Part shown: positions 1 through 47,157 of the stretch, piece by piece
How positions within the stretch are numbered: position 1 is the stretch's first letter
Layout: every line of letters begins with the position of its first letter
IMG/VR virus record: IMGVR_UViG_3300020045_002575
Location: 1 to 47,157 of that record
Origin: a virus
Taxonomy: Duplodnaviria; Caudoviricetes
Length of the DNA stretch: 47,157 nucleotides
Reading direction: 5' to 3' (one strand)
Notes under the pieces: model-generated
Seen by the model: only the letters and a program-made list of their open reading frames with translations
What the model was told of the DNA's origin: nothing
The model's database searches: none
Position numbers and translations under genes: made by a program

Positions 1-121
1 AACTGTTTTTTACTCCGATGTTGTTTGTAAAATAACTCTTTAATGAAAAAGGACTGATATTCGGAAATGTTGCCGTTGTGGTTGTTGGGTCGATCACCCC
101 GTTCACTTTTACCAAACAATT
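1..121. repeat. 121-bp direct terminal repeat, copy 1 (assembly overlap of a circular or circularly permuted genome)
   Basis: 1-121 is identical to 47037-47157 and falls inside a gene that reads in frame across the join. Confidence 0.95.
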
Positions 122-3100
122 GACAATTTGCAATAATTTATTGGATGAAAAATTTGATTCGTCAAAATCGCAAATTTTCGCCCCGGTCGGCAAACTTAAA
201 TTAACATCCAAATACAACCTATTCGAAAACAAAGTGGTTAAGCCTTTTTTTATTAACGTTCCTGATGCTCCAAAACTAAATGCGTTTGTGTTAACTAATT
301 TGAAACCGTTCCAAACACCTTCCAACATCAATCCGTCCGAACAACTGTAAATTCCACAAGTTGTCCCGGTGAATTGACGATAACCACGAATAACACCCAA
401 AGAAGCACACGAAACAAAATTGACGTCATTCAATTCAATGGCATTTGATCCGGAAATGTCGGCAATTCTAAAAACATCGCCCAATCCACTATTGAATTCA
501 ATATTATTTGAAACAAAATTTCCGGATCCGGATTTTTCATTGAATTTCCAAAATGCAACCAATCCGGTTTGGACTATGGAAGCAAACTCCAAATCCGAAC
601 CCGAATTATAAATTGTCGTCACGTCGGAAGGCGTTAACATATAGTTTTTCCAAACTCCCATTTGTTTGACCCTTGCTTTTAAATAATTATTATTTAACGC
701 ATCAAGTGTCGCTCCAATCTTTGTTTCACTTGACGATTGATAAATCATATATGTATAGGAACCCACGGTTGTGGTTGTTACTGTTTGATCAACTCCGTTT
801 ATGTATATTTTTACGGATCCAGTTCCGTTATAGGTTACTACCAAATCATACCAAATATTTATTGATTTACTAAAAACGCAAGTCGCTTGCAAGTAATTTG
901 AGTTACTGCCTTGATTAAAAAGCCTAACCGTTAAATTAGTAGCGTCCGAAAATATCAAATATTCGTTGTTGTTTAGATAGTACACACTTGATTTGATCAT
1001 TAATGTTTGTGTTCCGGTAGTTTTTAAAAACATTACTTTTTGCCTTATTGAAAAAGGCACATCGGCACCGGCTTGTGTAAAACTAAAATCCGTTTTATTT
1101 CCGGCAAATGACAAAACATTCTTAACACCATCAAATTCAATATATTCATCCGTTTGCTTTGGATGTCCGGTAAGTGCCGGAACGTTTGTCCCTATGGAAG
1201 CCACCACGGTTTTAAGTGCGTTTGAAAAAATACTTTCCGAAGCTACATTCTTGACTAATTTGGAAACGTCAAAACCATAACCCGTCAAAGTCAATCCGGT
1301 TTCCGGTACAATAATATATTCAGACGCCAACAAAGTGATCGTTCCATCAATCACATAAGTCACCGAACTATCAAGTGGTTTACTTATTAGATCCTTTTTG
1401 CTACGGATCACCACTTCTTTTGATTTTTCTTTGAAGGTGTCCGATGCGTAAACCGTTTTTATTCTATTTCCAAGTGATTGTGCATTTGTTTTTAAAGTAC
1501 CATTAATTGTCACCGTTGTAGGTACTGCCAACCCTTCATTCCCGTAAGGATAATCACGGATTAAATTTTCCGTTAACGTGTTGTGAATTATTGTGCAACT
1601 TCCCAAAAACAACACCGCTTCCGGCGTTTGTGATGCTTCACGATACAATAAAAAGTCACTCACTTGAATGTCGCAATTTCTAAATGTAGTTAATCCGCCG
1701 GGATTGTACATTCCACGAAGTTTTCCGATAAAATTATCAAAATAGGATCCGCCAACGGATGTTCCGGCGTTTTGGTAATTGTTTGAATTTATCTTCCCGG
1801 TAACATAACCGGCAAAACCAAAATAACACAAATCATTTAATGTGGAATCATTGAATTTTATACTTTTAGTTATAAACGTTATTGTTCCGTTATATGTGGC
1901 ATTTCCTATTTCTAAATTAAAATTTCCGGATCCTTGTGATGATATAGTCAAGTTGTTAGTAACACCCATATTTGTTTTGACGATATTATTAATCTTTACA
2001 GTTCCATTGAAATAAGCAAAAAACGGATTGTTGAATGTAGTTACATTCATTGTGTCAATTTCAAGTTTTATCAAAATAGAATTCCCCCCATTAGTTCCAA
2101 TAAATTTACCGGCAACTGAATTGACCACAAGTGTTTTGATATACATATCAGAACCGCCCGAAAAATTGAATGATGCTAAATAACTAATACTTGCGCAACG
2201 CCATTCCAAAGTGTTCATTCTACCTTTTAAAATTATATTTCCGGAACTTAAAGCACCCTCAAAATGGAAACCGTTGGTGTTAGTTGCTAAAATGCTGATA
2301 TTTTCGTTTGTAAACGTCCAAGTGCAAATCGTTCCGTTTGTAAACGCGTAACTCGCAACGGTTGTTCCGTCGGATTCTTTAATTGCTGAAAAATCAAGTG
2401 TTGCATTTGACCTTGAATAAAAAGTTAGGTTTCTTGGAACAATCCTTCTTACTATTGGTATAGTTCCGCCAATTAGATAAACATTATAAGTTTCGCCCGT
2501 AGTGGTTGGCAATGCGTTTAACATTGCTTCAAATGTTTTGAAAGGCTTTTTTGAGTTTTCAATTACACCAGTAACATCTGAACCGTTAACGACATCCAAA
2601 TAAACCGCCAAAGGCGCCAAAGAATCAATCGAAATCTTTTTATTTCCGGTGTCAAAAGAAACATTTTCAAATTTTATATTATCCGTGATTTTAAATTGTT
2701 CGACACCGGCATTATTTTGAATTGATATTTCGGAAGTCGTGACTATATTTCCGGAACCCAATAAACTTTGACCATTGATGTTTTTTATCGTAGTACCCGG
2801 AATCAAAATATTTTGAAACTTTCCGACCGCCCAATCATAAATTGATTTTACGGTTGCAAACTTCACGTTTGAAGTTTTATCGGCTTCAATATCGGTTGAC
2901 TTATTCGCAGTATTTTCCGGGACATACCCAATATTTGATTCCAATATATCCCAATTTCCGGAAGTTTGTCCCGGCGCGTCGGTCAATGCACGAATCGAAT
3001 CACCAATGTTTACCAGTTGACCGCCTAATGTTCCCGCAATTGAAATATACCAAAGATCGCCTTTTAATATTGCGCCCGATGTTCCCGAACCACCAGTTGA

Positions 3101-4090
3101 AGGAAACAAGTTTGTCGAAGCGTCGTAATTTCCGCGATCATCCAATAATCCAACAACCAATCCGTCGACATAAGTTTTTGAAGCCTTTAAATCCAATTCA
3201 TCTTGCAATCCATTGACGTCACTTATTTCGATTTCAAAACTTGCGCCAACATAATCGAATCGATTATTGTCGGCGTTGTAGCAAAATTGAACGGTTTCGT
3301 GTGGCTCCAAAATTAAGTTTAATCCATTTGGGAAAAACAATGGCGTTTCGCCAATGATGCTTGTTCCTGAATTGATCATATTTTTCAAAACAATAGGCGA
3401 ATCGGTCGCATTTCTAAACTGCAAAGGATGATTTTGACCGCCAATATAATTTGTACCCAAAATAAAATAATCGAAAAATCCTTGTCCGTTATTTTGAAAC
3501 TCAACAAAATGATTTTCGCCATCTAATTCGATAACATTTTGCACGTTAGGAACCGGAACGGTCAATCGTTCCAACTTTGAAACCAACAAGGACAAATCAA
3601 CTATTTTTTTTATAAACGACAACACCGCAACTGAACTTTCATTGACTTGGTAAACATAATTCAAATTGTCGGCAAATCCCTTGACGGTGATTTCGTAAAT
3701 CGGATTCATCGATCCGTCGATGTTCGACACATAGGATTGGAATTCTAAAAAAACCGTCCTTCCTGAATAATCCTTGAATTGGATCAAATCACCGGTCGCC
3801 ATCGTAGACAACAACTTTCCGAAATCCGTCAAATCCGATGTTAATTTGGATGTTGTGATCAAGAAGTCGGAAACGTTATTCATTGCGTTTCCGTTCCAAG
3901 ATAAAGTCCCGGAAGGAAACAAAGTTGATTCCTTTTTTGCAATGAACGGCGACCCGGTATATTTTCCGGTTTTCCTTAAAATTTCTTTTTCAATACCGTT
4001 GTGATTTTCCGCCAATATTGATCCCGGCGCGCCGGTTGGGTCGATCTCGATGTCGATCCTTTCTTCAACCAATTTTAAATTGTCCGCCAT
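1..4090 (-). CDS. Tail fibre / receptor-binding protein, 5' part (full CDS 4090->1, then 47036->46900, about 1408 aa)
   Basis: ATG at 4090 (MADNLKLVEERIDIEIDPTG) behind an A-rich leader. The track lists no stop-terminated ORF in this frame, so it is open to base 1, and it is in frame with ORF 46900..47151. Hand translation shows GLLDDRGNYDASTNLFP..GDLWYISIAG fibre motifs, a beta-helix-start motif YLDVVNGSD..KPFKTF and a LamG-like WYDLVVTYNG..KIYINGV. Confidence 0.85.
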   Translation of the reverse strand, partial: MADNLKLVEERIDIEIDPTGAPGSILAENHNGIEKEILRKTGKYTGSPFIAKKESTLFPSGTLSWNGNAMNNVSDFLITTSKLTSDLTDFGKLLSTMATGDLIQFKDYSGRTVFLEFQSYVSNIDGSMNPIYEITVKGFADNLNYVYQVNESSVAVLSFIKKIVDLSLLVSKLERLTVPVPNVQNVIELDGENHFVEFQNNGQGFFDYFILGTNYIGGQNHPLQFRNATDSPIVLKNMINSGTSIIGETPLFFPNGLNLILEPHETVQFCYNADNNRFDYVGASFEIEISDVNGLQDELDLKASKTYVDGLVVGLLDDRGNYDASTNLFPSTGGSGTSGAILKGDLWYISIAGTLGGQLVNIGDSIRALTDAPGQTSGNWDILESNIGYVPENTANKSTDIEADKTSNVKFATVKSIYDWAVGKFQNILIPGTTIKNINGQSLLGSGNIVTTSEISIQNNAGVEQFKITDNIKFENVSFDTGNKKISIDSLAPLAVYLDVVNGSDVTGVIENSKKPFKTFEAMLNALPTTTGETYNVYLIGGTIPIVRRIVPRNLTFYSRSNATLDFSAIKESDGTTVASYAFTNGTICTWTFTNENISILATNTNGFHFEGALSSGNIILKGRMNTLEWRCASISYLASFNFSGGSDMYIKTLVVNSVAGKFIGTNGGNSILIKLEIDTMNVTTFNNPFFAYFNGTVKINNIVKTNMGVTNNLTISSQGSGNFNLEIGNATYNGTITFITKSIKFNDSTLNDLCYFGFAGYVTGKINSNNYQNAGTSVGGSYFDNFIGKLRGMYNPGGLTTFRNCDIQVSDFLLYREASQTPEAVLFLGSCTIIHNTLTENLIRDYPYGNEGLAVPTTVTINGTLKTNAQSLGNRIKTVYASDTFKEKSKEVVIRSKKDLISKPLDSSVTYVIDGTITLLASEYIIVPETGLTLTGYGFDVSKLVKNVASESIFSNALKTVVASIGTNVPALTGHPKQTDEYIEFDGVKNVLSFAGNKTDFSFTQAGADVPFSIRQKVMFLKTTGTQTLMIKSSVYYLNNNEYLIFSDATNLTVRLFNQGSNSNYLQATCVFSKSINIWYDLVVTYNGTGSVKIYINGVDQTVTTTTVGSYTYMIYQSSSETKIGATLDALNNNYLKARVKQMGVWKNYMLTPSDVTTIYNSGSDLEFASIVQTGLVAFWKFNEKSGSGNFVSNNIEFNSGLGDVFRIADISGSNAIELNDVNFVSCASLGVIRGYRQFTGTTCGIYSCSDGLMLEGVWNGFKLVNTNAFSFGASGTLIKKGLTTLFSNRLYLDVNLSLPTGAKICDFDESNFSSNKLLQIVNCLVKVNGVIDPTTTTATFPNISPFSLKSYFTNNIGVKNS

Positions 4091-4108
4091 TTTTATTTGT
4101 GTATTAAA

Positions 4109-6619
4109 TTATTCATAAGTCGTTTCGTATCTGAATTCATAAAGTCCCGGATCAAATATTTCGCCGGTTTGATCCTTGCAACCCACGCGTCCGGTGATTC
4201 TGTATTTCGCGCCCGGTTGCAACAAGTCGGGGTCGACTAAACAAGACGTTTTCAAAATCTTGTTCGTCACGTCGACTTCCATTTTCAATTTTGTTTCACC
4301 CGTCAAAGGTATCAAAGGATTGTCAGTTTCCGAACCCCAAACCGATGACAATTGTCGCATTTCCATACGTCCCGCGCCCCGGTCGATCTCGATGGTCGTC
4401 ACTCCATAGGTTTTGGAAAGATCCCAAATCCCGTCGTCCAATATGTCGAAGGAAATTTCGATTCGCGTCGGTTCGTTCGACAAGATCACACCCAACGGTT
4501 TTCCGCTTTCCGGATCCGTCCCGACATTTAACAATGTGTCATCCGAATCCCTGAAATATTGGTGTGTCGTGTCGATGTTTTGGTTTTCGTCGTAATCCAC
4601 GAACTTCATTTTGAACTGGTTTTTGTACTGCAACAAATCACCGTTGACTACGGCGTCGATCTTTGCGTAAAAATTCACGATCCAACCATTCGTCCGGATG
4701 TAGTTGATCCAATCGTTGTTGAACCCGTTGTTGGTTGCGTTTGCGTTGAAAAAAGCGGGTGGCGTCGACTGGTTCAACAACCAATCTTCATAACGGATCT
4801 TTGTCGCGAAATATGCCATATATCCGTAAAAATCGACCGTGTCCAACAACGGTTCGCGTTTCACCTTCACCCAATTTTTGTTGTTTCCGGGTTCCAGTTT
4901 GAAACCCCTTGATTGGTCAAAATCGAATTGTTGCGTCCCGGCGGAATCCTTTGGAAATTGCGTCAAGTCGATTTCATATTTTTCCAAGACGAAATCGTCG
5001 TTCAAACCGATGTTGAAGGCTTCGACGCCGAATTCGATCTTTTGGAACACGACCGTTTTATCTTTCTTGATCCTGAAAGGGATCCGCATCAAAATATCAT
5101 CCTGAACCAATCCGTCCAACATCGTTTCGCCGACATTGGTTTCGTCAAACGGGTGTTCGATGAACTTTGCGTCGATATATGGATATTCGCCCGCCGGCGG
5201 AATGTTTTTCACCAAGGAATTGAAGTCAGCCAACAACGAAACGCGGTCGGAAAAATTGCGTCCCAATGATCCGTCGGCAACCGACACCCAAAGGATGAAA
5301 TTTCGATCGCTTGGATCCTTCTTGTCGAACAAGGCGAAAAAAGCCGGGTTCGGAATGAAATTGGCTTCCATCACTATTTTTCCGTTTATCCCGGTGAATT
5401 TTACCGTGGACGAATCCATTGACGCGCCGTCGATTCCCGCCCCGAAATTGACCGCCGGGAACAAGGTGTTCAACGTGAATCCGTTGGTCAACGATCCCGA
5501 TTGCACGAACAAATTTCGATACAACGGCGTTTCCTTGTTCTTATAGTCGGATTCGTTTGAAGGGATCCACGCGAACCCGAAACCGCATTCCGTTTGCGAA
5601 TTCAGGTTTGGAACGCCCGAAACGACTATTTTGACCTTTGTTTCCGTCGCGTAATCCATCGCGTCGACCTGATTTCCGTTCACGTCGAAATATTGCACGG
5701 AATCGATCTTAAAATCGTTCGACAACTGGTTGAAATTTTCGTCGAACCAACCGGTGTTTCCCAAACGTTCGGTTTGCTTCAAATTGTTTTTGATTTTTAC
5801 GTTGGGATTGTTCCATTCCGGATAAAATTCGATCGAAAAATTGTCGGTCAAGGATCCGTCGCCGGTCAAGTATGAAGGCATTTCCATATTTTCGAAATTG
5901 GAAAGGTCTTCAAACAATGATGAAATCATATATTGAACCTTGATGTCGTATTCATAAACATTGTCCGTTCCGTTCTTTTTCCCGTATGGTTTGACCTCGA
6001 TCATCCGAATCGACATTCCCGATTGAAGTCCAACGGCTTCCATTTGTTGGAATGTCCCGTTGTTCAATATGTTGGGTTTGACGAATTCCGAAATCGTCCC
6101 GTCGATCAATGAATTCAAGTTTGTGGATTGGAAATTCTCGTTTGTCAGGTGCGAATATTTGAACCGCAACCCTTCCGGCATTTTGTCGACATAGATTTTT
6201 ACTTCCGAAATTTTCTTGTTTCCAAAATTGGTCGGAATACTATCGAAGGACTGGACGTTGATCGCTTGCGCCACTTCAATCGTGGATCCATAGACATTCG
6301 TGATCGTGTACGTTTGAACGTATGGCGTGACGGTTTCAAAAGTTCCGTCGTTGTTCGTGTCTTGTGAATAAATATATTTCAATATCACGGACATTCCATT
6401 GTCGAATCCGTAATCACCCCAATTTTTACCATTTAACAAGGTGAAAGACCGGTTGATGTAGTCAATTTGCAATGGTTGTTCCTGTGTTGCGATATAGTCC
6501 ACGGACGCTTCGACTTTTAGGTTCAAAGTTTGCCATTCGCCGACGTTTCCCAACAACCAATCGGTTGTCCCGTTGGTGAAAATTTCTTCGTAATTCCTAT
6601 TGATTATTTTTACTGGCAT
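4109..6619 (-). CDS. Tail/baseplate structural protein (836 aa)
   Basis: Long beta-rich ORF between the tail-tip gene and the fibre. Confidence 0.65.
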   Translation of the reverse strand: MPVKIINRNYEEIFTNGTTDWLLGNVGEWQTLNLKVEASVDYIATQEQPLQIDYINRSFTLLNGKNWGDYGFDNGMSVILKYIYSQDTNNDGTFETVTPYVQTYTITNVYGSTIEVAQAINVQSFDSIPTNFGNKKISEVKIYVDKMPEGLRFKYSHLTNENFQSTNLNSLIDGTISEFVKPNILNNGTFQQMEAVGLQSGMSIRMIEVKPYGKKNGTDNVYEYDIKVQYMISSLFEDLSNFENMEMPSYLTGDGSLTDNFSIEFYPEWNNPNVKIKNNLKQTERLGNTGWFDENFNQLSNDFKIDSVQYFDVNGNQVDAMDYATETKVKIVVSGVPNLNSQTECGFGFAWIPSNESDYKNKETPLYRNLFVQSGSLTNGFTLNTLFPAVNFGAGIDGASMDSSTVKFTGINGKIVMEANFIPNPAFFALFDKKDPSDRNFILWVSVADGSLGRNFSDRVSLLADFNSLVKNIPPAGEYPYIDAKFIEHPFDETNVGETMLDGLVQDDILMRIPFRIKKDKTVVFQKIEFGVEAFNIGLNDDFVLEKYEIDLTQFPKDSAGTQQFDFDQSRGFKLEPGNNKNWVKVKREPLLDTVDFYGYMAYFATKIRYEDWLLNQSTPPAFFNANATNNGFNNDWINYIRTNGWIVNFYAKIDAVVNGDLLQYKNQFKMKFVDYDENQNIDTTHQYFRDSDDTLLNVGTDPESGKPLGVILSNEPTRIEISFDILDDGIWDLSKTYGVTTIEIDRGAGRMEMRQLSSVWGSETDNPLIPLTGETKLKMEVDVTNKILKTSCLVDPDLLQPGAKYRITGRVGCKDQTGEIFDPGLYEFRYETTYE

Positions 6620-6848
6620 CCTGAAACTGTTTTATAAGGTTTTGCGCTTCGATTATTTTTCCATCTTTCGCCAAAGACGTGACTTTTGTCATCAACGTTT
6701 TAACTTCGTCAATCTTTTTTTTGTCGCCGTCCGGCGCGCCCATCAAGGATTGTTGGATTATGTTTTCAAATATACGGTTTTGCTCGTTCATTTGATTTAT
6801 AGCATTTCTTGCCAACTCCGATTGTTCCAATATCATTTTTAAGTCCAT
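6597..6848 (-). CDS. Small helical hypothetical protein in the tail module (83 aa)
   Basis: Fills the gap and overlaps the downstream start. Confidence 0.7.
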   Translation of the reverse strand: MDLKMILEQSELARNAINQMNEQNRIFENIIQQSLMGAPDGDKKKIDEVKTLMTKVTSLAKDGKIIEAQNLIKQFQDASKNNQ

Positions 6849-6850
6849 AA

Positions 6851-8605
6851 CTAAACTATTTTAATTTGTAAATTGTTCGTGTATTTTTTTCTCACACGAT
6901 AGTCGATTTCCGCCGTCGTCTTGAATGGATTATAAACCACTTTTTCGACGAAATATTCTTGACCATTTGCATCGACGGCGTTGTTGTTTTCCATCAAGAT
7001 CGCAAAATCCTTGATCGTCATTGGAACCGGCTGTTTTTCGTATCTAAAAAACTGGTTGTGTATTCCTTGGTATTCCGCAAAAGAATTGATGAAATGGAAT
7101 TTGTCCCACAAAACCTTTGCGTCCAGTTCGACCCGTTGGTTGTTCGCCAATTTTGTCCCGGACATTTTCACCACCTTCCCGGAAGTAAGGAAATGCGAAG
7201 ACAACAACAAAGATCCAATCCGGTTTTCGATTTGCGCTTCGAAACTGGTTCCGCGTCCAAAAATACCGGTCAATCCGTCCACGACTTTCGCCAATTGCTT
7301 CAAGATCTTTTCGACGGTTGTCAAATCCGTTTTTTCGCGCCCCAAAGAAAAAGGAATCGCGATTTCCGCAAGGTTTTTGATCATCACGAATTCTTTGTTT
7401 ATGGTGTTGACCGGACTTGTGATCGCCTGAAAAACACGACCTTCCACAATGTCCAAGGTGTTTTGGTCTTGGATGTCCAACGCCCAATAAATGTTGTAAT
7501 TCGAAACCATTTCGTTCGTATTGAATTTCACGCCGTCCAAGATCCGTTCTTGATCGTTGAAAAATGACGGCATTTGATAGGGCGAAGGAAAAATGAATTT
7601 GTCTTTTCTTTGGAAATAAAATGTCCCGTTTACGATTCGAAAATCCGCGTTGAACATTTCTTTTGTCACCCGGATCAAGTCGCCAAAAGTGTAAATCGGC
7701 TCACTATTGGAAGGAAATCCATTTTCGCCATTGGATCCGCCCTTCTTGTCCTTTCTCGGAATGTGTACCCAATCCAGTTCCGCGATGTCCGAATGAAATC
7801 CCAATCCAAGGTGTTGACACGATCTTTCGTACATACGACGAAAAGACATTCCGAGGTGGTTTCTTTTCTTTGGCAATAATTGTTCAAAAATTTCCTTTAT
7901 CAAATTAACAATAGCGATTGTCATCGCTATAATATAAGCCAAACGCGCCAATGCTTTCAAAGCCACCATCACCCAATCACCCAAATCCCAAGCCGTCACC
8001 GCAACCGCCCCAAAACCGACGCCGACACCTATGACCGGCGTCGAAGCGTTGGCAATGTCCGCAATTGTTTGTGCCAATTTTTCGACATTCTCGATCAATT
8101 CTTTTGTCATCATATAAATCGACATCGACAAAACAATGATTTGCATCCCGTCCGGGACATAATTGATCACATAAGGAACCTTTATGAAATCACCGTTCAC
8201 GATTACGCCTTGGTCGTACAAATAAGCCATTGAAAATCCGTCCGCCACGTCGTTCAACCAGTCTTCACCGTGTTTTTTCTTCAACGCGCAAATGATTTCT
8301 TCACCGCCCAAAACCGTCATTTCTTGCGTGAAATCCAAGAATCCTTCGAAAACGAATGTCGGGTTTGCCGGATCGCCAACCGCGATTTCGTATGGATCGC
8401 CCTCGAAGATCCCGACACCGCCGGTCAATCCGTCATAAATCCTTTTTTGCAAATATTCGTTCGCCTTGTCCACAAACTTCAAATCCGACACGTTAATCGT
8501 GCCGGATTCTTTTGCGTTCAACCAATCAATTGTGATTTCCAAATCTTGCCAATTTCTTGGTTCGCCGAAATCTTGTCCGTTTAAATAGTGTCTAATATCC
8601 GCCAT
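6851..8605 (-). CDS. Tail tip / hub protein with an internal hydrophobic segment (584 aa)
   Basis: Immediately downstream of the tape measure gene; N-terminal EPRNWQDL motif resembles Bacteroidota phage post-TMP proteins. Confidence 0.65.
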   Translation of the reverse strand: MADIRHYLNGQDFGEPRNWQDLEITIDWLNAKESGTINVSDLKFVDKANEYLQKRIYDGLTGGVGIFEGDPYEIAVGDPANPTFVFEGFLDFTQEMTVLGGEEIICALKKKHGEDWLNDVADGFSMAYLYDQGVIVNGDFIKVPYVINYVPDGMQIIVLSMSIYMMTKELIENVEKLAQTIADIANASTPVIGVGVGFGAVAVTAWDLGDWVMVALKALARLAYIIAMTIAIVNLIKEIFEQLLPKKRNHLGMSFRRMYERSCQHLGLGFHSDIAELDWVHIPRKDKKGGSNGENGFPSNSEPIYTFGDLIRVTKEMFNADFRIVNGTFYFQRKDKFIFPSPYQMPSFFNDQERILDGVKFNTNEMVSNYNIYWALDIQDQNTLDIVEGRVFQAITSPVNTINKEFVMIKNLAEIAIPFSLGREKTDLTTVEKILKQLAKVVDGLTGIFGRGTSFEAQIENRIGSLLLSSHFLTSGKVVKMSGTKLANNQRVELDAKVLWDKFHFINSFAEYQGIHNQFFRYEKQPVPMTIKDFAILMENNNAVDANGQEYFVEKVVYNPFKTTAEIDYRVRKKYTNNLQIKIV

Positions 8606-8606
8606 T

Positions 8607-11600
8607 TTACAATCTTCTTTTTTTGGTGGTGAAATGATTTCTTTGAACCTTGTTTTTAGTGATCACGGTTTCTACTAATTCCATCACGCCGTCCGCCACG
8701 CTTGCAACGTCCCAGTTTTGAACCGGCTTTCCTTCGATCGCTTTTTTGACTTCCCGCATTTCGTTAACCAATCCCGGATCCGATTTCGTTTGTCTTCCAA
8801 TTGAATGGACAAATTGTTGTCTTTGACCGGTGAAAAAGTTGGAATCTACTTTCCCGGAAGACGCGATGTCCTTCATCCTGTAAAAGTTTTCTTTTCCCAA
8901 ATTTTCCATTTCGCGGGAACTGAAAATCCCTTCACGTCCTTCGACCAATATCGGAATTCCACGGTTGTTTCCTTTGTGTGATTGTCCACGGAATATCCCG
9001 TCCGACGGCAACTTGTCTTCCACGATCCCACCGTCGCCGAAAGACGCCGTGATCGCTTCCAATAAAGCAAAATCCCGCAACGCTTTTGTCAAGGCGGTCG
9101 AAGGGTCTTGGTTTGCGTAACCGGCATAAGAAGTATAAATCGTTTTGATTTTTTGCAACCTTTGTTCCTGTTTTTCGTGTTTGATCAAGTCGGCTTCCCT
9201 TTTTCCCAACGCCCTTTGTTCGTATGCCAAAGTGTTGTCCAGTCCTTGCGACGCCCTTTCTTGTTGAACATCGATCGTCTTCTTTTGGTTTTCCAACAAC
9301 ACTTTGTCTTGGTCAATCCTTTTTTGGGTGATCTCGATCAATCGATCCAAAACCAATCCCATCAATTTGTTGAAGTCGTCGAAAAAATCTTTGAATTGTT
9401 CTAAAGATGATTTATTCGCTTCTTTTTCGGCATCCAAACGGCGTTTTATTTCGTCGTTTTGCAATTGTTTTTTTATTCCTTGCGCTTCGATTTCCAATTG
9501 TTTGAACTCGTTTGAATTTTCGACGAAAGATTTTTTTTCTTCATCGATCGACTTCAATCGCGCCAACTTGCGTTGTATTTCATAATCGGATTCAATGTCG
9601 GTCTTTTCTTTTTCGAATGCTTCAATGTCTTTCAAGATCTGTTTTTGTTCCTTCAATGTGATTCGACGGTTGTCCGTCTTGTCAAACTTCCCGAACATAC
9701 GATCACGGAATTTTTCGATCCGGGTCAACTCGTTTTCGTTTACGGTGATCTTGTCGGTCAATTCCAACCCTTTTTCCTGACTTATGATCTTGTTGATCTG
9801 TGTTTGGATCGCACTTATTTTTTTGGCATAAGCGACATAAGTTTCGGATTTGTCGGAAAGGTTTTTTTGCAAGTACTGCAAGTTTTGCAACTGGAAATTC
9901 AAAGTGTCCAATGTCATCACTTTTTCGGCTTTCTTGTTGGCGTCCACTTCCGCTTGACGGAAAGTTTCTTGAATGGCTTTTCGATCCAAGAAATATTGTT
10001 TTTCCAATTCCAACAATCCGTTTTGGGTGTACTTCCGCGCAACGACTTTCCCTTCGCTATCCTTCAAAGTGGCGTTCTTTTCTTCCTGATACTTGTTTGA
10101 TAATAGTCGCAAGGCTTCGCGTCGTTCCAGTTCGGCAAGTGACAACATTTGCGCCACCATTAATTTTTGCGCTTCCAAACGTTGATCCAATGTGTATTTG
10201 TCCGATGCGAAAATTTCCGCGTTGCTTTTGATGGTGTTGTCTAAAATCATTTTTCGCAACTGGAAGTCGGAAGACTGGAAATCGACATTGTTGATTTGTT
10301 GTTGATCCCTTGACGCCTTGTCTTTTTTCTGTTTTTCTTCCTTGTACTCCAACGCGATCGTTTCTTTCTTCAACTTGAAAATGTCGTTGTCGTTTTTTAT
10401 TATTGATTTACTGAATTTTCCGGCTTCTTTTCTTAATGAACTCAACTTGCCTTCTTCTTTTCCAAGTTTTTGGATCGATTCCGCATATTGTTCCGTCAAA
10501 GCTACGGATTTTGATAATTCGACCGAACGGATCCGTGCGTCCTTCACGACTTGTTTTTGCAAGTCGATTTCGGTGTTAATGTCGATCAATTTTTGTTTGT
10601 TCTTGACGTTCAAGTCGGTTTTTTTCTCGACCTCTTTTCTTTTTTCCAACGCCACGGTCAATTCCTTTTCGGCTTCCGCGTATTGTCCCGCCAATATTTG
10701 CGCGTCGGTCAAGTTCTTGAAATAAAACGGGAATTGGTCGCGTAATGCCTTCAATGCGATGTTTCTTTCTTCGTCCGAAACCTTCCGGTCTTTCGCCACC
10801 GCCAAATATTTACGCATTTCAATAATGTCCGATTGGGCGTCTTTTCTTCCCGTCAATTTGGCTTCCAAAAAGTCTTTTTGGTTTTGCGTCAATTCCTTCA
10901 TCGCTTCCGACGCGCCGAACAAACTTTGCGCCCAAATCCCGATTTCCTTTCCATACAACGTCAACAACAAAATTCCCGCACCCATTGCGGTTTGAAGGCT
11001 CAAAACCCCGCCAACAATTTGTGAAAGGACACTTTTGACCGGCTTTCCTTCCGCGACCAATTGTTTGTTTGTTTGGATCAAACGACCAATTTCGTCCGTC
11101 AAAATAGGGATGTTGTTCGATAGTGCCAAAATCCCGGTTTGCATCGAAAACGTGAACGCCGGAAGTTCCCTTGTGATTTGGTTGATCGAATTGTTGATCC
11201 CGGAATATCCGGACGCGTAGTTCCCGACGTTTCTTTGATTCCTTCCCAAAGTGGAATCGATCTTTTTCATCGCTCCGTCCAACTCGATCGTCCTTCCTTT
11301 CAGGTTTTGAAATATCTTATCCAAACGTTGGTATTGTGGCGACGCCTTCAATCCGGCTTTTTCCAAAACAAACATTTCCGACGCCACGTTCGCGGATTCG
11401 GTGAACAATGCCCGCAAGTCCGCCGACAATTCCGCATAGGCTCCCTTTTGAACCTTCATCGAACGGGCGTTGGATTCACCGGCTTTCCTTTCGGCTTCCG
11501 TCAAGGCGATCGCGGATTTCTTGGTGTTGTTTTCTTGTTGGATCGCCTTTTCAAGTTCCTTGATTCCCTGAATTTCCTTGGTGTCGGTTTGGATTTTTGC

Positions 11601-11918
11601 TTGTTTGGCGCGCTCCAACAATATTTCGTTTTGCAACGTGGCTTTCAATTGGGCGGAATATTCCTTTTCAACCTTGATTACCTCGTTTTTTGCCGACGCC
11701 AATTGTTTGAATTGGGCGTTGGACGATTCGATTTGCGCTTCCAAGGTTTTCAAGGCGGAAAGATCCATCGTGTTGAACGCTTCGTTCACGTCCTTTTTGT
11801 ATTTGTTCGCCTTTCCGACAAGTTCCAGTCCCAAAGTGTCGAAATCCGCGATCACTTTTTTGAATCCGCCGTCGTCTTCGAAAAATTCACTATACCGAAA
11901 GATTATATTTTCACTCAT
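8607..11918 (-). CDS. Tape measure protein (1103 aa)
   Basis: Long coiled-coil, GRNQRNVGNY motif, central hydrophobic stretch, C-terminal GxSHxGxxxGIPILVEGREG motif; follows the frameshifted chaperone pair. Confidence 0.9.
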   Translation of the reverse strand: MSENIIFRYSEFFEDDGGFKKVIADFDTLGLELVGKANKYKKDVNEAFNTMDLSALKTLEAQIESSNAQFKQLASAKNEVIKVEKEYSAQLKATLQNEILLERAKQAKIQTDTKEIQGIKELEKAIQQENNTKKSAIALTEAERKAGESNARSMKVQKGAYAELSADLRALFTESANVASEMFVLEKAGLKASPQYQRLDKIFQNLKGRTIELDGAMKKIDSTLGRNQRNVGNYASGYSGINNSINQITRELPAFTFSMQTGILALSNNIPILTDEIGRLIQTNKQLVAEGKPVKSVLSQIVGGVLSLQTAMGAGILLLTLYGKEIGIWAQSLFGASEAMKELTQNQKDFLEAKLTGRKDAQSDIIEMRKYLAVAKDRKVSDEERNIALKALRDQFPFYFKNLTDAQILAGQYAEAEKELTVALEKRKEVEKKTDLNVKNKQKLIDINTEIDLQKQVVKDARIRSVELSKSVALTEQYAESIQKLGKEEGKLSSLRKEAGKFSKSIIKNDNDIFKLKKETIALEYKEEKQKKDKASRDQQQINNVDFQSSDFQLRKMILDNTIKSNAEIFASDKYTLDQRLEAQKLMVAQMLSLAELERREALRLLSNKYQEEKNATLKDSEGKVVARKYTQNGLLELEKQYFLDRKAIQETFRQAEVDANKKAEKVMTLDTLNFQLQNLQYLQKNLSDKSETYVAYAKKISAIQTQINKIISQEKGLELTDKITVNENELTRIEKFRDRMFGKFDKTDNRRITLKEQKQILKDIEAFEKEKTDIESDYEIQRKLARLKSIDEEKKSFVENSNEFKQLEIEAQGIKKQLQNDEIKRRLDAEKEANKSSLEQFKDFFDDFNKLMGLVLDRLIEITQKRIDQDKVLLENQKKTIDVQQERASQGLDNTLAYEQRALGKREADLIKHEKQEQRLQKIKTIYTSYAGYANQDPSTALTKALRDFALLEAITASFGDGGIVEDKLPSDGIFRGQSHKGNNRGIPILVEGREGIFSSREMENLGKENFYRMKDIASSGKVDSNFFTGQRQQFVHSIGRQTKSDPGLVNEMREVKKAIEGKPVQNWDVASVADGVMELVETVITKNKVQRNHFTTKKRRL

Positions 11919-12270
11919 AATTTTGCTTTTTTGGATTCTTTTCCTTTAAATATTCAACCGATGCGTAAAAAGTGAAAGTGGACATTTTTCGTAAATCCGA
12001 ACCGGTCAATTCCGTGACGTTCAACGCGAATTTTTGGAAATCAACTTCCAAGATCCTTTCCATATTGTTTTCCGACCACACGTCCCATTTGTTTGGTTTG
12101 TCGTTTTCCAAGATCTCTTTTTCAACTTCGTACAACGGGACGTCGACTTCTTTTTCCGTGATTATTTCGTCACACAATAGATTCAACCTTCGAACCCGCA
12201 ACGCCAAAATTTCGACGTTTGCATTCTTTGGAAAAAAGTTTTTATAATAGACATCCAATTCCAATTCGAT
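11911..12270 (-). CDS. Tail assembly chaperone, -1 frameshift extension (gpT-like)
   Basis: No good start of its own; entered by a -1 slip at the A10 run (12270-12279), giving ...VKKK-IELELDVYY. Confidence 0.75.
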   Translation of the reverse strand: MELELDVYYKNFFPKNANVEILALRVRRLNLLCDEIITEKEVDVPLYEVEKEILENDKPNKWDVWSENNMERILEVDFQKFALNVTELTGSDLRKMSTFTFYASVEYLKEKNPKKQNYE

Positions 12271-12674
12271 TTTTTTTTTACTTCACGAAGTTGATTAAAC
12301 ATCGTTTCATAATCGAACCCAATGTCGTTCAATTTTTGCATCACCAAGTCAAGGTCGTTTGGCGCGTATTCGACGAACTTTTGTTTGTCGATCCTTTTGA
12401 CCAAGACGGCAAACGATCTTGAATTCGGGTTTGATTCGTTGAACGCGTTGAACACGGCTTGTCTTCGATTTTTCAATTCTTGCATCGCTTCCGGAACCAT
12501 ATTTTTTTGAAGGAATGCCAACGCCTTTTGTGTCCGCAATTCATAATCGTTAAAGTCGCAACCGATGTCGCACGCGATCATTTGGTATTTGTTGAACTTT
12601 TGAAAACGAAGGATCGGAAGGTTTTGGATCGAATCGTAAATCTCGATTTCGTGACCCTTAAATTTATATATCAT
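12183..12674 (-). CDS. Tail assembly chaperone (gpG-like)
   Basis: Lies upstream of the tape measure gene and contains the slippery run GTA AAA AAA AAA. Confidence 0.75.
   Translation of the reverse strand: MIYKFKGHEIEIYDSIQNLPILRFQKFNKYQMIACDIGCDFNDYELRTQKALAFLQKNMVPEAMQELKNRRQAVFNAFNESNPNSRSFAVLVKRIDKQKFVEYAPNDLDLVMQKLNDIGFDYETMFNQLREVKKKSNWNWMSIIKTFFQRMQTSKFWRCGFEG
12270..12281 (-). other. Programmed -1 ribosomal frameshift site (GT + A10)
   Basis: Frame arithmetic: the downstream ORF is in the -1 frame, at the canonical lambda G/GT position. Confidence 0.75.
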
Positions 12675-12942
12675 TTCGTCTTTCGATTAACCGGGTTAAA
12701 CCTGAAACTACAAAAGGAACAAGGATCAATGTCCATTCGAATCCGAAAATAAACCCATAAAGGATCGTCAAGATCCATCCGATGTGAAACATCAAACAGA
12801 AACGGCAAAAACTCAATTCAAAAACCCATAAAATATCGGAATGCGAACCCCAAATTTTTATTTTTTCCCATCCGTGCCACTTTACCAAAAGCGCGTCGAT
12901 AAAGTAAACCAAACACGCGACAACTAAAATTGATTGTATCAT
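12664..12942 (-). CDS. Small membrane protein with CxxC (92 aa)
   Basis: 2-3 hydrophobic helices and FCRFC. Confidence 0.7.
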   Translation of the reverse strand: MIQSILVVACLVYFIDALLVKWHGWEKIKIWGSHSDILWVFELSFCRFCLMFHIGWILTILYGFIFGFEWTLILVPFVVSGLTRLIERRNDI

Positions 12943-13001
12943 AATATTATATTTTTTGTTTGTGTAAAATTAATAACTTTTTTGAATCAAACTTGTTTTG
13001 T

Positions 13002-14243
13002 TTATGGAATCGGAATCGTCACGATTATCGGATTACTAAATTCCGAATATTCATCCAAGATGTTGGAAACCCTTATTTTGAATTCATAAGTCCCACCATA
13101 AATCATATTTTGCATTAAATCGCCATTTAATCCAAGGATATTTCCCAAATAATTGTCCTTGAATGTTTTATATAAAACACCGTCTTTCCAATATTCCACG
13201 GTCTTAATTGTTCCCATATATGGCAAATATTCCGCCGACAACATAAAAGACGCCCCGAATCCGGGCGGATTGTAACCGTCGGCGACAAGGTTGATCGGTG
13301 GTGATAATATTGAAACATCATTGTCAACCGGTCGTAAAAAAGTACTTAAATTCGAAGTTCCACAACCATTTTGAACCATCGTGTTCAACATTATCACTTC
13401 ATCATTTCCGTTGTAGTTTATCGTTAACAATCCGGTTTGTGCATTCAATGAAAACCCGGAAAGATTCGTGATAAAAGGAACATAATAATCATAAAAAGTC
13501 GGATTGTTCGTGGCTTCGATTTGCAATTGAAGTTCAACGCCTTTTGTGAAAAACATCGCATTGGTAAACTGGTTTAATACAAAAGGCGTGATCACCGGTA
13601 ATTGACAACCGCCGGAACCGCTTTCCGATCCGCTTCCCGCATAAGCAAAACCGCCGTGGCAATCTTCTTGAATCCTGACATCCATTTCAAAACGGAAACA
13701 TTGCATTGGCGCGCGATTGTATGATTCAATGTCATCCAACACAAATTCCCGAAAACATTCTTTCAAATCCCGCGTTTCACCTTTCAATATATAGTCGAAT
13801 TCGTGATTCAACATCGTGTTGGTCAATAATCGACGAACATCCCGGATCAATTCTTGCGTGAATAAACCTTGGTTCAACTTTGGTTTGTCGATCAACTCCA
13901 AGTTCACCGAAAAAATGATCGAAACCGGATAAGTCAAGAAATTTTGTTGACTGGATTGAAAATCGTTTTTATTGGTTCCAACCATAAAGAAACACATTCC
14001 TTTGAAGTCGTTGTCCGGGGTTAATCGTTTATAGTTTCGAAGTCCGGACGCTTCCGGCGCGTAGGTTTCCGGATAATAAAACGCCTTTTCTTTTTCCCTT
14101 CGAAAGAAACGTTGGGCGATGAAATACGGACGATCCAACCAAGGAAGTCCGGACAATACCTTGCGGATCTCATTGACCGCGAATTCAATTTCTATTGGCG
14201 ACCCGATGATCACGGGTTTGTCTTGTAGTTTTGTTATTGACAT
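13002..14243 (-). CDS. Tail completion/terminator-like protein with C-terminal Ig-like and FN3-like extension (413 aa)
   Basis: Position in the neck module; GS linker at about aa 200; LSGFSLNAQTGLLT (Ig-like) and PPINL..GGTYEFKIRVSN..SEFSNPI (FN3-like). Confidence 0.6.
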   Translation of the reverse strand: MSITKLQDKPVIIGSPIEIEFAVNEIRKVLSGLPWLDRPYFIAQRFFRREKEKAFYYPETYAPEASGLRNYKRLTPDNDFKGMCFFMVGTNKNDFQSSQQNFLTYPVSIIFSVNLELIDKPKLNQGLFTQELIRDVRRLLTNTMLNHEFDYILKGETRDLKECFREFVLDDIESYNRAPMQCFRFEMDVRIQEDCHGGFAYAGSGSESGSGGCQLPVITPFVLNQFTNAMFFTKGVELQLQIEATNNPTFYDYYVPFITNLSGFSLNAQTGLLTINYNGNDEVIMLNTMVQNGCGTSNLSTFLRPVDNDVSILSPPINLVADGYNPPGFGASFMLSAEYLPYMGTIKTVEYWKDGVLYKTFKDNYLGNILGLNGDLMQNMIYGGTYEFKIRVSNILDEYSEFSNPIIVTIPIP

Positions 14244-14268
14244 TTTTATTTTTTTTATTGCGTTATAT

Positions 14269-14373
14269 CTATTTTAAGCCATCAAAACCCAATCGACGAC
14301 AAAAAGGACGTTTCCGGGCAAAACGACAAAAACACGGTGTCCGTTTGGATCCGTGCGCGTCTTTTGCCGTCAT
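14269..14373 (-). CDS. Possible 34-aa basic Cys/Arg-rich peptide (MTAKDAHGSKRTPCFCRFARKRPFCRRLGFDGLK)
   Basis: ATGA overlap with the upstream stop; fills the only gap in the neck module. Confidence 0.35.
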   Translation of the reverse strand: MTAKDAHGSKRTPCFCRFARKRPFCRRLGFDGLK

Positions 14374-14807
14374 TTCATTTTATCGGAAACATAATCTTTC
14401 AGGTTTGGCAAGAAATACGCGTCCATAAATTCACGCATATTTTCGTTTGTTATCTTCAAAACCCCTTTTCCGTAACGTTTTATGATCTTGTCGTCATAAG
14501 GAACGTCCGAACTCACCACGAAATATTGTGGCGTCGCCGTCACTTCAATATGTCGGTAAAAATCACCGTCGTCCCTCAAAGTAGTCCGGTCGGTCGGGTC
14601 GCCCTTCGCGATCTTGTACCGGATCGTCGTTCTTTTGTAACCGGGCAACTTCACCCCGTCGCCGTCGATCCCTTGCCTGAACAATTGTTTGTTGATCACA
14701 TAATCTTTCAAGACAAAGTCGAAAGACTGGATCGTGTGTTCCAATTCTTTCATCAAGTTGGCTTCCAGTTCGCCTACGAACCGTTTTTGTGAGTCAAACA
14801 TTCCCAT
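14370..14807 (-). CDS. Neck / virion morphogenesis protein (145 aa)
   Basis: Position; Y..T...K..KG....R.TLRDDGDFY motif of phage neck proteins. Confidence 0.65.
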   Translation of the reverse strand: MGMFDSQKRFVGELEANLMKELEHTIQSFDFVLKDYVINKQLFRQGIDGDGVKLPGYKRTTIRYKIAKGDPTDRTTLRDDGDFYRHIEVTATPQYFVVSSDVPYDDKIIKRYGKGVLKITNENMREFMDAYFLPNLKDYVSDKMK

Positions 14808-15943
14808 TACATCACGCCAAATGTCGGTGAATAACCTTCGTCAACGCATCCAAGACACTTTGAATTGATCCCGGAAATATTGAACGACACGGTCTTCAAT
14901 TCCTTTTGGTATTGCGTCGGGATGTTGGTCAATTTCGTGTCGATGTCGCCTTCCAAATCCCGGATGATCATCATTTTGATGTTTTCTTCCACGGCGTTTA
15001 TTTGTTGACTAAACTTCATATCGTTCAAGATCTTGTGGACTACCTTCAAGGACAACAAGTTTTTGAACACGAATTTGTTTTGGACAAAGAAGTCGGAAAG
15101 ATCGCAACGGACGGTCAATTTCAAATTCAACCCGAACGACTGGTCTTCGCTAAACATCATTTTTTGCATATCGAACATTGTTCCTTTCACGAAGGATCCG
15201 GCGGGAACATAGATCGGATAAATATGGAAATTCCTTTGGATGGATCGCCAAACGGACAAATGTGGATCGTTGCAACCACCGCAAACACCCTTGTTCCAGT
15301 TGAAAGAAGTGTAATTGATCGCGTTTGACACGACGTCTTCTTGGTAATATCCAAGGATGAAAACCCCGCCGTTGTATTCTTGCGATGAAAACGCCGACAA
15401 TTCCAAATCCTTTTTGATCCAATCGAAATTTCCGTTCCCGGTCGTGGTGACTTCGAAATGATCCAAAGGTTCCGCCTTGGACGAATGGAACAAGTAAAGT
15501 TCGAAAGTTTCCGCCCCGGTGAATTGTAAACCTATTTCGTTGATCAATGTTTGTAATCCGGTCAATGATCTTGTCCGGATCTGAAATCCGACAAAACGGT
15601 TTTGGTTGGTGATCGTGTCGTTCACCCATCCATAACGGTTCAATAAAACGGATTGTTCCAACAAGGTTTTTCCGTATTCGGTCAATTGTCTATACTGCAA
15701 AAGATCGTTAAAAATTTCATTCGACGCGTCCGTCACGGTGTTTTCTAAATATGTCGCCAATGTAAGGTTCGGCGGGATCAATGATTGAATGATGTCCAGT
15801 TGCAACACCGGATGTTTTTGTTGGTAATATTCGCCCGAATCGGTTTGCGTCAATGTTGACGGAAGGACGATCGATGAATCTTGATATTGTCGCCATCCCA
15901 ACAAGTTTTTGTATGCGGGAACCACTTTTGATGATTTAAACAT
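14807..15943 (-). CDS. Head-tail adaptor / structural protein (378 aa)
   Basis: Directly downstream of the major capsid gene and its terminator. Confidence 0.55.
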   Translation of the reverse strand: MFKSSKVVPAYKNLLGWRQYQDSSIVLPSTLTQTDSGEYYQQKHPVLQLDIIQSLIPPNLTLATYLENTVTDASNEIFNDLLQYRQLTEYGKTLLEQSVLLNRYGWVNDTITNQNRFVGFQIRTRSLTGLQTLINEIGLQFTGAETFELYLFHSSKAEPLDHFEVTTTGNGNFDWIKKDLELSAFSSQEYNGGVFILGYYQEDVVSNAINYTSFNWNKGVCGGCNDPHLSVWRSIQRNFHIYPIYVPAGSFVKGTMFDMQKMMFSEDQSFGLNLKLTVRCDLSDFFVQNKFVFKNLLSLKVVHKILNDMKFSQQINAVEENIKMMIIRDLEGDIDTKLTNIPTQYQKELKTVSFNISGINSKCLGCVDEGYSPTFGVM

Positions 15944-15964
15944 TTTATATTGGTTTTAGATTAA

Positions 15965-16008
15965 TAAAAAAAACGCCATTCGATCCAAAACGGAATCAAA
16001 TGGCGTTT
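15965..16008 (-). terminator. Intrinsic terminator after the major capsid gene
   Basis: AAACGCCATT...AATGGCGTTT stem followed by a T-run on the minus strand. Confidence 0.8.
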
Positions 16009-16035
16009 GATCAATTGTCATTGGCTTGTCCCTTG

Positions 16036-17085
16036 TTACGGAACAAACTCGAATTTTCGGATCGAACTTGGTTTTGTTGCCAAATCTGAATTGTAAGGAA
16101 CAACGATCGCATAATCAAACGAAATTTGATAGTGTTCAACCAATGTCGCTTTCAAATGTGTCAAGCCGGCAGTTTCCAACGCGGATTGATCGTCACATTT
16201 GGACTTGAATTGGATTCCAACCGGAAATGATAATCCCGGCAAGGTTTCTTCCATCCATTCCGTTCCGTCGCCCGCCTTGTGTCCCATTCTTGCGTCAACA
16301 TCGACACGGGTTAACAATCCAACGGATCCATCCGGCATAAAATAACCAGTTGCCAACACTCCAACACCGTTTGAAATTCTGTTTGAGAAAGTGAAATTCT
16401 TTCCGGCAAACTGGAAATTCGTGTTGGTGCTATTGCCACCGCCTTGGTTGATGAATTTGTTCACGGTCGGCATAACAACGTGATTTGCGATCACACGGAT
16501 CGTTGGTTCGTTGAAATCGTCCGCAAAGTTGATTGGTTCCAAGTCGTTGAAAAAGAAATCCAACAAAGCCGGTGTCACGCGAACGGCGGATCCTGTCAAT
16601 GTGTATTTAGTACCAACGATTGTTGATCCGTAAACTTGCGATTTGTTGGCGTCGAACGCGGTGTCCAAATCGTTTTCCATTTCAATTTTGAAGGCTTCCA
16701 CGGTTTCGCGGATTTTCTTCCCTAAATCAAACGTGTAACCGATTTGATTTTTTTCGTATTGTGACGGAACCATCAAGATGTCCGCAACAACTGTTTTCCA
16801 CACTACGCGAACCAAGTCGGATTCTGATTGACCACCGCCAATTGTACAAGAACGAACGTTCGTGATCGTGATGTTTCCTTTTTTCATCACCGCAACGTCA
16901 AGGTTTCTTCCTTGCGATGTTTCGGCTTTCAATCTCAAATCAGGTGAAACAACCGAATTTGGCGACGTTGTCATTTCTTGAACTGCTGTCAACAAACCAG
17001 TTTGGGTGATTCTTAATTCGTCACGGTCAAGATTCGAAGGGTAATTGGCGCGAATGTCCTGTAAATAAGTTTTAATTAAACTCAT
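16036..17085 (-). CDS. Major capsid protein (349 aa)
   Basis: Size, position after the scaffold gene, followed by a terminator. Confidence 0.75.
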   Translation of the reverse strand: MSLIKTYLQDIRANYPSNLDRDELRITQTGLLTAVQEMTTSPNSVVSPDLRLKAETSQGRNLDVAVMKKGNITITNVRSCTIGGGQSESDLVRVVWKTVVADILMVPSQYEKNQIGYTFDLGKKIRETVEAFKIEMENDLDTAFDANKSQVYGSTIVGTKYTLTGSAVRVTPALLDFFFNDLEPINFADDFNEPTIRVIANHVVMPTVNKFINQGGGNSTNTNFQFAGKNFTFSNRISNGVGVLATGYFMPDGSVGLLTRVDVDARMGHKAGDGTEWMEETLPGLSFPVGIQFKSKCDDQSALETAGLTHLKATLVEHYQISFDYAIVVPYNSDLATKPSSIRKFEFVP

Positions 17086-17119
17086 AATTTTAAATTTTTT
17101 TGATTAAACAATTAACTAA

Positions 17120-18088
17120 TTATTGCGCCGGTAATGCTCCAATGTTCAATTCCTTGTATGCCTTGTTTTTTAATTCGTCCCAAAGTGGATCCCTTTTTGA
17201 AATTCCGGACGCCAACAACGCTTTTTCGCTGACTTCGATGAATTCCATTTTGGTTTTGATACCTTCCGGAAGGATTAATGTTTTCGTGTCTTTCCCTTCG
17301 ACCGTTGTTGTTTGAATTGAACCAATGATTGTTTTGTCCGCACCACCACCGCTTTTTTCTTTTCCGTCTTTCAACGAAATGTCTTTGATCGCGTCCATCG
17401 TGGACAATACTTGGAACGCGTCTTTTGGTTTATAACTTGAATCGATTGACACTTTTCCGTCCGCGTCAAGGAAAACCAATTTCCCGTCTTCGAACTTTGA
17501 ATTCTTGATCATTTCCGTTTCCGCGCTTGCCAAAACCATTTTTCGAATTGATTCCGGGGTGTCCGGGTTCAACTTGATGTTTTGTATTGCCGACTGAATC
17601 GTCGTTCTTTTTTGGAACGTTTCGTTTTCCGTCTTGGAATTTGTGATTTGGTCAAGATAGGTCTTTTTTTCCGTTTCCCACGTTTGTTTCGCCTTTTCGA
17701 ATGTTTCTTGGATGAACTTTCCGCCACCTTCTTTTTTCAACAATTCGATTTGGTCTTCCAATTCCTTCACTTTTGCATCCTTGGACAATGAATCTTTTTG
17801 ACCTCTTAAATCCTTCAATTCACCATACAATTTTTTTGCAAACTCATACGTCTTTTCCTTGCTTCCGTCGTCCTTGGTTCCGGCACGAACTCCAAGACTT
17901 TCGAAAATGTCATTGTCATACATATCGTGAATTTTTTTCACTTCATCGCCAATCTTGGATTCATAAATCACCTTTGATTTGTTTTCGATGAATGTTTTTC
18001 CAATTTCGGTTTCAACGATCGTTGGCAAGACGCCTTCGATCAACGTTGGATTCGCCTTGAATGCTTCAATAATTTCCTGTACTTCCAT
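17120..18088 (-). CDS. Capsid scaffolding protein (322 aa)
   Basis: Charged coiled-coil with an SGGG linker, directly upstream of the major capsid gene. Confidence 0.65.
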   Translation of the reverse strand: MEVQEIIEAFKANPTLIEGVLPTIVETEIGKTFIENKSKVIYESKIGDEVKKIHDMYDNDIFESLGVRAGTKDDGSKEKTYEFAKKLYGELKDLRGQKDSLSKDAKVKELEDQIELLKKEGGGKFIQETFEKAKQTWETEKKTYLDQITNSKTENETFQKRTTIQSAIQNIKLNPDTPESIRKMVLASAETEMIKNSKFEDGKLVFLDADGKVSIDSSYKPKDAFQVLSTMDAIKDISLKDGKEKSGGGADKTIIGSIQTTTVEGKDTKTLILPEGIKTKMEFIEVSEKALLASGISKRDPLWDELKNKAYKELNIGALPAQ

Positions 18089-18126
18089 TTTTTCCCGTTT
18101 TATGGATTAATAATGATTTTGTTTGT

Positions 18127-18741
18127 TTAGTTTTTTTGTTCCGCCAACCAAGTTTCGATCGCCGTTTTGATGTCTTCCGATTTTTTCAATCCGGAAAGAT
18201 CAATTTTGTTCGATTCCGCGAATGCCTTCATTTCGGCGATTGTTTCGCCAAATTTCACGGCTTCGTCGGTTGCCGGTGGCGTTCCTTGACCTTGTGTTCC
18301 TTTTTCGGCTTCCATTTTTGCCAATCTTGCGTTGAACAATTCGTCGGCTTTGGCGTTGGCTTTGGCTTCGATTTCGGCTTCGATTTCTTCCGGGGTCTTG
18401 GTTATTGCCGGTGGCGTGTCGGTTGTTCCTGATTGTGGCGCGGTTTGCGTTTCTTCAACCGGGTTTTGGTTTGGATCGTGAACGACGATCAATTTGTTGA
18501 AACCAAGTATTTGGAAATTCTTTTCCAGTTTTTGGAATCCCGATTCGTGGAACATTTGAACATTCACCGAAACATCGTTTTTCGCTTGTCCGGGACGATC
18601 CGTGATTCTCACCATTGCAACGTGGTAATGGTTGCGGTCTTCGAAATTGATTTCTTCTTTTATGATCCCGGCTTTTTCAGAATCAAGGGCGTTAATTTCC
18701 TTCAACGCCTGTTGGTAATTGCTTACTTTTAATGTTTTCAT
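18127..18741 (-). CDS. Head-module protein with low-complexity linker and C-terminal HeH/LEM-like domain (204 aa)
   Basis: TIAEMKAFAESNKIDLSGLKKSEDIKTAI resembles helix-extension-helix motifs. Confidence 0.55.
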   Translation of the reverse strand: MKTLKVSNYQQALKEINALDSEKAGIIKEEINFEDRNHYHVAMVRITDRPGQAKNDVSVNVQMFHESGFQKLEKNFQILGFNKLIVVHDPNQNPVEETQTAPQSGTTDTPPAITKTPEEIEAEIEAKANAKADELFNARLAKMEAEKGTQGQGTPPATDEAVKFGETIAEMKAFAESNKIDLSGLKKSEDIKTAIETWLAEQKN

Positions 18742-20428
18742 TTGTGTAAATAATTAAGGTTTTTTTAATTGCTTCGATCCTTTGATACGGTTCCAAGTTG
18801 GTTCCGAATTGCGTGATCGGTGCGTTTTCGCTTTCAAATTTAGTAATAAAATTCAAAAAATTGATTTTTAATGTCAAATCAAAAGAATCTATGATGTTTT
18901 TGTCTTTCATTGAAACCGCTTCCGTGATAGAATACAACGGCAACGGATCCAGTTGCAACAACATTTTTTGTCTTTCGATCTTGACTTCGTTTCCCTTGTA
19001 TTTAGTTTCGATCAATTGGGTGTAAATCATCAAAAGTTCTTCCATTGGAAACCCGGAATCCTTCGCCATCTTATATCGCTTTTGCAAGTCGTCTTCCGAT
19101 ACCAAATAAAATTCCGTCCCGAAATTAGCGTCGACATCCAATTCGATGTCCTTGTACATTAATTTTCCAACGGTTGAAACGATCCATTTATATAATTCAT
19201 CCAATTCCGTTTTTGTTCGCAACAATATTGATTCCATTGACGCGAAAGATCCTTTGACTTGTAGTTCGTTTATGGCTTCCGAATTTATATTGTTCACACC
19301 TACGGTCTTGAAACGGACTTCCAATTCAATGTCGTCCAGTTTTTCCGGAACATACTTCAATTTGTCGACATCCGGAAAGATCATTTTAAACACCCCGGAT
19401 CCATCGTTGATCGACTTGTCCGATTGAACCTTGATTCCGATGTGTGTTCCCGGATAAATGTGTTGACCGCCGTCCGATCCGCCACAAGCGGAACAATCCG
19501 TCCAAATAGTCTTCATTGAACCCGAACGTGGATCGTCCACGATTTCTTCCGAAACCTTTCCGTCATTACATTCAGGATTTGGACATTTTCTTTTGGGTGC
19601 TTCCGTTACCGGGAAAGGCGCGTAATGATCGACATAATTTCGAAATATGTCGAATATCGTCCAGTCTTCCAACTTGGAAAGAGCGGACGAAAACGCGATC
19701 CGTCTTTTGAATTTGTTCTTTTGGTTTGAAGTGGTCTTCACGAATGATTTTGCGGGACAATATCCGATCCCGTGTGCGTTACTACTTTCCAAGACAATCG
19801 CGTCCGCGTTTGAATCCTTTGAAAATACGTAATAAGTGGCGTCATCATAAACAGAAAAAAACGTCGTGATGACGTCGTCTTTTTTTTGTTGTGAATGGAT
19901 AAAGGCGATATATTCCAAATTTCCTTCGTCGTCCTTGAACACCGCGTCAACCAACCGGTTCGAATCTACAAAAACCAAATAAGGGTTTCCGCTTTCGTCA
20001 CGATCTACAACCGCAAATGAATTCGGCTTATTCTTGAAAACTTGTTTTGCAAATTTTTCGATCCATCTTGATGGTTTTTCTCTTGAAATCCATTGGTTTA
20101 ATGTTTCGACATCGCGATCACCTTCAATATTAAAAAACCTGTTTTTACCTTCAAAAACCTTGAAATAATCATTCAAGATTGAATCGCATAATTGAACGAC
20201 CGGCAATGGATAACGCGCAAATTCAATAACCCTTTCAAATTTCTTGTTTGATCTTGACTTCATCTTGGACAACAATTCATCCCAATAGGATTCACTTTTC
20301 AATTCGTCTTGCGACATTTCTTCCGTGAAAACCCGCAATTGGGATTCTTGTTTCTTTACCGATAAAATTTCCTTTTTTGACTTTGGATTCTTGATGACAT
20401 CCATCGCCGTGGTTTCGTTCAATGTCAT
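18692..20428 (-). CDS. Portal protein (578 aa) with Cys4 insertion
   Basis: Size and position between TerL and scaffold; CPNPEC...CSACGG insertion. Confidence 0.75.
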   Translation of the reverse strand: MTLNETTAMDVIKNPKSKKEILSVKKQESQLRVFTEEMSQDELKSESYWDELLSKMKSRSNKKFERVIEFARYPLPVVQLCDSILNDYFKVFEGKNRFFNIEGDRDVETLNQWISREKPSRWIEKFAKQVFKNKPNSFAVVDRDESGNPYLVFVDSNRLVDAVFKDDEGNLEYIAFIHSQQKKDDVITTFFSVYDDATYYVFSKDSNADAIVLESSNAHGIGYCPAKSFVKTTSNQKNKFKRRIAFSSALSKLEDWTIFDIFRNYVDHYAPFPVTEAPKRKCPNPECNDGKVSEEIVDDPRSGSMKTIWTDCSACGGSDGGQHIYPGTHIGIKVQSDKSINDGSGVFKMIFPDVDKLKYVPEKLDDIELEVRFKTVGVNNINSEAINELQVKGSFASMESILLRTKTELDELYKWIVSTVGKLMYKDIELDVDANFGTEFYLVSEDDLQKRYKMAKDSGFPMEELLMIYTQLIETKYKGNEVKIERQKMLLQLDPLPLYSITEAVSMKDKNIIDSFDLTLKINFLNFITKFESENAPITQFGTNLEPYQRIEAIKKTLIIYTNENIKSKQLPTGVEGN

Positions 20429-20432
20429 AAAT

Positions 20433-20597
20433 TTAAACTTTTGCGATTTCGGTTCCGTTCCATTGAAACAACTTGTCCGCCAATTCCCATTGCGAATTTT
20501 GAACTTTCAACAATTTGTTGGCTTGGTTAATTTCGAATTCAACCGGCTTTGCGTCTTTGACGTCTTTGGCTTTTAACTTTACCAATGTTTTTTTCAT
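20433..20597 (-). CDS. Small hypothetical protein, 54 aa (MKKTLVKLKAKD...GTEIAKV)
   Basis: Hand-translated; fills the gap; below the ORF-track cut-off. Confidence 0.7.
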   Translation of the reverse strand: MKKTLVKLKAKDVKDAKPVEFEINQANKLLKVQNSQWELADKLFQWNGTEIAKV

Positions 20598-20615
20598 AAC
20601 TACTTTTTTAATACG

Positions 20616-21233
20616 TTAAAGATCCGTTAACGGGTTGAAACTTGGTTTCACGATTTCAAGATCGTTTGACCATCCTTCCGCAAAACTGAAACGCATTGAC
20701 ACGGTGTCTTTGGTTCCATACCCGGCGTTGTTACGATCGGAAACAAAAACCGATTGGATTTGGAATCCTTGTTTTTTGGTTGTGCTTACTTTCACGACCG
20801 CGATCCTTCCGCCTTGTAAGAACAAGTAAACAACCAAGTTTTTTTCGCAAATTAATGCTTTCAATTGTTTTTCAACCGTTGATGATAACGATTTGAACAT
20901 ACAAGAAAATGGCGAAGGGTTCACCCCTGAAATTTCTTCGACACCATTCAATGTCGAATTGTCGCCACCGCCATTCGTGATCGCTTCACCGGCTTGGATA
21001 ACTGGATCACCACCAATGATTGGCGTCACCACGATTTTCGTGTCGTCGGTTGCGCTCATTTTAGCTTGCCAAGACGACAACAATAAAATGTCGAATGGTG
21101 TTGGTGTTCCGGCGGAATCGAACGCGTCGCCACCTCTTTGGAATCCAAGTCTTTGAATCTGTTTTAAATCAACGCCACAGTTTTCCGCAACGATTTCCAT
21201 CAATGTGGAACTTTCGGGACAATTACAATCCAT
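20616..21233 (-). CDS. Major structural protein, probably the tail tube (205 aa)
   Basis: Beta-rich ~200-aa protein, first gene after a promoter; no other tail tube candidate in the genome. Confidence 0.5.
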   Translation of the reverse strand: MDCNCPESSTLMEIVAENCGVDLKQIQRLGFQRGGDAFDSAGTPTPFDILLLSSWQAKMSATDDTKIVVTPIIGGDPVIQAGEAITNGGGDNSTLNGVEEISGVNPSPFSCMFKSLSSTVEKQLKALICEKNLVVYLFLQGGRIAVVKVSTTKKQGFQIQSVFVSDRNNAGYGTKDTVSMRFSFAEGWSNDLEIVKPSFNPLTDL

Positions 21234-21304
21234 AGTAAATAAATTTAGAAATTAATAAATGATTTTTTAAGAAAATGCGACCGCTTTCCCTTTGAAGTCT
21301 TCGA

Positions 21305-21338
21305 CAAAATTATATAAAAATATTCGATATATCACAAA
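21305..21338 (-). promoter_or_regulatory. Bacteroidota-type promoter for the structural operon
   Basis: TTTG-N22-TAATTTTG on the minus strand. Confidence 0.55.
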
Positions 21339-21361
21339 ATAAAAATTATCGACATATCCAA

Positions 21362-21394
21362 ACAAAAAACGCACAATCTTTCGAAAGTGCGTTT
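21362..21394 (-). terminator. Intrinsic terminator after TerL / sRNA2
   Basis: AAACGCAC...GTGCGTTT plus T-run. Confidence 0.8.
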
Positions 21395-21434
21395 AGTGCT
21401 AAAAACCAATTATAAAACAATGAAAAAAGAGCAT
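21362..21434 (-). ncRNA. Candidate small RNA 2
   Basis: TATATTTG -7 box at 21444-21437, then about 40 nt, then a terminator. Confidence 0.45.
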
Positions 21435-21448
21435 TGCAAATATAGTAT

Positions 21449-22939
21449 TTAATTGTACGAAACATCGACGTCGTCGTCATAAATGAAATATTCGTGTATT
21501 GCATACGCCAAAACGTCGACCATATCATCGTGGGTGTCGTTCGGGAACGATGCACATTGATCCATAAAACCTTCATTCCACGATCCCGAAACCAAAAACA
21601 CTTTCCCGGATGCCAATGTCGGTTGGCACGCTTCGACCCTTGTCATCTTTCCGTCCGCCACGACCTTCGAATTGATCTTTCGGCAATTGTGGTTCCCGTA
21701 TTTCGCCGACTTCAACATCGAATAAAACCCGTAACCGGACGCCTTCATTTCGATGAACACACTTGATGTCGGTCTATATCCGGAAGACTTCAACCAAGGA
21801 ACAATATATGTCAAGTATTCGTCCAGTTCCTTCCGGATCCCGTGACAATTGAAAATGTAAAGATTCCCTTTATACATTGAACACGACATTTGCGCGGATT
21901 CGTCGTTTTCGACCTTGTCCGTGAACGCCCCGTCAATCCAAAAATCTTTCTTTATGTTTGCCGGGTTGAACGGCAATTCGGATTCCTTGATCACGTTGAA
22001 CCATTCTTTCTTGATCTTGTTCCCGGATGCCGGTGACGGTCTTTGTTGACCCAACGACGCGAACGTGGTTGGACTGATCCTTTTTTGTTTCAGGTGTTTT
22101 TTTGCCGAATGCTTCGATTCCCACAACGCTTCGTCGATCTTTCTTGGATCATCATAAACCAAGGCGTTCACGATTGGCAATTTATCTTCCTTCAAGGCTT
22201 GAAAACAAATGATCGTCCATTCCTTCGCTTCGTCTTCATTATAATATTCCGACTTTGGATTGAATAACCGTCCCGCCAAATCGTCTTCGTGCCAACGTGT
22301 AAACAACATTAATTGGGATGATCCATTGTGAAGACGTGTTGAAAATACGTCATTGTACCAATTCCAAAGGGTGTCCCGGTATGTCTTGGAATTGGCTTGT
22401 TTCCTGTCTTTGATCGGGTCATCGATGATCCCGAAATCAATTGGATCACCGGTCAAGGATCCGCCAATGGAAACCGCCTTGAAAAATCCTTTGTGTTTTA
22501 CCGTTTCAAAATAGGTGTTGTTTCGAAGTTCGTTGGTAATCTCGACACCTTTCGCCGGAAGGATGACGCCGGGATAAATCGATTTGAATTCCGGTGAATC
22601 CATAATGTCTTGACAACCCCGGTTGAATTTGGACGCCAACTTGTCCGAATAGGACGCAACCACGATTTTCGCTTTCGGGAAACGACCAAGGATCTTTGCC
22701 GGGGTGTTAATCGACGACATATTGGATTTCCCGTGTTGTGGTGGCATAAAGATAGCCACTTTCTTTTTCTTGCCGTCGATCCATTCGTCCAAAGTGTCAT
22801 AAACGATCTTGTGGAACCATTCAATGTCGATGTCCGGATTCATAAAAGTGGCGAAGTGGGTCAACTTTCGTCGCGCCAATTCGCCGTGCAACTTTCGTTG
22901 TCGTTTGTATTCCTTAATGATTTCCGATCGTTCCGCCAT
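21449..22939 (-). CDS. terL: Terminase large subunit (496 aa)
   Basis: Walker A MPPQHGKS, Walker B GIIDDP, TRWHEDDLAG, C-terminal nuclease FPNDTHDDMVD. Confidence 0.95.
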   Translation of the reverse strand: MAERSEIIKEYKRQRKLHGELARRKLTHFATFMNPDIDIEWFHKIVYDTLDEWIDGKKKKVAIFMPPQHGKSNMSSINTPAKILGRFPKAKIVVASYSDKLASKFNRGCQDIMDSPEFKSIYPGVILPAKGVEITNELRNNTYFETVKHKGFFKAVSIGGSLTGDPIDFGIIDDPIKDRKQANSKTYRDTLWNWYNDVFSTRLHNGSSQLMLFTRWHEDDLAGRLFNPKSEYYNEDEAKEWTIICFQALKEDKLPIVNALVYDDPRKIDEALWESKHSAKKHLKQKRISPTTFASLGQQRPSPASGNKIKKEWFNVIKESELPFNPANIKKDFWIDGAFTDKVENDESAQMSCSMYKGNLYIFNCHGIRKELDEYLTYIVPWLKSSGYRPTSSVFIEMKASGYGFYSMLKSAKYGNHNCRKINSKVVADGKMTRVEACQPTLASGKVFLVSGSWNEGFMDQCASFPNDTHDDMVDVLAYAIHEYFIYDDDVDVSYN

Positions 22940-23323
22940 TTATCCTTTTTTTATGCGTTCACGGGAACGTTCCATTTCTTTTAAAATATCGTCTTCCGAC
23001 ATCGCGTCCAATTGTTCGTCCAACTTGGATTTGTCGGTGACTTGCAACATCATTCCAAATCCCTTGTTCCTTGCCAGTCGATCCAATGTGTAATGAACCG
23101 TTCTTTCCGATTTTTGTTCCAACAAGTGTTTCAACCCGGTCAACGCAAGATCGACCAACACGTCGTTCCCGTTGGCGATCGCTTCTTTGAATTCCGGGTG
23201 TTTTTGTTGCCAGTCGTGGACGGTTTGTCTTGCAACGCCACAAGCCTTCGCAATGTCGGACACACAACCCGCATAAGTGACCGCCAATTCTAATAATTTT
23301 TTTAATGTTGGTTTCTTTGCCAT
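22940..23323 (-). CDS. Terminase small subunit (HTH, 127 aa)
   Basis: HTH VSDIAKACGVARQTVHDW..HPEFKEA, abutting terL. Confidence 0.85.
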   Translation of the reverse strand: MAKKPTLKKLLELAVTYAGCVSDIAKACGVARQTVHDWQQKHPEFKEAIANGNDVLVDLALTGLKHLLEQKSERTVHYTLDRLARNKGFGMMLQVTDKSKLDEQLDAMSEDDILKEMERSRERIKKG

Positions 23324-23558
23324 TTTTATTTTTTTTCGTCTTCACCCCGTATGGAATCGTGAAAAATGTGTTGATAATTAAGCCTTTGTAATATTTGAAA
23401 GAAAGAAAAACGGTCGCCGGATTTTTTCTATAACGTAAGAATGTGTCGTTATTTTACAAATTTTCTTCGATTTTTGTTTTTTAACCGACTGGTTTTCAAT
23501 GATTAATCGAAAGGTTTTGTTTTTTCCGGTTGATCGACAATTTACGTTTCGAATCCCT

Positions 23559-23912
23559 TTATTGCTTCTTTTCCTTGATCTTTCGCATTAAAGCGCAAAA
23601 AGTGTCCGTGTTTTCGTCTTGGTTGCAATCTTTTTTGTTTATTGGAAACTCGAATGGTTCGCCACTTGGATCCGGCTTGATCGCTTCCGTCAATTCTTTG
23701 TAACTTTTATAGTTTCCGCCGTTTTGAATTGTGTTTCGTGGCGTCTTTAGGAATTTTTCTTTTTCCAAATCCATATTCCATTTTTTTAACCGGGCGATCA
23801 TTCCGTTCACTTGCGTCAATTCGTCGCCACGTTGGTTTTTCTTCAAGGTCAACAAATTTTGTTTGATCCTTTCCAATTTCTTGATCCTTGTGTCAATGAT
23901 GAAATTTCCCAT
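23559..23912 (-). CDS. Hypothetical protein (117 aa)
   Basis: ORF in the co-directional array. Confidence 0.65.
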   Translation of the reverse strand: MGNFIIDTRIKKLERIKQNLLTLKKNQRGDELTQVNGMIARLKKWNMDLEKEKFLKTPRNTIQNGGNYKSYKELTEAIKPDPSGEPFEFPINKKDCNQDENTDTFCALMRKIKEKKQ

Positions 23913-23934
23913 TTTCCAGTTTTTTTAAGTTAGT

Positions 23935-24267
23935 TTATTCTTTGTTTAAGAATCCAAATATTTCGTCGAACAACCATCCGGTCAAATACGCTTCCGGTTC
24001 GTCGTTGTATCGATCAAGTTCCATTCCGCAATCTAAATAAATATAGTTTTTTATGTGAACGATTTCGTGCGCGACGTTGCTTAAATGTTGCGCGTCTGTG
24101 AATGCAACAATGTAATGTCTATAATCTGTTTTGTGTTTTATGGTGACGGCTCCAAAGTCTTCAAGTGAAGTCGTTTCAAATTCTTTTTGAATTGACGATA
24201 AGTCATTGTCAAGGATCATTGTCAATTTACCGTAATAGATCGGAATGTTTATTGTTTGCCGTTTCAT
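23935..24267 (-). CDS. HExxH-motif (zincin-like) phage protein (110 aa)
   Basis: AHEIVH...DEPEAYL. Confidence 0.65.
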   Translation of the reverse strand: MKRQTINIPIYYGKLTMILDNDLSSIQKEFETTSLEDFGAVTIKHKTDYRHYIVAFTDAQHLSNVAHEIVHIKNYIYLDCGMELDRYNDEPEAYLTGWLFDEIFGFLNKE

Positions 24268-24551
24268 TTGTGGATTTTTGATTTCGGTTCGTTGTAAACC
24301 AAATTTACATATTCGATCGCCTTCATTGGGACTTCCGCATTAAATCGACGATCCTTTATTTCTTCCCAATCAATTTTTGTGTTGACCAAGTCTTCCGGTT
24401 TGGTTTTTTGGTTCCACAATGGATCCGTAATTCTTGCCGGTGTCGCGATGAATATTGGATCCTGTTTTTGATTCACCAATAATTCAAAAATACTTTTTTC
24501 GTGCATTAAATCCCTTCCGCATCCTATAATGATAATTTTTCCTTTTTCCAT
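24264..24551 (-). CDS. Hypothetical protein (start MEKGKII at 24551)
   Basis: The track start at 24587 lies within the terminator/promoter; TAAATTTG -7 box at 24582-24575. Confidence 0.65.
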   Translation of the reverse strand: MEKGKIIIIGCGRDLMHEKSIFELLVNQKQDPIFIATPARITDPLWNQKTKPEDLVNTKIDWEEIKDRRFNAEVPMKAIEYVNLVYNEPKSKIHK

Positions 24552-24584
24552 TCTTTTCCCTTTTAAATGTCCTACAAATTTATA

Positions 24585-24629
24585 CAAAAAACCCGGATTA
24601 AATGTTTTTCAACACTTTTCCGGGTTTTT
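24585..24629 (-). terminator. Intrinsic terminator
   Basis: AAAAACCCGG...CCGGGTTTTT stem plus T-run. Confidence 0.75.
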
Positions 24630-24645
24630 CTTGAATTATGGCTTT
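24585..24645 (-). ncRNA. Candidate small RNA 3
   Basis: TACATTTG -7 box at 24655-24648, about 18 nt upstream of the terminator hairpin. Confidence 0.4.
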
Positions 24646-24665
24646 TGCAAATGTATTAAATTATT

Positions 24666-24881
24666 CTACTTTTTGCCATTTTTATTTGATCCGGTTTTCT
24701 GAAACCGCTTTTTTACCGAATATTTTTTCCCGATCATTTTTGTCCGGCGTTCTATTTCTTCCGGTGTTCCTTCGAAAACATCAACGTGGTCGATGTTTGG
24801 ATCCTTCATCATTTCTTCCAATTTTTCTTGATGGAATGGACTGACATTACCCATTGTCCCAAATCTGTCAACTGATTGCAT
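24666..24881 (-). CDS. Hypothetical protein (71 aa)
   Basis: AATTATG start; fills the gap. Confidence 0.65.
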   Translation of the reverse strand: MQSVDRFGTMGNVSPFHQEKLEEMMKDPNIDHVDVFEGTPEEIERRTKMIGKKYSVKKRFQKTGSNKNGKK

Positions 24882-24886
24882 AATTT

Positions 24887-25438
24887 TTATTTTAAATTAA
24901 CATTTATATTGTTAAGGTTGTAACGGAACTCCGTCCAATGAATGATCCATCCTTCGAAGTATTCGTCAAACCAACAAAAGAAATCGTCCACGGAATCGAA
25001 TCCGTCGTTGATTGCCAAAAGTTCCATCCTTGGATCGTCCGGGAAAATGTCTTCACCACCTATATTAACGAAAGGTTTGAAACGATCTTCCTTGATGTCC
25101 GGATGAATGACAATTATTCTTTCCTTACCGGTACATTTAATTTTTGGTGCAAACTGGAATCGTTCCGGCGTTCGGTTGTTGATCACCGGATGGATCATTT
25201 TTTTCGCTTCCCAACGCTCGTTTTCGTCCCGGCGGATCGTGTGGCGTTTTGCCTTGAAATCATTTATTTTCAAACTGGTTTGTTCGTCCAGTTCCAACGA
25301 AATATTCATCGCTTCATTTGGGTCAAAGTCCAAGTCGTCTTCGCCAATACTTTTCCAAATCTTCGAAACAAAATTGGTCGGCTTCCCGGAAATGGCTCCT
25401 TTTCCTTCCGGGAAATGTGTTGAAAACCCTATCGTCAT
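24887..25438 (-). CDS. ASCH/PUA-like domain protein (183 aa)
   Basis: KRHTIRR...LAINDGFDSVDDFFCWF signature. Confidence 0.7.
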   Translation of the reverse strand: MTIGFSTHFPEGKGAISGKPTNFVSKIWKSIGEDDLDFDPNEAMNISLELDEQTSLKINDFKAKRHTIRRDENERWEAKKMIHPVINNRTPERFQFAPKIKCTGKERIIVIHPDIKEDRFKPFVNIGGEDIFPDDPRMELLAINDGFDSVDDFFCWFDEYFEGWIIHWTEFRYNLNNINVNLK

Positions 25439-25716
25439 TATGCGTCCGTTTTTGGTTGCATATCCACGACGATCGCTTCTTTTTCGAATTCCGACAACAA
25501 CGCCCGTTTGTTGAAGTTGTGACCGATCCGCAACAACACGTCGATCATTTCCGCGACGGTCAAGTCGCCTTCGACTTCCTTCGACGTCTTGTCGATCGCT
25601 TCGAACAAATTGTTCGCCAAAATTTCCGTTCTTTTCATCGATTGTTCTTGCAATGAATTTTGTGGTTTTCCACTTCCAAACGCTCCCGGCGTTCTTTTTC
25701 CTTTAGGTTTTCCCAT
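25438..25716 (-). CDS. Hypothetical protein (92 aa)
   Basis: ORF coupled to the next gene. Confidence 0.65.
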   Translation of the reverse strand: MGKPKGKRTPGAFGSGKPQNSLQEQSMKRTEILANNLFEAIDKTSKEVEGDLTVAEMIDVLLRIGHNFNKRALLSEFEKEAIVVDMQPKTDA

Positions 25717-25747
25717 TTTGATTTTGATTTATTTATTAGTTATTTAA

Positions 25748-26281
25748 TTAATCGAATTTTATTATCACGCCGACCGTGCCTTCATAAATGCAAATCCCGA
25801 TGTCGTTTCTTTGTTGCCGTTGGAACTTCAATTCGACCGCCACGTCTTCAAGGATCCAATATACTGTTTTTGCCCTTAAAGAATATCCAAGATAATTCGC
25901 CCATCCTTCGTCTTTCTGATATTGTCGCAAAACGGATCCGTATGTCGCGCCGACCGAAAATTCGATCCCGGAATCCCGCAACCAATGGACAAAGTAATCC
26001 ACTCCCGCGCCATAATTTTGATACTTGATCGCTTCAAATCGTCCGTAATAAATGAAAACGGCGACGTGTCCAGTTCTTGCGCCAATTTCGGCGTCAAAAT
26101 CAATTCCTTTGTTTTGGGTTTGAGTTCTTGGATTTTCGTTGAAATTGAAAATCTTGTTCGGGTCAATGCTAAAATTTATGTACTTGTACAAAGGCGGATC
26201 AACCTTTTCCCAATGCAACGTGTGTTGGGCGGTTGCCATAAATACTTGAAGTATGGCAACAATCAAAAACCACTTTTTCAC
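25748..26281 (-). CDS. Secreted outer-membrane beta-barrel protein (177 aa, GTG start)
   Basis: GTGA overlap with the upstream stop; signal peptide MKKWFLIVAILQVFMATA|Q; alternating amphipathic strands; C-terminal YEGTVGVIIKFD beta-signal-like end. Confidence 0.7.
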   Translation of the reverse strand: MKKWFLIVAILQVFMATAQHTLHWEKVDPPLYKYINFSIDPNKIFNFNENPRTQTQNKGIDFDAEIGARTGHVAVFIYYGRFEAIKYQNYGAGVDYFVHWLRDSGIEFSVGATYGSVLRQYQKDEGWANYLGYSLRAKTVYWILEDVAVELKFQRQQRNDIGICIYEGTVGVIIKFD

Positions 26282-26661
26282 TTGTCCAAAAATTTGATGT
26301 CGTTCGGGTTGACGGTATGGACTTGTCCGGATTCGTCTTCTACGATTGCGACGGTAAAATTTCCGAATCCTTGTTCGCCGGCTTCCACGGCTTCTTGTCC
26401 CCATTCGTGGAACAACCCTTTGAATTTTACGTCCTGATTGAACGATTTTCCGGAAGGACTTTCGCTTGCCGGGATCCATTTTTTCGTGTCCACTTGACAC
26501 GGGCGTTTTCTTTTTTCCATTTCTTTTTTTCTGTATTTTATTGATTCACAAATTTGTTTTGATACGTCTTGAAAATCTGATTCCAAAACGCCTTTGTTGA
26601 AATTGTCGATCTCAACTTGGTTTTTATCCAGTATCGAAATTATTAAATTGAATAAATCCAT
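26278..26661 (-). CDS. Hypothetical protein, probable internal start at 26520
   Basis: C-terminal GLFHEWG..TVAIVEDESGQV is a common small phage domain. Confidence 0.65.
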   Translation of the reverse strand: MDLFNLIISILDKNQVEIDNFNKGVLESDFQDVSKQICESIKYRKKEMEKRKRPCQVDTKKWIPASESPSGKSFNQDVKFKGLFHEWGQEAVEAGEQGFGNFTVAIVEDESGQVHTVNPNDIKFLDK

Positions 26662-26664
26662 AAC

Positions 26665-26925
26665 TTAAAAATTTCCTTCGCCGTTTTCGCCTATCGTGAA
26701 CAAGGCAACCGGCGGATGTGTTTGTCCAAGGACTTTCAGGAACAAAGGTTTCCCGGCTTGCAAAGACTTGATGTCTTCGTGGTTCGGAATCCACGCGGTC
26801 AAAAAATACGGGAATCCTTGCGCGTCGATTCCTTTTTCCGCCGGAAGTCCGAAACATTGGTCGTCCGTCATATCGGTAGGCTTTGTCAAATTCGTGTTGA
26901 CGCCTTCAAAATTGGTTGGGTACAT
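26665..26925 (-). CDS. Hypothetical protein (start MYPTNFEG)
   Basis: A-rich leader; CFGLP..AWIP..HPPV motif. Confidence 0.65.
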   Translation of the reverse strand: MYPTNFEGVNTNLTKPTDMTDDQCFGLPAEKGIDAQGFPYFLTAWIPNHEDIKSLQAGKPLFLKVLGQTHPPVALFTIGENGEGNF

Positions 26926-26936
26926 AGTTTTTGTTT

Positions 26937-27275
26937 TTAATGATGAATTGAACATTCGTTGCAACAATTATAATCTATTTGCGAATGATACCTGTAATTT
27001 GCCGAACAGTCGTCGCAATAAAATTCCTCGCATTTTTCGCAAACAAAGTCGATTTCCGTTTCCTTTCCGCAAAGGTGACAATGTGGTTCCATCTTCTTTT
27101 TTCTTTCCAAATATGCGTTCCACATATCCAACAAATTGGATCCTTTGGCATCCTTGGACAACCCGAAAAGGATCGTCAAAAAAGGGATTTCGATTCTTAT
27201 GAATTGCCGGTCGATCTTGATCAGTAATCCCAGTTGAAACGCCCAATAAACTGAAAAAAAATATTGTCCCATCAT
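26937..27275 (-). CDS. Hypothetical protein with C-terminal multi-Cys zinc finger
   Basis: CHLC-CEKC-CDDC-CCNEC. Confidence 0.65.
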   Translation of the reverse strand: MMGQYFFSVYWAFQLGLLIKIDRQFIRIEIPFLTILFGLSKDAKGSNLLDMWNAYLERKKKMEPHCHLCGKETEIDFVCEKCEEFYCDDCSANYRYHSQIDYNCCNECSIHH

Positions 27276-27731
27276 TTAAAAATTTTCGTTCGGGAATTTT
27301 TCTTTCATCAACCATTTAGGGACTTCAACTTGTTTTTTGTCCGGGTCGAATATCACTTGCGATTTCGGGAACCAAGTCGGATCGCCTTCGCAATCCAAGT
27401 AATACGAATCTTTTGTTTCCCGGATGAAATCCGCTTCGATTGTTATTCCGTCCTTAATTTCCGTGGGTGTTTTTGCTTTCGCCATTGTGTTGTTTTTTTG
27501 GTTATTATTCTTTTTTGGTTTGTCGATTTCGTCTTCAAAATATCGCCAATGGAATTCCTTGTTGACGTCTTCGTTGGTTAAAAAATGCCACTTGAAAAGA
27601 TTGAAATTGTACCAACCTATCGTGTGGATCCGTTCTATTTTCGAATAGATCAAGACATCTACCGAAAACCCGTTTTGCGAACGGCTCAATTCTTCCGGGA
27701 ATTCGGTCGACGGACTAAACTTTTCCGTCAT
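27276..27731 (-). CDS. Two-domain hypothetical protein, probable internal start at 27485
   Basis: N/K-rich linker KKNNNQKNNT before MAK. Confidence 0.65.
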   Translation of the reverse strand: MTEKFSPSTEFPEELSRSQNGFSVDVLIYSKIERIHTIGWYNFNLFKWHFLTNEDVNKEFHWRYFEDEIDKPKKNNNQKNNTMAKAKTPTEIKDGITIEADFIRETKDSYYLDCEGDPTWFPKSQVIFDPDKKQVEVPKWLMKEKFPNENF

Positions 27732-28038
27732 CGTCTTTTTGCGATTTTTTAATGGATTCCATCATTTCCGGGATGTTGTTGGACAACGCTTTTTTTGCCG
27801 TTTCATAAGACACCCCGAAAGTTGGTTCGTCTTGGTATTTAGACAATAAAAAGAATCCTTGGATCAGGTTGTACAACATAAAGATCCCAACGAAACAAAC
27901 AAAAAATATTTGTTCCCATTCCGAATCCTTCAACACGGCGAAAATCAACATTCCCGCCAATGCAAAAATCAAATTTGATACCCTGAATTCAATCAGGTTC
28001 AAAAGAACGTTTTTTCGATCATTGTTTTTTGTGTTCAT
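27715..28038 (-). CDS. Membrane protein with 2 TM helices (107 aa)
   Basis: Two hydrophobic helices. Confidence 0.7.
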   Translation of the reverse strand: MNTKNNDRKNVLLNLIEFRVSNLIFALAGMLIFAVLKDSEWEQIFFVCFVGIFMLYNLIQGFFLLSKYQDEPTFGVSYETAKKALSNNIPEMMESIKKSQKDDDGKV

Positions 28039-28039
28039 A

Positions 28040-28924
28040 TTATTCGATTTTTAAATTGTTGACAAAGTCTTTCAACTCTTTTTGATACACGATTCTTTCT
28101 TGGTTTTCCTGTTCGATCAATTCGTCGTACAAGTCCCGGTCGAAATATTTTTCAATGGCATCGTTGCACATTTCGATCAACTTTTCCGGGGCGACGGCGT
28201 CCAATTCCACTTGTCCCAATCCGTCCCAATTTGCCGTCCGAGAATCGGTCAATTTTGCCGGGGCGGGTGGCAATTCCCATTCGATGACTTGGTGTTCCAT
28301 CAATGCGACCCGGTCGATCTCGACGTCGATCCCGAAATCCAAAAGGTTTTGTTTGATGCTTCGCGGAATGTCTTCACCGCTTGGATCGTAGTCGCCGAAA
28401 TAAATGATCACCGGGACTTTGCCTTGGTCTTTCGCTTCCTTGAATCGTTTTCCGGTGTCGTTCAAGAAAGTCAAAGAAGGATAACCCTTGCACGCTCCCA
28501 ACGCGACGTCGTTTTCCTTGCACGGCTTTCCGAACACACCTTGCAACGCCTTTTTTTCGATGAAAACTTCAATATAATATCGTTGATTTTCCCAACGGTT
28601 TTTTTGATAGTTTTTCATCCACAACCCGACTTGCGTTTTTCCGGATTCGATTTCGTCATCCAAGATCGTTTCTTCGTATTTAGTGGAACCGATCATTTCG
28701 CGATCGTTATCCGAAAAGGCTTCGAAGTCGACGTCGCCGTCCCATCTTGCCTTGATCATCGCCGAAATTACGCGTTTGTAATGTTGGACGGTATTGGTCA
28801 TCCCTATCGCGACCAATTGATAATGAAGTCCACGCAACGTCAACATTCCGGGTTCATATCGTGAAACAATCTTGATCGCGTTTTCCGTGATCCAAGTCCT
28901 TGTGAATTTGTCTTTTTCCGCCAT
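28040..28924 (-). CDS. Topo VI-A/Spo11-like protein (WH + Toprim; Mini-A-like, 294 aa)
   Basis: TLRGLHYQLV (candidate catalytic Tyr), VFIEKKAL (Toprim Glu), KGYPS, YFGDYDPSG (DxD), ELDA. Confidence 0.75.
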   Translation of the reverse strand: MAEKDKFTRTWITENAIKIVSRYEPGMLTLRGLHYQLVAIGMTNTVQHYKRVISAMIKARWDGDVDFEAFSDNDREMIGSTKYEETILDDEIESGKTQVGLWMKNYQKNRWENQRYYIEVFIEKKALQGVFGKPCKENDVALGACKGYPSLTFLNDTGKRFKEAKDQGKVPVIIYFGDYDPSGEDIPRSIKQNLLDFGIDVEIDRVALMEHQVIEWELPPAPAKLTDSRTANWDGLGQVELDAVAPEKLIEMCNDAIEKYFDRDLYDELIEQENQERIVYQKELKDFVNNLKIE

Positions 28925-28925
28925 C

Positions 28926-30641
28926 TTAAAACTTGTTTATGTTGTTGATTTTTTCTTCCGAATATGCGATGAAATCTTTTTTCAATCCTTCAAAATAGCC
29001 TTTCATTTCCGCATTTTCAAACAATTCCGTGTCGAACTGGATGAATTCGTTTTGTATTTCAAGGATGAAAAGTTCCAATACTGTTTTGTCTTTCATCAAC
29101 AATTCTTGACGCTCATTTTCTTCCTTGTCGGCTTTTTTGGCGTTTTCCAAATAAACCACCAATTCGTCCATTTGTTCGTCGTCAACCATTTTCAATTGGT
29201 CAACAATCACGGAACATCCAAAACCGTCCCATTGATTTTCACCGGTGTCACCAACAAGTCCAATCGATTCAATTTTCTTGATTCTTTCTTTCAATGTTTC
29301 TTCCGCCTTTGCTTCGACTTCCAATTCCAATTTCGCTTCGTTGATTTCGTCGACGATCGTTTCGATGTCGTCTTCCTGATACAATCTTTCGTCGGTGATT
29401 GTCAACCCGAATCCAGTCCATTCCGTTCCCGTGTCTTCCGATTCGACTTCAACCATTCCCAATCCCAAAATGATTTTCGTTCTTGATTCCATAACGCTTT
29501 GCATCCTAATTTCTTCCGCTTGTTCCGCCTTGGTGATTTCGTCCGCCAACGCTTCCAATTTTTGGGTTAACGACGTTTCGACCCTTGTTTTCATTTTCAG
29601 GAATTCGGCTTCAAGTTCCGGCAAAACTTCCTGATCCAATGATTCTTTTATGTAGTTCGTGTTTTCCGCCATATTGTCCACGGTGATCCCGAAAACGATG
29701 TCCAACAATCCTTCGCGGACTTCGATGATCCTTTCGCGTTGTTCGGTGACTTCTTGTTGTTTGATCAAAGATATTTTTTCCGAAATCTTGGTCAACACTT
29801 TTTGTTTTTCCGCTTCCATTTTTTCGATAGACGCTTGGTCGAATTCCACGTCGCAACCGATCAATGTTTGAAAGATCCCGGACGTCATTTGTTTCAACAA
29901 TTTTTCGTCGATGGTTCCGTCTATTTCGTCAACAAGTTGTTGTCCGTCCACGATCATTTGGTTCAACTTGGATTCGATTTCCTTGGACAAATTTTCGATT
30001 CTTGTCGATTCCGCGTCCGTGATCAACTTGACGTTGTCTTCCATTTTTTTGGTCATTTCCACGATCATTTCATCAAAAAGGAAATCGAATTCCTGAAAGT
30101 CGAAAACGCTTGTCGTCAATAATCGGAACGCCAATTCATCGTCGACCAAGGTTGCGAAACTGGATCCGTCGATCGTTTCTTGCAAAACTCCTTTAACCCT
30201 TTCGATTTCGGTTTTTATGGCATCCGTGCGAATTCCTTCAAGTCGGTCGGCTTCGTCTTTTTCGGCTTGCAAAATAAGGTCATATCGATCGATTTCATCT
30301 TGTTGTAAGTCTTCCGGGGTTGTGGGAATGGCGACCAATTTGTCAATCGCGTCTTTCACGAAACTTTTTATTCCGTTGATCTTGGTCATCAAAATAGATT
30401 CCTGACTTTCCTTTTTCCCGGTGGTGCGAAGTTCCAATCTTGCGTTTTTCAAAACCGCTTTTCTTGACTTTGCCAAATTATACGATTCTTTGTCCACTAT
30501 CTCGACGAACGGGTTTTCCTTGACCAATTTTTTCAATTTTTGTTCCCATTCGTTGACGTGGATCAACTGGTTGTTGTCCACTTTCATCAAGTCAAATTTT
30601 TCCACTTTTGCTTGCGTTGTTGTTTGTTTTCTTGGTTTCAT
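28926..30641 (-). CDS. Acidic coiled-coil protein (571 aa) with C-terminal tandem repeat
   Basis: Heptad-rich and E/D-rich; no Walker motifs. Confidence 0.75.
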   Translation of the reverse strand: MKPRKQTTTQAKVEKFDLMKVDNNQLIHVNEWEQKLKKLVKENPFVEIVDKESYNLAKSRKAVLKNARLELRTTGKKESQESILMTKINGIKSFVKDAIDKLVAIPTTPEDLQQDEIDRYDLILQAEKDEADRLEGIRTDAIKTEIERVKGVLQETIDGSSFATLVDDELAFRLLTTSVFDFQEFDFLFDEMIVEMTKKMEDNVKLITDAESTRIENLSKEIESKLNQMIVDGQQLVDEIDGTIDEKLLKQMTSGIFQTLIGCDVEFDQASIEKMEAEKQKVLTKISEKISLIKQQEVTEQRERIIEVREGLLDIVFGITVDNMAENTNYIKESLDQEVLPELEAEFLKMKTRVETSLTQKLEALADEITKAEQAEEIRMQSVMESRTKIILGLGMVEVESEDTGTEWTGFGLTITDERLYQEDDIETIVDEINEAKLELEVEAKAEETLKERIKKIESIGLVGDTGENQWDGFGCSVIVDQLKMVDDEQMDELVVYLENAKKADKEENERQELLMKDKTVLELFILEIQNEFIQFDTELFENAEMKGYFEGLKKDFIAYSEEKINNINKF

Positions 30642-30777
30642 TTTTTGTTGATTTTAAATATTTAGGTAATTCATTTTTTAATTTGGATAAAGCGGTTATC
30701 CTTTCCGTTTTTGCCTTCGTGAATAGTCTAATGTAATTGATCAAACTTAACCACTTTATTTTTTCAAGCCTTGTCAT
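30592..30777 (-). CDS. Hypothetical protein (61 aa)
   Basis: Overlaps both neighbours. Confidence 0.5.
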   Translation of the reverse strand: MTRLEKIKWLSLINYIRLFTKAKTERITALSKLKNELPKYLKSTKNETKKTNNNASKSGKI

Positions 30778-31864
30778 TGTTGGCGATTATTAAGTTTTTC
30801 AACTTGTTTTTTGTTTCGATCGGGAAATCTTGATTCAACACCCAATTCAAATAACCGCGATCGTCCAAGACTGGTTGATCCTTGCATTTCCCGAACGCCC
30901 AAAACACGATTTCGTCTTTGATGTAGGTTTTACCGGCATAGTCGAAACGCTTTTGGTCGCCCTGACAAAATTCGTCAACCATCTTTGGCGTGAATCCGCC
31001 GTCAAAATCTTCGTGTTCCGCGAATATCTCGTATAGTTTCGTGAATTGGTATTGGAAAACGGTTTTCGTGGCTTGTGTGTCCGCCAATGCGTCGTGCGCC
31101 CCTTCCAATGATTCGCCGGTGTATCTTTTGAACGTTTCGCCCAACTTGTGGGAATTCACTTTTCTTTCGATTGTCAGGACGTCGATGAAAAACACTTCCC
31201 AATCCGGAAATTCAACATTTATCCGGGCGAATTCCTGAATCAACAACGGAACGTCGAAAGTGTCCGAATTGTAACCGGCGATGTCGCAACCTTCAAACGT
31301 TGCTTTCAATGCTTTGGCGATTTGCGGGAACGTCGGCGCGTCCTTCACCATTTCGTCCGTGATCCCGTGGACGTCCGTGGCTTCTTTCGGAATCGGAATT
31401 CCCGGATTGACCAATCTTGTTTTTTCTTCCGTGGATCCGTCCACGTTCGTTTTGACGATCGCGATTTGGACGATCTTGTCGGTTGAAATGTTCGTCCCGG
31501 TTGTTTCCAAGTCGAAAAAAATCAATGGTTTCAATAGTTTCATTTGCTCTTTTTTTATAAAATTGTTGTTCACTAAATCAACGATGTCGGCGGGAAAGTT
31601 TTTCGGTTTTTTCAACACCTTGGTTTTATATTCATTCAAGATTCTTTCCGTCTTTTCTTCCAACTTGTCTTGGAAACCGTCAATATAATTTTTTGCTTTT
31701 TTCAACGCGTCGGCTGGCAAAATAAAATTGAAATATTGTTCCCTCAATATGAATTCCTTCACGTCAAAATCTTTTATTATCTGAAAACCGCCACCGTTGA
31801 AAGTCTTGAAAATTAATTTGACGACATATCCTTTGTATTTTTGGCGGGATTGATTATAGTTCAT
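30764..31864 (-). CDS. DnaQ-like DEDDh 3'-5' exonuclease with a 107-aa N-terminal extension (internal start 31543)
   Basis: FFDLETTG, VHGI, GYNSDTFD, HDALAD; C-terminal FGK..GYLNWVL. Confidence 0.9.
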   Translation of the reverse strand: MNYNQSRQKYKGYVVKLIFKTFNGGGFQIIKDFDVKEFILREQYFNFILPADALKKAKNYIDGFQDKLEEKTERILNEYKTKVLKKPKNFPADIVDLVNNNFIKKEQMKLLKPLIFFDLETTGTNISTDKIVQIAIVKTNVDGSTEEKTRLVNPGIPIPKEATDVHGITDEMVKDAPTFPQIAKALKATFEGCDIAGYNSDTFDVPLLIQEFARINVEFPDWEVFFIDVLTIERKVNSHKLGETFKRYTGESLEGAHDALADTQATKTVFQYQFTKLYEIFAEHEDFDGGFTPKMVDEFCQGDQKRFDYAGKTYIKDEIVFWAFGKCKDQPVLDDRGYLNWVLNQDFPIETKNKLKNLIIANNDKA

Positions 31865-32099
31865 TTTTTTCCGATTTTAAAGTGAATAATTCTTTCACGA
31901 TCTTTTGGTTGGTGTAATTGAAGGCGGTTTGTTTTTGCCAGTTTTCGAACCCGGTGTTGATCGAAACGTTGACGCCGTGTTCGATGTGTTTGACGATCGT
32001 CCGGTTCAATATGGTTTTTTGAACCATTGGCGACAACTCCATAAATGTTTGGGTTTTCTTGATTTCGTCCCAACTGATTGAAATGTTTTTTTGTGACAT
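31854..32099 (-). CDS. Hypothetical protein (81 aa)
   Basis: ORF in the array. Confidence 0.65.
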   Translation of the reverse strand: MSQKNISISWDEIKKTQTFMELSPMVQKTILNRTIVKHIEHGVNVSINTGFENWQKQTAFNYTNQKIVKELFTLKSEKNEL

Positions 32100-32116
32100 T
32101 GCTTTGGTTTTTTTGG

Positions 32117-32437
32117 TTAATTGAATAGGTTTAATTGATCTTTAGGAAGACGGTTTTTTTGTTGTGTCAACGAATATTCCTTGGAAATCCATATCGACAC
32201 CGGCTTTCCGTGTCCCTGTCTTGCCTTGTATATCCCGAAACCGTGGCGTTTTATCAATCCAAGTTTGTGGATTTCCCGAACAATCGACCCAATGATCCTT
32301 TGTTCTTCCGGAATTCCCAACGCTTCAAACATCGCCGGTTTAAGGTCTTCCGACGTGAACGGTTTGAATTGCTTTTTAACCCATTCGACGGTGAATGAAT
32401 AGGCTTTTAAATAATAGTCTTGGTTTAAATTTTCCAC
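32117..32437 (-). CDS. Hypothetical protein, possible winged helix (106 aa, GTG start inside a hairpin loop)
   Basis: FTSEDL..IGSIVRE..KLGLIK; ends with QLNLF, a clamp-binding-like motif. Confidence 0.65.
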   Translation of the reverse strand: MENLNQDYYLKAYSFTVEWVKKQFKPFTSEDLKPAMFEALGIPEEQRIIGSIVREIHKLGLIKRHGFGIYKARQGHGKPVSIWISKEYSLTQQKNRLPKDQLNLFN

Positions 32438-32445
32438 GATTTAAA
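32424..32445 (-). repeat. Leader hairpin copy A (core TAAATTTTCCACGATTTA)
   Basis: 18-bp exact match to 36562-36579; 7-bp stem; mRNA loop CGUGGAAA contains the GUG start. Confidence 0.75.
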
Positions 32446-32455
32446 GTTTTAGTAT

Positions 32456-32475
32456 GACACCCGTTTCCGGGTGTC
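32456..32475. other. GC hairpin GACACCCG-GAAA-CGGGTGTC with no minus-strand U-tract
   Basis: Perfect 8-bp stem; the T-run is on the plus side only. Confidence 0.6.
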
Positions 32476-32485
32476 TTTTGGTTTC

Positions 32486-33019
32486 TTAATTGGTTTTTCT
32501 TGTGGTGGTGATGAATCGGAAATGTGGTTCAACCAACACGCCGTCAACCCAAATCAAACGGGCGTGAACCGTTTTGTCGCTTTTTGAAATGATGAATTCC
32601 AGTTTTGAACCGCGATCCTTGATCAATTCGACTTTGTAGTGCGCGTGTCCGAATCCTTCTTGAACCAAGGTGCGAACCAAACGATCCACTTTTTCGTCGA
32701 ATGATTTTTTGGCGTTGACGATCGTTTTCAAAGTGATCGTGGCGTCCAATTCCAATTCGCGTTTCAACAAGTCGATTCCGCGTTGGTATCTTTCAACAGT
32801 GTCGAACTTGTTGGCACGGTTGACAATGCGTGTCGGGAAATTCGCGATCAATTTTTCAAGTTGTTTGATCTTGTTGTTTCTTAATTTGAATTGAAAAGCA
32901 ACGGTCGAATTCAAATATTCGTTTTCAAAATCCAATAGTTTTCGTCTTAAATCTGAATTGATGTATTCGAAGTTTTGACGATCCCTTGTTTCTTGCGCTT
33001 TGTTGGTTTTAGCTTCCAT
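32486..33019 (-). CDS. Early hypothetical protein (177 aa, start MEAKTN)
   Basis: The track start at 33082 overlaps the promoter; ATG 33019 follows an (ACAA)n leader. Confidence 0.75.
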   Translation of the reverse strand: MEAKTNKAQETRDRQNFEYINSDLRRKLLDFENEYLNSTVAFQFKLRNNKIKQLEKLIANFPTRIVNRANKFDTVERYQRGIDLLKRELELDATITLKTIVNAKKSFDEKVDRLVRTLVQEGFGHAHYKVELIKDRGSKLEFIISKSDKTVHARLIWVDGVLVEPHFRFITTTRKTN

Positions 33020-33048
33020 TTTTGTGATTGTTTGTTTGTTTGTTGATG

Positions 33049-33079
33049 CAAATATACATTTAAAAATGTATTCACCAAA
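33049..33079 (-). promoter_or_regulatory. Early promoter 3 with palindromic operator (33054-33071)
   Basis: TTTG-N19-TATATTTG; ATACATTT-N2-AAATGTAT. Confidence 0.9.
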
Positions 33080-33099
33080 CATTTTTTAATTTATTTTCA

Positions 33100-33131
33100 T
33101 AAAAAAACACCCGACGCAAAGTGGGTGTTTT
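33100..33131 (-). terminator. Intrinsic terminator after ssb
   Basis: AAAACACCC...GGGTGTTTT plus T-run. Confidence 0.8.
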
Positions 33132-33142
33132 TGTTTTGATTG

Positions 33143-33589
33143 CTAAAACGGTAAATCGTCCGGTTCTTCTTGGTTTGCGTTTTCCGTCGTGGCTTTTTGC
33201 TTTGCTTCGTAGTCGTCGACCGCGCTTCCGGTGTTTGGCGGACTGGACGTTGTCGATTTCGGCGTCATAAAAGTCAGGTTTTCCGCGTTCAATTCCGTGA
33301 CGTATCTTTCGACATTGTTGGTGTCCGTCCATTTTCGCGTCCGCATCTTTCCGTCGATGCAAACTTTGTCGCCTTTCTTCAAGTACTTTTCACACAATTC
33401 CGCTTGTTTTCCACGGACGACGACATTGTGCCATTCGGTCAACGATTTTTTTTCGTTGGTGGTCTTGTCCGTCCAATGTTCCGTTGTGGCGACTGAAAAT
33501 TGCGCGACGATCCCGCCGTTGTCAAAACGTCGGACAACCGGATCACCGCCCAAATTTCCCACTATTATTATTTTTTGATAGGTTGACAT
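33143..33589 (-). CDS. ssb: Single-stranded DNA-binding protein
   Basis: VGNLGGDP, TEWHNVV, YLKKGDKVCIDGK, acidic DDLPF tail. Confidence 0.95.
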   Translation of the reverse strand: MSTYQKIIIVGNLGGDPVVRRFDNGGIVAQFSVATTEHWTDKTTNEKKSLTEWHNVVVRGKQAELCEKYLKKGDKVCIDGKMRTRKWTDTNNVERYVTELNAENLTFMTPKSTTSSPPNTGSAVDDYEAKQKATTENANQEEPDDLPF

Positions 33590-33590
33590 A

Positions 33591-33806
33591 TTACAGTTTT
33601 TTAATGTTCTTAAATTGTGAATTTCCGATTTGGTAAATTTTGTAAATCCAACCCGGCTTTTTTTTGATTGTTGCGTGTTTCCCGGACAACACCGAAACGG
33701 CTTCCGTGTATTCCATTATTTTCAAATATGCGACATCGCCTTTCGTGGAAACCAATTCCACGTCCTTCCCGTCAAGTGGCGAAACTATTTCTTTTTGTTT
33801 TGCCAT
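33591..33806 (-). CDS. Hypothetical protein (71 aa)
   Basis: ORF in the array. Confidence 0.65.
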   Translation of the reverse strand: MAKQKEIVSPLDGKDVELVSTKGDVAYLKIMEYTEAVSVLSGKHATIKKKPGWIYKIYQIGNSQFKNIKKL

Positions 33807-34279
33807 TATTTTCCGCCTTGGTGTAATTTACTCAATTGATATTCCTTGGACAATTCCGGGTTGTTTTCCAACTCCAAGTTGTGTTCGTGGCAACAAGGCG
33901 CGAACCATCTTTCGTCGATCGTCAATGGGACGTTGTTTTCCTTCGCCCAATCGTCCGCAAATCCTTTCCGTCCCTTTCGGTGTTCAACTGTGGTCGCCAA
34001 TTTTCCGCAACCCTTGATGAAACAAAATTTGTTTTCCGGGCGCGACAAAAATTGGATCCTTAAAACGGAATATTTGGCAAGGATCACGGCTTGTTTCTTG
34101 GAAACCTTGTTGATCGGTTTTCGCGGTTTAATCGCGTTCCAGTCGATCACTTTTTTGGGTTTTGGATCCGTGCATTTCCTTTGACATTCCGGCGAACAAA
34201 ATTTGTCGGTTGTCTTGTACAACTTGAATTCGTTGTCGCAATCGGGATTGGCGCAAATCTTGTGTGTTTTTGGTTTCAT
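33806..34279 (-). CDS. NinG/HNH-like zinc-binding nuclease-like protein (157 aa)
   Basis: CANPDC..FCSPEC; C..C..EHRKGR..PCCHEHN. Confidence 0.6.
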   Translation of the reverse strand: MKPKTHKICANPDCDNEFKLYKTTDKFCSPECQRKCTDPKPKKVIDWNAIKPRKPINKVSKKQAVILAKYSVLRIQFLSRPENKFCFIKGCGKLATTVEHRKGRKGFADDWAKENNVPLTIDERWFAPCCHEHNLELENNPELSKEYQLSKLHQGGK

Positions 34280-34282
34280 AAT

Positions 34283-34306
34283 TAAAAACCGGGACTTTCG
34301 CCCCGG
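34283..34306 (-). terminator. Intrinsic terminator (GAAA loop)
   Basis: CCGGGGC-GAAA-GTCCCGG-TTTTT. Confidence 0.7.
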
Positions 34307-34316
34307 ATTAAGTTTA

Positions 34317-35084
34317 TTAGATCAATTCCGGTTCGCCGTCCTTGGTTTCAATTTCTTCGATCGTTTCGACGTCCTGATCCTTGAACAAAGGTTTTTTCCC
34401 TTTCAACTTCTTTTGGGTTGCCGGATCAAGTTTTGATTTTCCTTCACCCAATAATTCCGGGATGACGAACAAATCAGGGTTTTCCACTTTTTCGATTTCC
34501 GTGTTGACATCCAATTGTAATTTTTTGGACTGGAATCGATATTGGTACACTTCCGATTTTATTTGCTCGCAAATTTCCTGAACTTCTTGTTCATATCCCA
34601 ACTTGTCGGATCCAAACGTGATTTTCGGAACTGCCAATCCAAACGAACCGCCATTTGGAACTGCCAAAGATCCGGTGATCGAAACGCCATAGGTTTCACC
34701 TTCACCCATAAAAGTCAATCCGTTGACGTTGCAACGACCCAACGTTTCTTTGTGTCCGTCCAACGCAATTTTCAATAACTCCAAATCGCCTTTCAGGTTT
34801 TCACGGGAAAAGTCCCATCCTTGCAACAATCCAAGACGCGTCGCCATATACAATTTCAATTCGTCCATTTTCTTTTTCAAGTCCGGATGTGGTTGCGATT
34901 CGCCCGTCTTGGTGTTCCCGCCCGGATCGTCGCCGGATTCGTGGTGGGTGACGTCCACGCCGTCTTTGGTGATCTTGAATTTTATCAAGTCGAATTCTTG
35001 ATATTCTATCGTTCGGCGACGTTGTACGTCGTGCGGTTTTCGATCCGTCCTTCCCTTGCCTTTCGGCTTTTCTTCATTTTCCAT
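34317..35084 (-). CDS. Hypothetical protein (255 aa)
   Basis: Long ORF with an A-rich leader. Confidence 0.75.
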   Translation of the reverse strand: MENEEKPKGKGRTDRKPHDVQRRRTIEYQEFDLIKFKITKDGVDVTHHESGDDPGGNTKTGESQPHPDLKKKMDELKLYMATRLGLLQGWDFSRENLKGDLELLKIALDGHKETLGRCNVNGLTFMGEGETYGVSITGSLAVPNGGSFGLAVPKITFGSDKLGYEQEVQEICEQIKSEVYQYRFQSKKLQLDVNTEIEKVENPDLFVIPELLGEGKSKLDPATQKKLKGKKPLFKDQDVETIEEIETKDGEPELI

Positions 35085-35099
35085 TTTTAAAGTATTAAA

Positions 35100-35303
35100 T
35101 TAATTATTTATTTTAAATTTCCCGAAATTGATCACCGAATGAAAAACAACATAATTCAATGCGGAATAATAGTTCCCGTTTTTGGAAAAATGTTCCTTGA
35201 ACAATGTCATTTGTTTCGCCAAATCAATTTTGACGTTCCTTGTCGACATTTCTTTTTTAATGTCTTCAATTATCTTTTCCCGGTTTTCGGTCAAAAAATC
35301 CAT
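35100..35303 (-). CDS. Hypothetical protein (67 aa)
   Basis: ORF in the array. Confidence 0.6.
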   Translation of the reverse strand: MDFLTENREKIIEDIKKEMSTRNVKIDLAKQMTLFKEHFSKNGNYYSALNYVVFHSVINFGKFKINN

Positions 35304-35305
35304 TT

Positions 35306-35683
35306 TTATTTTTTATGGTTTAATGTTTTTTGCAATTGCGATTCCATCGCATCGTAAACCATCGTGATCGAATTGATTCTTTGTTTCAATGATTCCATAA
35401 AACGACGACATTCCAATTCGTTTTCCGCGACGTGATACCCTTTCCCGGTGGCGACTAAGTTGAAGACAAGTCCATTCGTCCGGATGTAGTTGACCACTTT
35501 TCGAAAACGCGCCGGATCAATTTTCAATCCGGATTCCTTCATTTGCTTCATTGCCTTGGTCGACGTGATCGCCTTTTTGCACCCAACACGGGAACGAAAT
35601 CCCGCAACCATCCTTGGAACCAATACGTTCAATTCGTAGTCGGTCAATTCGTGTGTTTGATCTTCGAAGTCCGTCACCATCAC
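35306..35683 (-). CDS. Putative winged-helix DNA-binding protein (125 aa)
   Basis: AITS..RFRKVVNYIR..LVATGKGY pattern. Confidence 0.6.
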   Translation of the reverse strand: MMVTDFEDQTHELTDYELNVLVPRMVAGFRSRVGCKKAITSTKAMKQMKESGLKIDPARFRKVVNYIRTNGLVFNLVATGKGYHVAENELECRRFMESLKQRINSITMVYDAMESQLQKTLNHKK

Positions 35684-35892
35684 TTTTCGGATTTAAGTTT
35701 GACAATGTCCAAGGCGACCGGTTTCATCGACCCGAAATCGTTAAAATGGAATTGTTCTATTTCCGCTTCGTTGTCTTCCTTCGCCTTGATCTTTTCGACC
35801 GTTTTTTCAGCATCTTTGAACGCTTTTTCGGCGTCTTCACCGTAACAATAAAACGTCACGGTCGCAATATATCTTTTTGTTAAATTTCCCAT
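35680..35892 (-). CDS. Hypothetical protein (70 aa)
   Basis: ORF in the array. Confidence 0.6.
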   Translation of the reverse strand: MGNLTKRYIATVTFYCYGEDAEKAFKDAEKTVEKIKAKEDNEAEIEQFHFNDFGSMKPVALDIVKLKSEK

Positions 35893-35893
35893 A

Positions 35894-36100
35894 TTAAATC
35901 AATTTTATTTTATCAAATTTTACTAAAAATTTACAGTCAAAGTCGGCAGTAATAACAACACCAAATTTTTCAATACTATCAATTTTAAATGAATTTAATT
36001 CGAACGGAAAATGTCTTTTCAAATCCTTTAAAATACTTTTTTCTAAAACTGAAACACGCTTGTCTTCCATCATTGCGTTGAACGCTTCTATTGCTTCCAT
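35894..36100 (-). CDS. Hypothetical protein (68 aa), AT-rich
   Basis: ORF in the array. Confidence 0.6.
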   Translation of the reverse strand: MEAIEAFNAMMEDKRVSVLEKSILKDLKRHFPFELNSFKIDSIEKFGVVITADFDCKFLVKFDKIKLI

Positions 36101-36104
36101 TAAA

Positions 36105-36545
36105 TTATTGATTATCTTGATCTATTCCGCCCGGCATCGTGTCCCAATCCGGTTCGTTGGTTTCTTGGTGGTCGCAATTTGGGTTTTCACACTTCCAGTC
36201 CGTCCAAGTACACGCCCCGGATCCGTCTTCAATTGGATCCATTTCACAACCGCATTCCGGACAATGGTGTTCGGATCCGTCGCCCCAAACATAAATCGAC
36301 TTTAACAATTCCGGAATTTCCTTGTTCGTGTTTCCGGGAAATATTAATTCGATGAAATCTTTTATTTCCCAACCGTTCAAATCCAATATTTCTTGGATCG
36401 TCTTTCCATAGTCGAAATAATGTTGTTCGATCAATTGTTCGTGAACTAATACCCAAATGATTTTGTCTTCAAGGTCGCGCCCATTTAATCCGGTTGCCGT
36501 TGACAACACGCGAAAAGGATCGTTTTGTTTGATTGTTGTGTTCAT
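36105..36545 (-). CDS. Zinc-ribbon protein (146 aa)
   Basis: CPECG...WKCENPNC. Confidence 0.7.
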   Translation of the reverse strand: MNTTIKQNDPFRVLSTATGLNGRDLEDKIIWVLVHEQLIEQHYFDYGKTIQEILDLNGWEIKDFIELIFPGNTNKEIPELLKSIYVWGDGSEHHCPECGCEMDPIEDGSGACTWTDWKCENPNCDHQETNEPDWDTMPGGIDQDNQ

Positions 36546-36560
36546 ATTTTTGTTTGTTTG

Positions 36561-36580
36561 ATAAATTTTCCACGATTTAT
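36561..36580 (-). repeat. Leader hairpin copy B (core TAAATTTTCCACGATTTA)
   Basis: Exact 18-bp match to 32426-32443; sits just upstream of ATG 36545. Confidence 0.75.
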
Positions 36581-36582
36581 TT

Positions 36583-36825
36583 TTACAACTCCCTTATTTC
36601 CTGAATGGTGAATTCAAGGGTTTCGATTTTGTCGGTCAGTTCGTCAAAACGTTCCTGTAATTTTTCCGTTTCTTCCTGAAACGTTTCGCCTTTTTCCGAT
36701 TCTTGCCATTTTTCGGAACGATCATTGAATTTTTCTTCCCTTGCCTCTATTTTTAATTCTAACATAGACGCGTGTTCTTTCAATTTTTCAATGTTTTTTT
36801 CGATGTTAATCAATACTTTTTCCAT
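36583..36825 (-). CDS. Early acidic coiled-coil protein (80 aa, start MEKVLI)
   Basis: First gene after promoter 2; RSEKWQESEKGE motif. Confidence 0.75.
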   Translation of the reverse strand: MEKVLINIEKNIEKLKEHASMLELKIEAREEKFNDRSEKWQESEKGETFQEETEKLQERFDELTDKIETLEFTIQEIREL

Positions 36826-36847
36826 TTTTTTGATTTGTTTGTTGATG

Positions 36848-36878
36848 CAAATATACATTTAAAAATGTATTACGCAAA
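36848..36878 (-). promoter_or_regulatory. Early promoter 2 with palindromic operator (36853-36870)
   Basis: TTTG-N19-TATATTTG; identical palindrome. Confidence 0.9.
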
Positions 36879-36898
36879 CATTTTTTGATTTATTTCAA

Positions 36899-37444
36899 TT
36901 ACAACAAACGGGATTTTTGTTCATTTTGGATTCTTTCCCGGATCCAACCGATGTCGTTTTGGATCTTGACCAAGGCGAATTGAACCAAACACAAGGCGTC
37001 GGAAGTCTTCAAATTGACTTTCAGTTCCGGAAAACAATTTTGTGCATAATCTTTGTACCGGTTTTTTCTTTGTGTCTTGGTTTCTTCCGGGACGCCTTTC
37101 GTTTTAGGCATTTTCAAACCTAACGTCGTTTGCCACGAAACGGGATAAACTTCCACGAACCGGAATCCAGTCAACTTCACGACGGTCAATATTTGTTGAT
37201 AATTTGCCAACATTTTGTTGATCGCGAATTTCTTTCCCGGCGCGTCGTCATCGTTGGCGAACGCTTGCACTTTTTCGATGAAAACAAAAATGTCGTCGTA
37301 GGTCGAATTTAGGTATTTCAAATATTCATTCATTTCGTTGACGTCGGAAGGCATCGCGACGGCGTGGATCCTTCCATTGGAAAAAACGGCAATTCCGCCA
37401 CCCGATCCCGGATCAATGGTGACGATCGTGTTTTTTGCTTTCAT
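36899..37444 (-). CDS. RuvC-like Holliday junction resolvase (181 aa)
   Basis: IDPGSGGGIA, VFIEKV, PVSWQ, SDALCL. Confidence 0.8.
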   Translation of the reverse strand: MKAKNTIVTIDPGSGGGIAVFSNGRIHAVAMPSDVNEMNEYLKYLNSTYDDIFVFIEKVQAFANDDDAPGKKFAINKMLANYQQILTVVKLTGFRFVEVYPVSWQTTLGLKMPKTKGVPEETKTQRKNRYKDYAQNCFPELKVNLKTSDALCLVQFALVKIQNDIGWIRERIQNEQKSRLL

Positions 37445-38481
37445 AAGAATTTGTGTTTTGATTCCCGCAACTCCATAAACTTTTGTTTTGCGATCTTGTT
37501 TTGCGCCACATTCAAGACGTCGTGTTGCGTGATTTTAGACAATGCTTCGCCAATGTGCAATGAACGGATTTCCGATCCCGCGTGGCGATAGGTTTGTTTT
37601 TTTGTTTCCCGGACTTCGTATCTTGTGAAAGTCCTTGCGTTTTCGATCGCTTCGTCGTCGATCACCTCGAAATCCTTGTCGGACAACAATCCTTTTTCGA
37701 CCAAATAATTTTTCACGAACGTCCAAAACGAAATGTCTTTTTCGATGAAATATCCATCGCCTTCGTGGATCAATTCGTTGAAGTATTGTTCCAAATCTAT
37801 TTTGACCGGTTGTTCCGGAACCTCGAATTTTTTCCAGTTTTCCGCGATTTCGGCTTGCGTCAACTTTCTTGTTTCGCCAACTTGACGGAAGGATCCATCC
37901 TTCAAGAACTTGAATTCCTTCCAATAGGTCATTTGCATCAAGCGGTCGGCGACACGTCCGTCGTAATTGGACGCGATTTGTTCCAAAGTCAAATTCGTCG
38001 TCCCGAAAGTTCGCCAACCCTTCTTTTCCCACATTTCGTAACGCTTCAAAAGAACATATCTCACGACGTTCAATTTGTTGGAAAAATGGTTGAAAGTCTT
38101 GGATTCGCCTTCGTCGCCAATGTCGTCAATGAACAATGTTTTCACCTTGATGAATTCGTCCAAGTTGACTTGTGGATCTTCGCCCTTGGACGCGCTTGTG
38201 TATATTTGCGCCAATTCCTTCGCCGTGGTTCTTTTGTACAAATCGCGACCTTTCAATCGTCGGTTCCGGTGGTTTACAACGTCAAAGAAAAACGACTTTC
38301 CTTGACCGTATTTTTGATTGAATGCGATAATTCCTTTTGTCGAATCTTTTGTCTTGGTGATGTCAAAAATGATGTCCAAACAATCCGAATATTCGTTTTC
38401 TATTGTTTGACTGGTGATGAACTTTTTGACAAAGAACAATTCCGCTTCCTGAACGAAATTGTTGAACGCTTTTTTGATCAT
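37441..38481 (-). CDS. DnaC/IstB-like AAA+ helicase loader (start MIKKAF)
   Basis: ATGA overlap with the initiator; YGQGKS, LFIDDIG, TTNL, RVADRL. Confidence 0.8.
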   Translation of the reverse strand: MIKKAFNNFVQEAELFFVKKFITSQTIENEYSDCLDIIFDITKTKDSTKGIIAFNQKYGQGKSFFFDVVNHRNRRLKGRDLYKRTTAKELAQIYTSASKGEDPQVNLDEFIKVKTLFIDDIGDEGESKTFNHFSNKLNVVRYVLLKRYEMWEKKGWRTFGTTNLTLEQIASNYDGRVADRLMQMTYWKEFKFLKDGSFRQVGETRKLTQAEIAENWKKFEVPEQPVKIDLEQYFNELIHEGDGYFIEKDISFWTFVKNYLVEKGLLSDKDFEVIDDEAIENARTFTRYEVRETKKQTYRHAGSEIRSLHIGEALSKITQHDVLNVAQNKIAKQKFMELRESKHKFL

Positions 38482-39233
38482 AATAATTCCGCTTTTGATG
38501 TTGGGTTGAACTGGAAATTTCCGGATCCATCCGATTTTGTTTCGTGTGCTTGGACTAAATATCCGTTGAATTTTGAACCGAACAACGTTTCCGGGCGAAT
38601 GTATTTTTTCATTTTCGGATCGTCCTTCCATTCGTCGACTTTGTGGTCGATCACTTTTTTGAAGTCTTCCAACTTGAATTTTTCTTTTATTCTTGATTCT
38701 ATCGCCGACAAATTTGATTTCGTTGGCTCGAATGGTATTTTGGACGGCTTCTTTTCGTTCAACATTTTTAAAACGTCCTTTGACAACAATGGAACGGTTT
38801 GGTGTTCGAATAACTCTAAAATTTTATTATCATTTTTATTATTATTTAATGAATTATTCTTTGTTTCGACTTCCTTTGGTTCTTGTTTTTGAATTTCTTC
38901 ACTTCCAGTATTTAAAAAATTCAAAATCTTGTTTTCGACAACCTTGAAATGTAGTTTTGCCGGGATTCCTTTCAACTTTGTTTCCACAAATCCGATGTCC
39001 TTCAACACGTTAAGACACTTTTTTTGACAATGATAAGTCAAGGACGTCGAAACCTCGATGTTGTCCGCCGTGTTGTAAAAATAACCTTCCGGATCCAGTT
39101 CGTTCCGGGTTTCGAAATAACCTTGTTTGTCGATAAGATCCGCCAACAAGACGGCGGATTCAATTCCCGTGTATCTTGCAATTGATTTGTTGACAATCCA
39201 AAACGACGATTGTCCCAATACTTTTTGAATCAT
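38478..39233 (-). CDS. Replication initiator (N-terminal wHTH, Phg_2220_C-like C-terminus)
   Basis: KVIDHKVDEWKDDPKMKKYIRPETLFGSKFNGYL. Confidence 0.85.
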   Translation of the reverse strand: MIQKVLGQSSFWIVNKSIARYTGIESAVLLADLIDKQGYFETRNELDPEGYFYNTADNIEVSTSLTYHCQKKCLNVLKDIGFVETKLKGIPAKLHFKVVENKILNFLNTGSEEIQKQEPKEVETKNNSLNNNKNDNKILELFEHQTVPLLSKDVLKMLNEKKPSKIPFEPTKSNLSAIESRIKEKFKLEDFKKVIDHKVDEWKDDPKMKKYIRPETLFGSKFNGYLVQAHETKSDGSGNFQFNPTSKAELL

Positions 39234-39472
39234 ACTTTTTGAAATATTAGTTTTTCCAACGATTGATCGATGTCGTTGGCAAATCCCAACGCTTCGTCCC
39301 TTTCTTTTGATTTTCTTTCCTTGTATTTTTCCAAAGTGCCGACAAGGATCGCCACTTGTTCTTGATGCGTGAAATTGTTCACGTCGCCGGAAATGGAAGT
39401 CAAAATCGAATTGATCTTGACTTCAACTTCTTGTTCCCGGCTTTTCTTTTTCAGGTTGCTAAAAAAGACCAT
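39230..39472 (-). CDS. Hypothetical protein (80 aa)
   Basis: Overlaps both neighbours. Confidence 0.6.
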   Translation of the reverse strand: MVFFSNLKKKSREQEVEVKINSILTSISGDVNNFTHQEQVAILVGTLEKYKERKSKERDEALGFANDIDQSLEKLIFQKV

Positions 39473-40313
39473 CGTTTAATTTTATGGTTTTGTAGTAATC
39501 AAGACAATGCGGAATTCGATCCAAATATTGTTTGTGGATCAAGTCGTCGCGGGTGATCTTGAACGTCTTCACCCTTTCTTCCTTGGTGTATGCTTCATTG
39601 TTGGAATAAACCAAATTCAAGTCGATTTGCGCGAACAACGGTTTCATTCTTTCTTCCAAGACTTGCGCTTCCGAATCCGTCATCGTGTTGGAATAATATT
39701 CATTCCACAACCTGTCTTTTTCCTTCGCGACGATGTGTGGCGGACAATCGATCAAACAATATCGCAACCAAAATTCGTCGGCGTCGCCCAAATCCATATA
39801 ATCGCGACCCTGCCAAACATAGTCCGAATCCATATCCGCGTTCTTGAACGTCTTGGAATCCCACGAACATTTGACGTCCTGAATGATCTTTTTCCCGTTC
39901 AACGTGAATTTGTTGTCCCATTCGCCGGTTCGGTTGTCTTTGTAGATCCTTTCGGTGTTTTTCTTGTAATAACGACCGTCGATTTCCGTCAACAACGACA
40001 TTCCGACGTCTTCACCGAACAATCCTTTGTCCAAGTACTTCGATTTTATTTGTTTGAAATATCCTTTTTCCTTGAACAACCAAACATCTTCAACGGCTTG
40101 TTTTGCGGTGTCGGACAACTGGAACGGCGCGTCCCTTTTTGCCTTCAAAGTCTTCAATTCGTCCAACTGGTTGGGCGTTATTTTTCCGCCTTCCCTCAAA
40201 CGCGTTTCGTAATCCTTTATTTTTCCCAACTGGATTTCGGTGATGACGGTTCCTTGACCGTTGGTCATTACTTTCCCGGATGCGGATGATCTGAAATAAA
40301 TGTCTTTGCTCAT
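39459..40313 (-). CDS. PD-(D/E)xK (YqaJ/lambda-exo-like) recombination exonuclease
   Basis: FRSS, KG..E, TGEWD, IQDVKCSWD, YVWQ..YM; adjacent to recT. Confidence 0.75.
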   Translation of the reverse strand: MSKDIYFRSSASGKVMTNGQGTVITEIQLGKIKDYETRLREGGKITPNQLDELKTLKAKRDAPFQLSDTAKQAVEDVWLFKEKGYFKQIKSKYLDKGLFGEDVGMSLLTEIDGRYYKKNTERIYKDNRTGEWDNKFTLNGKKIIQDVKCSWDSKTFKNADMDSDYVWQGRDYMDLGDADEFWLRYCLIDCPPHIVAKEKDRLWNEYYSNTMTDSEAQVLEERMKPLFAQIDLNLVYSNNEAYTKEERVKTFKITRDDLIHKQYLDRIPHCLDYYKTIKLNDGLF

Positions 40314-40324
40314 TGTCTTGTTTT

Positions 40325-41257
40325 TTATTTGGTTAGTTTTTTAGTGACTATTTTCATTTTTTCTTCGTATGCGTTTTTTGTTTCGTCGTCGATCAAGGCT
40401 TCGAAACAACTTTCAAGTTGATTCATCGTCTTTGCGTTGGCGATGAAATCCAAAGTCCTTTTTTGGACAATTAATCGGTTGCTTTCTTCCAAAGTCAATT
40501 TCGGGGCGTTGTTCGGATTGTCCGCATAGTTCAAATTGTTTCCGTCCATATCGTCGATGATCGCTTGGTCGAATCGGATCGCCTTTTTCATTTCCGTGGA
40601 CTTTGGCGCGTATTTGTCCAACAACAATTTCAACACGGTTTTTTTTCCCATTCCGTCGAAGTCTTTTTGCCAACCGTTGTTTTTGTCGGTAAAATTCTTT
40701 GACCATTTTCGACCGTGTTCGTTCATTTCCTTGATGGTCATATACAACGACTTTTCGAACCCGTTGGTCAACTTGAAATATGCAATATATCCGATGATCG
40801 GAAGTTTTTTCCGTTCGTCCTGATCCAAACTTGAATCCAACTTGACTTCGCCGGTCATCCTATCCGTTCCCAAATATTCGCCCTGTCTTACGTCGCCCGA
40901 ATTTAACCCGCGAAACTGGTTCGAACGGTGTCCCAGTTCGACCAATCCTTTGTAACCGATTTGAACTTGCGCCAAAGTCTTCCAAATTAATCCTTCTTTC
41001 ACCTTGTATGTTCCGATGAACGCTTGTCCAAACGAAGGATCGATCAATAAGTTCATCGACGCAATGGCGGAAACTGAATTCAAGATGGATTGTGGATCCG
41101 CTTTCGACAACTCGAAATCCTTTTGGACAACTTGCAACGCGGAATATAAAAATGACATCGCGTTGTCGCCCAACATTTCTTTGAACTTGTCTTTTGTTTC
41201 TTGACGCTCGATCAATTCTTTGAACGAAACGACTTGCGGTTTTTGATCTTTATTCAT
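40325..41257 (-). CDS. recT: RecT-family single-strand annealing protein
   Basis: ADPQSI, LLIDPSFGQAF, QIGYKGLVEL, W..DFDGMGKKTVLK. Confidence 0.9.
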   Translation of the reverse strand: MNKDQKPQVVSFKELIERQETKDKFKEMLGDNAMSFLYSALQVVQKDFELSKADPQSILNSVSAIASMNLLIDPSFGQAFIGTYKVKEGLIWKTLAQVQIGYKGLVELGHRSNQFRGLNSGDVRQGEYLGTDRMTGEVKLDSSLDQDERKKLPIIGYIAYFKLTNGFEKSLYMTIKEMNEHGRKWSKNFTDKNNGWQKDFDGMGKKTVLKLLLDKYAPKSTEMKKAIRFDQAIIDDMDGNNLNYADNPNNAPKLTLEESNRLIVQKRTLDFIANAKTMNQLESCFEALIDDETKNAYEEKMKIVTKKLTK

Positions 41258-41504
41258 TTTTTTGTTCAATTATGAATTTGTTCACATCGCATTTTCCAAG
41301 ATCCATCAACTTGAAAATGATGATCACCCATTTTGGGGTTTTTCCGCCTTTCCAGTCCGTAAAAACTTGCGGGTTCACGTTTAGGATTTCCGCCAATATT
41401 TTTCGGCTCAACGGCATTAATTCCGGATTTTCCTTGTTGTACGCTTCGATAACTTGATCAACGTCGATAATGTACTTTTTTTCTTGAACTTGTTGTTCCA
41501 TCAT
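41250..41504 (-). CDS. Cro/XRE-like HTH regulator (84 aa)
   Basis: LSRKILAEILNVNPQVFTDWKGGKTP. Confidence 0.7.
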   Translation of the reverse strand: MMEQQVQEKKYIIDVDQVIEAYNKENPELMPLSRKILAEILNVNPQVFTDWKGGKTPKWVIIIFKLMDLGKCDVNKFIIEQKNE

Positions 41505-41650
41505 TTCTTTTTTTTAGGTGGGTAAATATAAATTGTTGTTTTGTCCTTCTTTAATTTCAACACGTTGTCGGTGTTGAATTCCTTCAATTGGTAGCCTTCG
41601 CCGACCAATCCTTTCGCCAATTCCATTTGTTTCAAAGTAAGTGTCGCCAT
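41501..41650 (-). CDS. Small early protein, 49 aa (MATLTLKQMELAK...PPKKKK)
   Basis: Hand-translated; ATGA coupling to the HTH gene. Confidence 0.65.
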   Translation of the reverse strand: MATLTLKQMELAKGLVGEGYQLKEFNTDNVLKLKKDKTTIYIYPPKKKK

Positions 41651-41662
41651 AACTCTTTTTTT

Positions 41663-41821
41663 TTAGTTTAATGAATTGAAAAATTGAATCCCTATTTCGT
41701 CGTTTTCCAGTTGCACGACCAAAAAAAAGCCGTCTTTTTCAAGGGAACACAAAAACCAAAATTCGATTTCAAGTTGGTTTCCCGTCCGGATCAAGTCGTT
41801 GAAAAGGGTTTGTTTTTCCAT
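41663..41821 (-). CDS. First early protein (52 aa, start MEKQTL)
   Basis: Follows promoter 1 and the ACAAACAAATCAAAAAA leader. Confidence 0.65.
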   Translation of the reverse strand: MEKQTLFNDLIRTGNQLEIEFWFLCSLEKDGFFLVVQLENDEIGIQFFNSLN

Positions 41822-41842
41822 TTTTTGATTTGTTTGTTGATG

Positions 41843-41873
41843 CAAATATACATTTAAAAATGTATTGTGCAAA
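41843..41873 (-). promoter_or_regulatory. Early promoter 1 with palindromic operator (41848-41865)
   Basis: TTTG-N19-TATATTTG; identical palindrome. Confidence 0.9.
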
Positions 41874-41894
41874 CATTTTAAAATTTATTTATGT

Positions 41895-41927
41895 AAAAAA
41901 GAAAACGCCACCGTTTCGGGTGGCGTT
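41895..41927 (-). terminator. Intrinsic terminator ending the lysis operon / sRNA1
   Basis: AACGCCACC-CGAAAC-GGTGGCGTT plus T-run. Confidence 0.85.
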
Positions 41928-41969
41928 CTAACAAACAAACTTTTCGTGAAGATTTCGTGGAAAAATCTT
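41895..41969 (-). ncRNA. Candidate trans-acting small RNA 1 (about 75 nt)
   Basis: TATATTTG at 41980-41973; 5' hairpin AAGAUUU-UUCCACG-AAAUCUU; linker GUUUGUUUGUU; terminator. Confidence 0.55.
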
Positions 41970-41983
41970 TGGCAAATATAAAA

Positions 41984-42547
41984 TTATTTATTCAAAAATG
42001 GAATTCCGGTGCGTGTTATGTGGAAATAAATCGAAACCAAAAACAACAAGGAAACCACTATCAAGACGATCCACAATTTTAAAACCGATCGTTTTGTTTC
42101 CACGATCTCGGATTCTTTTTCCAACAATTCTTTTTGACCCTGTTTTATTTGCGCCAAATATTTTGTTTCCAGTCTTTCGATGTCTTTTTTTGTTTCTTCC
42201 GACGACTTGATCAATTCGTTTTGGATCGTCCTGATCAACACTTCGCCGTTTCCGTTGATCTCGATTGTTTGCGGTTTTCCGTCCTTGGTGTTCTTGTAAT
42301 TGAAGGGAACAAATTTTCCGTCCGTCCCGATCTTTGGTGTGTACTTGACCACCGTTTCCGTGGCGGTGTTCTTTTCGTCCTGTTTTGATGTTTTGTCACT
42401 TTGGATTTCGGATTGTTTTTTTTCTTCCACGTTGACCGCCAATTCCGATTCATTTATTGTTTTTTCCTTGATTTCCGACGTTTTTTTCGAACCGGAACAT
42501 CCAAGTGTCAAAATGATCAAAATGATCGCTAAAATAGATTTTTTCAT
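41984..42547 (-). CDS. Unimolecular spanin candidate (lipoprotein + C-terminal TM, 187 aa)
   Basis: MKKSILAIILIILTLG|C lipobox; C-terminal LWIVLIVVSLLFLVSIYF; follows the endolysin. Confidence 0.75.
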   Translation of the reverse strand: MKKSILAIILIILTLGCSGSKKTSEIKEKTINESELAVNVEEKKQSEIQSDKTSKQDEKNTATETVVKYTPKIGTDGKFVPFNYKNTKDGKPQTIEINGNGEVLIRTIQNELIKSSEETKKDIERLETKYLAQIKQGQKELLEKESEIVETKRSVLKLWIVLIVVSLLFLVSIYFHITRTGIPFLNK

Positions 42548-42603
42548 AGATATATAATTTTGGTGATTTATTGTATATAATTTTAGACGAAATATGTATT
42601 TTA

Positions 42604-43104
42604 TCAAACCCGCTTCATCCAACCATTGAAAAAGGCTTCTTGCGTTTCGTCTTTTTGGACAATGGCGACATAACGCATAAATTGAAGTCCGTTCAACACC
42701 TTGAACAAAATATTTTTGTCGACTTTTGAATATGCCTTGACCGTCGCGTTTCCGGCGTCGCCGTCGACTTCCAAGTTCGGGAAATCCTTTTCGTCCCGGT
42801 TCATCAAGTTCAAGGCGTTTTGAAGTGTTCTTGCCGATGTTCCGACACCCATATTCACCGCGATGTCGAACAACTCGATTCCGATCCTTTCTTCGTACTG
42901 ATCCAAATCAAGTTTTCCGGTTTTCCAATAATTGTCCAAATATATTTTTTTTGCGCCTTGCAATGTTAGGTTCCGGATGTCCACATTAGGAAATGCTTTT
43001 TGGGAAATCCCGTATTTGGTCAATCCGCCACGGTCGTTTTTGTCGTTCACCAATCCGCCTTCAATGGCGATTATTTCTTCAAATGCTTTGTCGAATTTAG
43101 TCAT
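42604..43104 (-). CDS. Endolysin, glycoside hydrolase family 108 with PG-binding C-terminus
   Basis: EGGLVNDKNDRGGLTKYGIS; FDIAVNMG; QEAFFNGWMKRV. Confidence 0.92.
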   Translation of the reverse strand: MTKFDKAFEEIIAIEGGLVNDKNDRGGLTKYGISQKAFPNVDIRNLTLQGAKKIYLDNYWKTGKLDLDQYEERIGIELFDIAVNMGVGTSARTLQNALNLMNRDEKDFPNLEVDGDAGNATVKAYSKVDKNILFKVLNGLQFMRYVAIVQKDETQEAFFNGWMKRV

Positions 43105-43654
43105 TTTCGTTTTGTTTTTTGGGTTGAAATTCTTTTGGATCCAAGTTGGTTTGGAATTGTTTGAGTTTGTCCAACCAAGATTGTGGCGGGAATTTTCCGT
43201 TTGACATCACCGTTGAATTTGCAAAAGCGGATCCGGCGGGATAAAGAAAAACGATCAATCTTGTTACAATTGTTAAGTATTCTTGAATGATTGATTCTTT
43301 GTGAATTATTATATTAAGTCCTTCGAAAAGAAATCCACAACCAACTACCAATCCGATTTTTATCATTAACCCTATAATGTTTTTGCTTAACTTAAAATCG
43401 TTGTCCCACCATAAATGCTTGGCGGTTCCCAACCCGTGATCAATTGCAATTGCAATTAAAACAACAATTATATAATTTGAATTGTCAAAACTCCATTTGG
43501 AAAAACGTTCCATTATAAGAGCAAAAGGACTGATCAAAAATCCAAGTGTTATTGTTGCTTTTATTTTTACCGCTATTGTTCCAACACACATTTTTTGTAA
43601 GGATCCGACGATTCCGATTAAGTAGTTTAAAATCATTTTTTTGATTGTTTTCAT
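43097..43654 (-). CDS. Holin-like membrane protein (start 43654 or 43636)
   Basis: 3-4 TM helices, directly upstream of the endolysin. Confidence 0.7.
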   Translation of the reverse strand: MKTIKKMILNYLIGIVGSLQKMCVGTIAVKIKATITLGFLISPFALIMERFSKWSFDNSNYIIVVLIAIAIDHGLGTAKHLWWDNDFKLSKNIIGLMIKIGLVVGCGFLFEGLNIIIHKESIIQEYLTIVTRLIVFLYPAGSAFANSTVMSNGKFPPQSWLDKLKQFQTNLDPKEFQPKKQNEND

Positions 43655-43672
43655 TGTTAATAATAATGTTTT

Positions 43673-43680
43673 CAAATATA
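43673..43680 (-). promoter_or_regulatory. -7 box (TATATTTG) for the lysis cassette
   Basis: Lies between the terminator and the holin ATG. Confidence 0.5.
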
Positions 43681-43707
43681 GTTATTTTTATAGTTCATTA
43701 TCTTACA

Positions 43708-43739
43708 TAAAAACCCGGACTTTAAAAGATCCGGGGTTT
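43708..43739 (-). terminator. Intrinsic terminator after the tail genes
   Basis: CCCGGA...TCCGGG plus TTTT. Confidence 0.7.
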
Positions 43740-43752
43740 ATTGTATTTGTTA

Positions 43753-44712
43753 TCACTTAAAATTTCGCTTCAAGTTGTTTTCAAATTTGTCGGTAAAAGT
43801 CAAGTTCAATTGCGCTTTTCTCGTTTTCGTACCATACACCGTCCCGTCGTTCGATCCCACTTTCACACCAAATTTAACGAAGTCATACGAATGATTGTTC
43901 AAGTTATAATCATTCATAAAAATATCATTTGACATCAACATAAAATCCCAAATCTCATTGGTCAAACAATCCGGTATCAAGTTAGTTTGAAACTTGAATT
44001 CATTGGTTTGCTTCATTGAAATTTGTCTTTTTTCAAACGATCGGTTGATCAAGTTGTCTTCCGTCAATTGAGGTTCACGCCTTCCAAAAAATCCCGGAAC
44101 CCGGATTGAATGTTTCCAAGACGTTCCGGAAAAATCAACACCGGATTTTTGCAACAATCCATTCATCACAACGTCGATCCGAACGGTCTTGTTTGCGTTT
44201 GCCGTGGAAAATTGGCGAAGGGTAAAAACGATCGATGAAAATTCGACCGCCACACCCGCGACCGTGACCCTTTTAAAAACCTTGAAGTTTCCTTCACCTA
44301 ATTCCGCCAACACTTTTTTCCATTGAACCAAATATCCTTTCAAATTCGGATTTTGCGTGAACGTACCGAAATTAAACAAGGATCCGAAAGACCCGTCGGT
44401 CAACGGGTGTTCCGTCGCGGTTTCGTAATGATACAAAGTAAAAACCGCCGTTTCGGACGAAACTTGTCTTTGGTGGTAAAATGCGGAATAATCGTTTTTG
44501 AAGTCTTCCGACGAATTCAAGTCCGCCAACGTCAAATGTGTGTAACAACATTCTTTGAATATTTCTTCCGGGGGTTGTCCCGGTGTCGGTATGCTGACAC
44601 CAAGGGCGAAACTGATCGTTCTTTCCTTGTAGGGACATTTTATAATTTGGTTGCATCCCAAAGGATTTTGGTCGATGAACACGTTGTCCAATAGTTCTTG
44701 ATTATTATTCAT
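43753..44712 (-). CDS. Structural/tail protein (319 aa)
   Basis: Beta-rich; end of the tail module. Confidence 0.55.
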   Translation of the reverse strand: MNNNQELLDNVFIDQNPLGCNQIIKCPYKERTISFALGVSIPTPGQPPEEIFKECCYTHLTLADLNSSEDFKNDYSAFYHQRQVSSETAVFTLYHYETATEHPLTDGSFGSLFNFGTFTQNPNLKGYLVQWKKVLAELGEGNFKVFKRVTVAGVAVEFSSIVFTLRQFSTANANKTVRIDVVMNGLLQKSGVDFSGTSWKHSIRVPGFFGRREPQLTEDNLINRSFEKRQISMKQTNEFKFQTNLIPDCLTNEIWDFMLMSNDIFMNDYNLNNHSYDFVKFGVKVGSNDGTVYGTKTRKAQLNLTFTDKFENNLKRNFK

Positions 44713-44730
44713 TGATTTCCTTTTTTTAAA

Positions 44731-46887
44731 TTAAATACAAATATTTCCTGTTGAATCTGTATATCCTTCGTTGTTATTTGAAACAATTTCTTTTGCGCAA
44801 ATTAACTGAACACCATCGCTTGATCCGACCGTTATTGTCATTAACAAATTATTACAATCTATGTATTCAACAATATGTTCGGCGGATGAATAGATCGGCG
44901 GATAAATCGCGTATTCTTGACAATTTAGCGGACTACAAGTCGAAACACCATTTGTCGCGACGATACTTGACGCCACAATTTCTTGACAACCGTTTGACAT
45001 CGATCCAACAATGAAACGATTTTGAACACCATTTGCGTCCAAATAATCAACCCAACAATTAATTTGCGGATTTACGACAACGGACGATCCTTGATAAAAG
45101 AAAGATTGTGTCGGAAAAGTTTCCGTTTTCAAGTACTGCAAAACATTTGAATAAACTTCAACCGAACTTGCGTTCAATGCCTTCAACCTGAATTCGTTCA
45201 AATTGGCATTCAAACCAAATGTCGTCACGGATCCAATCGGGGCGGAATCATCAACCCAAACAATGTTTTTTCTTTGCCACGTCACGCCCGTAACTGGATA
45301 AAATGCACCGTTGTAAAATATCGTTTCGGTTGCTAAAGTTCCATTTCTTGATTCGGTCGTCTTGGTGTCGTTCCACGAAATTTCGGTGAAATTACCGGTC
45401 GAAATCGGTTGCGGACAAATTCCGGACATCGCCCAACCCGTCCCGGACAAAGGCGCGGTCACGCGGACGGTTGCGGTTGTCGGGAACGCTTGCGATTTCA
45501 CGAAATTCAATATTCCGGATCCATTTCCCGGATTTGCTGTATTTATTTGCGATGGCGGAACTCCAAGGTTGATCAATTGTTGGTTATAATAAGTGTCGCC
45601 TACAAAACCGGTTGAAAAAATTTGACCATTCCATTCGATTTCAAATTTGTCCGGCACGCCATAAGCGTCATAATTTATCCCACAAGTTCCAATGTCGGTT
45701 CCGAAATCGATTTGAAATTCGAAAACACCGGATTCGCCGGAATAAGAAAATGATTGATCACAACCGATCACCGTTTGAAGGGAAACACCACCGGTCAATC
45801 CGAACAAGAATCCGTCTTCGTCTGACTGGATCTTGGTGATCGGATTCGTCGCCAATTGGTCTTGGTAATAGAATGATTTTTGGCAATTTTTGGAATCCCA
45901 AACGATCGTATATTTTCGATATAAATCCGGCGAATTGAAGACGTTCGAATCCAAGTTATTCACAAGTACGCTGAACACTACTTTCAAGTTTTTTGAATAA
46001 TCGATGTCTATAAAAAACGCGCCTTTTTTAGACAACAATTGACCGTTGAAAACGGAAGGTTTTTCCAATCCCAAAGAAAGGATCCCGGATCCATAATCTG
46101 ACCCGCTTTGGGTTGCCGTCGGCTTTCCGCCGTGAAACGAATTGACCGTGTCGAATACCAAACCCAATTCATCCGAAAACGGGTTGAAAGTGTTTGGCGA
46201 CGCGTTGTCCGAAACCCGGTTGGATCCATCGATTCCCGATTTCGCGAACAACCAGTCCGCCAATGGATTTCCGCCGACGGAAGTGTTTTCCGAAAAGAAC
46301 GCCGGCGTCAAGGTTTCGACGTCGTCGATTTTCCATTCCAACAACTGGATCCCGGACGATTCAGAAACCAAAGATTTTTCAAACAATTGGTCGATCACGA
46401 AATATGTTCGGATGTTGTCTTCGCAAAAAGTGGAATCGTGACATTTCAGGTAATCCAACAACAATTGGTTTTGGAACCCTTCCAATAAAGATACTTTCAA
46501 AGAAATGTTCCCGGCGATTGATTCATATTTGTACACTCGATCAAAATTATATTCAACCAGTTCGCCCGGCAAAATCCCTTCATAATACACCGTGAATTGA
46601 TCAATCAACACGGTTCCGGCATAAACACCAAACACGACATTGATTTTGTCGTGTGTGGATGTTTGCGGACGGAATAGATCCATATTAATTCGAAGACGGA
46701 TCCGGTTGTTGACTGGATCCAAAACACCAAGTCCGCGTCGGAAGACACTCGATGAATTTTCGGGAACCAACCGCAATTGTCCGCCAATGGTTTCGATTGG
46801 TGTGGACGTGGTGTTCAACCAATTGAATTCGTCGTTGGTTGTCGAAAAGTCGACAACCAAAATTTCATTTATATTTTCATCACACAT
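44731..46887 (-). CDS. Tail-associated multidomain protein (718 aa)
   Basis: Downstream of the fibre; YDAYGVPDKFEIEWNG..STGFVG module; Cys-containing C-terminal repeats. Confidence 0.6.
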   Translation of the reverse strand: MCDENINEILVVDFSTTNDEFNWLNTTSTPIETIGGQLRLVPENSSSVFRRGLGVLDPVNNRIRLRINMDLFRPQTSTHDKINVVFGVYAGTVLIDQFTVYYEGILPGELVEYNFDRVYKYESIAGNISLKVSLLEGFQNQLLLDYLKCHDSTFCEDNIRTYFVIDQLFEKSLVSESSGIQLLEWKIDDVETLTPAFFSENTSVGGNPLADWLFAKSGIDGSNRVSDNASPNTFNPFSDELGLVFDTVNSFHGGKPTATQSGSDYGSGILSLGLEKPSVFNGQLLSKKGAFFIDIDYSKNLKVVFSVLVNNLDSNVFNSPDLYRKYTIVWDSKNCQKSFYYQDQLATNPITKIQSDEDGFLFGLTGGVSLQTVIGCDQSFSYSGESGVFEFQIDFGTDIGTCGINYDAYGVPDKFEIEWNGQIFSTGFVGDTYYNQQLINLGVPPSQINTANPGNGSGILNFVKSQAFPTTATVRVTAPLSGTGWAMSGICPQPISTGNFTEISWNDTKTTESRNGTLATETIFYNGAFYPVTGVTWQRKNIVWVDDSAPIGSVTTFGLNANLNEFRLKALNASSVEVYSNVLQYLKTETFPTQSFFYQGSSVVVNPQINCWVDYLDANGVQNRFIVGSMSNGCQEIVASSIVATNGVSTCSPLNCQEYAIYPPIYSSAEHIVEYIDCNNLLMTITVGSSDGVQLICAKEIVSNNNEGYTDSTGNICI

Positions 46888-46899
46888 AATTGTAATTTA

Positions 46900-47157
46900 T
46901 TAAGTTAATCGGGTTTTGAAATATCCCGTTGTTGTTTCGATATAAACTTCGCCAATTTGAATCCCACCGGTTCCCGCGTCTGAATCATTGGCGTACGTCG
47001 ATAAATTACCGGTTTTCAATCCGTAAGGCTCGTTAAAACTGTTTTTTACTCCGATGTTGTTTGTAAAATAACTCTTTAATGAAAAAGGACTGATATTCGG
47101 AAATGTTGCCGTTGTGGTTGTTGGGTCGATCACCCCGTTCACTTTTACCAAACAATT
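46900..47157 (-). CDS. 3' end of the origin-spanning tail fibre gene
   Basis: In frame with 4090->1; ends YANDSDAGTGGIQIGEVYIETTTGYFKTRLT*. Confidence 0.85.
   Translation of the reverse strand, partial: NCLVKVNGVIDPTTTTATFPNISPFSLKSYFTNNIGVKNSFNEPYGLKTGNLSTYANDSDAGTGGIQIGEVYIETTTGYFKTRLT
47037..47157. repeat. 121-bp direct terminal repeat, copy 2
   Basis: Identical to 1-121. Confidence 0.95.

Follow-up and report, generated by a model that had tools for sequence, protein, structure and literature searches.

A conserved phage cassette that probably specifies a small antisense RNA directed at early-gene translation starts

What is specified by the short stretch without an ORF that separates the lysis genes from the early genes of this phage, and what might it do to the genes that follow? 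The window analysed (the whole stretch of DNA, 47,157 nt) is a complete virus record with direct terminal repeats in which all family-matched ORFs lie on the minus strand, and its nearest cultured relatives are Flavobacterium phages tant8-1 and the FpV9/Fpv5-11/FPSV group. The gene order is holin, endolysin, a 187-aa gene that we take to be unimolecular-spanin-like, the RNA cassette and then the early genes (a small ORF, an XRE-like helix-turn-helix (HTH) protein, RecT, an exonuclease and replication genes). On the plus strand a 70-aa ORF at 41998-42210 gave no family match. Elsewhere in the window two overlapping ORFs at 11911-12674 match consecutive halves of phrog_8914 just before a tape-measure-like gene, and phage 1/32 has an annotated joined tail assembly chaperone at the matching position; the pair is probably a programmed frameshift. 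The cassette is encoded on the minus strand, after the lysis genes and ahead of the first early promoter. A −7 box is followed by a hairpin, a U-rich linker and a terminator, each found where a preliminary description of this DNA had placed it. The features of the region are as follows.

41984 to 42547, minus strand: last late gene (187 aa), with a lipoprotein-type signal peptide and a C-terminal hydrophobic segment, matching phrog_13143 (unknown function) and following the endolysin and holin genes; stop codon at 41986-41984
41980 to 41973, minus strand: −7 box TATATTTG, 3 nt behind the stop codon, recognized in the sequence by the consensus of PMC6847099
41895 to 41968, minus strand: predicted small RNA of about 74 nt (from the fold, the promoter spacing rule and homologues), with its start placed 4-5 nt after the −7 box
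41969 to 41949, minus strand: 5' hairpin predicted by folding (arms AAGAUUU and AAAUCUU, loop UUCCACG), presenting seed 1
41964 to 41955, minus strand: seed 1, UUUUCCACGA, complementary to RUGGAAAA start-codon regions
41940 to 41930, minus strand: U-rich linker GUUUGUUUGUU (seed 2), complementary to A-rich leaders
41929 to 41895, minus strand: intrinsic terminator (fold z −3.36)
41843 to 41873, minus strand: early promoter P1, TTTG-N19-TATATTTG
41250 to 41504, minus strand: 84-aa XRE-like HTH protein of the P1 operon, annotated XRE/HTH in relatives

The direction of the RNA is fixed as the minus strand by the U-run of the terminator, and the unit holds no ORF. In the predicted ensemble the loop CCACG of the first hairpin is unpaired and the linker is only partly so. 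Among homologues the terminator shows compensatory changes in six of its eight pairs; the first hairpin taken alone is weak (p 0.015-0.44) and RNAalifold made no call of it.

Relatives were sought by protein anchors (HTH, RecT, holin/exonuclease) and not by the motif. The HTH search gave 16 close records, 14 of which hold the junction, and the unit is present in all 14 (with the seeds in swapped order in three, L017-L019). The cassette is also present in FPSV-D19, L032, L046, L191 and L208, and tant8-1 and FPSV-D19 are the cultured relatives that carry it. With the other anchors a clear cassette was seen in 2 of 13 RecT loci, and in the 20 holin/exonuclease loci in one by eye (L208) and one more by model (L191). 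The 5' hairpin is in the minimum-energy fold of all 17 loci compared and of L208, with different stems in L007, L208 and L046. A motif scan of viral contigs returned 73 stretches, those real by eye being the already-known relatives only. Model R1 found no match in 151 Flavobacteriaceae genomes, a weak negative because its first hairpin is out of register (35% of cells paired); model R2 is R1 with the register corrected, and as its alignment includes two reverse-complement target matches and a misaligned L208 row its pair counts are not relied on. At the same junction the gut Bacteroides phage B124-14 (L186) has a promoter-to-terminator unit of about 230 nt without an ORF, between the lysis genes and the first early promoter (about 6410-6705, minus strand), which gave p=0.12 in the seed test, and a unit in phage 1/32 gave p=0.88; P2559S has no such unit in the stretches examined. 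Short units running from a −7 box to a terminator without an ORF also occur at L208 6209-6285 and at L184 5700-5790, no target being found for the latter. Three further observations concern individual relatives: L017 and L019 carry a variant RNA with swapped seed order (9652 and 9318, respectively); in L019 the end of a resolvase gene (14201-14241) matches three segments of its RNA (9, 7 and 10 nt); and L191 has its holin/lysis genes on the opposite strand from the spanin-cassette-early block, unlike all relatives, through either inversion or misassembly.

The Flavobacterium promoter consensus is TTTG/TANNTTTG with starts 4-5 nt past the −7 element, and adenines at −3, −6, −12 and −13 promote initiation (Baez et al., PMC6847099). 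This spacing rule would put the start of the RNA near 41968 and let each early transcript of the three begin with its AACAAACAAA site, host RNA polymerase presumably transcribing the RNA from the −7 box. As had been pointed out before, TTTG at −33 is missing in front of that box, but this is weak evidence against a promoter, the −33 motif being much less evident and often weak in Flavobacterium (PMC6847099). The box, TAnnTTTG, is found in 16 of 17 loci and has one mismatch in L012. An independent promoter is favoured because the box is kept in L208, where the unit stands 150 nt from the upstream stop codon, and because a terminator-like hairpin lies upstream of the unit in L012 and L060. The same observations bear on a different origin for the RNA, namely processing from the 3' end of the late lysis transcript; the RNA would still act as proposed below, but it would be made late only and would report late transcription to the early genes. 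Such an origin would suit a terminator that also ends the late operon and a box that follows the stop codon so closely with no TTTG at −33; in view of the near-constant −7 box, its retention in the detached unit of L208, the upstream hairpins of L012 and L060 and the frequent weakness of the −33 element we consider it improbable.

The complementarity reported earlier for the hairpin segment is exact, UCGUGGAAAA being found just twice on the coding strand of the window (36575 and 32439). AACAAACAAA, to which the linker is complementary, is at 41838, 36843 and 33044/33040, in the three early leaders for which it had been described, and at 36558, where the match before 36545 had been given as 8 nt and is 10 nt; additional copies are at 18127, 11073 and 10601. 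It should be noted that single matches of about 10 nt are weak evidence, since there are 39 perfect matches of at least 9 nt to the RNA on the coding strand and 16 on the other. A two-seed score, taken from the two longest non-overlapping Watson-Crick runs between a region and the RNA, is not chance-like: it is 17.7 in the window compared with 12.1 ± 1.1 for 400 shuffles. The best five of 55 start regions in the window are the three promoter leaders (18, 18 and 17), 36545 (20) and 32437 (17), and the next scores 13 (52 start regions other than the leaders); 36545 and 32437 are the preliminary description's own sites. The three leaders are not independent because P1, P2 and P3 are copies of one 88-nt repeat. 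With the window, tant8-1 and FPSV-D19 pooled, a score of at least 17 is reached by seven of nine early leaders and by 3 of 167 other start regions, whereas in a Flavobacteriaceae genome other than that of the true host all 252 start regions (400 kb) score below 17 against the window's RNA. Some coding windows do score like leaders, a few at 17-19, and when all 45-nt windows are ranked by RNAduplex energy the window's leaders come no higher than the best 16-20%, both partners being AU-rich. The predicted targets are as follows.

41813 to 41838, minus strand: predicted target 1, with the seed-2 site at 41838-41829 (the first bases of the mRNA) and the seed-1 site at 41820-41813 over the AUG at 41821
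36817 to 36855, minus strand: P2 −7 box and predicted target 2, with sites at 36843-36834 and at 36824-36817 over the AUG at 36825
33014 to 33056, minus strand: P3 −7 box and predicted target 3, with a site at 33044-33030 and the AUG at 33019
36549 to 36575, minus strand: predicted target before the ATG at 36545, with seed-1 site 36575-36566 followed by seed-2 site 36558-36549 (order swapped); the best score of the genome
32430 to 32449, minus strand: predicted target at the GUG start (32437) of a conserved 106-aa gene, with a 10-nt loop site and a 7-nt linker site upstream

In the P1 and P2 leaders the linker matches the first 10 bases and the loop matches UGGAAAAA over the AUG, in correct antiparallel order. 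That the loop is also complementary to the first genes' AUG-GAAAAA starts (41821 and 36825) had been overlooked, and because of it both seeds fit a single leader. On this model the main partner of the loop would be the start codon (GUG/AUG-GAA), and that of the linker the A-rich leader immediately before it. The 106-aa gene has homologues with a matching N-terminus. The first genes of the early operons (52-177 aa) vary from one relative to another and match no Pfam family above cut-off; in type I toxin-antitoxin systems the target of the antitoxin RNA encodes a small toxic peptide.

Two side observations concern the start sites. The GUG-GAA site at 36524-36574 opens a short upstream ORF (17 codons in the window), at the third promoter of FPSV-D19 GUG-GAA opens a 3-codon upstream ORF overlapping the next ATG, and in L003 it is in frame with the next gene, these varied arrangements suggesting translational coupling. 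The reverse complement of the 32437 start region (32411-32490, plus strand) resembles the RNA itself (model R2, E 0.31) and is preceded by TAGTCTTG, and in L003 the corresponding stretch (19550-19615, minus strand) is preceded by a perfect TAnnTTTG box; this is possibly a cis-antisense twin, seen in two genomes only, and there is a hairpin with a GAAA loop on the coding strand.

The strongest evidence for pairing comes from the way in which seeds and leaders change together. In 13 of 17 loci the RNA scores higher against its own phage's early leaders than 400 dinucleotide shuffles do (p<=0.025), the test being not significant in L003 (0.057), L016, L017 and L019, nor in L060 (0.13); L208 gave p=0.003 (300 shuffles) and L191 p=0.015. 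Among nine divergent phages the leaders are fitted best by the phage's own RNA in eight, the outcome that the seed-target covariation check of the preliminary description called for. Since seeds are shared by close relatives, the phage's own RNA comes first in just 6 of 17 cases in the full 17×17 matrix. In L006 the loop has changed to UUCCCAAAU and the leaders read AUUUGGGAA and UGGGAAAA, and in L012 the loop has changed to UUUUCCAUUA and the leader reads UAAUGGAAAA. The linker varies together with the leaders in D19, L032, L191 and L208: that of FPSV-D19 is changed and an 11-nt match is found in the P2 leader, with a further 9-nt match at the GUG, and that of L208 matches a leader perfectly over 15 nt, GUGGAAA being present in all three leaders tested. 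L046 (RecT at 37% identity, genes otherwise different) has an unrelated seed that makes 9+8 bp with one of its own leaders and 13 bp (one G-U) with another. The internal mismatches comprise four G-U (1.0 expected) and one A-C (1.45 expected), and with numbers this small the excess is a small hint of pairing at the RNA rather than the DNA level. To judge from the sequences, then, seeds and each phage's own leaders appear to change together, even where the seed is wholly different, with three provisos: the choice of promoters was made by eye with the sequences already in view, the leaders of any one genome are copies related to each other, and the lineages lack independence.

The covariation also weighs against two readings in which no RNA pairs with the leaders. 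It is very improbable that the shared words are DNA (or RNA) binding sites of a phage protein, inverted in the cassette: CGTGGAAA does lie 4-30 nt downstream of the early promoters, a usual operator position, and an XRE-like protein is encoded nearby, but there are two separate elements, both inverted and together in correct antiparallel order, the site in the cassette is in a hairpin loop within its own promoter-terminator unit, the seeds are wholly replaced in L046 and the mismatches favour G-U over A-C as above. The least credible reading of all is a late-operon terminator with merely an AU-rich 5' extension, its matches coming from the A-rich leaders and MEK/MEN starts common in Bacteroidota, which would fit the abundance of single matches and the modest duplex energies but not the far lower scores of other A-rich start regions in the same phages and in the host-family genome, nor a lineage-specific covariation that composition does not explain. 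As to transcriptional control, an inverted repeat AAAATGT...ACATTTT spans the −33 region of the early promoters (41850-41880, 36855-36885 and 33056-33086); it is also in FPSV-D19 and is absent from some relatives. The XRE-like protein, whose fold likeness is weak (best E 0.07), is a candidate repressor of these promoters and the repeat its candidate site.

How would the RNA engage its targets? The sequences at 32430 and 36566 had been described as leader hairpins, and loop-loop kissing had been suggested. Folding gave −1.3 and −1.5 kcal/mol for these two (z 0.4-0.5, no better than shuffles), and the predicted target regions overall fold at −0.2 to −1.5 kcal/mol, like shuffles. In loop-loop kissing antisense systems of the CopA/OxyS type the target site lies in a stable hairpin loop, and as the phage leaders have no hairpin with such fold support kissing is unlikely. 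Instead the exposed loop (CCACG) would nucleate on the GUG/AUG-GAA start in a largely unstructured start region, and the U-rich linker would then zipper over the A-rich leader, which Bacteroidota ribosomes use in place of a Shine-Dalgarno (SD) sequence. With the start region paired, initiation would be blocked, as demonstrated for GibS in Bacteroides (PMC7366714), and as the RNA accumulates the first genes of all early operons would be damped together.

We conclude that the conserved promoter-hairpin-linker-terminator cassette probably makes a trans-acting antisense RNA of about 74 nt that would pair with the phage's own early-gene translation starts and probably block their translation, so that in this lytic Bacteroidota phage early expression might be turned off with a delay. 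Delayed shut-off within the lytic cycle would be the most likely purpose and is the least supported step of the scheme; in a phage with no recognisable lysogeny genes it is the simplest use of such an RNA. Integrase, resolvase and ParA were not found in any of five complete genomes, positive controls being detected, and of the relatives tant8-1 and Fpv5 (PMC7077304) and FPSV-D22 (PMC7983945) are called lytic, making lysogenic immunity unlikely. Thus of the original proposal the two-seed antisense RNA against early genes is retained, its predicted pairing being in line with conservation and covariation, while kissing and lysogenic immunity are considered unlikely.

The main rival as to purpose is exclusion of kin, in which the RNA would build up in an infected or carrier cell and silence the earliest transcripts of a second related phage, seed variants defining exclusion groups as in P1/P7 C4; it is compatible with delayed early shut-off. 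The targets are indeed the first bases of the earliest transcripts, seeds diverge between lineages with own leaders fitting best in eight of nine, and C4 specificity works in this way (PMC5320573). We nevertheless regard it as unlikely, given the lack of integrase, resolvase and ParA in those five genomes, the failure to find the HTH in the bacterial genomes searched (0/401 in one search), the description of relatives as lytic and a loop that is identical in many lineages. Returning to delayed shut-off, a wider version, possible but doubtful, is that in virulent Bacteroidota phages one small RNA serves as a master early off-switch, with start codons (often GUG) and A-rich leaders written to match its seeds, and that seed swaps create lineage-specific exclusion groups without a lysogeny system. 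If the antisense reading is true, early-gene control would gain a new layer, an RNA with several targets in lytic phages of a phylum without SD sequences or Hfq. The retention of GUG-GAA starts by several early genes would then also be accounted for. The hypothesis is directly testable: cultures exist of tant8-1 and of the FpV9/FPSV-D22 group (used in aquaculture trials of phages), and the seed variants found in nature already form compensatory pairs.

No Rfam family matches the window at gathering score, and C4 is not among 18 weak matches (E up to 10) around the locus, in keeping with the earlier statement that the RNA is of no known family. A literature search covering mostly titles and the starts of abstracts found no description of it; in the supplements of PMC10690425 other than files 1, 2 and 4, two sequence words and two contig identifiers are absent, and the RNA may be among the candidates of that study. 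In its predicted working the RNA is like P1 C4 or GibS, but it lies outside C4 and any Rfam family. Known cases of phages controlling their own genes by antisense RNA come mainly from temperate coliphages and their lysogeny circuits, and the P4 CI RNA controls the phage's own genes by pairing in the lysis-lysogeny decision of a temperate phage. Lambda OOP is antisense to one mRNA (cII-O) and likewise serves the lysis-lysogeny decision (bioRxiv 2024.10.31.621285). Like these two, the RNA described here would pair with its phage's own genes, but it would be trans-encoded and act through short seeds on several predicted targets. Closer in timing are lambda PreS and VP882 VpdS, which act in trans during lytic development, as proposed here, but belong to temperate phages of Proteobacteria, PreS being Hfq-dependent with mainly host-gene targets (bioRxiv 2024.10.31.621285). 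The C4 RNA of P1/P7 has three stem-loops (P1-P3), is released from a precursor by RNase P and serves to maintain lysogeny (PMC5320573). Our unit resembles it in being phage-encoded, in its size (about 75-77 nt), in having two target-pairing elements, one predicted to lie over the ribosome-binding region, and in seed variation that tracks the target (PMC5320573). It differs in having one 5' hairpin, a linker, its own terminator and apparently its own promoter, in beginning right after the −7 box with no enclosing tRNA-like stem, and in its predicted aim at about five leaders in three operons, in phages without the lysogeny genes that the temperate immunity role of C4 implies. GibS of Bacteroides thetaiotaomicron, from a phylum with no obvious Hfq or ProQ, is an sRNA acting in trans: it pairs across the start-codon region of mRNAs without an SD sequence and thereby represses them (PMC7366714). 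GibS regulates host metabolism through a 5' seed that is long and unstructured, and no sequence relationship is implied, but the phage unit shares with this type of sRNA an apparent promoter and an intrinsic terminator of its own, the absence of an ORF, and an accessible seed (the linker only partly unpaired) predicted to be complementary to start regions and conserved with its targets.
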